49,745 bases of DNA from a virus (lineage: Duplodnaviria; Caudoviricetes). The notes under the pieces are model-generated. The model was not told the DNA's origin, did no database searches, and saw only the letters and a program-made list of their open reading frames with translations. How positions within the stretch are numbered: position 1 is the first letter of the stretch; each line of letters begins with the position of its first letter. The position numbers were made by a program, and so were the translations under genes. This document shows positions 1 to 49,745 of the stretch, piece after piece. The DNA lies in IMG/VR virus record IMGVR_UViG_3300049144_000149, positions 1 through 49,745 of that record; one strand, written 5' to 3'.

Positions 1-309
1 ATGACCGAGAGACAGGCTACCGTGGTCGACTTCAGCAAGGTCGTGAAGGAGGCGGAGAAGGCCAAGGCGATCCTTGGCGGCCTTAAGGCAATGGTAGATG
101 AGGATGACGATGGGGGCGCGAGCCTCAGCCTGAATGGGGGGCACGTCTGGGCTTTCGATGATCTTGAGGAGGCTCTACGTCTGAGAGATCAGATTAACGA
201 CGCTCTTAAGCCTATTTGCACCATTGTCCGTCAAAGATCCGAAGAAGCTCTTTGGCGTTTAGCTACGGGCCCAAGTGGCCGTCCCAAAGAGGAACCTGAC
301 GTAATCTAG
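1..309 (+). CDS. Hypothetical protein
   Basis: 102-aa ORF from ATG; no motif recognised. Confidence 0.55.
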   Translation: MTERQATVVDFSKVVKEAEKAKAILGGLKAMVDEDDDGGASLSLNGGHVWAFDDLEEALRLRDQINDALKPICTIVRQRSEEALWRLATGPSGRPKEEPDVI

Positions 310-375
310 TCCCTGGTCCCGCTTCTCTTCTATAGGATGATGATGCATAGAAGGCGCAAAAGGGATTGTTCAGCG

Positions 376-564
376 ATGTCCAAGCTCCAGATGCACCACC
401 CCTTCCATGAAGGAAGCCTTGCCAGAGAGTTTGGGGCCAAGCGCACCGACAATCCCTACAACCCGGGAACAGACGAACATTATTTCTGGGATCAAGGATG
501 GAGCGCGGTAGATGATCTCGAAGGCGAGGATAAAGCCTCTCGCAGTCCGGATACGAGGCACTAG
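376..564 (+). CDS. Rmf/CrpP-fold-like small protein
   Basis: F-x-EG-x-x-A...G....NPY......W..GW pattern (FHEGSLAREFGAKRTDNPYNPGTDEHYFWDQGW). Confidence 0.55.
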   Translation: MSKLQMHHPFHEGSLAREFGAKRTDNPYNPGTDEHYFWDQGWSAVDDLEGEDKASRSPDTRH

Positions 565-702
565 AGGAAGTGGGGCCTCAAACCTCTCTTCACCCCTTCA
601 TGCCATGCTTCGGCACGACCTACACCCGCGACACTTCGGCAGCGGGTCTGGTTCTGAGCCGTAGAACTGCGCTATAGGACGGCGGGGTTAATCCCTAGGA
701 AG

Positions 703-948
703 GTGCGTAGCATGGTGCTCGTTTACCCATTGGTCGCTTTGGTCGGCGGCCTCATTAGTTGCGTTCTGCTCTGGCCCTATGGAGCAGCCATAGCCCTTCT
801 CAGCATCCCGTTCGGAGGCAGCCTGCTTGCGCTCCTAGCTGCGATCTTGGTTTACATGCGTGTCTCATCTGAGGCTGAGTCGAATGACAATCATGCAGTC
901 ACTACGGATGAGCTCCAGAAGCTGCAGACCATCGAGGGCCGTCAGTAG
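703..948 (+). CDS. Small two-TM membrane protein
   Basis: Two hydrophobic segments; AGGAAG before start. Confidence 0.6.
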   Translation: MRSMVLVYPLVALVGGLISCVLLWPYGAAIALLSIPFGGSLLALLAAILVYMRVSSEAESNDNHAVTTDELQKLQTIEGRQ

Positions 949-1030
949 GTTCCAAACACGGGCAACTCATGCCTTCTGGGCCACTCACCAGTATTGACCT
1001 ACTCCCGCGATACCGCCGCCATATCCGAGT

Positions 1031-1303
1031 TCACCGGCTATCCGATGAACGCTTACGTCGGAGGCGCTCCGGGACAATCAGCCTGACCCGAACGGTCCTC
1101 CTGGACGCCATGCGATCAAGGCGGTCCTTGATGATATCGGCGCTTTCCGGGTCGATACCCGGGACACTTTCGATCCGGGCGGCGACGGCCGTGAGTTGGT
1201 CCAGGGTAGTGATCTGCGCTTTCTCCAAGGCCCGCCACGCGCTCATGGGCAGGCGAAGACCGTCAAAAGGATCATCGGACGGCTTGTTGCGACGAGGGCT
1301 CAC
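1031..1303 (-). CDS. RNA polymerase alpha-CTD-like (HhH) small protein
   Basis: DGLRLPMSAWRALEKAQITTLDQL...VPGIDPESADIIKDRL resembles the alphaCTD pattern. Confidence 0.6.
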   Translation of the reverse strand: MSPRRNKPSDDPFDGLRLPMSAWRALEKAQITTLDQLTAVAARIESVPGIDPESADIIKDRLDRMASRRTVRVRLIVPERLRRKRSSDSR

Positions 1304-1753
1304 AGCGCCACCAAATCATTCGGGGGCGCGGCCAATCTTCCGACCGTGTTCGCGGCCCCTGCCGACAATGCCCCTATCGATAGGCTAGTGATAATCGATT
1401 TTGCCGAAAGGTATCAATACCTAGGACGCTACTCTTAGGAGAACAGCTCTACCCTTAGGAGACTAGCTCTAAAGACGCCCAGAGGGAGTCTTGTGGGTGT
1501 GAGAACAAGATGCTCACTGATTCCCAAAATCCTGAAGATGCCCCTGCAGACTTGTTCATAGAGTGCCCTCGTGAGGCGCTCTCTTCTTGCACGTTTCGCC
1601 TCTAAGATTTGCATGCGCGATCCGTTCACTGGATCAGACATATCGAAACCGCCCCTGTGCTCACCGGCCAACTCGTCAGCACCCCACGTGTGCATCATCG
1701 AAGGCCGCAGCCTGCCCCACAGTCTCCAAAGCTTGGCCCCATTGCAGCCAAGG

Positions 1754-1769
1754 TTAACTTTAGGTTAAC
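1754..1769 (+). promoter_or_regulatory. CtrA full binding site
   Basis: TTAA-CTTTAGG-TTAAC matches TTAA-N7-TTAAC; intergenic. Confidence 0.55.
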
Positions 1770-1864
1770 AGGCTCCCGTGGGGGCAACTACGGGTCGGGG
1801 GCCACGCCTAGGTTCATTAATAGGATCAGGCGTGGCCTAGTTCGAATAATGCGGAGGGGAGCTC

Positions 1865-2014
1865 ATGATGCAGGCCGCCAAGAAAGCCACACAGGACGGA
1901 ACGTATACGGTCTATGTTCAGGGGAAACCAATTGCGTGGGGCCTCAGCAGCACAGCCGCTGACAGACTTATCGAGCGGCTGCGCGCACCAGCCAATCGGT
2001 CAGCCATGGTCTGA
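1865..2014 (+). CDS. Small hypothetical protein (49 aa, below ORF-track cutoff)
   Basis: GGAGGGG RBS then MMQAAKKATQDGTYTVYVQGKPIAWGLSSTAADRLIERLR... Confidence 0.5.
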   Translation: MMQAAKKATQDGTYTVYVQGKPIAWGLSSTAADRLIERLRAPANRSAMV

Positions 2015-2078
2015 GGAGTGGCAACTTCCAGAAGGCCCGTTTCGCGAAATTCGAGAGGACGTGCTGAGAACAGGATGA

Positions 2079-2474
2079 TCAGGAATGGAGCTTGGGAGTG
2101 GGTGGCCTCTGCCCTGACATAGCCATGAGGGTCTTCAGCACCACCTTCATCAAGTCCTCACGGCTGGTAGGTTTTTCCAGCCAGGGTACGCCCTGCAGCT
2201 CAGAAGGTACGCCGTGACCGATCGGGTATCCGGAGTAGATCACGAACGGGATGGCGTGCCTGTTGAACTCCCCTGCTAGCTCTGTGGCAGGACCGTCCTT
2301 GAGCATGAAGTCGACAATGGCGACGTCAACCATGTTGGCCTCCAGCCAGGCGCGCGCCTCAGCGATGGAACCCACTGTCCGTACGGCGATGCCAGCGTCC
2401 TCAAGATAGGTCTCAATCGACATGGCAATGAGCGCCTGGTCCTCAACGACGAGGCAGCAGGGCTGATCGGTCAT
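2079..2474 (-). CDS. Single-domain response regulator (receiver)
   Basis: LVVEDQ, AIVD(F)MLKDG phosphoacceptor, SGY and LEKP motifs. Confidence 0.9.
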   Translation of the reverse strand: MTDQPCCLVVEDQALIAMSIETYLEDAGIAVRTVGSIAEARAWLEANMVDVAIVDFMLKDGPATELAGEFNRHAIPFVIYSGYPIGHGVPSELQGVPWLEKPTSREDLMKVVLKTLMAMSGQRPPTPKLHS

Positions 2475-2561
2475 TTCTATGCTCATAAGCTCACTGCTAA
2501 AGGAAGGCCAAGAAGCCGGCATTGACTTGAGTTGAGCTGCGCGGCTTCAGGCTGGCGCGCT

Positions 2562-2599
2562 CAAAAGAACTCCCTCGTCGGCTGTGCCCGACGAGGGAG
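2562..2599 (-). terminator. Intrinsic terminator (orphan)
   Basis: Perfect 12-bp stem CTCCCTCGTCGG/CCGACGAGGGAG followed on - strand by TTCTTTT. Confidence 0.6.
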
Positions 2600-3074
2600 C
2601 GTTTCACCATGGCTGAGGACCTTGGTGTGCTAGGGCGCAGATTGATCAGGAGGGATACAAAATCGAACCAATCCACTAAAGCCAGAATGCACTCGTGGCA
2701 GGATTGCAGCCTTCACTCATGTTAATCGGGGCAGGAACTTCTGCCGTCTCATCTCGTAAATTTTTGCCAGTATTCGCGGGCAGTGCCGGCGGGCAAAGAA
2801 GGTGGGTTAGTCTGGGTCTTTACTGAAGCTTAGCGCGGCTGTCGAAAATCATCGTCCGAACACTTCAGAAAGACACACTATCCGGTTCCGTACATGGGCT
2901 TCTGCGAAAAGATCAGCGCCAATCAGCTATCTGCTACGCTTCAATGATTATAACATAGATTAGCGACAGACTTTAATTTGTGTGTCATAAGTGTTTTATC
3001 GTCAGCAACCGATCATAGGCGCTGATGGCTGAGAGATCCTTGTGCTCCCGCCTGTAAATCAGGGGAGCGCCCTC

Positions 3075-3821
3075 ATGGACGCCACTCATCAATTCACGAC
3101 CGCCATCCTCATCCGCAAGCTGGATAGCATCTTCACGCTCACCGATGACGAGCGCCAAGCCCTCGAAATCTTGCCGATGCAGATCGTAGCCCTCAGGGAG
3201 AACCAGGACATCGTGCGCGTGGGGGATCGCCCCTCCCGATCCTGCCTGATCCTGAGCGGCGTTGCCTGCACCTACAAGATGACCGGAGACGGCAAGCGCC
3301 AGATCCACAACTTCTACATCCCCGGCGACATTCCCGACCTGCAGAGCCTGCACCTTCAGGTGCTGGACAACAGCCTCGGCACCCTCACCCCATGCAGCGT
3401 GGGGTTCATCACCCATGAGGTCTTGGACACGCTGTGCGAGCGCCACTACCGGATCGCACGTGCCTTCTGGCGCGAAACCCTCATTGATGGAGCGATCTTC
3501 CGGGAGTGGATGACCAGCATCGGGCAACGCGAAGCCTATCCGCGCATCGCCCACCTTCTGTGCGAGATGCTGGTGCGCCTGAGGGCGGTGGGGCTGAGCG
3601 ACGGCTATAGCTGCAATTGGCCGATTACCCAGGCCGAGGTCGGCGATGCGCTCGGCATCACGACGGTGCACGTCAACCGGGTTCTTCAGGAGATGCGGGC
3701 CGACGGCCTCATCGAGCTGAAAGGCGACCGGCTGAACATTCCCGATTGGGAGAAGTTGAAAGAGGTGGGCGACTTCGAGCCCACCTACCTTCACCTGGAG
3801 AGCCATAAGGCCGCTGCATGA
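3075..3821 (+). CDS. Crp/Fnr family transcriptional regulator
   Basis: cNMP-binding domain (GKRQI..FYIPGD) plus HTH (PITQAEVGDALGITTVHVNRVLQ); AGGGGAG RBS. Confidence 0.93.
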   Translation: MDATHQFTTAILIRKLDSIFTLTDDERQALEILPMQIVALRENQDIVRVGDRPSRSCLILSGVACTYKMTGDGKRQIHNFYIPGDIPDLQSLHLQVLDNSLGTLTPCSVGFITHEVLDTLCERHYRIARAFWRETLIDGAIFREWMTSIGQREAYPRIAHLLCEMLVRLRAVGLSDGYSCNWPITQAEVGDALGITTVHVNRVLQEMRADGLIELKGDRLNIPDWEKLKEVGDFEPTYLHLESHKAAA

Positions 3822-4063
3822 GTTTCACCCTTCAGCCTATCCGCGTTGCGACGGGCTTCGACGAGGAAGGCATGATGGTCCTCGATGAGCAGCAGAGGCT
3901 GGTGGCGGTGCTAGTTCGCCTCTCCGACGACAACGAGGTGGCTCCGAGCCAATGGTACCTGGAAGCAGGCTTTGGCCGCTTGGACGGAGGAAGCCACCCG
4001 CTGTTCTCCAATCTGGACATGGCCCAAGATTGGATCAGTCAGCGCGTCGCAAGAGGATGGTAG
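3818..4063 (+). CDS. Conserved hypothetical protein coupled to the Crp gene
   Basis: ATGA overlap; WYLEAGFG motif. Confidence 0.75.
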   Translation: MSFTLQPIRVATGFDEEGMMVLDEQQRLVAVLVRLSDDNEVAPSQWYLEAGFGRLDGGSHPLFSNLDMAQDWISQRVARGW

Positions 4064-4390
4064 CGGCTTCCGGTTCCATATACGCCTTCTGCGAAATTTC
4101 TAAGCAGCCGAGGAGATCATGGAGACGATGCGGCAGCTGCAGGAAGCCCGTGAGGCGAAGCGGTAAGGCCCGGCTAGGCCTGGGGTCTCATTGGGGCAAG
4201 AATTTGGTCTAGCCGGGCATCGGAGCAGCTTCCGATACGCAAAGGTGATCCTGACCTCCTGAATTCCAAATGAACGGGGGCTGGCCGTTATCCACGCAGC
4301 GTCATAGGCAGGACGTAGCTATCCACTGTTTCCACAGCCTCACCCCTCCCTTGCTCCTGAGACTCGACTCAGCGCCAGCACAAAGATCAT

Positions 4391-4405
4391 GTTCCCGATC
4401 TGTTC
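4391..4405 (+). promoter_or_regulatory. Alphaproteobacterial LexA (SOS) box
   Basis: GTTC-CCGATCT-GTTC (GTTC-N7-GTTC) 12 nt upstream of ATG 4418. Confidence 0.7.
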
Positions 4406-4417
4406 ACAGGAACATGC

Positions 4418-4717
4418 ATGTCCAAGCCGCCCCGCAATCCCCGCCGTGCCTATAATGAGGATGGCACTGAAATCCCTCCCGCTACGGTTGGCTCAACCAA
4501 GGCACAGGGGATGAGCACAGTCTCCGCATTCTGTCAGGCGAACGGGTGTGATCACGATGCCGTTGTGCCTCTCGACGGCTGGCCGGATCAGACTCCGATC
4601 CCGGACATAGCGCTGAAGCTCCGGTGCTCAAAGTGCGGCAGCCGAAGCATCAAGGTCATGCTGAACGTGGTGGATCTATATTCGAAGACGCACGGGACCA
4701 CCTTTACAAGCAAGTAG
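4418..4717 (+). CDS. Zinc-ribbon hypothetical protein, probably SOS-induced
   Basis: CQANGC-x-H ... CSKC. Confidence 0.75.
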   Translation: MSKPPRNPRRAYNEDGTEIPPATVGSTKAQGMSTVSAFCQANGCDHDAVVPLDGWPDQTPIPDIALKLRCSKCGSRSIKVMLNVVDLYSKTHGTTFTSK

Positions 4718-4770
4718 CCCCGCTAGCCTGAGCCAGCGGGGCACTCCGCATATAGGCGCTGCGTGCCTCC

Positions 4771-7668
4771 TCAGATGATGAGGAAATCGTCGGCCGAGAG
4801 TGCGGCCTTGTTTGAGAGTGTGGCAAACTTTACCTGCGCGGCCGAGCCGGTGCCGTCTGCATCATAGTAGAGCGAGCCAGTCGCTCGGTCATAGATGATC
4901 CGGTCCTCTGCACCTTGCGCCCGGATGCCGGCAACAAACAGCTCAGCCTGGATGATCACCCCCTTGGCAGAGCCCGCGCCCAGTCTGCTGAACACCGCAT
5001 CATCCAGCACAATGCGGTCTTCTGATGCCGTGAAGTCCTGGATCACGTCCACGTTGCTGCTCTGGCTCAACTGGGTGTCAAACACGAAACGGTCATTACC
5101 CGAGCCACCATGGAGTGTGTCCTGGCCTGCCCCGCCAAAGAGCCAATCGTGACCTGAGCCACCGCTAAGCATGTCTCGGCCCTCACCACCGTACAGCCGG
5201 TCCTGCCCAGCCCCGCCCGAAAGCCGATCGGCATCTGCGCCACCTTCGACAAAGTCATTGCCGGAGCCGCCAGAGACGGTATCCCTTCCGGCATCGCCGT
5301 ACACCCGATCATTGCCTGTGCCACCCTGGACGTTGTCACGTCCGGATCCGCCATACACCCGGTCCTGACCGGAACCGCCAGACACCACATCGTTTCCTGT
5401 GCCGCCATACATCCGATCATTGCCCTCATCGCCGTAAAGCGTATCGTCGCCGCCCATCCCGTCGAGTATGTTCTGGCCTGAGCCGCGGCGCACGAGGTTG
5501 CCGAGTTCGTTGCCCTGAACGTCAGCGTTGCCGGACAGGGTGATGTTCTCGATGGTGTCCGGCAGGATCACCGTGCCGGAGCCGGAATAGTAAACATGAT
5601 CCACCCCGCTCGTGCCCAGAGAGGGTGTGAGCTGCGCCGGATCCGTGATGGTGATGTCCAGACCTCCCTCAGCGTTGGGCATCACGACCGGACCGGGATT
5701 GGAGTGAGGCGGGGCATTCTCAATGAGGATAGCGTGTTGGCCGGCGATGGAGTCCGCGCCGCCGGGCGCCGGCAGCGTCAGGATGGCATCATCCTGAGCG
5801 GCGTTCCGGATCGTTGCTCCATTGAGGACGAGAGCTGCCGTCGAGTGATAGTCCAGATCCGCGCTGACATCGCCTTCCTGTACCGTGTAGACGAAGGTCA
5901 GATCCCTGGTGCCGGATCCCGAGACATAGATTGCCCGACGATCTATAGCCCCCGTCTCTAGCAGGAGAGACGGGGTGCCCAAGCCCGTGTTTACGGTCAC
6001 CGCCTGATCGAAGCCTACGGTCATGAAGAGGGTGTCACCCGCCTTGTAGCGACCGTCCGGATTCGTGACGTTGACGCCCGTGACAGTCGGCTCCCGGCTG
6101 CTCACGGTGATCGCAATGACATCGCTATCGCTCTGGGCTCCCCCGGCTCCGGACGAGCCGAGATCGCTCGTCTCGATCTGGATGCTCGCGGGCCCGTAAT
6201 AGCCGGCATCAGGGGTGAAGATCATCCCGTTCAGAGCATTGTTGATGTCCGTGAGGCTTCCTCGGAAGGTCACCGTCGTGTCGGCAGCCCCAGTACCTAC
6301 GACGAAGCTCAATCCCGTGGTGCCCGACAAGGTCAGAAGGCCCTGGGCTGACGTTAGCTTTATGTTCAGCATTCCGCCGCCCACATCGGGATCCGAGATC
6401 GTGATGCGATTGCCGCTGGCGCCAGAGAATACAAGGGACGTTCCCCACTCTACTGTCTGGCGTCCTGGAACGGAATGCACTGGAGCGTCGTTGCTGGGCG
6501 CAATCGAGAGTTGAGTGTAAGCAGTCGAAGATCTAACCCAATGCTCGTCCATCACGGAATAGCTAATCGTTCGCGTATGAACTGCTCCATCAGCGCTCGG
6601 CTCATCACCAGCGAATGCGTAGGTTATCGACCGCAACGCAGCCTCCATCTCGGCTGCGGTCCCAACTCCGGCAAGTGACAACACATTGTCTCTCGGGTCG
6701 AAACGAACTTCGTAGGGGCCCGGAGAGCCAACCGTTAGCACGTCGCCCTGAGTAAAACCGTCGATCCAGATGTATGCGCCAACGATGTTGTCGCCTTCGT
6801 TATCGACCACGCTTACGGTGCTGAGTAATGGAAGAGGCAGGGCGTCCTCTGTCCAGGACACCGTGGCAGGTGCTCCTACGAGCTGCGGCTTTGAATTCAA
6901 ACTCAGTGTGACTGCCCTAGCAGCAGCGTCATACGAAGAGGCCCAGACATAGGCACTCAGATCGCCCTCAAGTCGCACAAAAGCTGAGGGAAGAATAAGC
7001 GTGTCGGTGACCGCTTTCCCATTAAGCGTGCTGAAATGCATCCCTTCGACAACGATCCGATCCCCGACACCGAAATCTCGAATGACATCGCCGCCAAGTT
7101 CCCATTCGGTGCCGATGAAGGTGTCGTTGCCTGATCCGCCGAGGAGAATGTCATCATCTTCCCCACCGCGAATCCGGTCGTCACCATCTCCGCCGCTGAT
7201 CTGGTCGCGTCCAGCATAGCCACTGATTGTGTCGTTACCTCCTCCACCCGTAATCTGATCGTGACCGGCTAAGAGAATAGCGGGCAGGTTCGAATTGGCA
7301 TGAGACCACAGTTCGGGATCATTTATAAATTCTGAGAAACCAGACCAACTTACAGGCGGCCTTGTATCGTTCCCGCTCGTTATCTCAAACTGAAGAACGG
7401 CTACTTGCTGGAACGTGCCCCCGCTCTGGATATACGCGCCGATAAAATTGATGCGCGAAGAGTAGGCTGATGACGGATCGGATGGCAAATTCTCGAATCC
7501 ATACCTAACCTGAAGCTGAGGAGATCCCTCGGCATCCTGAATACTTGCGTCAACCGCATTACTATTACCCCCAGGCATGCTGGCTGTGACAGGAATTCTC
7601 CCGTCGCCCCAGAAGTATTCTGTCGAAAACCCGATGGTTGAATGAATTCCAGTAATACGAGCAAACAT
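4771..7668 (-). CDS. RTX (hemolysin-type Ca-binding repeat) surface protein / adhesin, T1SS substrate
   Basis: Many GGxGxDxLx nonapeptides, Ig/cadherin-like repeats (NDAP), C-terminal LYYDADGTG...DFLII signal. Confidence 0.9.
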   Translation of the reverse strand: MFARITGIHSTIGFSTEYFWGDGRIPVTASMPGGNSNAVDASIQDAEGSPQLQVRYGFENLPSDPSSAYSSRINFIGAYIQSGGTFQQVAVLQFEITSGNDTRPPVSWSGFSEFINDPELWSHANSNLPAILLAGHDQITGGGGNDTISGYAGRDQISGGDGDDRIRGGEDDDILLGGSGNDTFIGTEWELGGDVIRDFGVGDRIVVEGMHFSTLNGKAVTDTLILPSAFVRLEGDLSAYVWASSYDAAARAVTLSLNSKPQLVGAPATVSWTEDALPLPLLSTVSVVDNEGDNIVGAYIWIDGFTQGDVLTVGSPGPYEVRFDPRDNVLSLAGVGTAAEMEAALRSITYAFAGDEPSADGAVHTRTISYSVMDEHWVRSSTAYTQLSIAPSNDAPVHSVPGRQTVEWGTSLVFSGASGNRITISDPDVGGGMLNIKLTSAQGLLTLSGTTGLSFVVGTGAADTTVTFRGSLTDINNALNGMIFTPDAGYYGPASIQIETSDLGSSGAGGAQSDSDVIAITVSSREPTVTGVNVTNPDGRYKAGDTLFMTVGFDQAVTVNTGLGTPSLLLETGAIDRRAIYVSGSGTRDLTFVYTVQEGDVSADLDYHSTAALVLNGATIRNAAQDDAILTLPAPGGADSIAGQHAILIENAPPHSNPGPVVMPNAEGGLDITITDPAQLTPSLGTSGVDHVYYSGSGTVILPDTIENITLSGNADVQGNELGNLVRRGSGQNILDGMGGDDTLYGDEGNDRMYGGTGNDVVSGGSGQDRVYGGSGRDNVQGGTGNDRVYGDAGRDTVSGGSGNDFVEGGADADRLSGGAGQDRLYGGEGRDMLSGGSGHDWLFGGAGQDTLHGGSGNDRFVFDTQLSQSSNVDVIQDFTASEDRIVLDDAVFSRLGAGSAKGVIIQAELFVAGIRAQGAEDRIIYDRATGSLYYDADGTGSAAQVKFATLSNKAALSADDFLII
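5090..5470 (-). repeat. Tandem RTX nonapeptide-coding repeats (27/54-nt period)
   Basis: GGxGxDxxY/S repeated about 14 times. Confidence 0.8.
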
Positions 7669-7875
7669 TGTTTCAGAATCCCCTGGCAACCCGGGCGCCG
7701 CAAGTACTAGTTACTCGGAAAGGTTAGGTAGCGAACTGGATGAACTTCCAATCCAAGCAGCTTACGTGACGTTTTAGCCGCTACTATATGTCTTGTCTAA
7801 GAAAATTGTCAGGATGGATAAAGGCGGCCGCGTAGCGGTGCGATAGATAGCTTGTCTGAACAAATCTGGCGTGCG

Positions 7876-8196
7876 TTACCGGTGACGCCCCCTTTCCCGA
7901 TCCTGCGTGTCGAGCGCCTCAGTCATCCTCCGGATCGCTTCTGCAAGGTGACTGGCCTGCACACGCTCCCGAGCCTCGCTGGCGTCACAGATGGCCTCAG
8001 CCAATCGATCGATGGCTTCGGTCATCTTGGTCATGGCAGATGTATCAGCGAACGCCGCCATGCCCACTGACAGAGTGGTCTCTGGTGGCGAGATCCTCTT
8101 GGCTGCATCCCCTGCCCTTGTTCCTCTCCAAGCCGCCAGAAGCGCGATGATCAGCGTTCCGACGGCCACAGCATCAGCGACGGTAATACCGAGCAT
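7876..8196 (-). CDS. Lysis-cassette membrane protein (N-terminal TM plus coiled coil)
   Basis: MLGITVADAVAVGTLIIALLAAW then helical tail; overlaps upstream gene. Confidence 0.6.
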   Translation of the reverse strand: MLGITVADAVAVGTLIIALLAAWRGTRAGDAAKRISPPETTLSVGMAAFADTSAMTKMTEAIDRLAEAICDASEARERVQASHLAEAIRRMTEALDTQDRERGRHR

Positions 8197-8620
8197 CAAA
8201 GCAAGCCCTAAAGAGAGAGAAGACCTCGGCAAGAGCGAGCAGGCCGTAAACAACCGTCCCCGTTGATGCCACTCCGTTGGAGAAGAAGGTGCCTTCAGCG
8301 ACAAGCCAGGCGACTTGCGCCCAAGAGATCGCGCCGAAGAGTGAGCCGAACATGCGGATGTAAGGCGTCGTGGGCCAGCGCCCGTTAATGTAGAGAGCGG
8401 CCAGACGTGCAGCTCCTGTGGCACCGAAGAGCCAGGCCCAGAAGCTCTCCGTCAGGCCATAGCGCTGGAAGGCCACAAACGACGGGCCCGCCAGCGTGTC
8501 GCCCGGCAGGGCGAGGACGAAGCCCCACCCGACCATGACGAGAGCCGAATACCATTCAAGCCCTCGGTCCTGGATGCTGGCGCGGAAGCGGTTCTCGAGA
8601 GAGTGATCTGCCATGGTCAC
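8174..8620 (-). CDS. Four-TM membrane protein, holin-like
   Basis: Four hydrophobic segments; in lysis cluster. Confidence 0.65.
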   Translation of the reverse strand: MTMADHSLENRFRASIQDRGLEWYSALVMVGWGFVLALPGDTLAGPSFVAFQRYGLTESFWAWLFGATGAARLAALYINGRWPTTPYIRMFGSLFGAISWAQVAWLVAEGTFFSNGVASTGTVVYGLLALAEVFSLFRACFDARYYRR

Positions 8621-8970
8621 GCCCCCAACGGCTTCCTCGCCTTCCAGCGGCCATAGAGCGTGGTGACACCGCCGAAGATGCTCATGCCAGCGGTCGTATA
8701 GACCTCTGCGCTGGTCTCTCCATTGGCAGCCGCTGTGCCGATCGTAGCGATGCCGCCCAGGATGGCGAACAGGGCGCCCCAGCTGACACGACTCTTGTAG
8801 AAGGGCTCGTTGTTGGTCAGGTGCTCAATAACCGGGGCGACCGCATTCGCCACCTCCTGGCGGACAGCAGGAGCCTCAGCCGACGTGACGGTGGTCTGAG
8901 GAGAGGCAATGAGCCTGTCCAAGACCTTGTTGGCGAGAGAGCCGACGATGGGAATGAGCAGCGGGTTCAT
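8617..8970 (-). CDS. Putative holin
   Basis: PFYKSRVSWG then two TM segments and basic C-terminus; directly follows endolysin. Confidence 0.6.
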   Translation of the reverse strand: MNPLLIPIVGSLANKVLDRLIASPQTTVTSAEAPAVRQEVANAVAPVIEHLTNNEPFYKSRVSWGALFAILGGIATIGTAAANGETSAEVYTTAGMSIFGGVTTLYGRWKARKPLGA

Positions 8971-9716
8971 GCGAAGATCCTTTTCAGAAGGTCAGCGAGG
9001 GCACTAAAAAACCCGCCTGATGCGGCGGGCTGGGAGACAGGGACCGGAGCGGGTTCAATGTCGGGAAGCGGCGGGGCTGGCTTCGGCGCAGGGGCTTCGA
9101 TCTGCGCAGAGTTCAATGCAGCCAGGAACTTGCGGTGATACTCGGCGATGTCTCCGGCCTTATCGAGGCCGTTGATGATGCGGCGGGCGTTGTAGGCGTC
9201 GCTCAGCCCGGGCTTGAAATAGTCGCTCAGCTTCTTGCCGGTGAACCAGCCAGCCTTCATGCCGGAATACATGATAACCGATGCGATACCCGCCTGCATG
9301 GCAAGGTCAGGCGTGGCGACGAGATCGAAGCCGACTTCCTTGGAAGCTCGGGCATAGTTCGCCTTCCCGGTAAGCTGAACGTAGCCGCGGCCAGCGAACC
9401 GGGCCCCATCGCCTAGCGTGAGGTTGCCGAGCTCGCGGGCCTTGGTCGGCCGGTCACCCTGGATGTCGTACATGCGCTTGAAGTAGGCCGTGCCGCCCAT
9501 CTCCTTGATCGGCTGCATGGTGCGGGCTGTCTCGTGGAAGGCGGTCGCCAGGCAGTAGGCAAGGTGCTCGAGCGGCATGTCGGCCGGGGCAGCGGTCAAG
9601 AGAGCATCGAGCCCCTGAACCTGGCCCTCGGTCAACTTGCCGCCGAACAGCGACGAGCGGACAGCCGCAAAGAAGGAGGCGCGGTTAAGCGCCCGCCCGA
9701 GTGTCTCGGTGGTCAT
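8967..9716 (-). CDS. Endolysin, glycoside hydrolase family 19
   Basis: ATAFHET...MQPIKE, GRGYVQLTGKANY and ARRIING motifs. Confidence 0.9.
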   Translation of the reverse strand: MTTETLGRALNRASFFAAVRSSLFGGKLTEGQVQGLDALLTAAPADMPLEHLAYCLATAFHETARTMQPIKEMGGTAYFKRMYDIQGDRPTKARELGNLTLGDGARFAGRGYVQLTGKANYARASKEVGFDLVATPDLAMQAGIASVIMYSGMKAGWFTGKKLSDYFKPGLSDAYNARRIINGLDKAGDIAEYHRKFLAALNSAQIEAPAPKPAPPLPDIEPAPVPVSQPAASGGFFSALADLLKRIFA

Positions 9717-9861
9717 GATGTCCTCGTGGTGTGTGAAATGGTCAAATGGCCGGAACGATAAACTCGGCCCGAATTCCCATGACAGAAATCCAGCTGAAGG
9801 GATTGGGCTTGGTCCCTAACGCCGAATAAGCCATAAGAGCGGCTCAGCGAATGGGCAGGGA

Positions 9862-10971
9862 ATGGGCTTACTCCGACTTTATCTGGCGCTCAGTGTAGTA
9901 ATGAGTCATGGCCTTGTTAATCTTTTCGGCGTCAATCTCCTTGATGGCGCCGGATCTGTATTGGTATTCTTCACTATTTCTGGCTTCCTAATCACCTATG
10001 CGGCGATCAAAAAGTACCCTAACACGAGTGAAGGTCTCAGAAAATTCTACTGGAATAGAGCAATACGTCTCTATCCGTCTTATTGGCTTTGGCTCATCTT
10101 CACGATCACGCTGCTATTTGCTTTGCCTGAGGGCTCTATTCGATATCAAAGCGTTTCGATTGACGGCTCGAATGAAATATCCGGGTTTTGGAAGGACCAC
10201 GCTGGAGCGGCGTCATGGTCAACCATTCTTTTGGCGGTCGTATCGAACATCACAGGCCTGTTCGCTGACTCCTTGCTAAACCTGTCCCTAAATCCTGATG
10301 GAGGCCTATCAATCCGTGGCGGCGATACGAACCTGCCGTGGGCAATGGGGTTCATCTTTATCGGACAGTTCTGGAGCATCGGCGTCGAGTTGATATTCTA
10401 TGCGATTGCCCCTTTCATTGTACGCAGTCCATTGAAAGCTTTTGTACTTCTTGCCGTTAGCGCTTCAGGCTGGCTCGGTGACAGCTGGAGATACATTGCC
10501 GAGGCGATGAGCATGCCGGCGGTATTCTTGACCTTGCGGGCTCCGAACAATCTTTGGCTCTTCATGCTCGGGAGCCTCTTGGCTCATGCCTACATCAGCG
10601 TCACAGAACGCGACGGCAGGTTGCATCCAGGGCCAATCCTGCTCACCGTGGCCGGCTATGGGCTTGTCCTTGCACGTGCTGGGGCATTGTTCCCTACTTC
10701 AGACTTTGTTTGGTGGCAGTTTTTCTCACTCACCCTGGCCACTCCTTGCCTGTTTTATCTGTCGACAAAGGCTCTGCCACGATGGCCGCGAAAGGTAGAC
10801 AATTTCATCGGCGACCTCTCTTACCCGGTCTACATCAACCATTTTCTCATCATTCAGATTGCCGGCACGTTGCTCCCACCAAGCGGCGCATTGTTCGCAG
10901 GACTTTCCTGCTCCGCTGCTGTAGCTATTGTTTTATTTGACCGTTCGATGAGTCGGCGCTTCAAACAGTAG
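9862..10971 (+). CDS. Acyltransferase family 3 (OafA/Oac-like) moron
   Basis: LR..LA.SV...H, FFTISGFLI, WSIGVELIFY, GDLSYPVYINH; polytopic; lower GC; antisense to late genes. Confidence 0.9.
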   Translation: MGLLRLYLALSVVMSHGLVNLFGVNLLDGAGSVLVFFTISGFLITYAAIKKYPNTSEGLRKFYWNRAIRLYPSYWLWLIFTITLLFALPEGSIRYQSVSIDGSNEISGFWKDHAGAASWSTILLAVVSNITGLFADSLLNLSLNPDGGLSIRGGDTNLPWAMGFIFIGQFWSIGVELIFYAIAPFIVRSPLKAFVLLAVSASGWLGDSWRYIAEAMSMPAVFLTLRAPNNLWLFMLGSLLAHAYISVTERDGRLHPGPILLTVAGYGLVLARAGALFPTSDFVWWQFFSLTLATPCLFYLSTKALPRWPRKVDNFIGDLSYPVYINHFLIIQIAGTLLPPSGALFAGLSCSAAVAIVLFDRSMSRRFKQ

Positions 10972-10989
10972 TGCCGGAGTCTATCCACG

Positions 10990-11373
10990 TTAAAGCGTCG
11001 AGCAGAATTGCCAGAACTCGGCCAGCTTCGCATCGTCCCATCCCTTCTTGGATTGGATCAGCGGCACCAGCGGATCGTCAAACCTGAATTCGACTGCCCC
11101 GGACACCTTGAACTCGGCACGCGTTCGCTCTAGCGGATCCGCTATCTCAGCGAGATAGGTTTGCAATTCGGATGGGATGTCGCCAGTCTTGATGGCGGCG
11201 AAGGCTTGGTCCCAGGGGATGACGCCCCACTCGGCCAGCCCTTGGAAGAACTGACGGTCAGAGATGCCCCCTGGGACAGGCGCGACAACAGTAGTGAGTT
11301 CGAATGGGCCAAAATCGGCAACCACCTCCTGCACCTCACCGTCCAGCCATATGGTTTTGATTTCGATACCCAT
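10990..11373 (-). CDS. Tail-fibre-associated protein (putative chaperone)
   Basis: ISDRQFFQGL...DDPLV...FWQF; follows fibre gene. Confidence 0.65.
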   Translation of the reverse strand: MGIEIKTIWLDGEVQEVVADFGPFELTTVVAPVPGGISDRQFFQGLAEWGVIPWDQAFAAIKTGDIPSELQTYLAEIADPLERTRAEFKVSGAVEFRFDDPLVPLIQSKKGWDDAKLAEFWQFCSTL

Positions 11374-12602
11374 TAGACACGAGCCTCCACGGTGAGTTGA
11401 GTATCAGCAGTCCAAGTACCAGAAGCAAGAAAGAGCAAAAGGTGTGTTGGCCGCCCTGGCGTTTGCGAGAGGGCATTGTGAAAGCCCATATGATGACCAG
11501 TGGCGTTAAACCCCTTGAGCTGAGCGCAGGAACTTGCTCTCACGCTAGAGGTAGATGGAATATAAATCAGAGCATCTACGTGGTCCACAACCGCCAGATC
11601 CGAAGACCCAATCGACAAGTACGCGCGATCTCCTGATACGGCAGGACCTATCGACATCCCAACCGCCCCGTTGTTCAACAAGAACCCGGTGAAGTAATCG
11701 GCACCACCTGATTTATATGTGGCACCGTTGTCATAACTGTAGCGCAGGCCAATAGGCTGGGAGGCTACAGTCGCGACGCTTACTCCTGAAATTCTGATTT
11801 GGCGTGTTCCAGCAGGTATCGAAACAGCAATTGCCGTTAACCCAGTAGGGTTTGGCGATGCGAGGAGCTTCCAAGCACTGTTAAGGTTTTGCAGTGCGGT
11901 GTCTTTGTTCGAGAGATCCGCAAGATTGTTGGCCTTGAGCAAAGCCCCGGCCGCATCAACGGCTGCTTGTGTCCAGGCGCCATTCAGGAAGATGCGTAGG
12001 CCCTTCGGCGCGGTGGTCCGGGTGTATGTATCGCCCTCTTGAATGGGCGACCCGTCTGGGCGGGTGGTGGGATCGGCAGCATACGGCCCATAGAAGACAC
12101 TGCGGAGGCTGTTGTAGGCCGTTTGCGCGCCGTTCTGCGCCGTCTGGGCAGCCCCCGCTGCCGTTTGCGCTGCTACTCGGTCGGCGTCGACATTCGTCTC
12201 GATTTGGGAGAGCAGTGTCATGGCCGCTTCGACAGCCTGTCGATCAGTATGAATTTCGGCGGCCACCTCCTCAATGTTATCAGGAATGGCCTTCAGCCGA
12301 GTCAGGTACTCAGAGACACGCACGCCATAGACGCGCGGGTCTGTGTGTCTGATCCAGCGCACAATGAAATACGGCACATCGGTCAACGTCGGGCCGGTCC
12401 AGGGCTTCGCGAGCTTGATCTGGTCCATGGCCAGAACGTCTTGGACCACGGACATCCCTGCCGTGCCGTCGCCCGGAAACACGAAGTCATAGCGCAGCAC
12501 GGCCGGATCCCAGGCTGTGAAGTTGCCTGTCGCAATGTCGGAGCCGTTCGTCAGCGAGATTGTGCCTTCGGAATAGAAGAAATAGGAAGGATCAAGGGCC
12601 AT
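11373..12602 (-). CDS. Tail fibre / receptor-binding protein
   Basis: N-terminal YSEGTISLTNGS..ATG anchor, coiled coil, KANNLADL..K..A..NL motif, variable C-terminus. Confidence 0.8.
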   Translation of the reverse strand: MALDPSYFFYSEGTISLTNGSDIATGNFTAWDPAVLRYDFVFPGDGTAGMSVVQDVLAMDQIKLAKPWTGPTLTDVPYFIVRWIRHTDPRVYGVRVSEYLTRLKAIPDNIEEVAAEIHTDRQAVEAAMTLLSQIETNVDADRVAAQTAAGAAQTAQNGAQTAYNSLRSVFYGPYAADPTTRPDGSPIQEGDTYTRTTAPKGLRIFLNGAWTQAAVDAAGALLKANNLADLSNKDTALQNLNSAWKLLASPNPTGLTAIAVSIPAGTRQIRISGVSVATVASQPIGLRYSYDNGATYKSGGADYFTGFLLNNGAVGMSIGPAVSGDRAYLSIGSSDLAVVDHVDALIYIPSTSSVRASSCAQLKGFNATGHHMGFHNALSQTPGRPTHLLLFLASGTWTADTQLTVEARV

Positions 12603-12614
12603 CGTGTCGCCTGC

Positions 12615-12956
12615 TCAAAGAGTGATGCCGTTTTGGGTGAGGATTTTGCGGATCTTCTCAGCCGTCAGGGCCTTGCGGATTTTCAGCTTCAGGGCCGTGC
12701 GGTCGTCTTCCGTGGCCTCGTCAGCTTCAGCGAGAGCCACCACTTGGCGGGCTATGTCGTCCGCCTTGATGTGCCGCCGCTGGGCTTCCTTGTTGAGCAT
12801 CGCGGACGGCTGGCCGGCGAGGTGATTGCGGGCCTCCGTAACCTTGCGATTGTAGAGGGCCATGCGCAGGCGCACCGGCTCGAAGTGCTTGTCGATCGCC
12901 TGCTCTGCCAAGTCGCGGAGCTGATCGACGGAGGGACCGAACTCGAGACGCGCCAT
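12615..12956 (-). CDS. Phage tail-region hypothetical protein
   Basis: Helical ORF in tail operon, Y..K..EA motif. Confidence 0.7.
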   Translation of the reverse strand: MARLEFGPSVDQLRDLAEQAIDKHFEPVRLRMALYNRKVTEARNHLAGQPSAMLNKEAQRRHIKADDIARQVVALAEADEATEDDRTALKLKIRKALTAEKIRKILTQNGITL

Positions 12957-12957
12957 G

Positions 12958-13374
12958 TCAGCCCTCCTTCGTCACAGCGATGTGGACGGCTACCGGTTGA
13001 TGCGGGAACGGGTCAAACGTCACGGAGTAGCTCCCAGGGGTGCGCAGGACCAATTCCAGATCGTCGCCATCGGCCTCGACCACTTGGCCGCCGTCTGGCC
13101 CCAGGACTTGAACGGAGAGTCCTTTCGGGATACCCGAGACCACCGTCACCTTGTCGTCGCCATCCTGCTTCTCGGTGACGCTGTAATCAAGCTGAGGCCG
13201 GATCGCTGGCACGCCTTTGGGGAAGTACCAGAAGCGCGTGTCGAAGGGCGGAACATCGAGCACATGGCCTTCCGTCTGCTCAGCCCTCACCCGCTCGATC
13301 ATCTCGGCGGGCGCCGGATATTCGGCATCGGTGTGCCCCACATAGCGGCCTTCGCCATCGGTAAACAGAAGCAT
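12958..13374 (-). CDS. Phage tail-region hypothetical protein
   Basis: Start at MLLFTD; Ig-like C-terminus (PGSYSVTFDPFP). Confidence 0.7.
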   Translation of the reverse strand: MLLFTDGEGRYVGHTDAEYPAPAEMIERVRAEQTEGHVLDVPPFDTRFWYFPKGVPAIRPQLDYSVTEKQDGDDKVTVVSGIPKGLSVQVLGPDGGQVVEADGDDLELVLRTPGSYSVTFDPFPHQPVAVHIAVTKEG

Positions 13375-13375
13375 G

Positions 13376-13894
13376 TCAGAACTCCAACACAGACCAGCGG
13401 ACGCGGATGCCGTAGGCCTGGAAATTATCAATGAAGAGCGTGGTGTTGTTCCAGCGGATGCGCCAGCCGTTGCCGGACTTCTTCTCGCCCTGATCGGCGT
13501 TCAGCATCCACGGCGTGCACCAGCCGATTTTGAGATCGTTGTTCCAATGCAGAGGCACGATGATCACGTTACCGCCGCTGAGCTGCGGGTCACGGTCCAG
13601 CCCGACCCACATCCCATCGTTCGATGGATCCGCCGAATTCGTATACATCGACTGCGCAACACCGATGGCGAGACCGGGGCTGTCCACCCCATGCGAGATC
13701 GTGCGCGTTCCAGGGCTGAGCGGATAGGCAGACTCCGGAACAGTTGTCAGCCCCGAGGCTGCTACGCGCGCTTGGATCGCGTCGGCATCGAAGATAAGTT
13801 GATCCAGGTCCGCCGTAGCAGCATCGAACCCCGGACGGGACACGCGGAACACGAACTCTGAGCCCACGTTCCCGAGAACGACACGACGCGCCAT
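13376..13894 (-). CDS. Tail-tip accessory protein, paralogue 3
   Basis: MARRVVLG..VSRPGFDA N-terminus shared with neighbours. Confidence 0.75.
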   Translation of the reverse strand: MARRVVLGNVGSEFVFRVSRPGFDAATADLDQLIFDADAIQARVAASGLTTVPESAYPLSPGTRTISHGVDSPGLAIGVAQSMYTNSADPSNDGMWVGLDRDPQLSGGNVIIVPLHWNNDLKIGWCTPWMLNADQGEKKSGNGWRIRWNNTTLFIDNFQAYGIRVRWSVLEF

Positions 13895-13897
13895 GGA

Positions 13898-14278
13898 TTA
13901 ACTTTCAGTCTGCATGACGGCGAACCATTGCACGGTGTCACCCGCAGCAAACCATGCGCCCGTCAGGGTGTCTTGAATGCTGGTGAGCGTGAACCCGGAG
14001 CGGGTCGCCTGTGTCCGGACGGTTGCTAGGCTGGGATAACTCCGCAACTGGCCGCAGAACACCAGGGGAATAGAGGGATATGTGCGGGCGAAGCTGATCG
14101 ACCGCGTGCCGCCGCCGCCTGGTACGACCGCCGAGCCTTCCTCGAGAACCATGCCGCGGCGGGTCGACATGTCGAAGAGCAGATCCGATCCGGACGCTCC
14201 CTGAACGTCAACGCCTGCTTTCGACACCCAGAGACCATAATCAGAGCCACGCTGGCCGAGAATGATACGACGCGCCAT
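13898..14278 (-). CDS. Tail-tip accessory protein, paralogue 2
   Basis: MARRIILG..VSKAGVDV. Confidence 0.75.
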   Translation of the reverse strand: MARRIILGQRGSDYGLWVSKAGVDVQGASGSDLLFDMSTRRGMVLEEGSAVVPGGGGTRSISFARTYPSIPLVFCGQLRSYPSLATVRTQATRSGFTLTSIQDTLTGAWFAAGDTVQWFAVMQTES

Positions 14279-14281
14279 CGC

Positions 14282-14701
14282 TCAGTTCTCCAGCAGGAAC
14301 CAGACCATGCCGTCACCTGATGGGAGCGTCACGTTCTCGAAAGCGGTTTTGGAGATCCTCAGCCTGTTTTCCTGCAGGACCAAACAATAGGGGTTATAGT
14401 ACCAATTAAACTGCCCCCCGGTTGTATAGTAAATGTAGTAATTGAAGAACATCCGCCCTCCACGCCTGAGCACGGCCAGCGTCGGCGGCGGGTTGGAGAA
14501 TGTCTTCCCGAGGTTGACCCATGCTCCCATGGAGTTGACAGAGCCTGTCGATGCCACCTTCGCGCTCGCTTGGCGCAACGCCGAGAACGAGATCTGCTTC
14601 GGGTTATTCACGTCGGCCGTCAGGGCATCGACGCCCCTGCGGGAGATGCGGAGGTCATAGGTGCCGTTGGTCATCTGACCCATCACAACGCGCCGCGCCA
14701 T
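14282..14701 (-). CDS. Tail-tip accessory protein, paralogue 1
   Basis: MARRVVMG..ISRRGVDA. Confidence 0.75.
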   Translation of the reverse strand: MARRVVMGQMTNGTYDLRISRRGVDALTADVNNPKQISFSALRQASAKVASTGSVNSMGAWVNLGKTFSNPPPTLAVLRRGGRMFFNYYIYYTTGGQFNWYYNPYCLVLQENRLRISKTAFENVTLPSGDGMVWFLLEN

Positions 14702-17700
14702 CAGGAGGCATCCCAGATTTCAAAGCGTCGGTCAGGGCCGCTGATCAGGAACCCGCCCGTTGTATAGCCGGGGCTTGATGAAACCGTGCCGATCTGAGCG
14801 CTGATGGCGGACAGGTTGAGCACGTTGATCTGGTTCGCGTTGACTGATCCGTCCGCGATGAAGTCGCCGCGCAGGACCATCCGGCCAACGCCGTTATGAG
14901 TGGCGATGGAGAAGACGGCTTCCTCCCCAAAGCCGGAGCCAGGAGCGCCAACGAGGAACTTATCGACTGCAATCTTGAACTCGCTCCGGAACGCGCCTGG
15001 CCCGCTCGCGCCGACGAGCTGAAATCCGCCGAAATAGCCGCCTGAGTTGACCGAGACTGTGTAGGCTCCGACAACCTGGCCGGTGATCGTAGCAATCGCG
15101 GTAAATTGCTGCTCGACACTGACCTCTAACTCATCGAATTGCGCCTCAACCGTGGTCGTGAGTTGTGCGATTGCACTCTCAGTATCGACCCTGACCTTGG
15201 CGACCTCGGTAATGGCGGCCCTGCCGCGCTCGTCCGCCTCCTCAGCAATCACCCGGCTCTCGCCGGCAAGATCCGCAACGCCATATTCAAGCGACAGGCT
15301 TTCCAAGTCCCGGCTCAATTGCGGGATCAGATCATCCGGTCGGATCTTCATGATGAAGAAGGAATTATCCAGCACCAACGGAGGCGGCGCGATCTGAACG
15401 ATACTGAAGACGCCGGTGACATTGCTTGCCGTGATCCCAGCCACCCGCAGGAAGATCGTTTGAGCCCCTCCGACGATCGCCTCAAAGGTGGTCGCGTCAC
15501 CTTCATAAGCCCGAACCCATGTGGCCCTGTTGTCGTAGGACACATCGGCGATATACCGGATGGCGCCCTTGGCCGGCTGCCAGCCCGCTTGCAGCACGAG
15601 GGTCATGCCGCGCTGGTAGACCTGCGCGCCCAGCGCTGTCACCACAGGGATTGACGGCGAGAAGATGTCGGGGATGGTCGGGAGCGGCGTGACGCCGGTC
15701 TCCGTGACCGTATAGACGATTGGATCGTCCAGCACGCCGGTCAGGGTGATGTGCTCCCCGTCCGTGTCAGGCACGCCTTCGGTGATGAGCACCCGGAAGG
15801 CGCGGGGCTCGGCGGGAGAGAAATCGGCGGTCGGCGGGTCGGCCAGATCGGAGCGAGCCAGCGCCTGCGCAAGGGTCATGCCCTGCCGCGTGGTCTCGGT
15901 TGCCATGTCGGTCGCATTGACAATGGCAATCCGCGCCGACGTGCCGCGCGTGACCCGCACAGGCCCCCAGGGGCGTCCGTCACGGCGCCGCACCTCGACA
16001 TAATGGTTGAGGGCGTTCGGATCCCAATTCAGCGGCTGATCGAAGGTGATCGCCCGCGCAGCGTCGTTGTAGCTGACGACCTCGGCCGACTGGCCCCAGG
16101 TTTCCGGCTGCTCGCAGGCCAGAACGACCAGATCGCCGCGCTTGAGCAGACGGCCTTCGGCCCGCGCCGTCCATGACACCATAATGCGGCGGTATTGGTT
16201 CTCGGCCGCCATGAAGCGGACAAGCCCCGCCGCCTGTGTCCGGTTGGTGACGCCAGGCAACTGCACGCGGGCAGGCTTGGCGAGCGTCACGCCGTCAGGG
16301 GCGGACGAGACCTCGGCCAGCTTGTAGGTTGTCCGGTCGATGTACTCCCCGACAATGCCGTCCGCGATGTCGTCATCGGCCAGCGTGTAGTCGATGGTCA
16401 GCGAGTCCTTCACGATATCGTAGTCGGTGAACATCATGCGCGGGATGCCGCGGGGTTCGTCCCTGACGATGGTCAGGCGGTCGCCCACAGGAGCAGGAAC
16501 AGCCCTGCCGGCCTTCAGAACCGTCTCGAGCGCATCATCCAGCGTCTGCGGCTCTTTGAAGACATGATCGAAGGTATGCCCCAGCGATGCCCAAAGCTGG
16601 TCGTAGGCATAGAACGATTGGAAATCGACCTGCTCCAACCCGAGGCCCGCCCCATAGTCGGCATTGCGCCACATATCGAGGGCGGCCCAGGCAATGGAGC
16701 GCGACTCCTGCTCGACAAACGACGATCCGTTCCAGACCGGCAGGATGCGGGTCGCGATGACGCCCACTTGGCCGTTCATGATGCCCTGCAGGTTCTCGGA
16801 GGCCTTCGCCTTGATGGCGATGGTCGTCACCCGCGGGAAACGGTTCGGGCCGTCGATCTGGGCACGCAGAGCCGACCAGACGACCTGATCCGCTCCCCCG
16901 CGCCTCTCATCCGGAGGCCACTCGTCAATCGGCACCATCGTGCGACGGGCGCGGACTTCCCAGCGGCCATCCGGGACATCGATCGACTCTGTAACGCGGA
17001 TCTGGCTCTGCTTGGCGTAGGTGTAGGTTTTGACCCAGAGGTCCGTCCAAGGGCCGACCGGCGCGCCGGCATCGTTCACACGACGCGACTGAACGATAAT
17101 TCCCACGCTGTGCGAGCGCACGTCGCCCTTCCACGTCTGAAACACGCCCGAAGGGAATACGAAGTCAAGCAGGAGCCTGAGAGCTGTCGTTCCTGCGGCG
17201 TTGGCTGTGAAGCCAGGCGTGAAGGTCGTGCTGAGTTCCAGGCCCGAGACCTCGGAGGCTGTGACGACGTTGACAGGGAAGAGCGTGACCTTCTCGTTCG
17301 GGTCGTAGATCCGGACCGTGATGCCCGGGAATGATGAGCTCGTGCCCCCGCTCTTGGTCCAGATGCGGGTGTCCGCAATCCGAAGCTCCTCAATGTCGTA
17401 CCTGCCACAGCCGACGCACAGGAGTGCATATTCCGTCATGTTGTCGCCGCTGTACTCGGAGTACTTGGGCGCAGCGAAATCAGGGAAGGACAGGGTGCGG
17501 CCATACAGGACCGGGATCGGCTGCAGCGGGCGAGCTTGGTTGCCACCGAAGCCGAAGGAATAGAGCTCTTCGCTCTCCGCCGTCTTGCCGCCTGCCTTGG
17601 GCTTGAGGAAGTGGCTGATCGCCATGGCCCCGCCTGCGATGAGCAGGGAGGCTCCGATGCCCGCCATGGTCGTTCCAGCGCCGAAGACCATGCCAGCGGC

Positions 17701-18048
17701 CCAAGGAGCAAGCGCGGTGAGCGCCACCATGGCGACGATCGCGCCGATGCTCTTGGCCGAGGAGCCGCCCCCGCCACCGCCCACGTCACCCGGACGGGTC
17801 AGAAACTCCACGTTGTCATTGGCCGCCAGATGATACGTCGACCACTCGTCCCGGCTGTAATAGAGGCCATTGATCCGGCAGACCGTGGGGAGATCAAAGC
17901 GCCAGCCTGTGCGAGCGATCACATCAGCAATCGTTTCGCCCATGGCCGCCTCTGCCTCGGCCACAGACAGCACGAGAGAGGACTCGGGGCGTGCTTCATC
18001 CCCCTGCGGATCCATGACCACAAGGTTATGTTTGACGGCAAGTTTCAT
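14701..18048 (-). CDS. Tail tip / host-specificity protein (gpJ-like, with gpI-like N-terminus)
   Basis: 1115 aa; NQARPLQPIPVLYG, FN3-like region, coiled coil, DUF1983-like C-terminus. Confidence 0.88.
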   Translation of the reverse strand: MKLAVKHNLVVMDPQGDEARPESSLVLSVAEAEAAMGETIADVIARTGWRFDLPTVCRINGLYYSRDEWSTYHLAANDNVEFLTRPGDVGGGGGGSSAKSIGAIVAMVALTALAPWAAGMVFGAGTTMAGIGASLLIAGGAMAISHFLKPKAGGKTAESEELYSFGFGGNQARPLQPIPVLYGRTLSFPDFAAPKYSEYSGDNMTEYALLCVGCGRYDIEELRIADTRIWTKSGGTSSSFPGITVRIYDPNEKVTLFPVNVVTASEVSGLELSTTFTPGFTANAAGTTALRLLLDFVFPSGVFQTWKGDVRSHSVGIIVQSRRVNDAGAPVGPWTDLWVKTYTYAKQSQIRVTESIDVPDGRWEVRARRTMVPIDEWPPDERRGGADQVVWSALRAQIDGPNRFPRVTTIAIKAKASENLQGIMNGQVGVIATRILPVWNGSSFVEQESRSIAWAALDMWRNADYGAGLGLEQVDFQSFYAYDQLWASLGHTFDHVFKEPQTLDDALETVLKAGRAVPAPVGDRLTIVRDEPRGIPRMMFTDYDIVKDSLTIDYTLADDDIADGIVGEYIDRTTYKLAEVSSAPDGVTLAKPARVQLPGVTNRTQAAGLVRFMAAENQYRRIMVSWTARAEGRLLKRGDLVVLACEQPETWGQSAEVVSYNDAARAITFDQPLNWDPNALNHYVEVRRRDGRPWGPVRVTRGTSARIAIVNATDMATETTRQGMTLAQALARSDLADPPTADFSPAEPRAFRVLITEGVPDTDGEHITLTGVLDDPIVYTVTETGVTPLPTIPDIFSPSIPVVTALGAQVYQRGMTLVLQAGWQPAKGAIRYIADVSYDNRATWVRAYEGDATTFEAIVGGAQTIFLRVAGITASNVTGVFSIVQIAPPPLVLDNSFFIMKIRPDDLIPQLSRDLESLSLEYGVADLAGESRVIAEEADERGRAAITEVAKVRVDTESAIAQLTTTVEAQFDELEVSVEQQFTAIATITGQVVGAYTVSVNSGGYFGGFQLVGASGPGAFRSEFKIAVDKFLVGAPGSGFGEEAVFSIATHNGVGRMVLRGDFIADGSVNANQINVLNLSAISAQIGTVSSSPGYTTGGFLISGPDRRFEIWDAS

Positions 18049-18050
18049 GA

Positions 18051-18473
18051 TTACGCTTTGCGCCGGAATATGCGGAGGTAGTTGAAACCAGATGCCCGAA
18101 GGGCTGGCAGGTCATCCACGACAACCCCTGATCGCCGGTCGATGTGGATCACAGCAGGCGTCGTGGCCGGGAAGATGTAGGTGCCGAGATGAAAGTCCCG
18201 CTTGGCGACGTTGCCCATGAGGACGAGATCAAGTTCACGCGCCTCGGCCTCGGGGATCTCCTCCCAGGCCTGCCGCTCGGGATGCGAGAGCATGGCCACG
18301 GCTTGGGCCCGGGTTGTGGGCTCAGCAAAGGAGACATCCGGCATCGAGACGCCAGCAAGCTCGGTCTGAATGTGACGGGCGAGGCCGTAGCAGTCGAACG
18401 AGGCAGGACCGCGCTCCCCGATCTTGTAGGGCTTGCCGATCAGGCTCTCATAGAAGGCGAGACGGTCAGTCAT
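18051..18473 (-). CDS. NlpC/P60 tail-associated peptidase (gpK-like)
   Basis: IGKPY...GP.SFDCYGL; H-L-G catalytic His. Confidence 0.88.
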   Translation of the reverse strand: MTDRLAFYESLIGKPYKIGERGPASFDCYGLARHIQTELAGVSMPDVSFAEPTTRAQAVAMLSHPERQAWEEIPEAEARELDLVLMGNVAKRDFHLGTYIFPATTPAVIHIDRRSGVVVDDLPALRASGFNYLRIFRRKA

Positions 18474-18684
18474 GGCGGGCCTGATCCCAGATCTCAAAGC
18501 GCATTCCGCCATCAGCATTCAGCCGAATGAGGTATTTGTCTGCTCGAACCTTAAATTCCGCAGGATCGGGGTGCTTGATAGTACGCACTTCGGGCCCTGG
18601 TTCCTTGGCAAGGGCTCTAGCCGCGGCCACTCCCGCAACAGGAGCCGCAGCCAAGAACCCGAAAAGCTTTCGACGTGAGAGCAT
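18466..18684 (-). CDS. Small twin-arginine-signal protein with gpJ C-terminal-like motifs
   Basis: MLSRRKLFG-hydrophobic-ALA; AGGAG RBS; stop overlaps NlpC start. Confidence 0.75.
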   Translation of the reverse strand: MLSRRKLFGFLAAAPVAGVAAARALAKEPGPEVRTIKHPDPAEFKVRADKYLIRLNADGGMRFEIWDQARHD

Positions 18685-18772
18685 GTGTCTACTCCTATGA
18701 AATCCGTCGCTAAGGGCCGGACTCGACTCCCCTGGCGGCCGTGTGCTTGTCTGATCCCCTTTGGAGGGGACG

Positions 18773-19345
18773 ATGAATTCGTCAGAAAGAATGAGTGGCG
18801 GCCAGTTTTACGCTCTAATTGGCTACTGCATTAACCAGTGGGCTTATGTCGATCAGACCCTAGCCGACTTCTGTCACCACGCTCTGGGATCTGATCTGAA
18901 GCGCTCATTCGTCGTCTACTATTACCAGAACGGCTTTGGGAGCAGGCTCAACCTTGTTTCAAAGTTGCTATCCACTCACGAACTGTCCGACGAGCACGCG
19001 CAGATTTGGAAGAGGCTTCGAGACAAGCTTCAGGAACTAGCGGGCTTCCGGAATGCCATTGCACATAGTCCGGTCCGATCTGTATCAGAGACCCGACTGG
19101 TAGAAGACGGTGGACAAAATGAAGGTGAGCCTCGCTACATCAGCCAATCTTGGTGGGAAGTCTATTCCGAGCAGAACGAGGTTCTGACAGGGAAGAAGGA
19201 AAAGATCTTCACTCAGGTTCATGTGATGGCTCATCTGAGCGAACTACAAAACTGCCATCAGCAGCTCGTCGAGCTTCTAATTGCAATCGGCGGTACGCAA
19301 ACCCAGCTTCCAGGATCCCCTCAATCAGCAGATCCTCTCCCGTAG
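18773..19345 (+). CDS. HEPN-like (RxxxxH) protein, moron
   Basis: RNAIAH motif in a helical protein; GGAGGG RBS; antisense to tail operon. Confidence 0.65.
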   Translation: MNSSERMSGGQFYALIGYCINQWAYVDQTLADFCHHALGSDLKRSFVVYYYQNGFGSRLNLVSKLLSTHELSDEHAQIWKRLRDKLQELAGFRNAIAHSPVRSVSETRLVEDGGQNEGEPRYISQSWWEVYSEQNEVLTGKKEKIFTQVHVMAHLSELQNCHQQLVELLIAIGGTQTQLPGSPQSADPLP

Positions 19346-19423
19346 GATCGAGCTCGAAGTAGATTGAGAACTTCTCAAGGACAGGTCGACATGCCTCAAC
19401 CATGTCTGCGGTGACCTCACCCA

Positions 19424-19960
19424 TCACGACACCTGCAGGAGGCTCGGGAAGCGAACCATGTCATAGACCTCGCGCATTACGCGCATGTTCTGCGGGCGGG
19501 CGATGGCGAGTTGCCCCTCAAGCTGCCGTGCCGTGCGCTTCACGTTGCGCAGGATCAGCTTGTAGGGCCCCTGCCCGACCGTCATGGGATCGGACGCCAG
19601 ATAGCCGCGGAAGATTGCCTGAATGGGCGTGTTCATCTTCACGGCCTCATGCAGGTAGCGGGAGGCTTCCCGGTTCACGTTGTCGAGCCGGATGGTGGCC
19701 TCAGCACCGAGGTTGCCAATGCGAGGATAGTCGATCTCGAAAGGAATGGCCTTGAAGAGCACGACGGTACCTCCGCCCACCGGTGCGCCATCCTCCAGGC
19801 GGAAGCTGACATCGACGGTATTGCGCACGGCGCGGATCGGGGCAGGAGCGCCATTCTCCACAAAGGTCGGATGGATCAGCTCAATCGTGATGAGCATGAC
19901 CTCATCCTTGGGCGCGGAGGCGGCGGCCTCGGCCCAGGCTTGCGTTGCGGAAATCGGCAC
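19424..19960 (-). CDS. DUF1833-like tail protein (gpL position)
   Basis: TIELIHP...IRAVRN...RFPSL. Confidence 0.78.
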   Translation of the reverse strand: MPISATQAWAEAAASAPKDEVMLITIELIHPTFVENGAPAPIRAVRNTVDVSFRLEDGAPVGGGTVVLFKAIPFEIDYPRIGNLGAEATIRLDNVNREASRYLHEAVKMNTPIQAIFRGYLASDPMTVGQGPYKLILRNVKRTARQLEGQLAIARPQNMRVMREVYDMVRFPSLLQVS

Positions 19961-20332
19961 TTAGAGATCCCAAACGTCGAGGGAGAAGGAGACGTGAATT
20001 TTGTTGCCCATACGGTTCGCGGTGTATCGTCCGCCCTCGCGAAGCTTGACCCGCCGCACAGGGCATGCGGTGAGATCCCAGACCGGCATCTCGAACTCGG
20101 CCGCCCCATGCGAGAGGGTATCGCGCACGAAGGCCTTGAAGGTCTGGAACTGCGCCGTGGTCATCGGGATGGTGCGGTCGACAACACCGATCACTGTCGT
20201 GAACTGACGACGGGTTCGGACGTTGCCCGCCGTCATCTCGCTTTCAAGCACGCCGCGGAACGGCTCTTGAATGGCAGATGACGTGAGCGGGGTATGCGGC
20301 ACAGTGGCCGGCCATGCGGGGCGAGCCATCAA
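19961..20332 (-). CDS. Distal tail protein (gpM-like)
   Basis: WP..P...ESEM.AG..R.RR.FT; follows TMP. Confidence 0.72.
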   Translation of the reverse strand: MMARPAWPATVPHTPLTSSAIQEPFRGVLESEMTAGNVRTRRQFTTVIGVVDRTIPMTTAQFQTFKAFVRDTLSHGAAEFEMPVWDLTACPVRRVKLREGGRYTANRMGNKIHVSFSLDVWDL

Positions 20333-22311
20333 CGGCCTCCCATCGGGGAAACACCGAAGCGGCCCTTGAGCGACCTATCGAGCTTGCCGCTGGAGATCAT
20401 GCCGCTGAGCGCCTGCTCAAGCTGCACCTCGAGACGCGGCCCCTGCGGAGTGTTCGTCTGCCGGGTCTGCACTTCCGCGCCTGCATTGTTGATGATCTGG
20501 ACCTGCATGCCGCCGCTTGATCCGCCGCGAGGAAGGGCATGGTTCGGAATGATCGTCCCGTTCCGTCCGAAGGTAGCAAGCTCAGGGCCGTTCTCGCCCA
20601 CGAGGTAGGTCTTGCCGGATTGGACAGAGCCGCCTGAAGCGCGCGCCCCGCCGAAACTGCCGAACAAGGAGGAGAAGATGTTTCCGCCGCCGCCCGCCCC
20701 GCCGAACATCCCCTTCAACGCAGAGTCGAGCGCCAAATCAAGGAGTCGGTCGCCCACTCGCTTGAGAGCGTTCTGCAGAGCGTCCGCTGCACTCGCTCCG
20801 TCCATGAGATCGGACACGAAGCCCTTGATCGTGGAACTGGCAAGCTGCTGAAGTTCTTGCTGCGTGGCGTTGGCCGACTTCAGTTTGTCGCTCATCTGAG
20901 CATAGGCTTCTGCCAGCTGCTCGACGTTCGCTCTCTGCTCACCCGAAAGAGTGACACCCTCCCGCTGAAGAGCGTTTTCGACTTGCATGATCGTGCGGGC
21001 TTTTTCCCGCTCGACGTTGCTCTTGCCACGCATCTCGAACTCAAGTTCAAGCGCGCGGGTGGCGTTCTGAATATCCGTGATCTCCTGAGCATAGGCTTCC
21101 CGCCTACGTTCAGCATCGCTTTCGGCCCGCCGTGCCGCCTGCTCCGACTTCCGTTCGGCCTCCCTGCGGGCTTTCTCGGCCGCCGCCTCTGCTTCACGGT
21201 CCCGGAGACGCTGCTGGGCCTCAAGATAGGCACTATCAACCTGCGCCCGCTCGCCGGGGGTGCGGGCATTCTCTATCGCTCGCTTGTAGGCCTCCTCGGC
21301 CCTGAACTCCCCTGTGGTCGGCAGGCCGATCTTGGCCAGATCAGACAAAGCGCTCTTGAGTTCTTTGACGGATCCAACCTGCCCCGCGGCAACATCACCG
21401 ATGAGGCCGATGGCACGCCGAGCCGTCTCAAGGGCGGTCTCAACGTCATAGGCCTCCTTCGACAGGGAGAGCAGTTCGGCGCCCAGCTTGGCGATCTTCT
21501 CATCGCCCGTATTCTGGTTCACAATCTCCGCAACGGCTGCCTGGAACGCCCGGATATTCGGGGTGCCGTTCTTGGCCTCGTCGCGCAGTCGCTGGATTGC
21601 GGCGGCGAATGCGTCGTACTTGGCCGCCGCCTGATCCACTTCCGCGGTATCGACCTCAATCGTGCCGATATTGGTCATAACGCCGCTGGGCGTGGCGCTC
21701 GCGGCCCGGCCGATGGTCGTGGCAAGCTTTTCTAGATCGTCCTGAAGCTTGACGATCGAGGCGCGGGTCTGTGCCTCAAGGACGGCTGTGCTCTGCTTGG
21801 CATAGTCCTCAAGCCCCTCGGCCGCCTCGCCATAGGCATCCTTGATCTGCTTGATGAGGTCGGCATGCGTCTTCAGGCGGTCGTCCAGCGTCTCGGTGTC
21901 GCTAACCATGCCCGAGACATACTGGATCGCGGCGCCACCGAGGGCGATGATGCCGATCGTCGCGAGACTGATCGGGCTCACGACCGAAGCGAAGGCCGCG
22001 CCAAGCGACTTCACCGCACCAGCCGCGCCGCCCTTGCTCTCACCCAGGACAGCCGCGATCTGCGTTCCCTGCTGAAGGGCCACGGTGAGAGGCGAGGTGC
22101 CGCTCGCCAGCTGGACGCCGATATCCTGAAACTGTGCCGCCAGGTTGGCCGTCTGCCCCTGAAGGTTGTCGTTGACCGCCTTGAAGCGGCCCTCGATCTT
22201 CCGGGTTTCCTTCTCGACCGATCCTGTAAGCTTCTGCAGCTCCTTGTTGAAGGTCGTGAACCTCGCCTCCATGGAGACGACAAGGCGTTGCATATCGACA
22301 GCTTCAGCCAT
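20329..22311 (-). CDS. Tail tape measure protein
   Basis: QFQDIGVQLASG.SPL..ALQQG motif; C-terminal GG.V..G..YLVGENGPEL. Confidence 0.92.
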   Translation of the reverse strand: MAEAVDMQRLVVSMEARFTTFNKELQKLTGSVEKETRKIEGRFKAVNDNLQGQTANLAAQFQDIGVQLASGTSPLTVALQQGTQIAAVLGESKGGAAGAVKSLGAAFASVVSPISLATIGIIALGGAAIQYVSGMVSDTETLDDRLKTHADLIKQIKDAYGEAAEGLEDYAKQSTAVLEAQTRASIVKLQDDLEKLATTIGRAASATPSGVMTNIGTIEVDTAEVDQAAAKYDAFAAAIQRLRDEAKNGTPNIRAFQAAVAEIVNQNTGDEKIAKLGAELLSLSKEAYDVETALETARRAIGLIGDVAAGQVGSVKELKSALSDLAKIGLPTTGEFRAEEAYKRAIENARTPGERAQVDSAYLEAQQRLRDREAEAAAEKARREAERKSEQAARRAESDAERRREAYAQEITDIQNATRALELEFEMRGKSNVEREKARTIMQVENALQREGVTLSGEQRANVEQLAEAYAQMSDKLKSANATQQELQQLASSTIKGFVSDLMDGASAADALQNALKRVGDRLLDLALDSALKGMFGGAGGGGNIFSSLFGSFGGARASGGSVQSGKTYLVGENGPELATFGRNGTIIPNHALPRGGSSGGMQVQIINNAGAEVQTRQTNTPQGPRLEVQLEQALSGMISSGKLDRSLKGRFGVSPMGGR

Positions 22312-22540
22312 TGGATCCTAGCCTCTCCACGAGGTCGTAATACTCTTCAGCCGTTGGGGCTTCGATGGGCTCTTCAGCCCCCTGTGAGGTATTCCAGCCA
22401 TCAACCGCGGCCGCGAACTCCCAGAGGGTCATCTCGCGGACTTGTGCGGGCGTGAACCCTACGACTGCGCCTGTTCCATAGAGGGCGGCGGCGGAGAGGC
22501 GTTCAGCCCCGGCGCTTCCGTCGCCGCGTCGTCTTTTCCC
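22304..22540 (-). CDS. Tail assembly chaperone GT extension via -1 frameshift
   Basis: G GGA AAA slippery site at 22540-22534; -1 frame open to a TGA overlapping the TMP start (…GFTPAQVREMTLWEFAAAVDGW…). Confidence 0.8.
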   Translation of the reverse strand, partial: GKRRRGDGSAGAERLSAAALYGTGAVVGFTPAQVREMTLWEFAAAVDGWNTSQGAEEPIEAPTAEEYYDLVERLGSNG

Positions 22541-22860
22541 ACTTGCTCGCGGGTGTCGCCCACAAGGGCCTTCAGGAGGATCGCCCGCGCTAGAATAGCC
22601 GCCTCGAGCAACCGGCCGGGAACGACGTTCTCCTCAACGAGGCTCTTGGCTCGCTTGGCATCCGAGCCGCCGCCCATGAGGCCGAGGCGGATGGGTTCTT
22701 TGAGGTCGGCAATGCGCCATTCGCCGCTGCCGATCCGGTTCAGGACCGCAGCACAGCCGCAGTCGAGTTTCTCTTCCAGGGCGAGCAGCTCGCCAATGCC
22801 CAGACGGAAGACGCGCTCGTCTCCCGCCCAGACCTGTTCAAACGATGCGTCAGAACTCAC
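22459..22860 (-). CDS. Tail assembly chaperone (GTA gp10-like)
   Basis: FRLGIGELLALEE...IRLGLMGGG; between tube and TMP genes. Confidence 0.82.
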   Translation of the reverse strand: MSSDASFEQVWAGDERVFRLGIGELLALEEKLDCGCAAVLNRIGSGEWRIADLKEPIRLGLMGGGSDAKRAKSLVEENVVPGRLLEAAILARAILLKALVGDTREQVGKDDAATEAPGLNASPPPPSMEQAQS

Positions 22861-23300
22861 GGAGTCACCGGCACGACGTTAACCGGACCGTCCGAGGTGA
22901 GCTCAATCTCGTACTGGATCAGGCCGTCTTGGTCGCCAGTGATGTTGAACGTGGTGAGGTGATACTTGCCCTCGTAGGTGCGCGGGCCGACTGCGTAGTC
23001 GATCACCACGCGGACATTACGCGAGTCCACGTCTTCGAAGAACTCTTCCCAGGTCGTGATACTCTCCTGCGCCAGCGTGCCCGAGCCGGTGATGCCGGAA
23101 GACAGGGCACCCTTGGCTCTCTCCGTCCAAACCGGCGCGTCGGGATCGGAGCAGTCAGCGACGTTGAAGTCGTTCGTGGAGGCCGAGCGGTTGAAGGACT
23201 TCGTATTCAGGGCGCAGGGAGCGGCGAAGACTTCAGGATCGGCACCGTCACCGATCATGATAAGCAGCTTGGAGCCGCGCAGGGTAGTTGGGCGAGCCAT
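22857..23300 (-). CDS. Major tail tube protein
   Basis: IGDGADPEVF..PC.L...ITGSG...LTSDG. Confidence 0.88.
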   Translation of the reverse strand: MARPTTLRGSKLLIMIGDGADPEVFAAPCALNTKSFNRSASTNDFNVADCSDPDAPVWTERAKGALSSGITGSGTLAQESITTWEEFFEDVDSRNVRVVIDYAVGPRTYEGKYHLTTFNITGDQDGLIQYEIELTSDGPVNVVPVTP

Positions 23301-23320
23301 TACAGTTCTCCAGTTGGGGG

Positions 23321-23719
23321 TTAGTCTTTGGGCTGGGTCAGAGCCCGGAGCTGGATGCGAGCGCGGCTCGTCAATCCATCGGGGTCACGTTCGTACGTGA
23401 TGCTTTCGATCTTCATCAATTCCAGCGTGTGGTCGGCGAGCGTCAGCGTGCCATTGTGCAGGCGCCCGCGGACAGCCGAGGCGATCTGCTTGACCTGCGG
23501 ATAGCCGACCTCGCGCGACCAGGCGTCGATCTGGATCGTGCTTTCGGTGCCTTCGTAGCAGTCCTCATCGACCGGCACGGACTGACCACCGCCCACCGTG
23601 ATGCGCGGGAAGGGGTCACGATCCGGCACGCGGTCAAAGACATTGACGCCCGCAGGTGATGGGGTGGCCTTGAGAGCTGAGATGATCGCGCCCTGTAGGT
23701 CGAGTGATGGATCGCTCAT
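23321..23719 (-). CDS. Tail completion protein (DUF3168-like)
   Basis: LQGAI..AL...VFDRVP...IDAWSR. Confidence 0.85.
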   Translation of the reverse strand: MSDPSLDLQGAIISALKATPSPAGVNVFDRVPDRDPFPRITVGGGQSVPVDEDCYEGTESTIQIDAWSREVGYPQVKQIASAVRGRLHNGTLTLADHTLELMKIESITYERDPDGLTSRARIQLRALTQPKD

Positions 23720-24132
23720 GATTTGCTTGCAATTGCCCTAGCGGCCTTGCGGGTGGCTCTGGTGAGCCGACTGCGCACGCGACGACGCACAGTGCGATAG
23801 GCGGGGAAGAAGAAGGGTCGGCCGACCATTTTCACCGTGCCGAACTCGACCCATCTCGAATAGTACGCACGCTCATTGCCGGCGTAGACGATGACGCGGA
23901 GGTCTGCCTCTTCGGACTCGGCCTCTGCCAGCACCATCGATCCTTTCGGTGCCTTGCCGAAGGTCCAGCCGATCGAAGCCTTCAGGTCGCCCTGATCGAC
24001 AGGAACCAAGCGGCGGGCAAAGTCGGCAATCTCTTCCGCATTCTGCTCAAGCGCCGCTCGGATCTCGTTCTTGGCAGCATCAGGCAGAGCTTTGAGCTTT
24101 GCCCGAAGTTGCGCCACGCCCTCTACGGCCAT
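23716..24132 (-). CDS. HK97 gp10-family neck/tail protein
   Basis: PVDQGDLKASI; WVEFGT.KM..RPFFFPA. Confidence 0.88.
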   Translation of the reverse strand: MAVEGVAQLRAKLKALPDAAKNEIRAALEQNAEEIADFARRLVPVDQGDLKASIGWTFGKAPKGSMVLAEAESEEADLRVIVYAGNERAYYSRWVEFGTVKMVGRPFFFPAYRTVRRRVRSRLTRATRKAARAIASKS

Positions 24133-24135
24133 GGA

Positions 24136-24321
24136 TCAGGCCTTGGCTTTGCTCTCGGCCTTCGTCGGGGTCTCGGCCACGTCCTCGATCACGCCGGCAG
24201 CCTTGGCCGCCTCATAGTGCGTTTCGGGGATGCGGTAGTCCTTGCCCGCTTTGTAGGCGATGTGGGCTTGGTTGGTAGCGCGGAAGGTATAGTCCTTCGT
24301 GAACTTCACTTTCTGGGCCAT
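24136..24321 (-). CDS. Small virion-region hypothetical protein
   Basis: VKFTKDY...AYKAG; in operon. Confidence 0.65.
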   Translation of the reverse strand: MAQKVKFTKDYTFRATNQAHIAYKAGKDYRIPETHYEAAKAAGVIEDVAETPTKAESKAKA

Positions 24322-24332
24322 GGTGCTTCTCC

Positions 24333-24686
24333 TTAAGTGGCTGTGCCGAGGATGCAGTCGAGGATGAGACGAAGCCGACGCCCGTCAGGGTCTCGGCAAT
24401 CACGAATGTTGTACTGCTCTTCCGGCTTGCGGGCGTTGATCGCACGCCAATCCGGTTGAATTTGCTCAGTTGCCGGTAAGCAAGGGATGGTGATCTGCAT
24501 GGGTCGAACCCCCTGCAGACGCTGGGCAAGCACTTCCTCGCGGCCTTTCGCTGGCTCAATGCGGGCGACTACCGTGAACTGATCCACCCAGCCGCCCGTC
24601 TCGTTGCCGTACTCGTCCGAGACAGTTGCTCGCTTCTGCAGCCTGATCGAATGAGGGTAAGAGGTGATCCTGCGCATGGGGCTCAC
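24333..24686 (-). CDS. Head-tail adaptor / head closure protein
   Basis: DEYGN...W....ARIEP..GRE. Confidence 0.85.
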   Translation of the reverse strand: MSPMRRITSYPHSIRLQKRATVSDEYGNETGGWVDQFTVVARIEPAKGREEVLAQRLQGVRPMQITIPCLPATEQIQPDWRAINARKPEEQYNIRDCRDPDGRRLRLILDCILGTAT

Positions 24687-24979
24687 GCGATCGAGGGCAT
24701 GCGGTGGAAGCGGAGGATTTCGACCACCGTGCGGGACAGGACGGCATCACCGTTCTCGCTGCCCTCCAGATGATAGTAGAGATCGTACAGGACGAACTTG
24801 GTTGCCGCCTTGATGTCGGCAGGAGCGGTCTCGGGCGTCCAGGCAGCGTCTGTTGCCTTGATGTGTCTCAGGACAATGACCGAAGCCTCTTCAATCTTCT
24901 GCGTGACGGTCGCATCACGGTCGTTAAATCCGTCCAAGCCGAGATGGGCCTTGGCCTCTTCAAGCGTGATCAGAGCCAT
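24683..24979 (-). CDS. Head-tail connector (gp6-like)
   Basis: LITLEEAKAHL...IKAA. Confidence 0.85.
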   Translation of the reverse strand: MALITLEEAKAHLGLDGFNDRDATVTQKIEEASVIVLRHIKATDAAWTPETAPADIKAATKFVLYDLYYHLEGSENGDAVLSRTVVEILRFHRMPSIA

Positions 24980-24980
24980 C

Positions 24981-25850
24981 TCAGGCCACCTTTCCCGGGA
25001 CGCCGACGCGCACCGGCTCGCTGGGCTTGGCATCCTTCACCACGCCGTCGCGGCCATCCCTGCCCTTCTTCACCGCAAGGCGCCAATCGCCGCCCTCGCC
25101 TGGCTTAGACGAGGTGTCCTTTTGGGCAATCCAGAAGGATCCGCCCCAGGTAGCGCCGTCACCGGCCTTGTAGTCCTTGCCTTCGGCATAGATGCCGCGA
25201 TCGATCACGACCGGGAGCGTGAAGGCGTACTCCTTGACGCGCTCACCCTTGGTGAACGTCAGGGTGACGGTCTTCTCGCCGTCATAGGAGGCTTCCAGAT
25301 CATCGAAGCCGAAGCCGTCCGTTCCAGGCTTGCCGGGTTCGCCGTCCTTGCCCACCACAGGGCCGAGGTTTCGGGTCTCGCCATTCGTGAGGGTCACGAC
25401 AAGCTCGCCAGACCGATCAATGATCGCGCCCGCGAGTCCGGCCCCATCCTTGCCGGGTTCACCGTCCTTGGGCGCGGGAAGCTCGCTGACGCGCTTCTCG
25501 ATCTCAGAGACAATGACTGGAATGATCTCCTCAACCGTGACGCTCTTGCCGTCCTGCGGCGCGGGAATGGCAGAAACCGCCTTCTGAACCTCTTCCGTCA
25601 CGATGGCCGGGATATCAGGCAGCGCCGGCAGTTCAATGGCCTCAATGGCCGCCTTCAAGCCCGAGATCTCCTCGGCAATGATCTGCCGTACCTCGCCAAG
25701 ATCCGCATCCTTGCCGTCTCGCGGCGCAGGTAACTCATTGAGCCGCCTCTCTATCGCATCTATGCGAGACAGGAGCGGGGTCAGTTCCTTGCCCACGAAC
25801 TCTTTCACGACGCCGACGATCTCCAGGCCGAAGGCTTTTCCATCGAACAT
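24981..25850 (-). CDS. Portal-adjacent protein with short collagen-like repeats
   Basis: DGKD/DGEPGKDG repeats; RG.Y...Y..GD..TWGGS.W...WRLAVKKGRDG. Confidence 0.8.
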   Translation of the reverse strand: MFDGKAFGLEIVGVVKEFVGKELTPLLSRIDAIERRLNELPAPRDGKDADLGEVRQIIAEEISGLKAAIEAIELPALPDIPAIVTEEVQKAVSAIPAPQDGKSVTVEEIIPVIVSEIEKRVSELPAPKDGEPGKDGAGLAGAIIDRSGELVVTLTNGETRNLGPVVGKDGEPGKPGTDGFGFDDLEASYDGEKTVTLTFTKGERVKEYAFTLPVVIDRGIYAEGKDYKAGDGATWGGSFWIAQKDTSSKPGEGGDWRLAVKKGRDGRDGVVKDAKPSEPVRVGVPGKVA

Positions 25851-27199
25851 CAGCGCAGTCCCTTATAGATTTCGACCAGAGCGGCCCTGGCCTCGGCTTC
25901 CATCGCGTTATCGTTAGCCGGGGGCTCCGACTCTCTTGCAGGCGCCGTCCCAAAAGGATCCTCCTGCGCATCACGCCGCGCCAGAGCCTCTAGGCTGTAA
26001 TTCTGCTGTTGGAGATATGGGCTGTTGCCGCCCGCGACCGGCTTCAGATCTAGCTTCCTGCGGGCCTCGTTCGGGGACTTGATGCCGGCCCCGACCGCTT
26101 CCTTCTCGGCATTGATCAGCGCCGTGGTGTCCATCCGCAGGAGGTTGTCGACATCGAACTCCGTGCCGATGTTCTCGCCCATGCCGAGACCTTCATCGAG
26201 GCAAAGCTCGGCGGCCTCGATGAGCACCTGAAGGCACTGCGAATAGTACTCGATGTTGAGCGCTTCGATGTTGTTGTAGGTCGGCATCGTGCCGACACCG
26301 ATCTTGTAGGGCGGGACATGGTAGGTCGAGCAGACTACCTCGGCGGACCACTTCAATTGCTCGATGAGCTGCGAGTCGACGGCCTTCGCCTTCATAGCCT
26401 CATACTTCAGGCCATCGCCCAGGACCGCCACCTTACCCGAGTTCTTGCCTGAATAGTTGGCGTCCCAGTGCTCCTTAAGACGCTTGGCATTCTCGTCGCT
26501 GATCCCTGCCGGCGCTGTCAGAACGCCGCTCGGCTGAGCTCCGTTCTGGAAAAACAGCGCGCTGTCGTTCTGAATAGCGAGCCCCTGCGTGGCGGCAAGA
26601 CCGCCCGCGAAAATGGGCGAGAGGCCGACCAGCGGGTGAAAGAAGCAGTTAAATCGATCGTGGATCACCTCACGCGCCGGCACCGTAACGCTGGCGGGCA
26701 GGCCCGCAAGGTTGTCGGTGTTGAGTTGATAGTAGACGCTGCCGTCATCGGCCACGAGCGGGGTGACGAGGGTCCAATCCAGCACATAGAGCGCCTTGAC
26801 GACGCCGCGGCCGTCGCGCTGCTTGAGAGCAATGGTGTTGCCACGCTGCAGCTTCGACAGGATCCAGCTTTCCATGAACTGGATGCGGTTCTGAAAATGG
26901 TTCGGCTTGCGCAGCACCGGAGAATAGGCGGGGTTCGACACCTCCGACCAGATGCCGTCGCTGTCCTTCTGAACGAGCTTGATGCGCAGCTTGGAGATGT
27001 CCGACGCGATCAGCGTCCGACAGGCAAAGTCGGCATGATTGGACAGAACGGAGTCATAGCTGACTTCGACATTCCGCTGCCAGGCGCCCGCAAACGGCTC
27101 AAAAATGCGATACCACCCGCCGCGCCCTTGGCCGACAGGCGACATGGCTTTTTGGTCCGTCGCCTTGGCGCGGGTGATGTTGAGGCCAAGAAGGCGCAT
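25850..27199 (-). CDS. Portal protein (HK97 family)
   Basis: PNHFQ, VIHDR, GLSPI, FFQNGAQPSG, SPNEAR. Confidence 0.95.
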   Translation of the reverse strand: MRLLGLNITRAKATDQKAMSPVGQGRGGWYRIFEPFAGAWQRNVEVSYDSVLSNHADFACRTLIASDISKLRIKLVQKDSDGIWSEVSNPAYSPVLRKPNHFQNRIQFMESWILSKLQRGNTIALKQRDGRGVVKALYVLDWTLVTPLVADDGSVYYQLNTDNLAGLPASVTVPAREVIHDRFNCFFHPLVGLSPIFAGGLAATQGLAIQNDSALFFQNGAQPSGVLTAPAGISDENAKRLKEHWDANYSGKNSGKVAVLGDGLKYEAMKAKAVDSQLIEQLKWSAEVVCSTYHVPPYKIGVGTMPTYNNIEALNIEYYSQCLQVLIEAAELCLDEGLGMGENIGTEFDVDNLLRMDTTALINAEKEAVGAGIKSPNEARRKLDLKPVAGGNSPYLQQQNYSLEALARRDAQEDPFGTAPARESEPPANDNAMEAEARAALVEIYKGLR

Positions 27200-27202
27200 G
27201 GA

Positions 27203-27436
27203 TTAGCCCTTCGCTTCCGCGATTTTGGCTTTGAGCGTGTCAGCGTCCCAGCCGTGATAAGGCCTCTTGCCGACCGCATCCTGATACTCGTCGCGGAGGG
27301 CCTTCAGTTCCTCTTCCGGATCCAGGGGCTGGCGGGCCTGCATGTCGCGGCGGCCATAACCCAACTTGCCGAGGATCCGGGCATAGCGAGGATCTTGGGC
27401 GCGAAGGGCGCGGTCCATGTAGCTCAGAGATTTCAT
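27203..27436 (-). CDS. Head-region hypothetical protein
   Basis: GKRPYHGWDADTLKAKI motif. Confidence 0.7.
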   Translation of the reverse strand: MKSLSYMDRALRAQDPRYARILGKLGYGRRDMQARQPLDPEEELKALRDEYQDAVGKRPYHGWDADTLKAKIAEAKG

Positions 27437-27501
27437 GACGGCCTCCTATGAGGGGACCGGCCGCGAGAGATCGCGACCGGCCGTGATGTTCAGGCTACCG
27501 A

Positions 27502-29469
27502 TTAGGGGGTGACGGGAGCCGTGCCCCAGGTCGCGCCGGTCAGGATCGCGACGGCGGACGGACGGCGGCGAGCCCAGTTGATGAACCGCTCGACGCGGAA
27601 CGCGACCGAGTTCGTCTGGAACATCGACACCAGCGAAGTCGCGCCGGTCGGGGTGGTCGAGTCGTGCGCCGGATTGTCGGCCATCTCGAGCGAAGCCTCG
27701 CGGGACATATCGACCTGAATACCGCCTTCATCGGCCAGGTAGATGTCGCTGGCGTTCGCCAGGACGACGGTGCCGGCCGGGATGTAGTCCGACACGATCA
27801 CCGGCATGCCGTTGAAGGTGCCGCCCGTCATCGAAATGCCAGCAAATTCCGGCTGGCCAAGCGGGTTGACCATCATCGACAGCGCAAGCGCCGTCGTGGA
27901 GCCCATGATCCACACGCCCGTCGTCGGGGCGTTCTGGGCTGCAATGAAGGTCGCCATCAGGGCGCGGATGTCGGCGCGGATCGCGTCAGCATCACCGCCC
28001 GAAGAGGCGACCGGGGTCAGGCCGTTGGTGATCGAAGCAGGCGAGATGCCGCCAACGGCCGCCTTGGCGGGGTTGATGAAGTCGATGTCCAGACGGGCAG
28101 CAATGGCCGCGGCGAGGTTGTCGCGGAGCAGGGCTTCAGCGGCGGGGTTCGACCGGCGCAGGAGCTCTTCCGTCACAACGGCGATGTTCGCCACCTTGAA
28201 GATATCAAGGATGTTGCGCTCATAGGCGAAGCGGGTCAGCGGCTTTGCATCGCCTTCACCCACCCAGTAGCCCTGTCCGCCTTCGGTCTGTCCGACCAGC
28301 GGGACGTTGAAGGGCACATTCCGCAGACCCGGAACGCCGTTCTGACCGAAGCGGCCGAGGATCGTGCGCGGGCGCAGGAACTCAACGAAGTCAGCGATCA
28401 CATCGGTGCCGTCACCGACGAGATTGGCCGCCCAGTTGCCAGTCTGTGTCGAGCCAGCCGGGACAGCAGCCTTGGAGAAAAGACCGTAGACGGCCGAGTT
28501 CTCGCCATAGAGCTCCTTCGCCACGGTGCGGACGCTCTCGCCATCGAGCTTCGCGATCGCCTTGACCTTGGCCAGGCGAGCGAAGCCGATGCCCTTGTCG
28601 AGCTTCTCGACGCTCTTCACCTGGATCGTGGTGCGGGAGGCAGTGCCGTCGTCCGACTTCTGGCCGGAAACCGGCTTGGCGGACTGGGCTTGGGCCTTCT
28701 CAAGAGCGCGGAGGCGCTTGAGATCGCCGTCGATGGCGCCGACCTCGCCCTCGAGCGTGTCGAACTCTTCTTGTTCGCCAGCATCGGTGGAGCGGCCTTC
28801 ATCGATCGACTTCTGCATGACTTCAGCCATGCGGGCGGACTTGGCTTGGCGCGAGGCCTCAAGTGCCGCAATCTGTTCTGCGATAGTCTTCATGTTCGTG
28901 CCCTCCTTCGGGCGCAAGTTGACGGATTTGACGGTTTTTCCGGAAGCGCCCGGGCGGACAGGCCGATCGGTTGCCTTGGGCTCTTTGCCGGTCGCGGCGA
29001 GCAGAGGGGCGTCGATCGACTTGATGGTGGAGATCACCGCATCGGCATTCGCCGGAACGGAGACGAGAGAGAGCTCGAGAACCTCGCTCTTGTTGAAGCG
29101 GATGCCGCCTTCATCGAGGAACGAGTATTCCAGGGCGCGGAAGCCGATGGAGACGCCGCGAACGAGGCCAGACTTGACCTCGCCCCAGGCGGTCTCGACA
29201 CGATCACGCAGCGGGCCTGCCTGCTCGATGATGGGCAGGCGGGCTTCGAAGGTGATGCCGTCCTTCGTGGGACGGTCGAAGGTAACGGTGCCGACCGGCT
29301 TGTCGTGGTCGTGTTGATAGAGCAACGGCATCGGGTTCTTGAACTGAACGCCGAGAGGCTCAACGATGTCTCCCACCCGATCAGGGTTAGGGGTCGTGGC
29401 CACGCCGCGGATAATACGCTGGTCTTCCTCGACCGCCTTCACGGTCAGGACCGAATACATCCTGTTCAT
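27502..29469 (-). CDS. Prohead protease-major capsid fusion (HK97 fold)
   Basis: N-terminal LLYQHD..PVG, SIGF, ELSLVSVPAN protease; coiled-coil scaffold; WVGEG..KP capsid motif. Confidence 0.93.
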   Translation of the reverse strand: MNRMYSVLTVKAVEEDQRIIRGVATTPNPDRVGDIVEPLGVQFKNPMPLLYQHDHDKPVGTVTFDRPTKDGITFEARLPIIEQAGPLRDRVETAWGEVKSGLVRGVSIGFRALEYSFLDEGGIRFNKSEVLELSLVSVPANADAVISTIKSIDAPLLAATGKEPKATDRPVRPGASGKTVKSVNLRPKEGTNMKTIAEQIAALEASRQAKSARMAEVMQKSIDEGRSTDAGEQEEFDTLEGEVGAIDGDLKRLRALEKAQAQSAKPVSGQKSDDGTASRTTIQVKSVEKLDKGIGFARLAKVKAIAKLDGESVRTVAKELYGENSAVYGLFSKAAVPAGSTQTGNWAANLVGDGTDVIADFVEFLRPRTILGRFGQNGVPGLRNVPFNVPLVGQTEGGQGYWVGEGDAKPLTRFAYERNILDIFKVANIAVVTEELLRRSNPAAEALLRDNLAAAIAARLDIDFINPAKAAVGGISPASITNGLTPVASSGGDADAIRADIRALMATFIAAQNAPTTGVWIMGSTTALALSMMVNPLGQPEFAGISMTGGTFNGMPVIVSDYIPAGTVVLANASDIYLADEGGIQVDMSREASLEMADNPAHDSTTPTGATSLVSMFQTNSVAFRVERFINWARRRPSAVAILTGATWGTAPVTP

Positions 29470-29483
29470 TGCAGGGATCCTCG

Positions 29484-31166
29484 TCAGCCCAGAATGAGCA
29501 TCTGGTATTCGCGCTTTCGCGCTGGTTCAGGGTTGCGGCTCATCAGAACCACCGCGTTGAAGGCAGCGACCAGAGGGTCAATTTTGGCCTTGCCGGCCGT
29601 CTGCTTCGTGATCAGCACGGCATTACCGCGCTGCTCGGCCTTTGCATTGCCCACGCACCAGGCCATCATGTCCTGCCCTGCATGCCAGAGAGTGCCGTCC
29701 TTCAGCTTCCGCTCCATGCCCCAGACTGCCGAGGAGAGCCGGAAGCCCTGAGGGACGCCGGTCATCTGCTCGTCATCAATACCGCGGGCCGCGAGCTCGT
29801 CGACCATGGCGGCAACGCCCTGCGGGTCGAAGCCGATGCCATGCTTTTCGGGCAGGAGGCCGGCATCCTTGATCCGCTCCACGATATCCGCGACATCGGT
29901 CACATCCTGCGTCGGCGTCTCGCATCTGGTCAGCGCCTTGGCCTCAATGAAGTCATTCAGGCGCGGCACGATTTCCTTGCGCTGCTCGAAAACGTCGTCA
30001 TGAGCCCAGGCGTGGTTCCAGAGAAGCCAGTCCCGAGTCTTCTTGCACCGCCCGATGACCGCAAGACCGAGAAGGTCGTCCAGCCCGCCGCCGTCGATCC
30101 CGACCACGACTACCTCAGAGCGCTCCAAAAGCGCGTCGAGATCCCGTAGGCTCTCGTCAGCAGCCCCGAGCCAGTATCGGGTGCCAGCCCAAGCATCATT
30201 GCCGAGGGAAAGGCCAATCTCAATGTTCAGGTGCTTGGCGTAAAACGTCCACTTCGCAGCATCATCGCCCGCTTGGACCTTCTGAAGTTCATCCACCAAC
30301 CATTCTTGGCTAACAGACCGCCCGAGGTTCGGGTTGGTGATATAGAGGTTCTCCGCCTTGAAGCAGCTTCTGTCCTCAACCATTGCGGGGGGGAACTCAT
30401 AAAGCACCCCAAGGCTCTTCGGGTCTTTAATCACCCCATCCCGCACATTGCGGAAATACTGTAACTTCGCCTTGAAGACCCCTGCCGGTGGGGCATCGCT
30501 CTGCGTCGTGATCGAAATCACGAACCCTTCCGGGCGCGAGACAAGGCCGCCGGTGGCCTCACGCAGCATTGCGTCAGCACGAGGCTTAGAACCGAACTCC
30601 CATAGCTCATCGATCAGAACGAATGATGCCTTCTTGCCGACGACTGTTGCACTGTCGGCCGCCAGGACCTTGAGCGTTGCCCGATTGGTTTTGTGCGTGA
30701 TCTGCCGCAGGTGGTCCTGAACATGAAGCAGGTCGTCAAGATCCTCATCCGCCCGCACCATGTCAGCAGCAGGCTTGAAGCTATTCTGCGCGGCCTCGAT
30801 TGTCGGTGCCAGGATGAGCAGCTCCGCAGAATGCCGCCAGTTCCGGATCAGCGCAGTGAGCATGATGCCCGCTGCAAGAGTGCTCTTGCCGTTCTTCTTG
30901 CTGATCAGCAGGAAGAACTCTCGGATCAGCCGCTTGCCCGTCTCCGCATCGTAGGCCCCGAAAATCGCCCGGACGAAATCGAAGGCCCACTCATCGCAGG
31001 CCTCGCCAAACGTCGGCTGGCCTGCCACGTCCACCATCCGGAGAGACTTGAACACGGCAAGAGCCGCCTCGGCCTCATCAGGAAAGAGCGGCGGGGTTGC
31101 GACAAGGGATTGCCCGGCTACAATCCGCTCCTGCCAGTCTACGCAGGAGGTACCCCACTCCATCAT
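29484..31166 (-). CDS. terL: Terminase large subunit
   Basis: Walker A KKNGKS, Walker B LIDE, GIDGG..DDL, KIDP. Confidence 0.95.
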
Positions 31167-31504
31167 GACTTGTTGTTGACCACCAGCTTAGGCCCGCTCG
31201 GCGGGGCGAACCTGCTGCCCCCTGATGCAACGCCCTCTGCCGCAGCCTGCCGTTGGGCCCTCTTGCCCTCGGGCTTGTCGCTAGGCTTGGCATGGACGAA
31301 CGGGGCGGCGGCAACAGCCATGCGGTCTCGGCGGCTGTCGTCAGCGTCGTCATCATTCATCACGGCCAGCATATACTCTAGCGGGCTCATTTGAGCCTTG
31401 CGGGCGGCCTTCCTGATATCAGGAGCAACTTTGGCAGTTTCTTTGGCCCGGTTCTTGACGCCCTTAGGGCGACCAGCGCCGGGGCGGTATCCACCTTTTG
31501 CCAT
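31163..31504 (-). CDS. terS: Terminase small subunit
   Basis: [12 protein letters not shown]; PLEYML.VM; AAAPFVHAK; coupled to terL. Confidence 0.85.
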
Positions 31505-31509
31505 TTGAC

Positions 31510-32061
31510 CTATCCAAACAATCGGAGCTGCCCACCTCCCCTATCCCCTTTGCGGGAGTTGCAGAGCCAGTGGGAGCACTGGGCATTCGAGCGCTCGTGA
31601 TGACCGCCCTTGGCCAGAGGAATGATATGATCGAGGCTCGCGCGCATCGGGTCAGGGGAGCGCAAGCGTTTATCGACCTTCTGATGGCAGATGCCGCACA
31701 TCCAGCCGTCGCGCTGGAAGATCTCGACATCCCTGAACTCTTCAACGCGGGCCGCACGGAACCGGGCTCTGCGCCGATGTCCCTTTGCCCGTTCCTTCTC
31801 ATCATGGCCCTCGTAGAGCCTTGTTGAAGCACGGTGGCAGGGGATCGAGCAGAAGCGTTGGGCCCCACGCTCTTCAATCTCACCCTTGCTTTGGTGCCGA
31901 GGGCTGAATTCGACGCCGCATGCCAAACAATTCAACACCCTCAGCGCTCGTTGGCCTCGGATCTTCTTGCAGTCTTCCGAGCAGAACCGGCGGAGCCGCC
32001 CTGAACCTTGCTTCTGGTACTGAAATTCTGTCTCACAGACGATGCAGGAAGCGATTATCAA
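31510..32061 (-). CDS. HNH endonuclease with Zn-finger repeats
   Basis: CxxC/FCSxxC repeats; RDGWMCGIC, DHIIPL..GG.H..SN...H..CN..K; TTG start uncertain. Confidence 0.85.
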   Translation of the reverse strand: MIIASCIVCETEFQYQKQGSGRLRRFCSEDCKKIRGQRALRVLNCLACGVEFSPRHQSKGEIEERGAQRFCSIPCHRASTRLYEGHDEKERAKGHRRRARFRAARVEEFRDVEIFQRDGWMCGICHQKVDKRLRSPDPMRASLDHIIPLAKGGHHERSNAQCSHWLCNSRKGDRGGGQLRLFG

Positions 32062-32134
32062 GAGCAGCGTATCCGGTGGCCTTGCTTTGATTTTAGCGCA
32101 ATCCGCACTGATAAAAATATCAAAACCCCAAAAC

Positions 32135-32206
32135 TAATCTCTCGATGAGGGGGGCGCGGGTGCAGCGGTAAGCAGCGATCCTGAACTTTTGACCACCCCC
32201 CACCCC
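32135..32206 (-). other. Probable cos packaging region
   Basis: - strand GGGGTGGGGGGTGGTCAAAAGT...ACCCGCGCCCCCC layout between packaging HNH and terS, as in HK97-like phages. Confidence 0.55.
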
Positions 32207-32664
32207 TAGTCGGCCTTAAGGCTCAAGGTCGGCCGGCCTGAGGAGACGTTTCGGATGATCTCGTACGCCTCATGAAAGATAGGGTGCCAGTGGGCGTCCA
32301 GCTGGGTGTCCAATGGGTGCCAGAAGAACTCGAAGACATGCCCGTGGTCGTCCGCCGTGTGATGGCTCCAACGATCAGGAAGTCCTTTTGCTTCAGCGTA
32401 GAAGAAGTGCCAGAGGTTGCGCTCCGGGCCGATTTGACACTGGCCCACGGATACCATGGGCGTCGGCAGCAAGAGCCCACTCTCTTCCTTTAGCTCGCGG
32501 ACTGCCGCCTCCGCAGGGCTTTCCTGAGACTCGATCGTACCCTTAACAAACTGCCGTCCCGCACTGGGGTGCTGAAAGGCTAAGACCTCGCGGCGACCTT
32601 TGACGACCCTGAAGACGATTGGGCAGGCTTTCTGTTGTGCGTCCATGGGGACTAGGATGCCCAT
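32206..32664 (-). CDS. Nudix hydrolase
   Basis: Complete Nudix box GTIESQESPAEAAVRELKEESGL. Confidence 0.9.
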   Translation of the reverse strand: MGILVPMDAQQKACPIVFRVVKGRREVLAFQHPSAGRQFVKGTIESQESPAEAAVRELKEESGLLLPTPMVSVGQCQIGPERNLWHFFYAEAKGLPDRWSHHTADDHGHVFEFFWHPLDTQLDAHWHPIFHEAYEIIRNVSSGRPTLSLKAD

Positions 32665-32703
32665 CTACTGGCAGAAGGCAATGTGCGCTGTGGGTGCGAC
32701 CTC

Positions 32704-33012
32704 TCAGGTCTGCCCTCTTGCCCTTCGTGCTCGGGCTAGTGCCGTCTTCTTCTGGTGATGAGCATGGCACAGAAGCTCAATATTATTCGGATCCAGATCA
32801 GAGCCACCGTCCTTACGCTCTACGATGTGATCAGCAATGATGCGGTCCGTGGATCCGCAGCGTGCACAGTATGCGCCTCTCTGTCTCTTGATCCTGGCTA
32901 CCAGGGAGCGCCACTCGGGCGACGAGTAGAACTGCTCTACGATCTTGGGAGGAGACTTCAGCCTCGGAGGAGCAGAGGATAGCCGAGGCTTGATGTTGGT
33001 CAGCTTACCCAT
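32704..33012 (-). CDS. Packaging-associated HNH endonuclease (HK97 gp74-like)
   Basis: FYSSPEW...CARC...DHIVERKDGG...NIELLC..HH..KT. Confidence 0.9.
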   Translation of the reverse strand: MGKLTNIKPRLSSAPPRLKSPPKIVEQFYSSPEWRSLVARIKRQRGAYCARCGSTDRIIADHIVERKDGGSDLDPNNIELLCHAHHQKKTALARARRARGQT

Positions 33013-33122
33013 GGTCCCTTCGCCGTCTCTAGGAGTTCGGGCATTCTGCGCGCGTCACTCTGGCAAGACCAAACTATCCTTAAGCAATTGGGAATAAAGC
33101 TATATGCAGCCAGGAGAGCACG

Positions 33123-33383
33123 ATGTATTCAGGATATCACTTAGATGAAGCCGTTAACCTTCTTTCTCGCAAGACGGCCACTAACAATGCCAATGTAGAC
33201 ACCCTCGTTCCGGCTGCCAGTATGTCGCTTCAAGAGGCCGCACGGGTTGTCGTAGAGGACTGGGGTAAGGACAGAGCCCGACAGCTTAGCGCTGTAATTC
33301 TGAGAGATTCCGGGCAAGCGATCCAAAGGCTGGATGAGATCCGAGCAATATATGCTCTGACCCATAGGTCGCCCACGGGATAG
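33123..33383 (+). CDS. Hypothetical protein
   Basis: AGGAG RBS, 86 aa. Confidence 0.6.
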   Translation: MYSGYHLDEAVNLLSRKTATNNANVDTLVPAASMSLQEAARVVVEDWGKDRARQLSAVILRDSGQAIQRLDEIRAIYALTHRSPTG

Positions 33384-33412
33384 TGCCCCGGTTCTCTGCC
33401 TTGCTCTGTGAT

Positions 33413-33562
33413 TTAGGGGCCTTGGCAATTAGCGCTTAGTGGACGGGGTGGCTGCTTCTCACCAGGAGGCGAAGGCCTCTGGCCGTGACCATACCCGACC
33501 AAGACGCTGCCTACGAGGACGAGCACTAGGAAACAGACCAAGAGGATGTCCATGCTCGGCAT
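33413..33562 (-). CDS. Putative single-TM microprotein
   Basis: MPSMDILLVCFLVLVLVGSVLVGYG...; starts right after the 33564 stop. Confidence 0.35.
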   Translation of the reverse strand: MPSMDILLVCFLVLVLVGSVLVGYGHGQRPSPPGEKQPPRPLSANCQGP

Positions 33563-33563
33563 C

Positions 33564-33683
33564 CTAAGCCAGGTGGATGTCTCGGGCTACCATGAGCATC
33601 TGCCGCTTCAGCATCTCGGAGCGATATAGCTCGTCCATGTTCTCTCTCAGCGTCTGGGTGAGGAAGCGGCGAAGGATGTCCAT
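33564..33683 (-). CDS. Small hypothetical protein (MDILRRFLT family, copy 1)
   Basis: GAGGGG RBS; paralogue at 34473-34617. Confidence 0.5.
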   Translation of the reverse strand: MDILRRFLTQTLRENMDELYRSEMLKRQMLMVARDIHLA

Positions 33684-33969
33684 GGGTCGAACCCCTCGCC
33701 TGGCGTCGTGTTCTCTTTGCCTTGCTTTGTGGTGTAGGGGATTGGGCATGCAGATATCGCAACCTTGGCTTTAAGACGATAGTCCTAATAAGATTAGGCT
33801 CTGCCCTCTAAAGATGCTAATGTTCCCAACTTAGAGATTGGGTGAAGCATGAACTCACGTCGAGACGACTTATGGGACTTCGGTATTGACTCTCTTGTGG
33901 TCACAGTGGTCGTGCTCTCGCTTGCAGCAATATTCTGGAGTGTGATGCAGTTAACTTGAGGAGGGCTGT

Positions 33970-34191
33970 ATGTCACGGGCTGACTACTTCATCTCGCAAG
34001 ACGGACCTCGTTGGAAGGTCAGTCTCTACGGAGATGATTGCACCTTCCAAACGCAATCAGATGCTATACGGACAGCTGTTGATGCTGCTGACGCAGCCGG
34101 CCGCGCCGGCTTAGATGCGCAAGTGCTTGTTCAAGGCCACTCCGGCCGTTGGCGAGCCGAATGGATCTATGGACACGATCTCAACCTATAA
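33970..34191 (+). CDS. DUF2188-like small protein
   Basis: WKV...F.TQ.DAI..A...A...VLVQG..G.W..EW.YG. Confidence 0.72.
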   Translation: MSRADYFISQDGPRWKVSLYGDDCTFQTQSDAIRTAVDAADAAGRAGLDAQVLVQGHSGRWRAEWIYGHDLNL

Positions 34192-34251
34192 AGAGGCTAG
34201 AATTCCAGACTAGCCTCTCGGCCTCTGGCATTTGAATGAAGGGCCTTGCAT

Positions 34252-34449
34252 TCAGGCTGCCGCTTGTAGCTCTTCCAGCAGCTTCTTCATATAGGCAGCG
34301 CCGTTCTCGCCATAGGACGGCTCCTTGCCCTCGTTCTCATCCTTCAGGAACTGGCCGACCGTTTCAAACTCAGCATCGAACGCGTTGGGATCATCGATGT
34401 ACCGGCGCATCCATTCGTTGAGGGCTTTAGCGATTTGCTCGGGTGTCAT
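34252..34449 (-). CDS. Hypothetical protein
   Basis: NEWMRRYIDDP..F...YG..GAAY; RBS present. Confidence 0.7.
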   Translation of the reverse strand: MTPEQIAKALNEWMRRYIDDPNAFDAEFETVGQFLKDENEGKEPSYGENGAAYMKKLLEELQAAA

Positions 34450-34472
34450 AGTCGGTTCCCCTGTGGGGTAAG

Positions 34473-34617
34473 TCAGGCCAGGTTGAGATCCCGGCGTATG
34501 GGCTTCAGGTCATCGTACTGAAGCATGTACTGCTGGTTACGCCGCATCTCGGACAGTTGAAGTTCCGTCTGGTTTTCCCCTGAGTGTCAGGGTCAGGAAG
34601 CGGCGAAGGATGTCCAT
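34473..34617 (-). pseudogene. Frameshifted paralogue of 33564-33683
   Basis: MDILRRFLTLTLR then one extra G in GGGG; shifted frame gives ENQTELQLSEM...RRDLNLA*. Confidence 0.6.
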
Positions 34618-34704
34618 GGGCTTTGCCCTATGTTACCTAGCGGACATTAAGAACACTCAATCAAAGCCTGCGAGATACGTATCAGGAATTCCAGTGGAGG
34701 CATC

Positions 34705-34812
34705 ATGTTCGGAGATTTGCCAAAAGGACGACCCAAAACATGGCTAGCCTTCATAGGCATCGCTGCCCTTGGCGTCATCGGCCTATCGGCAATAGCTCTT
34801 CTTATCTCCTGA
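34705..34812 (+). CDS. Single-TM microprotein (35 aa)
   Basis: GGAGG RBS; MFGDLPKGRPKTWLAFIGIAALGVIGLSAIALLIS. Confidence 0.55.
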   Translation: MFGDLPKGRPKTWLAFIGIAALGVIGLSAIALLIS

Positions 34813-35032
34813 GCAGCCGCAACCTCGACCAATTGCTCCTCAAGGTGCTGGCCGGGAGCGGTTAGCAGCCGATACAGATGCTTCCCGGCGTATCAGCCCC
34901 AGCTTCTCAGCGATGCTCTCTTCAACGTACTCGTGAAATCATTTTGTGAAGAATTTGAATAAAGCTGAGTTTTTTGAAATACAGCCAACCGGCTCATTGT
35001 TAACTATGCTGATCGGGTCTAGAGGACAGGCC

Positions 35033-35143
35033 ATGTCACCGCGGCGAGAACGTCTCTGGGATCAGATAATCAATACAACCCTGATCGGTATCGCCGTTGT
35101 ATGCATGACTTGGGTTGTCGTGGTCCTGCGAGAACTCCCCTGA
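35033..35143 (+). CDS. Single-TM microprotein (36 aa)
   Basis: GAGGA RBS; MSPRRERLWDQIINTTLIGIAVVCMTWVVVVLRELP. Confidence 0.55.
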   Translation: MSPRRERLWDQIINTTLIGIAVVCMTWVVVVLRELP

Positions 35144-35267
35144 CTCTGAGAATTCATAACGCATTCCCCTGAACCTCTATAGGATACTTGCTGGAAACGC
35201 GCCTTCATGTCCCCTCGCGTAAAACAAAACTGGTCTGTGACCAACTAATTATAGGGCCGAGGATTAC

Positions 35268-35396
35268 ATGAAGATGCCGTCTAAGAGGCTCAGTGAGCTT
35301 CTTTTTTTATTGGTTCTGGCGAGCAGCGGCATCTTGGCGATTGTGCTGATCATTCTGAGCATTACTCAATTAGGTGACCTTGATCCGACACGCTAG
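35268..35396 (+). CDS. Single-TM microprotein (42 aa)
   Basis: GAGGA RBS; MKMPSKRLSELLFLLVLASSGILAIVLIILSITQLGDLDPTR. Confidence 0.5.
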   Translation: MKMPSKRLSELLFLLVLASSGILAIVLIILSITQLGDLDPTR

Positions 35397-35511
35397 AGCA
35401 CGGTCCCTGCCAGTCGGTCTGTCCCTCGTGTATGCATATCAGCTCCTATCTCCACCATGAGGGCGCCACCGTCTCGGCGGTGCGCCTTGCGGGATTTGGG
35501 CATGAAAACCA

Positions 35512-35543
35512 AGAAAAACCCGCCTCGGATAGACCGGGCGGGG
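35512..35543 (-). terminator. Intrinsic terminator in late leader
   Basis: CCCGCCCGG-TCTAT-CCGAGGCGGG followed by TTTTTCTT on - strand. Confidence 0.65.
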
Positions 35544-35803
35544 TGGAGGTGCTGCTCACATGGGAGTGACCTGTAACCAAGTGCCGACCGTGCAGCAGCC
35601 GACGAAGCAGTGTTGGGAGACTAGCATAGGTTAATTTTCATGCAACTAGGCCACTTATCAAAGTGACGGCGACTCGTTGGGACTGACGCAGGCTTCGCAC
35701 TTGAGAGGACAGCGGCCGTAGCTCCATCCTCCGAAGCGGTCGTAGCTCAAAGCCTTTTCGGGCGAGCACACTGCACCACACGTCTTGAATGGTATAACTA
35801 CCG

Positions 35804-36370
35804 TTAAGCCGCCTTGGTTGCAAGAGTCTCTGAGACATTTGTCAACAAGAGACGTTCGCCCTCGACAATTCCCGCATGAATAGCCGGGAAGTGTCCGAGT
35901 ACTTCGCCCTTATACCAAAGAGCAGCCACAAGCTGAGGTCGGATCCTGTGTGCAAATCGCGTGAGCTGCTTCGTGCCGAACGGCCCCATGACACGGAAGA
36001 ATGGCCGATCATGAACCACGGCGGCGCCATACACTACACGGTCATGATAAGCCCAAAGCTCTCGCTGCCCGCAGACAGCAGGATCGACGCCTACGAAAAG
36101 GTAGCCCGCAGCCGGCCGCTTGCCGACCTCGTACACCCTACCCCGGCGCCGAACCATATCAGGCTCGACAGGCCGGTAGGTTGCGAACCCGGCTTCCTCT
36201 AGGCCCTTCTGGACTTTGGCTTCGGTCTTGGCGTTCACTCGGACCACATACCATCTCCGGCTCTCGTCAATCTTCACCGGGAGCCGCTCAAGGCGGATAA
36301 AGTGAGCAGACGTGGGCTTTGCAGTCTCAAAGCCTTGGCGATGCTTCTTGCGACGGTTCTTCTTAGCCAT
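35804..36370 (-). CDS. NusG-family late antiterminator
   Basis: WYVVRV....E..V...L...GF.TY.P and GYLFV NGN motifs; lambda Q position. Confidence 0.82.
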   Translation of the reverse strand: MAKKNRRKKHRQGFETAKPTSAHFIRLERLPVKIDESRRWYVVRVNAKTEAKVQKGLEEAGFATYRPVEPDMVRRRGRVYEVGKRPAAGYLFVGVDPAVCGQRELWAYHDRVVYGAAVVHDRPFFRVMGPFGTKQLTRFAHRIRPQLVAALWYKGEVLGHFPAIHAGIVEGERLLLTNVSETLATKAA

Positions 36371-36436
36371 GTGCGGGGGTCTCACTGGTTAAGTGTTAGC
36401 GGGGAGCGGCAGACAGGGCGAAGCGGGGGAGGTTCG

Positions 36437-36778
36437 TCATGCTGCTGCCTTCCATTCCATGCGGGCGGGATGAGCGGGGAGTTCTGAAGGTCCGACGCCA
36501 TACGTGCGCTTGCAGATGCGGTAGACCTGAGCGCGGGAGATGCCGAGGCGCTCGCTGATGATGGTTTGCGAGAGGCCCTGCTCGAGCAGCTTCAATACCT
36601 TGTTGTGGTCGTATTGAGCCTCCCGGCCGGCCTTCGCCCTGACAGTGACGCCCCTCGTGTAGCGGACGGCAGTGCGCCGGCTGATATCGAACTCAGCCTC
36701 AAGGTCGGTCAGGGATTTTCCTGCCCATTTGGCCGCCCTGATTTCGGCAGCGATTTCATGGGGAGCACGGTACTTCAT
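36437..36778 (-). CDS. Tandem HTH DNA-binding protein
   Basis: GKSLTDLEAEFDISRRT and GLSQTIISERLGISRAQVYRI. Confidence 0.8.
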   Translation of the reverse strand: MKYRAPHEIAAEIRAAKWAGKSLTDLEAEFDISRRTAVRYTRGVTVRAKAGREAQYDHNKVLKLLEQGLSQTIISERLGISRAQVYRICKRTYGVGPSELPAHPARMEWKAAA

Positions 36779-37002
36779 CCAGCCCCGCCCTTGTTCGTGT
36801 TCCGCAAGGTCGCCTTGATGGCATCACTGGCCGCCAGATCGCCCCAGCCCTCGGACTTAAGGCGCGCAAGAGCCTCGAAAGGATCTTCCTTCGGCTTGGC
36901 TTGCTCCTTCGTAGCCATCTGTGGGCGGATCTTCTGCTCCCAGTAGCGCACCGCACGGGCGCGCTGCTCCACCGTCGCTTCCGTCTCATTCGACTGCGGC
37001 AT
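36775..37002 (-). CDS. Hypothetical protein
   Basis: Coupled ORF. Confidence 0.6.
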   Translation of the reverse strand: MPQSNETEATVEQRARAVRYWEQKIRPQMATKEQAKPKEDPFEALARLKSEGWGDLAASDAIKATLRNTNKGGAG

Positions 37003-37768
37003 GGTTCGCCTCCGTCATCTCACGTAGACCGGCCAGAATACCCTTCCCGGGGTTGGTTAAGATTTGCTCTTTGCGCGCCTGCTCTTCGGGAGTTTCTGGC
37101 CGACGCTTCAGCGAGCCAGGGCCGCGATCTTCAGGGCTGACGCTGGTAGCGATGCCTTCGATGACCTGCTCCAGCTGACGCCGACGCGCATGCATCTCGG
37201 CCTCAGACGGTGGCTGATAGCTCACCGCGTCGAGAACCATTTGCAGGCCGATCCTCTGGCCCATGGCTGCCATCACCAGGTTCTTGGCGCAGTCGTGCAG
37301 AACGCGCTCAGGCGGCGGGAAGGATGCGTCGTACTCACGACCGATCTCGCCCTTCAGCCACCGGGCATAGGCTTCGCGAACGGCCCGTGCCGGGAAGTCT
37401 CGCAGCACGATCCTATAGCCCTCTGACCGGGCGCGGATCATGTCGTCATCCTGGCGCGCCGTGGCGTAGCGAATGATGATCGCGCCGATCGTGGCGTCGA
37501 TCTCCTTCGCGGGCCCCGGCTGGGCCATCAGGTCGAGCTCTGCGACCCTACGCTCGATAAACGCCCGCTGTGTCTGGCTCGGCATCGAGGAAACGGGAAG
37601 GGTTACGACCTTCCGACCATGTGGGCCGATCCGATACGCGTCGTTCTTCCGAAGATCCATGCAGGTCTGGTTCAGGCTCGTAGCCCATGATGGCAGCGAC
37701 TCTAGCCGCGGTGCCCGAAGATCGATCGGCGGAATGGGTTCGACCGTTGCGATTGCCTTGCTGGTCAT
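36986..37768 (-). CDS. Replication-region protein (helicase-loader position)
   Basis: GAGGAG RBS; L.DFP..AV..A...W...FPP motif. Confidence 0.7.
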   Translation of the reverse strand: MTSKAIATVEPIPPIDLRAPRLESLPSWATSLNQTCMDLRKNDAYRIGPHGRKVVTLPVSSMPSQTQRAFIERRVAELDLMAQPGPAKEIDATIGAIIIRYATARQDDDMIRARSEGYRIVLRDFPARAVREAYARWLKGEIGREYDASFPPPERVLHDCAKNLVMAAMGQRIGLQMVLDAVSYQPPSEAEMHARRRQLEQVIEGIATSVSPEDRGPGSLKRRPETPEEQARKEQILTNPGKGILAGLREMTEANHAAVE

Positions 37769-38309
37769 TCTGGGCTCCTCGGGAGTTGAGCATCACGCTC
37801 CGGGCATAGCTGAAGGGGTCGCGGGTTCCGGCGAGCAGGGCGGCGTCGATGCCCTGCTTCACGACATCGGGCGGATGGTCTTTCAGCGCCTTGCCGATCC
37901 ACTTGCCGACAGCGGGTTCCGATTTGCCCGACAGGTCAGCCAGGGCAGCTTTCGAATTCCAGATTTGGTCGTTGATCGAAACTTCAGCCGGGTCGCTGAC
38001 GCCAGGCAGCGCCGATGCGTCAGCATCGGAACTGGGGGAGGTAGGAGGGGGGTTAGAGTTATTATCATTGGGGGGAACCTGGGAGGGGATGTCGTTGCGA
38101 CTGTCGCCACCATGTCGCGCGACTGTCGCGCGACTGTCGCTTCCCTCTTCATCCCTCTTCGCCCGCTCTTTTGCCTTCTGAGCGGCACGCTTCGCACGGC
38201 GCTCAGCATCCTTCTTCTGCTCGGCCTCGATAGCCTCGACAGCAAGCTCAATAGCCTCCGGAGGTGCGCCGAGTTCGCGCATGCGACGCATCAGTTCAAC
38301 GATGCTCAT
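37548..38309 (-). CDS. Putative replication initiator
   Basis: Charged helix, iteron-containing linker, C-terminal IGKALK...RDPFSY domain. Confidence 0.7.
   Translation of the reverse strand: MSIVELMRRMRELGAPPEAIELAVEAIEAEQKKDAERRAKRAAQKAKERAKRDEEGSDSRATVARHGGDSRNDIPSQVPPNDNNSNPPPTSPSSDADASALPGVSDPAEVSINDQIWNSKAALADLSGKSEPAVGKWIGKALKDHPPDVVKQGIDAALLAGTRDPFSYARSVMLNSRGAQNDQQGNRNGRTHSADRSSGTAARVAAIMGYEPEPDLHGSSEERRVSDRPTWSEGRNPSRFLDAEPDTAGVYRA
38088..38140. repeat. Iteron-like repeats (putative ori)
   Basis: GCGACTGTCGC x3 plus degenerate TGTCG copies, within the initiator gene. Confidence 0.55.
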
Positions 38310-38566
38310 GCTGCACCTTGCTTGTTCAGAGCGGCGATGGCCTTGGCTTCGATCTCGTCGAGCCACGTTCGGACCCGAGCACTTCCGAACGCCTCTTCAG
38401 CCGTGGCAAGCTTCTTGACGCTCTCGGAGGCCGCTAGGCGGGCTTCCACATAGTCAGGGTACTTGCTGGCCTTCTCCTCGCGAACACTGGCGAAGTAGAA
38501 ATAGCCCTCAAGAGCATGCTCTTTGCAGATTTTGAGGGCGTCGGCTTGGCGGCGGAACTTGATCAT
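38306..38566 (-). CDS. Hypothetical protein
   Basis: Coupled on both sides (ATGA). Confidence 0.65.
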   Translation of the reverse strand: MIKFRRQADALKICKEHALEGYFYFASVREEKASKYPDYVEARLAASESVKKLATAEEAFGSARVRTWLDEIEAKAIAALNKQGAA

Positions 38567-39672
38567 TCGGCAGCCTCCAAAACAGAGGTCGTGCCGAAGA
38601 TCCGTCGCTCAGCAATGGCAGCATATTCCGGGTTCAGTTCGATGAGGATGCAGTCGAGCCCGAGCTCCTGAGCAACGAGACCAACTGTGCCGGCGCCGCC
38701 GAACGGGTCTAGGACTCTCCCAGGCGTCCGCCCGAAGACAGAGCAGAGACCGCCGCAATCCTCGATCGAGCCGCAGGCTGCGCAGGTCGTCTGGGGGACT
38801 CCAGCCTTGATGCACCGTTCAGCCAGCGCCGGCGGGAATGTAGCGAAGTGCGCCTCTCGGAATCCCCTGGGGGCGATCGACCAGACGTTCCTTGCGTTCC
38901 GGGTCTCGACCAGATCACCCGTCGATGCATGGAAGGACTCTTTCGCCTTCACAAAGCGATTGCTGTCCGCCGCCGACTTCGGCGTGACGGCTGGCTTCCT
39001 CGATCGAGGAACGCGATCAACGTTCTGGCGGCTGTTGGGCCCTGGCTTACGGGCATGGGCGCCGCCTGTTACCGGCTCGCGGATGGCCTCATGGTTGTAG
39101 TAATACTCCTCGCCCTTCGTGAGCAGCCAGATCTTCTCGTGGGCATTGGTCGGCCGGTCGTAGACGGACTCGGGCATCGGGTTCGGCTTATGCCAAATGA
39201 TCTCCGAGCGGACATACCAGCGGTCCTCCTGCAGGGCGATTGCGAGCCGGTTCGGGATCATGCAGAGGTCCTTCGGCTTCAGCACGCCGCCCCTACGGTC
39301 GTGATGCTGCCCTTCGCCCCCATTGTTCCGGTACTGGATTGGTCCGACCGTAGAAAATGGCTTGTCGCGAAAGGTCCTGTTGTCGCCCACGACGTCCGCC
39401 GCGGCGCGACCGTTCGGGCTCGTCGCGAAGCAATCGCCGTAGTTGAGCCACAGAGTTCCGTGAGGCTTCAGGACACGCCAGACCTCCCGGAAGACATCGA
39501 CCATGACGGCTAGGTGCTCGCCGAGAGTCGGTTCCAACCCGATTTGTCCTTCAACACCATAGTCGCGAAGACCCCAATACGGCGGGCTCGTCACAACACA
39601 ATCGAAGTGGGCGTCTGGTAAGGTGCGGAGTTGATCGCGCACGTCCCCGATGAGGATCTGCACAGCCATCAC
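38563..39672 (-). CDS. DNA methyltransferase (beta class, N4-C/N6-A)
   Basis: TSPPY motif IV, HFATFP, DPFGGAGT motif I; no cognate restriction enzyme seen. Confidence 0.93.
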   Translation of the reverse strand: MMAVQILIGDVRDQLRTLPDAHFDCVVTSPPYWGLRDYGVEGQIGLEPTLGEHLAVMVDVFREVWRVLKPHGTLWLNYGDCFATSPNGRAAADVVGDNRTFRDKPFSTVGPIQYRNNGGEGQHHDRRGGVLKPKDLCMIPNRLAIALQEDRWYVRSEIIWHKPNPMPESVYDRPTNAHEKIWLLTKGEEYYYNHEAIREPVTGGAHARKPGPNSRQNVDRVPRSRKPAVTPKSAADSNRFVKAKESFHASTGDLVETRNARNVWSIAPRGFREAHFATFPPALAERCIKAGVPQTTCAACGSIEDCGGLCSVFGRTPGRVLDPFGGAGTVGLVAQELGLDCILIELNPEYAAIAERRIFGTTSVLEAAE

Positions 39673-40124
39673 CGAACCTCACTGAACTTGATGCGGAGGC
39701 AGCCCCAGTCATTCAGGACGACAACAGCGTCCTTGAAAGTGTCGACGACGGCGTGGGGGATGCCATGGGAGCGGCACCAGGCGGCAAACTCGTCTTGGTT
39801 GTCGTTCAGATCCTCCCCTGCCCGCTTCAGTTCCAGCGCGTGAAACAAGCCCTGCGGAGAGACGATCTGGAAATCAGGCCAGCCGGCTTTGAGGCCCATC
39901 CGCTTGAGCTTGGCGCCGGTCTTATCATCCCTGAGCTCGCCAGCCGGAAAGTGCGTGTAGCGCCAGTCCGCGTGGCAGTAGTCCTTGAGGAACTTCGCGA
40001 CAGAAAACTGCAGCTTGAGTTCCTTCGGGCTCGGCAGGCGCTCACGGCTGATGACCTCGCCGGTCCACAGCGGCAGCTTGGGATTTCTCTTATGCGTACG
40101 CGTGCACGCACGAGGGGCTGTCAT
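39669..40124 (-). CDS. VRR-NUC domain nuclease
   Basis: MGLKAGWPD...LELK...L..NQ. Confidence 0.85.
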   Translation of the reverse strand: MTAPRACTRTHKRNPKLPLWTGEVISRERLPSPKELKLQFSVAKFLKDYCHADWRYTHFPAGELRDDKTGAKLKRMGLKAGWPDFQIVSPQGLFHALELKRAGEDLNDNQDEFAAWCRSHGIPHAVVDTFKDAVVVLNDWGCLRIKFSEVR

Positions 40125-40381
40125 CAGACCACCCCCAGCGCGGTCATATACATCTCTAGGATTGCGTCTTCTTCCTGCCGCTCTGCGTAGTCCTTACGGC
40201 GCAGGGCGACGACCTTGCGCAGGACCTTCACATCGAAGCCATTCATCTTGGCTTCCTTGTAAATGTCGGACTTGTCGCCGTTCAGGCCTTTGATTTCCTC
40301 CTCGATGCGCTCAATGCGCTCGACAAAGGAACGGAGTTGATCGGCAGCGACGGACTCGGTGTTGAAGGCTTGATCATCCAT
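40124..40381 (-). CDS. GapR-like (DUF2312) DNA-binding protein
   Basis: [15 protein letters not shown]...[21 protein letters not shown]...Y..ALG. Confidence 0.9.
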
Positions 40382-40878
40382 TACGCAGCACTCCCACGAA
40401 TAGGAGTGACCGTGGCGGGTTTCAGATCGTTGCGAAGCTCGGCAAGCTCCTTCTCCTCCTCAGCGGCAGCAGCATCGATGGCTTGCTTCTCGCGAGGATC
40501 AATCCGACCGTCTGCCAGTGCGTCCGCAATTGCGGTCGAGAGCTTCGCCTGTGCTCTGGTCGTATCCGCAAGGTGACGGATCAGGTCATCGCCTTCAGCT
40601 TCGGCGCTCTCACGAGGCACAAGCTTGAACCCGGCGAGATCCGCCAGAGCTTGGAGCGTCTCAGGAGTGCCGCCACGGCGAACGATCTCCATCGTGATGT
40701 CCAAGAGCACATCGGCCGGCACATGCGTGGTGATGTTCTGGTCCGAGATGGACGAGTAGCGGGAGATGAGCGCCTGCCCTACCCGGCTCCTACTGGCTGC
40801 GACAACGACACCACCGAGACGGTCAACATCAGCGTCAAAGGCGGCTTTGATGGAGGTATACGGGTTCCGGGTGTTCAT
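40381..40878 (-). CDS. CII-like phage regulatory protein
   Basis: After cro; [12 protein letters not shown]-terminal motif. Confidence 0.7.
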
Positions 40879-41151
40879 GGAACGTTTGCCTATTGATTTG
40901 AGATGATGTTCCCGCCCAGGCGGGGCATAACCAGAGCCGTGGAAGCGGGGGCTGAAACGAAAGCGCGGGCGGCCAAGGGACTGGCGGTTGAGCCGCCCGC
41001 GCTCTTCTCATCGGCGGCAGACACCAGGGAGGCCCCGATGGAAGGAGATTGCAGCGACGGCATCAGCGAGCCCTCATCAGGAGGACGTAGCCGTCATGGG
41101 TGAGAGCCCAGAGATGGCCCTGCGCGCAGAGCCGGTATCGGGCCCGGCGCA

Positions 41152-41367
41152 TCAGGCAGCCTCGCCGGTCTGAACCAAGACTTCGTCCATGAAATCGCGA
41201 GGGCGAACCTTGCCGCCCGTCGCCTTCTCAATCTGAAGTAGCTTGGCAAGGTGCGGCTTGCGCTTGCCGCTCGCGTACCGGGAGACAGCGGCTTGGGTGG
41301 CGCCGATCCTTCGCGCGAACTGCGCGTGAGTCAGGCCAGCTTGGGAAAGGTATTGAGAGAGCTTCAT
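41152..41367 (-). CDS. cro: Cro-like HTH regulator
   Basis: LTHAQFARRIGATQAAVSRY..G.R.P...IEKATGGKV; divergent from cI. Confidence 0.85.
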   Translation of the reverse strand: MKLSQYLSQAGLTHAQFARRIGATQAAVSRYASGKRKPHLAKLLQIEKATGGKVRPRDFMDEVLVQTGEAA

Positions 41368-41377
41368 GCAGATCTAT

Positions 41378-41463
41378 ATACCAAATTGGCATAACGACGG
41401 CAAGCCCAAAAATACCATTTTGGTTTTAGACGGATACGGCCCGTTAAGTTACCAAAATGGTAT
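41378..41463. promoter_or_regulatory. Three repressor operators (OR-like)
   Basis: ATACCAAATTGGCAT (41378), ATACCATTTTGGTTT (41412), TTACCAAAATGGTAT (41449). Confidence 0.75.
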
Positions 41464-42025
41464 GACGTGGCTCAGATCCCTCAGAACGAAGAACAATCTC
41501 TCGCAGGCGCAGCTTGCTGAGATGGCTGGGACATCTCAGCCGCAGATCAAGCGACTTGAGGACGGCGAGCGAAAGCTCACCAAGGAGTGGGCTGAGCGCC
41601 TTGCACCCCATCTGAATGTGACTGCTGAGGAACTTCTTTTCCCGCGCCGCACAGTCCCGCTCGTCGGGTACGTAGGCGCCGGCTCGCTGGCCCATTACTT
41701 CGGTGAAGGCGACGGAAACCTCGGGGAGGTCGAAGCCCCAGATAATGCGACCGAGAAGACTGTAGGGGTGGAGATCCGTGGCGAGTCGCTAGGGGTCATG
41801 CTCGACGGTTGGGTCGCCTACTACGACGAAGTTCGAGAGGCCCCGACCCCTGACATGATAGGGAAGCTCTGCGTCGTGGGTCTCTATGACGGCCGGGTAT
41901 TGATCAAGAAGCTCGAGAAGGGCCAGCTTCCCAAGCACTACAACCTGCTGTCCCAAGACCCGCCGATTTATGACGCAGAGGTGGTGTGGGCAGCCGTCGT
42001 CAAAGCGATGATGCCCAGGAACTAG
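41462..42025 (+). CDS. cI: CI-like repressor (XRE HTH plus S24 peptidase)
   Basis: LSQAQLAEMAGTSQPQI; VGAG cleavage site; GES serine and IKKL lysine. Confidence 0.9.
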   Translation: MTWLRSLRTKNNLSQAQLAEMAGTSQPQIKRLEDGERKLTKEWAERLAPHLNVTAEELLFPRRTVPLVGYVGAGSLAHYFGEGDGNLGEVEAPDNATEKTVGVEIRGESLGVMLDGWVAYYDEVREAPTPDMIGKLCVVGLYDGRVLIKKLEKGQLPKHYNLLSQDPPIYDAEVVWAAVVKAMMPRN

Positions 42026-42099
42026 CCTCACGTGCGTGCAGGGTGGCAGCGATACTAGAAGCTTAGCCAACACAATCAGACAGCCTTTGGGAGAACCAG

Positions 42100-42399
42100 G
42101 TGAAAATTGAAGCTCCTCCTAGAGAGGTACTCGAACGCTGGGCCGAGAAAGGCGATGGCAAAATAGAATTGAACCTCAGCCGAGATGACTGGGATAATTT
42201 TCTTATGGCCCTACTTCGGCAGCAAGGTATTAACATCCAAATTGCTACGTTATTGGCGAAAATAGCTCGTCATTTGGGCGAACCAGAATTGAGATCTGAG
42301 ATCCTAGAGATGGGGGAAGAAGCCAAGGAGTCCGCCGACCGGATCAGTCAGTTCATCAATGCGGTGATGTCAAAGGCCGAGGCCGCGAACCATGAGTGA
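42100..42399 (+). CDS. Hypothetical protein downstream of cI
   Basis: GGGAG RBS, GTG start. Confidence 0.65.
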   Translation: MKIEAPPREVLERWAEKGDGKIELNLSRDDWDNFLMALLRQQGINIQIATLLAKIARHLGEPELRSEILEMGEEAKESADRISQFINAVMSKAEAANHE

Positions 42400-42853
42400 A
42401 ACTGCGCCAACCAATATCAGCGACTATCATCGTGCCTTTCAGCGTCTGAAGGAACAAGAGCGGCACCAGGACTTGTCTACCGGGGGCGGAAGCGGCACAT
42501 ATGATGGCATGGACCGTGTATGGGCAAAGCTGGAAGAGCACGATCGTCGGTTCGGGCAGATCGAGGGCAAGCTTGATCGTGTTGAAACTGATGTTTCGCA
42601 GCTGAAATTCTGGGTTGTTGGCACAGCGGCGGCCTCGTTCCTTGGCATGGCCGCACTCGTTTATTCGGTTGGATCGTTCATGGGCGGCACCATGAGCACA
42701 GCGCTCTCGGCGATCCAGACTGTTCTGGCTGCTAGGCCAGCCGAACCTCCTGCGACGCCGCAGCAGCCAAGCATTATCGTAGTGCCGTTCCCGGGTGCCA
42801 CGGCACCGCCGCCGATCCAGTCGCCTGCGCCTACCAACCCGCCCCGGCCATAA
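42392..42853 (+). CDS. Coiled-coil plus TM protein with Pro-rich tail
   Basis: GGGSGTYDGM-coiled coil-KFWVVG TM. Confidence 0.75.
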   Translation: MSETAPTNISDYHRAFQRLKEQERHQDLSTGGGSGTYDGMDRVWAKLEEHDRRFGQIEGKLDRVETDVSQLKFWVVGTAAASFLGMAALVYSVGSFMGGTMSTALSAIQTVLAARPAEPPATPQQPSIIVVPFPGATAPPPIQSPAPTNPPRP

Positions 42854-42869
42854 GCCGGGGTTTTTGTTT
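42842..42869 (+). terminator. Intrinsic terminator ending the cI operon
   Basis: CCCCGGC-CATAA-GCCGGGG-TTTTTGTTT. Confidence 0.8.
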
Positions 42870-43026
42870 GGCCAAGCTGAAACCACAAAAGGGGAGAGGA
42901 ATTGAGTCCACCGGAAGCCAGTTGTCCTCGCGTGGCTTCTAGGACCGGGGGGCCTCCTCATCTACCTTGGCAACGGCGGGTGAGGAGGCCTTTCTCGGAC
43001 CATTGGCCAAGGCGGAGCAGGGCTGG

Positions 43027-43254
43027 ATGCCTCGCTACTTCTTCCATATACATGACGGCGAAGAGAGCATGGACGAGGACGGCACCGCCCTCTCCGATGA
43101 TGATGCAGCCCGTTCCCACGCCATCGTGATGGCCGGCCAAATGCTTCGGGACGCCGGCCTGAAGTTCTGGGACGGTAACGAATGGCGGCTCTGGGTGACG
43201 GACGAGAGTGGCGACGTGGTGTGTAGCCTCAAATTCACGGCGGAGTGCCGCTAA
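43027..43254 (+). CDS. DUF6894-like small protein
   Basis: MPRYFFHIHDG...DEDG..L.....AR..A...VTDESG. Confidence 0.8.
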   Translation: MPRYFFHIHDGEESMDEDGTALSDDDAARSHAIVMAGQMLRDAGLKFWDGNEWRLWVTDESGDVVCSLKFTAECR

Positions 43255-43529
43255 GCGTCGGCCGGTTCGATCACAATAGCAGCCAGCTCTCCATGGGTGA
43301 CCCACTTGGGCCGCCAGCCTTCCAGCTCTAGGGCCCGCATAGCTATGTCTTCTGGCGTCCGCTTTCCCTCACGAACCGCATCCCTGATACGCAGGGCGTA
43401 GATGGCATCCTCAAGGAAGGTCAGCTTTTTACCAGCGTCACGAAAAGCTCCGTTGATCCAGAACATCGCGATCTGCTCGGGCTGAAGTTTGATTTCGGTC
43501 ACTGCGTACGGGTGTGCGCTCTCATCCAT
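43251..43529 (-). CDS. Hypothetical protein
   Basis: GGAGAGGG RBS; 92 aa. Confidence 0.6.
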   Translation of the reverse strand: MDESAHPYAVTEIKLQPEQIAMFWINGAFRDAGKKLTFLEDAIYALRIRDAVREGKRTPEDIAMRALELEGWRPKWVTHGELAAIVIEPADA

Positions 43530-43543
43530 GGCCTATCCCTCTC

Positions 43544-43783
43544 CTATTCAACGACACTCGGCACCTGGCCGAACTTGGCTAGTATCTTCGCGTCCTCGTA
43601 CTCCCCCAGATCCGGGTTGCCCGACCTCGAAAAGACGATCACTCCCGCCTTCATCTCTGCGAGCCTCTTGCCCATACGGACGGCTTCCGCCTTTCCACGA
43701 GCCTCGATTGCCTCTTCAGCAAGCAGCCCGCGGGGCGCCTCCACAAAGGGCAGAACGACGTAGTAGGTCAGACGCAAGATCAA
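43544..43783 (-). CDS. Conserved hypothetical protein, probably SOS-induced
   Basis: YYVVLPF...GVIVFSRSGNPDLGEY...ILAKFG.VP; GGGAGG RBS. Confidence 0.75.
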   Translation of the reverse strand: MILRLTYYVVLPFVEAPRGLLAEEAIEARGKAEAVRMGKRLAEMKAGVIVFSRSGNPDLGEYEDAKILAKFGQVPSVVE

Positions 43784-43813
43784 TCACCTCCCTGACTGAT
43801 TACCTCTTTATGA

Positions 43814-43828
43814 GAACAAATGCGGAAC
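43814..43828 (-). promoter_or_regulatory. LexA (SOS) box
   Basis: GAAC-AAATGCG-GAAC (GTTC-N7-GTTC on - strand). Confidence 0.7.
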
Positions 43829-43907
43829 ATATGAGTCAATCCGCCACGGCTAATCTGCGTCTGTGGATATCTAGGAAAACTCCCTTATCAGGAGGGGGGC
43901 TAAATTA

Positions 43908-43949
43908 ATTCCATTTTGGTATTTACATGCGATACCGATTTGGTATGGT
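43908..43949 (+). promoter_or_regulatory. Two operators overlapping the early promoter (OL/PL-like)
   Basis: ATTCCATTTTGGTAT (43908) and ATACCGATTTGGTAT (43932) around TTTACA...TATGGT. Confidence 0.72.
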
Positions 43950-43981
43950 GAGATCATCCAACGCCAATCGGATGACCCTTC

Positions 43982-44083
43982 ATGCCCCTCCTCAGATCCC
44001 TTCTCTCAGATGCGTTTGAGTTAGCCTGCCTCGGCGTGTTTGCTGTGGCTGTCGCCCTCTGGTCGATGATCGGAGGGACTTGA
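43982..44083 (+). CDS. Small hydrophobic protein (33 aa)
   Basis: MPLLRSLLSDAFELACLGVFAVAVALWSMIGGT; first ORF after PL. Confidence 0.45.
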   Translation: MPLLRSLLSDAFELACLGVFAVAVALWSMIGGT

Positions 44084-44084
44084 G

Positions 44085-44321
44085 ATGGCAGACCAAGCCA
44101 ATCAGCAGATAGGGCCGAGACCCTTGAAGCTCTCCTGTAAGGGCTGCCCTTCGCACGACACCGAATACTGGGAGGAGCCATCCGGCGATGGTGAAACCTA
44201 CGACAACGGCACTCTAGCGACCTGCAAGTCGGCGAACGGGCGGGTAATCAGCACCTATAACGGCAGTCAGCCTTCAGTGCCTGATTGGTGTCCCGCTCTT
44301 GCGAAGACGGAGGCTGCGTGA
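44085..44321 (+). CDS. Cys-rich hypothetical protein
   Basis: CKGCP...C...PDWCP. Confidence 0.7.
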   Translation: MADQANQQIGPRPLKLSCKGCPSHDTEYWEEPSGDGETYDNGTLATCKSANGRVISTYNGSQPSVPDWCPALAKTEAA

Positions 44322-44518
44322 TGCGCCAGCGCTCCATCAACTTCTCCGCCGCCATGCGCGACATGCAGGCTTACCGCAGTCCTGAGCAAATGCTCATCCG
44401 CGAAATGCTGGATGTCCTGAAGACCGTCGAAAGCGACGTCCAGTGGCACGACGGCAGCCCGACGCTCCGCATGATCCGCAAAGTCATCGGCAAAGCAAAG
44501 AGGTACAGCCATGGGTGA
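44321..44518 (+). CDS. Hypothetical protein
   Basis: Coupled ORF. Confidence 0.6.
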   Translation: MRQRSINFSAAMRDMQAYRSPEQMLIREMLDVLKTVESDVQWHDGSPTLRMIRKVIGKAKRYSHG

Positions 44519-44759
44519 GGTCGTCCGCTTCCCTACTCCCCGCCTCCGTGTCGTCTGCTCTGAGATGAGTCAAGCGCAGGCAGACGCAGCTCAGATCGTC
44601 CTCTTCAAGACCATGGGCGTGCAGTGTCTCGATTGCCGTGACACCGGCTTGAAGGTTCTTCCGAGGAACCTGCGTCTCTCCCACCTCGAGGATTTCGACA
44701 TTCGGCCCTGCCCATGCGGTGCGGCTGAGGAAGATTTCGACTACGGAGGGGCTGCGTGA
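44511..44759 (+). CDS. Zn-finger hypothetical protein
   Basis: CLDCRDTG...CPC. Confidence 0.65.
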   Translation: MGEVVRFPTPRLRVVCSEMSQAQADAAQIVLFKTMGVQCLDCRDTGLKVLPRNLRLSHLEDFDIRPCPCGAAEEDFDYGGAA

Positions 44760-45130
44760 TGGTCGCCATCAACTTCTCCTCTCGCTTTGCCCCTCTGGTT
44801 GAGGATGGCACGAAGCGGCAGACGATCCGGCGCACGGCACGCTGCAAGGTCGGTGACCGTTTGCAGATCTACACCGGCCAGCGCACCGCGGATTGCCGGA
44901 AGCTCATCAACGCGGACCCGGTCTGCACCTTCGTGGGCTACGTCCACTTGCGCCCGGACGGCATCACGGTCGGCAACGTCAACAGCCATCCTCGGGACAT
45001 TGACGAGTTCGCCCGCGCCGATGGCTTCCGCGACTATGCCGACATGCATGCGTGGTTCGCTGAGACCTACGGCTCTCCGTTCTTCATCGGCTCTATGATC
45101 AAGTGGCACCGCGCGACGGAGGCCGCCTGA
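44756..45130 (+). CDS. ASCH domain protein
   Basis: F...V.DG.KRQTIR...GDRLQ.Y; ARADGF. Confidence 0.85.
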   Translation: MMVAINFSSRFAPLVEDGTKRQTIRRTARCKVGDRLQIYTGQRTADCRKLINADPVCTFVGYVHLRPDGITVGNVNSHPRDIDEFARADGFRDYADMHAWFAETYGSPFFIGSMIKWHRATEAA

Positions 45131-45397
45131 TGTCCTTCAAGCATCCCAAGTGCCGCGCCTTCTGTGATGCCGCTCAGACTTGGTTCCTTCTCGCTCTGTG
45201 CTGCGGACTGGTCGGCTTCATCATCTTCTCAGTCTGTCAGGCGGTGAAGCTGTGAAGCGGGCGACCGTCACCTTGCGCGGCCGCGGTCCAATCACCCGGT
45301 ACGCCGACCGTCTCAAGGCAAAGACCACTGCCAAACTCTCTCAGGAATGCGGATGGCAGAAGCCCCTCATCAAACTGCCCAAGGAAGGGAAGCAACA

Positions 45398-45655
45398 ATG
45401 AACATCCCATTCTGCGTCTGCCCCGCCAACGCCAGTGTCATTGCTGAGAACTTCGTCGGGCAGGCCCGCGAAGCCGCCAATGCCATGAGCCGGCCTATTG
45501 CCCGCCTACACGTCGGACGGGGCCAATACCGTCTGGACGCGATGTCTCTTGAAGACCTGCGAAGCGTTCGGCGCCTACTTACCGAAATGGGAGGCGAGAT
45601 CGACGGCATTCTCTCGGCCCAAGTCCCCGCCCCTATCCTCGTCGCTGCGGAGTGA
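45398..45655 (+). CDS. Hypothetical protein
   Basis: AGGGA RBS. Confidence 0.6.
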   Translation: MNIPFCVCPANASVIAENFVGQAREAANAMSRPIARLHVGRGQYRLDAMSLEDLRSVRRLLTEMGGEIDGILSAQVPAPILVAAE

Positions 45656-45659
45656 TCCG

Positions 45660-46166
45660 GTGAACGCCCAAGCCACATTCTCTCAAGAGATCGCCACCGC
45701 CGCCTTTGTCGTTCAGGCTCTGAAGGACGCCGGGATCACGCCAGATGACCCGGATTTTGAGCAGCTCGTAGAGTCCGAGTGCGATGCTCTGGAACGGCTT
45801 CGCCGGATGCTCCGCGCCGCACGCTGGGCCGAAGCTCAGTCCAAGTCCGTCAAGGAAATGGAAGCCGAAATGAAGGAGCGCCGCCAGCGCTTCGACAGCA
45901 AGGCGGAAACATTTCGCGCCATCGTCAAGCAGGCGATGCAGACGCTTGGTCTGGCGAAGATCGAGGCCCCGGATCTGACGGCTTCTCTCACCAACACCCG
46001 CCCCGGCGTGGTGATTGAAGATGAGGCGGCTATCCCCTCGCAGCTCTGCAAGGTCGTGCGCACCCCGGACAAGACCGCCATCAAAGCCGCCCTAGAGCAG
46101 GGTGAAGTTGTGCCAGGTGCGTCTCTTTCCGCCTCGTCTCAAACTCTGACCGTTCGGGTGCGCTGA
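45660..46166 (+). CDS. Siphovirus Gp157-family protein
   Basis: Coiled coil; IEDEAAIP...PDKTAIKAAL..G..VPGA.L. Confidence 0.85.
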   Translation: MNAQATFSQEIATAAFVVQALKDAGITPDDPDFEQLVESECDALERLRRMLRAARWAEAQSKSVKEMEAEMKERRQRFDSKAETFRAIVKQAMQTLGLAKIEAPDLTASLTNTRPGVVIEDEAAIPSQLCKVVRTPDKTAIKAALEQGEVVPGASLSASSQTLTVRVR

Positions 46167-46792
46167 TGAACACGACAGATAAGAAAATCAGCGAGATCCT
46201 TGCCAAGTTCGGCGAGCCCATGGCCGGGAACGTGTGGCGGGTTCAGGGCACGGCGGTGATCTATCACAAGGCCCTCGAGCGGATAGCCACTTCCGCCAAG
46301 ATCGCCTTCGATGAGCCGAAGATCATTCGTGCCGAGCGGGATGAGGCGGTGATCCGAGTGACGGGCCGCATGGGGGACCGTGTTGAGTGGTCGATCGGCG
46401 AGGCGCTTATCGGCACGAACTATCGAGTTAGCGGCAAGCAGGCTGCCTACGTTTATGCCATGGCCGAGAAGAGAGCCAAGGATCGCGTGATCCTGAAGCT
46501 GATCGAACTCTCCGGTGATGTGTATTCGGAAGAGGAAGCAGACGAGTTTAAGCAGGGGCGTCCCGCCGTAGGCCAGCCCGCCGCGAACGAAGACAAATAC
46601 CCTGAAGAGGTCCGGGAGTACCTGGACAAGATCCGCGACGCAAAGACCATCAATGCGGTCACGGACCTGATGCTTCTCCCCGCTACGCAGCAAGACCTTG
46701 CCGACATGGCCGAGATGTTCCGTGAGGATATCCGGGCGTTTGCAAAGCAGCGCATGGTTGAACTCGGCTGGCTTCCGAAGAAGGCGCAGTGA
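46166..46792 (+). CDS. Putative single-strand annealing protein
   Basis: GEA...N...AMAEKRAKDRVILK...VYSEEE; follows Gp157. Confidence 0.6.
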   Translation: MNTTDKKISEILAKFGEPMAGNVWRVQGTAVIYHKALERIATSAKIAFDEPKIIRAERDEAVIRVTGRMGDRVEWSIGEALIGTNYRVSGKQAAYVYAMAEKRAKDRVILKLIELSGDVYSEEEADEFKQGRPAVGQPAANEDKYPEEVREYLDKIRDAKTINAVTDLMLLPATQQDLADMAEMFREDIRAFAKQRMVELGWLPKKAQ

Positions 46793-46793
46793 C

Positions 46794-47261
46794 ATGATCC
46801 GTCCTGAAGCCATTGAGGCCATTGTCCTCGCAACCAGCACCAACGAAACCAAAGCCAAAGGTCGGGTTCGGAAGGTGACGTTCGAGATCCCGACAGAGGG
46901 ACCCAACCCCTTTGAAGGGCTCGGCGGGGAACGCATCCATATCGTTGTTGTCCGTCTCAACAACGACGAGACGCCCAGTGAGGAACTGAAGAAAGAGCCC
47001 GTCGAAGGTCGCCGCTTCCACCAGATGCCCGCGGCCTCTCAGATTGCTATGGCCTGCCAGACGGGCACCTTCCGCGAATACATCCGGCTCATGCACTATG
47101 CCAACCTGGAGGACAGCGCAGAAGCCTGTGATCGTTGGATTAAGAGGCACCTAGGCATCGAGAGCAAAAGGGAAGTTACGGCCGGCTCTGAGACGTTCGC
47201 GGAATGGACCATGCTCTACGGCAACTATCTGACTTGGCTCAAGTACGAGAGGGCTGACTAA
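46794..47261 (+). CDS. Hypothetical protein
   Basis: ACQ..TF..Y...IKRHLGIESKRE. Confidence 0.7.
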   Translation: MIRPEAIEAIVLATSTNETKAKGRVRKVTFEIPTEGPNPFEGLGGERIHIVVVRLNNDETPSEELKKEPVEGRRFHQMPAASQIAMACQTGTFREYIRLMHYANLEDSAEACDRWIKRHLGIESKREVTAGSETFAEWTMLYGNYLTWLKYERAD

Positions 47262-47632
47262 TGGCCCGTCAGGAATTTACCAAGTCTGTGAAGAGCAAGG
47301 CTGCTGAGCGAGCCAAAGGTCATTGCGAACAGTGCAAGAAAAAGCTCCGGGTAGGCGAGTTCCATTACGATCACCGTGTCGCTGATGGGCTGGGCGGTAC
47401 GCCAACGCTCGACAACTGCACGGTACTGTGCCTGCCTTGCCATAAGGATAAGACCCGCCTGCATGACAGTCCGATCATGCAGAAGGCCGACCGGCAACGC
47501 AAAGCCGTCGCGCAGGGCATTTGCACGGCGCGCAAGCCCATGCCGTTCGGACGGAATTCCAATCTCAAAGTGAAGATGGACGGAACGGTTATTGATCGCC
47601 GCACCGGAGCAATCGTCAGGAGCGGTCGATGA
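47261..47632 (+). CDS. HNH endonuclease
   Basis: CEQC...YDH....LGG....NC.VLC..CH..KT. Confidence 0.9.
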   Translation: MARQEFTKSVKSKAAERAKGHCEQCKKKLRVGEFHYDHRVADGLGGTPTLDNCTVLCLPCHKDKTRLHDSPIMQKADRQRKAVAQGICTARKPMPFGRNSNLKVKMDGTVIDRRTGAIVRSGR

Positions 47633-47871
47633 GTGAACCCATCTACATCCCGCCGTCTGTCCTCACTGGCAAGGATCTGTCCGACTGCATTGCCGAGCAC
47701 AATGCCCGCGTGGCGCGCATCTGGCTCACTGTCGGATCTCGCTGCAAGCCCGCAAACGCAAAAAGGGTCGCCGGTAGAGCAGCGACCCTCTCTGAGTTCC
47801 AAAGGCCACGGGCAAGAGTTGGGGCCCCTCCAACGACCTTCGGTCCGTCTGTTCTAGGCGACCATGGTTAA
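47629..47871 (+). CDS. Hypothetical protein
   Basis: ATGA-coupled. Confidence 0.5.
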   Translation: MSEPIYIPPSVLTGKDLSDCIAEHNARVARIWLTVGSRCKPANAKRVAGRAATLSEFQRPRARVGAPPTTFGPSVLGDHG

Positions 47872-47907
47872 CAGACCCTTATGGAGGAGACGGACGCCAT
47901 GATCAGG

Positions 47908-48000
47908 CAACAAAAAGGGCCGCTGTTAGGGACAGCAGCCCTGAGGTGGGAAGTCTCGACTTCCAGAGGGAACGACCCGAGGGGAGGAATCCTCGCGTCT
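47908..48000 (-). ncRNA. AbcR/alpha-r15-like trans-acting sRNA
   Basis: SL1 with UUCCUCC loop, GUUCCCUCU-GGAAGUCGAGACUUCC SL2, terminator hairpin plus U-run. Confidence 0.6.
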
Positions 48001-48146
48001 TTCCTAAGATGGTGAAGGCATGCCACGCCCGTCACCTCTCCCAACGCCAAGCTGGCATGCATCAAGTGCAGCCGTCCGACCTTGAAACCACCATTCTCAA
48101 CTCCACGCGGAAGGGAGCTTGCTGATGGCGGAGAGGATGCGGCAGC

Positions 48147-48220
48147 AAAGAAAAAGGCCACCCTTGCGAGCGGCCCGAAGTTTAGGGAGGAAACGCCCAA
48201 GAAGGGCGACCGCCGCAACG
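48147..48220 (-). ncRNA. SuhB/MmgR (alpha-r8)-family sRNA
   Basis: GCCCUUCUUGGGCGUUUCCUCCCUAAACUU-GGGCCGCUCGCAAGGGUGGCC-UUUUU matches the recalled family core. Confidence 0.75.
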
Positions 48221-48411
48221 CGACGGGTGCGCGCCTTCTATCCCCGACTTTGGTCGAAGGCCAGTCCGCTAGGGTCACCGCCCCCATGCGCTCAGCGCAT
48301 CGCACGGACATTCCGGCAAAAGCTGGATGCCGATGGAAGTAGGCAACCCTTTGAAGGTGAACGCCCAGAGCGCAGCAAAGGAACAGACCTGCGCTCTGGC
48401 TACAGTCACGG

Positions 48412-48876
48412 ATGATTGAGGAAGTTGAGCAAGCTATGAGTCAGGAACTCACACTCGAGAGCGTCTCTCCGACTACCCCGCTCCGTCTCGAGACAGCGGC
48501 GCGCCTCGCCTTCCCGGATGGGTCCATGGGGGTCAGCGGCTTGCGCAAGGAAGCTGCTCGAGGAAATCTGATGATCGAACGCATTGCCGGGAAAGACTAT
48601 ACGACTCTGGCGGCTATTGAGAGCATGAGGGAATTATGCCGCAACACCACAAAGGTCCCCGTCTGTGGGCGCAGCCGGCCTTCAAAGGAACGGACGGGCG
48701 CAAGAGAGAGGGCGTCTGGGTCATCCGAGACGGAGCGGCTAAGCGAAGCACAGGCATCCGCGTTACGAACCGCCGAAAGGCTCCGCCAGAGGCAGAGCAA
48801 GCCCTCGCCGACTACATCGCAGAAAAGTACCGCCCCTCGCGAGAGCGCGGCCGTGGTGCCGCTGCGATCCCGGTAG
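48412..48876 (+). CDS. Putative excisionase
   Basis: PLRL..AA.LAFPDG.M..SGLRKEA.RG.L..ERIAGKDYTTL; precedes and overlaps int. Confidence 0.7.
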   Translation: MIEEVEQAMSQELTLESVSPTTPLRLETAARLAFPDGSMGVSGLRKEAARGNLMIERIAGKDYTTLAAIESMRELCRNTTKVPVCGRSRPSKERTGARERASGSSETERLSEAQASALRTAERLRQRQSKPSPTTSQKSTAPRESAAVVPLRSR

Positions 48877-49745
48877 CGGACGTCATCAATATCTATCTGA
48901 CTGACAAAGCACCGACGCAGGCTCGTCCTGAGGAAGTCGCCCAGCGAGCCATTCCCCTCCTCAAATTCTGGACCGGCAAGACCCTGGCTGACGTGAACGG
49001 CCGGAACTGCCGCGCCTATGTCACCTGGCGGGCCAAGAAGGTCGCGAGGCGCGAGTTGGAGGATCTGCGGGCGGCGATCAAATATCACCGGGCCGAGGGG
49101 CTCTGTAACGAGATCGTTGAGGTTGTGCTGCCAGAGCGGTCCCCGCCCCGGGAGCGCTGGCTGACCCGCTCGGAAGCCGCACGCCTGATCTGGGCGGCCT
49201 GGCGCTATCGCGAGACGCAGAAGGGGCACATAACGGGACGCTACAGCCGGCGCCATGTGGCGCGGTTTGTCCTGGTCGCGCTCTACACCGGTTCTCGAGC
49301 GGGCGCGGTCTGCGGGGCCACCCTCATGCCGGGGACAGGATCTGGATGGATCGATCTTGAGCGGGGCGTCTTCTACCGGCGCGCCGCGGGCGAGGTTGAG
49401 ACCAAGAAGCGCCGGCCACCGGTTAGACTGCCGGATCGGCTTCTTGCTCACCTGACGCGCTGGCGCAAGCAGGGCCAACTTTATGCGGTCGAATGGAATG
49501 GCAAGCCGATCGGGACCGGCCTCGAGAAGGCATTTCGCCGATCCTGTGAAGATGCAGGCCTTGAGGGGGTTACGCCGCACACTTTGAGACACACTGCCGC
49601 GACTTGGCTGATGCAGCGCGGAACGGATCTGTGGGAGGCGGCCGGCTTCTTGGGAATGACGGTTGAGACGCTCGAGAAGACCTACGGCCATCATCATGCC
49701 GACTTCCAGAAGCAAGCGGCTGATAACATTGTGAGAAAAGCCTGA
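48636..49745 (+). CDS. int: Tyrosine recombinase / phage integrase
   Basis: YTGSR, HTLRH, LGM and TYGHH catalytic motifs. Confidence 0.95.
   Translation: MPQHHKGPRLWAQPAFKGTDGRKREGVWVIRDGAAKRSTGIRVTNRRKAPPEAEQALADYIAEKYRPSRERGRGAAAIPVADVINIYLTDKAPTQARPEEVAQRAIPLLKFWTGKTLADVNGRNCRAYVTWRAKKVARRELEDLRAAIKYHRAEGLCNEIVEVVLPERSPPRERWLTRSEAARLIWAAWRYRETQKGHITGRYSRRHVARFVLVALYTGSRAGAVCGATLMPGTGSGWIDLERGVFYRRAAGEVETKKRRPPVRLPDRLLAHLTRWRKQGQLYAVEWNGKPIGTGLEKAFRRSCEDAGLEGVTPHTLRHTAATWLMQRGTDLWEAAGFLGMTVETLEKTYGHHHADFQKQAADNIVRKA

Follow-up and report, generated by a model that had tools for sequence, protein, structure and literature searches.

A tail-operon microprotein of Microvirga-type phages that joins a twin-arginine-type leader to a variable mosaic of tail-tip motifs

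We found that a 72-aa microprotein encoded in the tail operon of a temperate siphophage joins a twin-arginine-type leader to a mosaic of short motifs that resemble the tail-tip proteins of such phages (Table 1). The window, that is, the whole stretch of 49,745 nucleotides that was analysed (virus record IMGVR_UViG_3300049144_000149), carries integrase, repressor, terminase, portal, capsid and lambda-like tail-operon genes, and its closest relatives were found in Microvirga records. In those relatives the leader stays nearly constant while the part behind it changes.

Anatomy of the window gene and its likeness to J

Table 1. Positions in the window of the microprotein gene, its parts and the neighbouring tail genes
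Feature	Position	Strand	Basis or remark
72-aa microprotein (twin-arginine-type leader plus tail-tip motif mosaic)	18466..18684	(-)	ORF, homologues, HMMs
AGGAG ribosome-binding site, 7 nt 5' of the microprotein ATG	18692..18696	(-)	sequence
Predicted Tat-type signal, residues 1-26: SRRKLF, 16 uncharged residues, R23, ALA cleavage-like site	18607..18684	(-)	
Microprotein residues 29-40	18565..18600	(-)	aligned to the L017 stretch that matches DUF1833 APIRAVRNTVD
EFKVRADKYLI, putative copy of J fibre motif	18526..18558	(-)	matches J EFKIAVDKFLV, 14950-14982
RFEIWD, putative copy of J terminal strand	18484..18501	(-)	matches J RFEIWD, 14710-14727
NlpC/P60 tail protein (gpK position)	18051..18473	(-)	GKPYKIGERG motif resembled by L016
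Central tail fibre J, 1115 aa	14701..18048	(-)	mimicked motifs 14950-14982 and 14710-14727
MARRV paralogue 1	14282..14701	(-)	predicted docking on J terminal strand
MARRV paralogue 2	13898..14278	(-)	
MARRV paralogue 3	13376..13894	(-)	mostly beta model
DUF1833 minor tail protein (gpL position)	19424..19960	(-)	motifs 19811-19843 and 19733-19756 resembled by relatives
Tape measure protein	20329..22311	(-)	C-terminal motif 20593-20640
190-aa insert in the DUF1833-NlpC slot, possible HEPN-type gene	18773..19345	(+)	specific to the window among the examined loci

The original prediction had described an open reading frame with an AGGAG ribosome-binding site that is coupled to the NlpC gene, and these elements were confirmed, the stop codon of the microprotein overlapping the NlpC start by 8 nt. 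In most relatives the AGGAG overlaps the DUF1833 stop codon, and a folding prediction, run without a control, paired the ribosome-binding site with the leader mRNA. The label gpL for the DUF1833 protein is positional, because this protein has no clear solved relative by sequence.

The mature part contains two motifs that match J at the predicted places, EFKVRADKYLI and RFEIWD, which are 8 residues apart in the microprotein and 74 residues apart in J. When the mature part was scored against an HMM built from the C-terminal 140 aa of 28 related J proteins, it reached 6.8 bits and exceeded all 200 shuffles, and the EFK motif and RFEIWD each separately exceeded the 95% null. By this comparison the J likeness of the window microprotein exceeds chance. 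The mimicked motifs of J lie in its PF09327 region and at its terminus, and the mimicked region aligns with solved J-like fibres. For residues 29-40, the DUF1833-type match was not significant in the window microprotein itself. At the DNA level, RFEIWD matches J at 17 of 18 nt, as had been noted; the match is real, but there are six such near-repeats within the window, and given the six identical residues its probability is about 0.08-0.10 with the actual codons and 0.33 with average codon bias, so it is a weak independent sign of recent copying and adds little beyond the protein match. In the EFK motif, the identical residues are mostly encoded by different codons in the microprotein and in J. 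Searches of Pfam, PHROGs, NCBIfam and PADLOC gave no family match for the window microprotein, nor did it match any of 50,697 GenBank phage records, in which P0062 gave three chance-level matches. The best ESM Atlas lead reached 0.88, the leads being to unnamed viral clusters.

The leader was compared with known Tat signals. TATFIND works with sets of permitted residues at the signal. Its rule, as described in PMC8047123, asks for an RR motif within residues 1-35 and, behind it, an uncharged run of 13 residues or more. The window leader, with SRRKLF and 16 uncharged residues, fits a TATFIND-type rule, and the uncharged run is present in all 20 Microvirga-type members and in 44 of the 45 members of a second family described below. 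The curated Tat-signal HMMs PF10518 and TIGR01409 (Pfam, NCBIfam) did not match the window leader, and the relative P0017 reached 12.6 bits on TIGR01409, below the cut-off of 16.7; the predicted twin-arginine-type signal is therefore upheld by the rule but not by these models. Across the 20 Microvirga-type members the leader varies at only one of its first 15 positions, and 16 of them have Lys or Arg at position 23, the four exceptions being tape-measure-type members. A basic residue near that position is typical of Tat signals. None of the 20 members has a cysteine in the first 35 residues, so they lack the lipobox of an Llp/Cor-type lipoprotein. TatC was found in both host genomes tested, each of which carries a relative of the gene. 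The leader may direct Tat targeting.

The leader peptide is unchanged in L013 and L016 although silent changes are many. Among close loci, leader codons 1-15 are nearly invariant at silent sites and codons 17-27 are nearly saturated; RNA-level control or a recombination anchor is possible at 18640-18696 (-), a stretch that also takes in the ribosome-binding site with its predicted pairing. Small open reading frames with a similar RR-LF-FLA leader were also seen in two unrelated phage contigs (L006:1044-1340 (+) and L140:2395-2585 (-)); as labelled by eye, one adjoins replication-type genes and the other follows a terminase-like gene.

A shared leader, a fixed slot and changing motifs

The neighbouring NlpC gene is present in 8 of 76 Microvirga genomes. 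A protein search yielded 17 of 24 candidates, each of which started with the identical 15 residues and then diverged, and a profile search added one more. The Microvirga-type family set comprises 20 members, in which L018-L023, identical and on one contig, were counted once; these six copies lie about 49.5 kb apart on a 301-kb contig and are likely an assembly concatemer. L010 was dropped as a false positive.

In all 13 distinct carrier loci the gene sits between DUF1833 and NlpC on the tail-gene strand. Its ATG lies 9-10 nt past the DUF1833 stop in 8 of the 13, leaving no promoter room, and its stop overlaps the NlpC start in 11. The microprotein is alone in the slot in 8 of 13 loci, and a constant adjacent defence partner is absent. 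No promoter-like site came up between 18000 and 20000 in an E. coli-type scan, and by eye the DUF1833 3' ends of carriers and empty loci gave no sign of an internal promoter. This arrangement points to late lytic, translationally coupled expression. Among 30 loci reached via NlpC alone, 10 carry the gene, 15 have DUF1833 and NlpC directly overlapping and 5 have other inserts, and on a tree of 33 loci the presence of the microprotein changes 8 times, at least 5 of these changes being forced by well-supported branches. Because of the empty slots and the changes on the tree, we regard the gene as accessory and often gained or lost. Its patchy presence is weakly clustered against shuffles (26/500) and alone does not demonstrate an arms race.

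Other genes also enter the slot. A different 50-aa hydrophobic gene occupies it in L028 and L039, and Methylorubrum-type loci have several other inserts; as such inserts recur, the DUF1833-NlpC slot appears to be an insertion hotspot. L027:5832-6005 (+) is a 58-aa slot gene without the leader, in which a J-like stretch is joined to one that presumably resembles the N-terminus of the BrnA antitoxin. This gene had no NCBIfam match, and P0008 ends in the same BrnA-like stretch. The opposite-strand 190-aa insert of the window is not needed for the presence of the microprotein. It has an RNAIAH stretch, which we take to be a HEPN-like motif, a weak HepT match (E 0.034) and no PADLOC match, and its position within the late operon resembles the non-contiguous tai/ati operon. 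Elsewhere in the window, an acyltransferase-3 gene (9862-10971 (+)) lies on the opposite strand between the tail and lysis genes, and a 972-aa RTX-repeat protein (4771-7689 (-)) is encoded beyond the lysis genes.

The mature parts of the 20 members were tested against HMM tiles of related tail proteins with 200 shuffles each, the truncated J of L062 being excluded. For the final 140 aa of J, 12 of the 20 scored above every one of the 200 shuffles, and 3 further ones did so for the final 140 aa of the tape measure; six of these matches belong to one subfamily, so that the number of independent cases is smaller. None of the 20 beat the shuffles on six tiles of J 1-835 or on the preceding tape-measure tile, and 5 had no clear match to the J or tape-measure ends. 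Matches were found in the coding frame for 14 of 20 members versus 0-2 in each of the five other frames. The expectation that homologues keep both halves thus held for the leader in 20 of 20 and for tail-tip motifs in most (15/20).

Mapping of short matches revealed mosaics of DUF1833 and J pieces in L017, L018 and P0009, of two J segments in reversed order in L013, and of the tape measure with a weaker J-end match in L053. L016 has an NlpC-like motif resembling GKPYKIGERG, the C-terminal motif of the tape measure (20593-20640) is resembled by L016, L053, P0013 and P0018, and P0014 independently matches a tape-measure family in PHROGs (E 6e-4). A simple compressed duplication of J, as first proposed, does not account for relatives that also carry tape-measure, DUF1833 and NlpC motifs. 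The terminal Asp of many members was considered as mimicry and discounted where the ATGACTGA overlap with NlpC forces that residue.

The mature part is mostly under purifying selection: among 10 pairs of the window's subfamily, dN/dS was 0.20-0.34 in 7, dS was saturated in 2, and one close pair gave about 0.85. At identical residues, 76 of 155 codons are identical, close to the codon-usage expectation. L018 has a 22/23-nt match to DUF1833 genes, and because of this match we consider it likely that DNA copying creates the mosaic pieces, which are afterwards maintained as peptide. We also ranked own tail proteins of members among those of their relatives. The own J ranked 10, 1, 19, 1, 6, 3 and 26 of 28, and the own tape measure ranked 8 and 31 of 33 in the two clear cases; by these rankings the motifs are neither avoiding nor preferring the phage's own proteins. 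The co-variation of the motifs with the cognate J that the original prediction anticipated was thus not observed, and a recent duplication of the phage's own J was rejected on the spread of these ranks and the codon identity. The window and L012 have near-identical tails and differing microprotein motifs.

L048, a more distant locus, has a different twin-arginine leader in the same DUF1833-NlpC slot. Its family has 45 relatives, and those with an organism name are all from Methylorubrum, Methylobacterium or their family. Because the Microvirga-derived HMMs scored this Methylorubrum-type family poorly, we retested it against J proteins of its own group, excluding the truncated J of L073. On the last 330 aa of J, 30 of 45 mature parts beat all 60 shuffles, and none of the 45 did so in the three control sets (two N-terminal J tiles and tape measures). 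All 41 matches scoring at least 50 fall 120-700 aa from the J end, so that the presumed receptor end, the final 120 aa, has none. Seven of seven loci fetched by the leader are in a tail-tip operon, four before NlpC and three before J, and the own-J ranks were 8, 6, 1 and 3 of 10. As far as these comparisons go, the pattern of a leader followed by tail motifs repeats in a second phage group with a different leader. A HMMER search also gave 33 further short leader relatives, four of which matched structural PHROGs at E < 0.01 in the scan. The mature parts of these (P0066, P0067, P0075 and P0078) resembled tail collar, major head, tape measure and tail spike families, matches that we treat as leads only.

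Possible functions of the mosaic

The three MARRV paralogues that follow J (13376-14701 (-)) had no Pfam, PHROG or NCBIfam match, and the model of the third had no match to a solved structure in the PDB at E<=0.001. MARRV genes were not detected in six loci whose complete J has a different end type (L013, L016, L031, L033, L039 and L053), which suggests that the trio is a swappable heterotrimeric tip module. We co-folded three copies of the mature peptide with the three paralogues and obtained a score of 0.65, compared with 0.40 for the best control. Of 157 solved complexes, 116 reach the mark used, as do 2 of 215 mismatched pairs, and these figures are only roughly valid here. The runs share at least 95% of contacts, and the fold of the peptide itself is uncertain because partner pLDDT is at least 43. 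In the models, the peptide pairs through its residues 60-68, which include the RFEIWD strand, with the first ten residues of every MARRV paralogue. The model supports, and does not show, that the peptide reproduces the adaptor-docking strand of J, and J itself would dock on the MARRV N-termini. The co-fold may also reflect memory of a similar fibre. The earlier proposal that the peptide binds the tip paralogues gains support from this model.

These observations are best explained, in our view, by a late-expressed decoy against Tai/Tab-like defences that is removed to the membrane by Tat, a reading that we put just short of an even chance. The microprotein would be made late in the lytic cycle, translationally coupled with the tail-tip genes, and its motifs would bind defence proteins of the host or of a prophage that act against tip subunits, the RFEIWD strand reproducing the surface by which J may dock the MARRV trio. 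The Tat leader would take the bound defence protein to the translocase, by hitchhiker export or by tethering, and would also limit damage to the phage's own assembly; the turnover of the mosaic would be the signature of an arms race. We prefer this reading because the gene would be expressed late and lies next to the proteins that it resembles, is optional and variable, and shows neither self-avoidance nor self-specificity; such a lack of self-avoidance or self-preference is expected for a bait made of shared features. The two regions most often mimicked are the J C-terminus, the target of Tai, and the tape measure, the target of Tab. The decoy idea of the original prediction survives in this altered form, with cytoplasmic defences a more likely aim than incoming tails.

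Several points count against the decoy. Binding support from the models is only for MARRV proteins of the phage itself, and the same co-fold fits assembly interference equally and implies a cost to the phage. The defence protein bound would be a hypothetical one, and Tai is reported from beta- and gamma-proteobacteria alone. A sensor that reads a fold may not recognise motifs as short as 6-20 residues. The unmatched Tat HMMs, the 5 of 20 members without a clear motif and the one dN/dS of about 0.85 also count against it. In a broader form, which we consider doubtful, such proteins would be a general class of modular baits in alphaproteobacterial phages, with a fixed Tat leader and a quickly rebuilt patchwork of virion motifs, the sensors being expelled by Tat hitchhiking; the motifs would come from the tail tip here and possibly from capsid, collar and spike in other leader relatives.

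Interference with tail assembly is a rival that we hold to be unlikely while giving it appreciable weight. The mosaic would bind unassembled tip subunits (the MARRV trio, J or tape-measure partners) of co-infecting or co-induced phages, or would tune the phage's own tip, pulling these subunits to the membrane. The predicted placement of RFEIWD on the MARRV N-termini in the co-fold is in its favour, as is L053, where the microprotein has a J end of the MARRV type, the J of the locus has a different end and a MARRV gene was not detected, and tail-assembly blockers are described as prophage weapons (PMC11364771, PMC10884400). However, the blockers covered in the accessible text of these two papers are on the opposite strand with their own promoter, whereas the microprotein is coupled into the late operon and the scan found no promoter-like site around it. 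Nor is there self-avoidance, as the window copy matches its own J end exactly and the own-J ranks are spread. A periplasmic role, by which the exported peptide blocks the receptor or jams the DNA-entry conduit of later phages, strikes us as quite improbable. It fits the Tat-type leader with its basic residue at position 23 in 16 of 20 members, the tape-measure motifs in 4 members and the precedent of small exported exclusion proteins near receptor-binding genes (T5 Llp, PMC9586334), but it does not fit the timing or the parts mimicked. The late-operon coupling, with no promoter room in 8 of 13 loci, speaks against the receptor blocking and lysogen superinfection exclusion of the original prediction; the absence of the early cysteine in all 20 members sets the family apart from Llp/Cor-type lipoproteins; and the mimicry concerns shaft and adaptor-docking strands of J, the final 120 aa having none of the 41 second-family matches. 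The predicted MARRV target strands would, moreover, be occupied in the mature virion.

The two remaining readings fit least. We give a small chance to an assembly helper or minor virion part, either a placeholder strand that shields the edge strands of the tip until J arrives or a membrane-active tip peptide; translation coupled with the tip genes and the modelled contact with the MARRV N-termini agree with it, but the gene is absent from 20 of 30 related loci, the motifs differ between the near-identical tails of the window and L012, and an export signal would be unnecessary for such a role. That the gene is a relic or filler, in which pieces of neighbouring genes behind a translated leader persist only for the translational coupling of NlpC, is very unlikely. 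The 22/23-nt match of L018 makes DNA copying likely and leader codons 1-15 are nearly invariant in DNA among close loci, as a relic would allow, but the matches are concentrated in the coding frame, dN/dS is 0.20-0.34 in 7 of 10 pairs, only 76 of 155 codons agree at identical residues, the leader peptide is unchanged in L013 and L016 despite many silent changes, and relatives with an empty slot couple DUF1833 and NlpC directly.

If the microproteins are decoys, they would represent a new principle of counter-defence, removal via the host's own export path; their copied motifs would map the tail-tip surfaces that bacterial defences recognise, and would be ready baits for fishing sensors in Alphaproteobacteria. 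If the broader bait class is true, each mosaic would list virion epitopes recognised by host defences, and if the proteins are tip-assembly poisons, the interfaces of the tail tip would be defined by natural peptide inhibitors. With genes shorter than 125 codons and environmental bacteria as hosts, every reading is directly testable.

Comparison with known systems

Among envelope-targeted proteins, phi80 Cor and HK97 gp15 are small phage exclusion proteins encoded near tail or receptor-binding genes, and Llp and Cor are lipoproteins that bind the receptor. The microprotein is like T5 Llp, phi80 Cor and HK97 gp15, as far as the sources describe them, in being small, apparently envelope-targeted and near tail or receptor-binding genes; unlike Llp and Cor it has no N-terminal cysteine and is similar to tip proteins of the phage itself. 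Tat hitchhiker export, in which a signal-bearing subunit carries partners without a signal, is described for HybOC and PaoABC (PMC4273604, PMC8047123). In these accounts it belongs to enzyme assembly, and its use by a phage to remove proteins is our extension.

Escape mutations from Tai map to the C-terminal region of J (PMC11364771), the region most often mimicked by the microprotein family, and Tab targets the tape measure protein (PMC10884400). Tai is described as a constitutively expressed gene on the opposite strand, with reports restricted to beta- and gamma-proteobacteria, and its counterpart Ati as a small sense-strand counter-defence gene of the late operon that is paired with its own Tai (PMC11364771); the accessible text of that paper does not state whether Ati is like J. 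Anti-Tab is likewise a sense-strand late gene overlapping its neighbour (PMC10884400), but it lies between terminase genes and is always paired, and the accessible description mentions neither an export tag nor a tail-motif mosaic. The microprotein does not have the opposite-strand layout and own promoter of the Tai/Tab defences, being on the sense strand and coupled. It shares with Ati and anti-Tab the layout of a small sense-strand late gene overlapping its neighbour, and lacks, as judged at the slot only, their pairing with an adjacent cognate defence gene.

The closest decoy logic is that of DSAD1 (anti-DSR2), where the phage protein and the tail tube compete for the sensor DSR2 (PMC11087589), and by analogy the microprotein may act like DSAD1 or anti-Tab. 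Our literature search, outside whose coverage most subscription papers fall, found no description of an export leader joined to a mosaic of self-tail motifs. DSAD1 and the microprotein have in common that a phage protein competes, or would compete, with a tail subunit for a host sensor. DSAD1 is one protein for one sensor, with an export signal and copied tail sequence unmentioned in the accessible part of PMC11087589, whereas in the microprotein a fixed leader precedes motifs of several tip proteins in variable combination.
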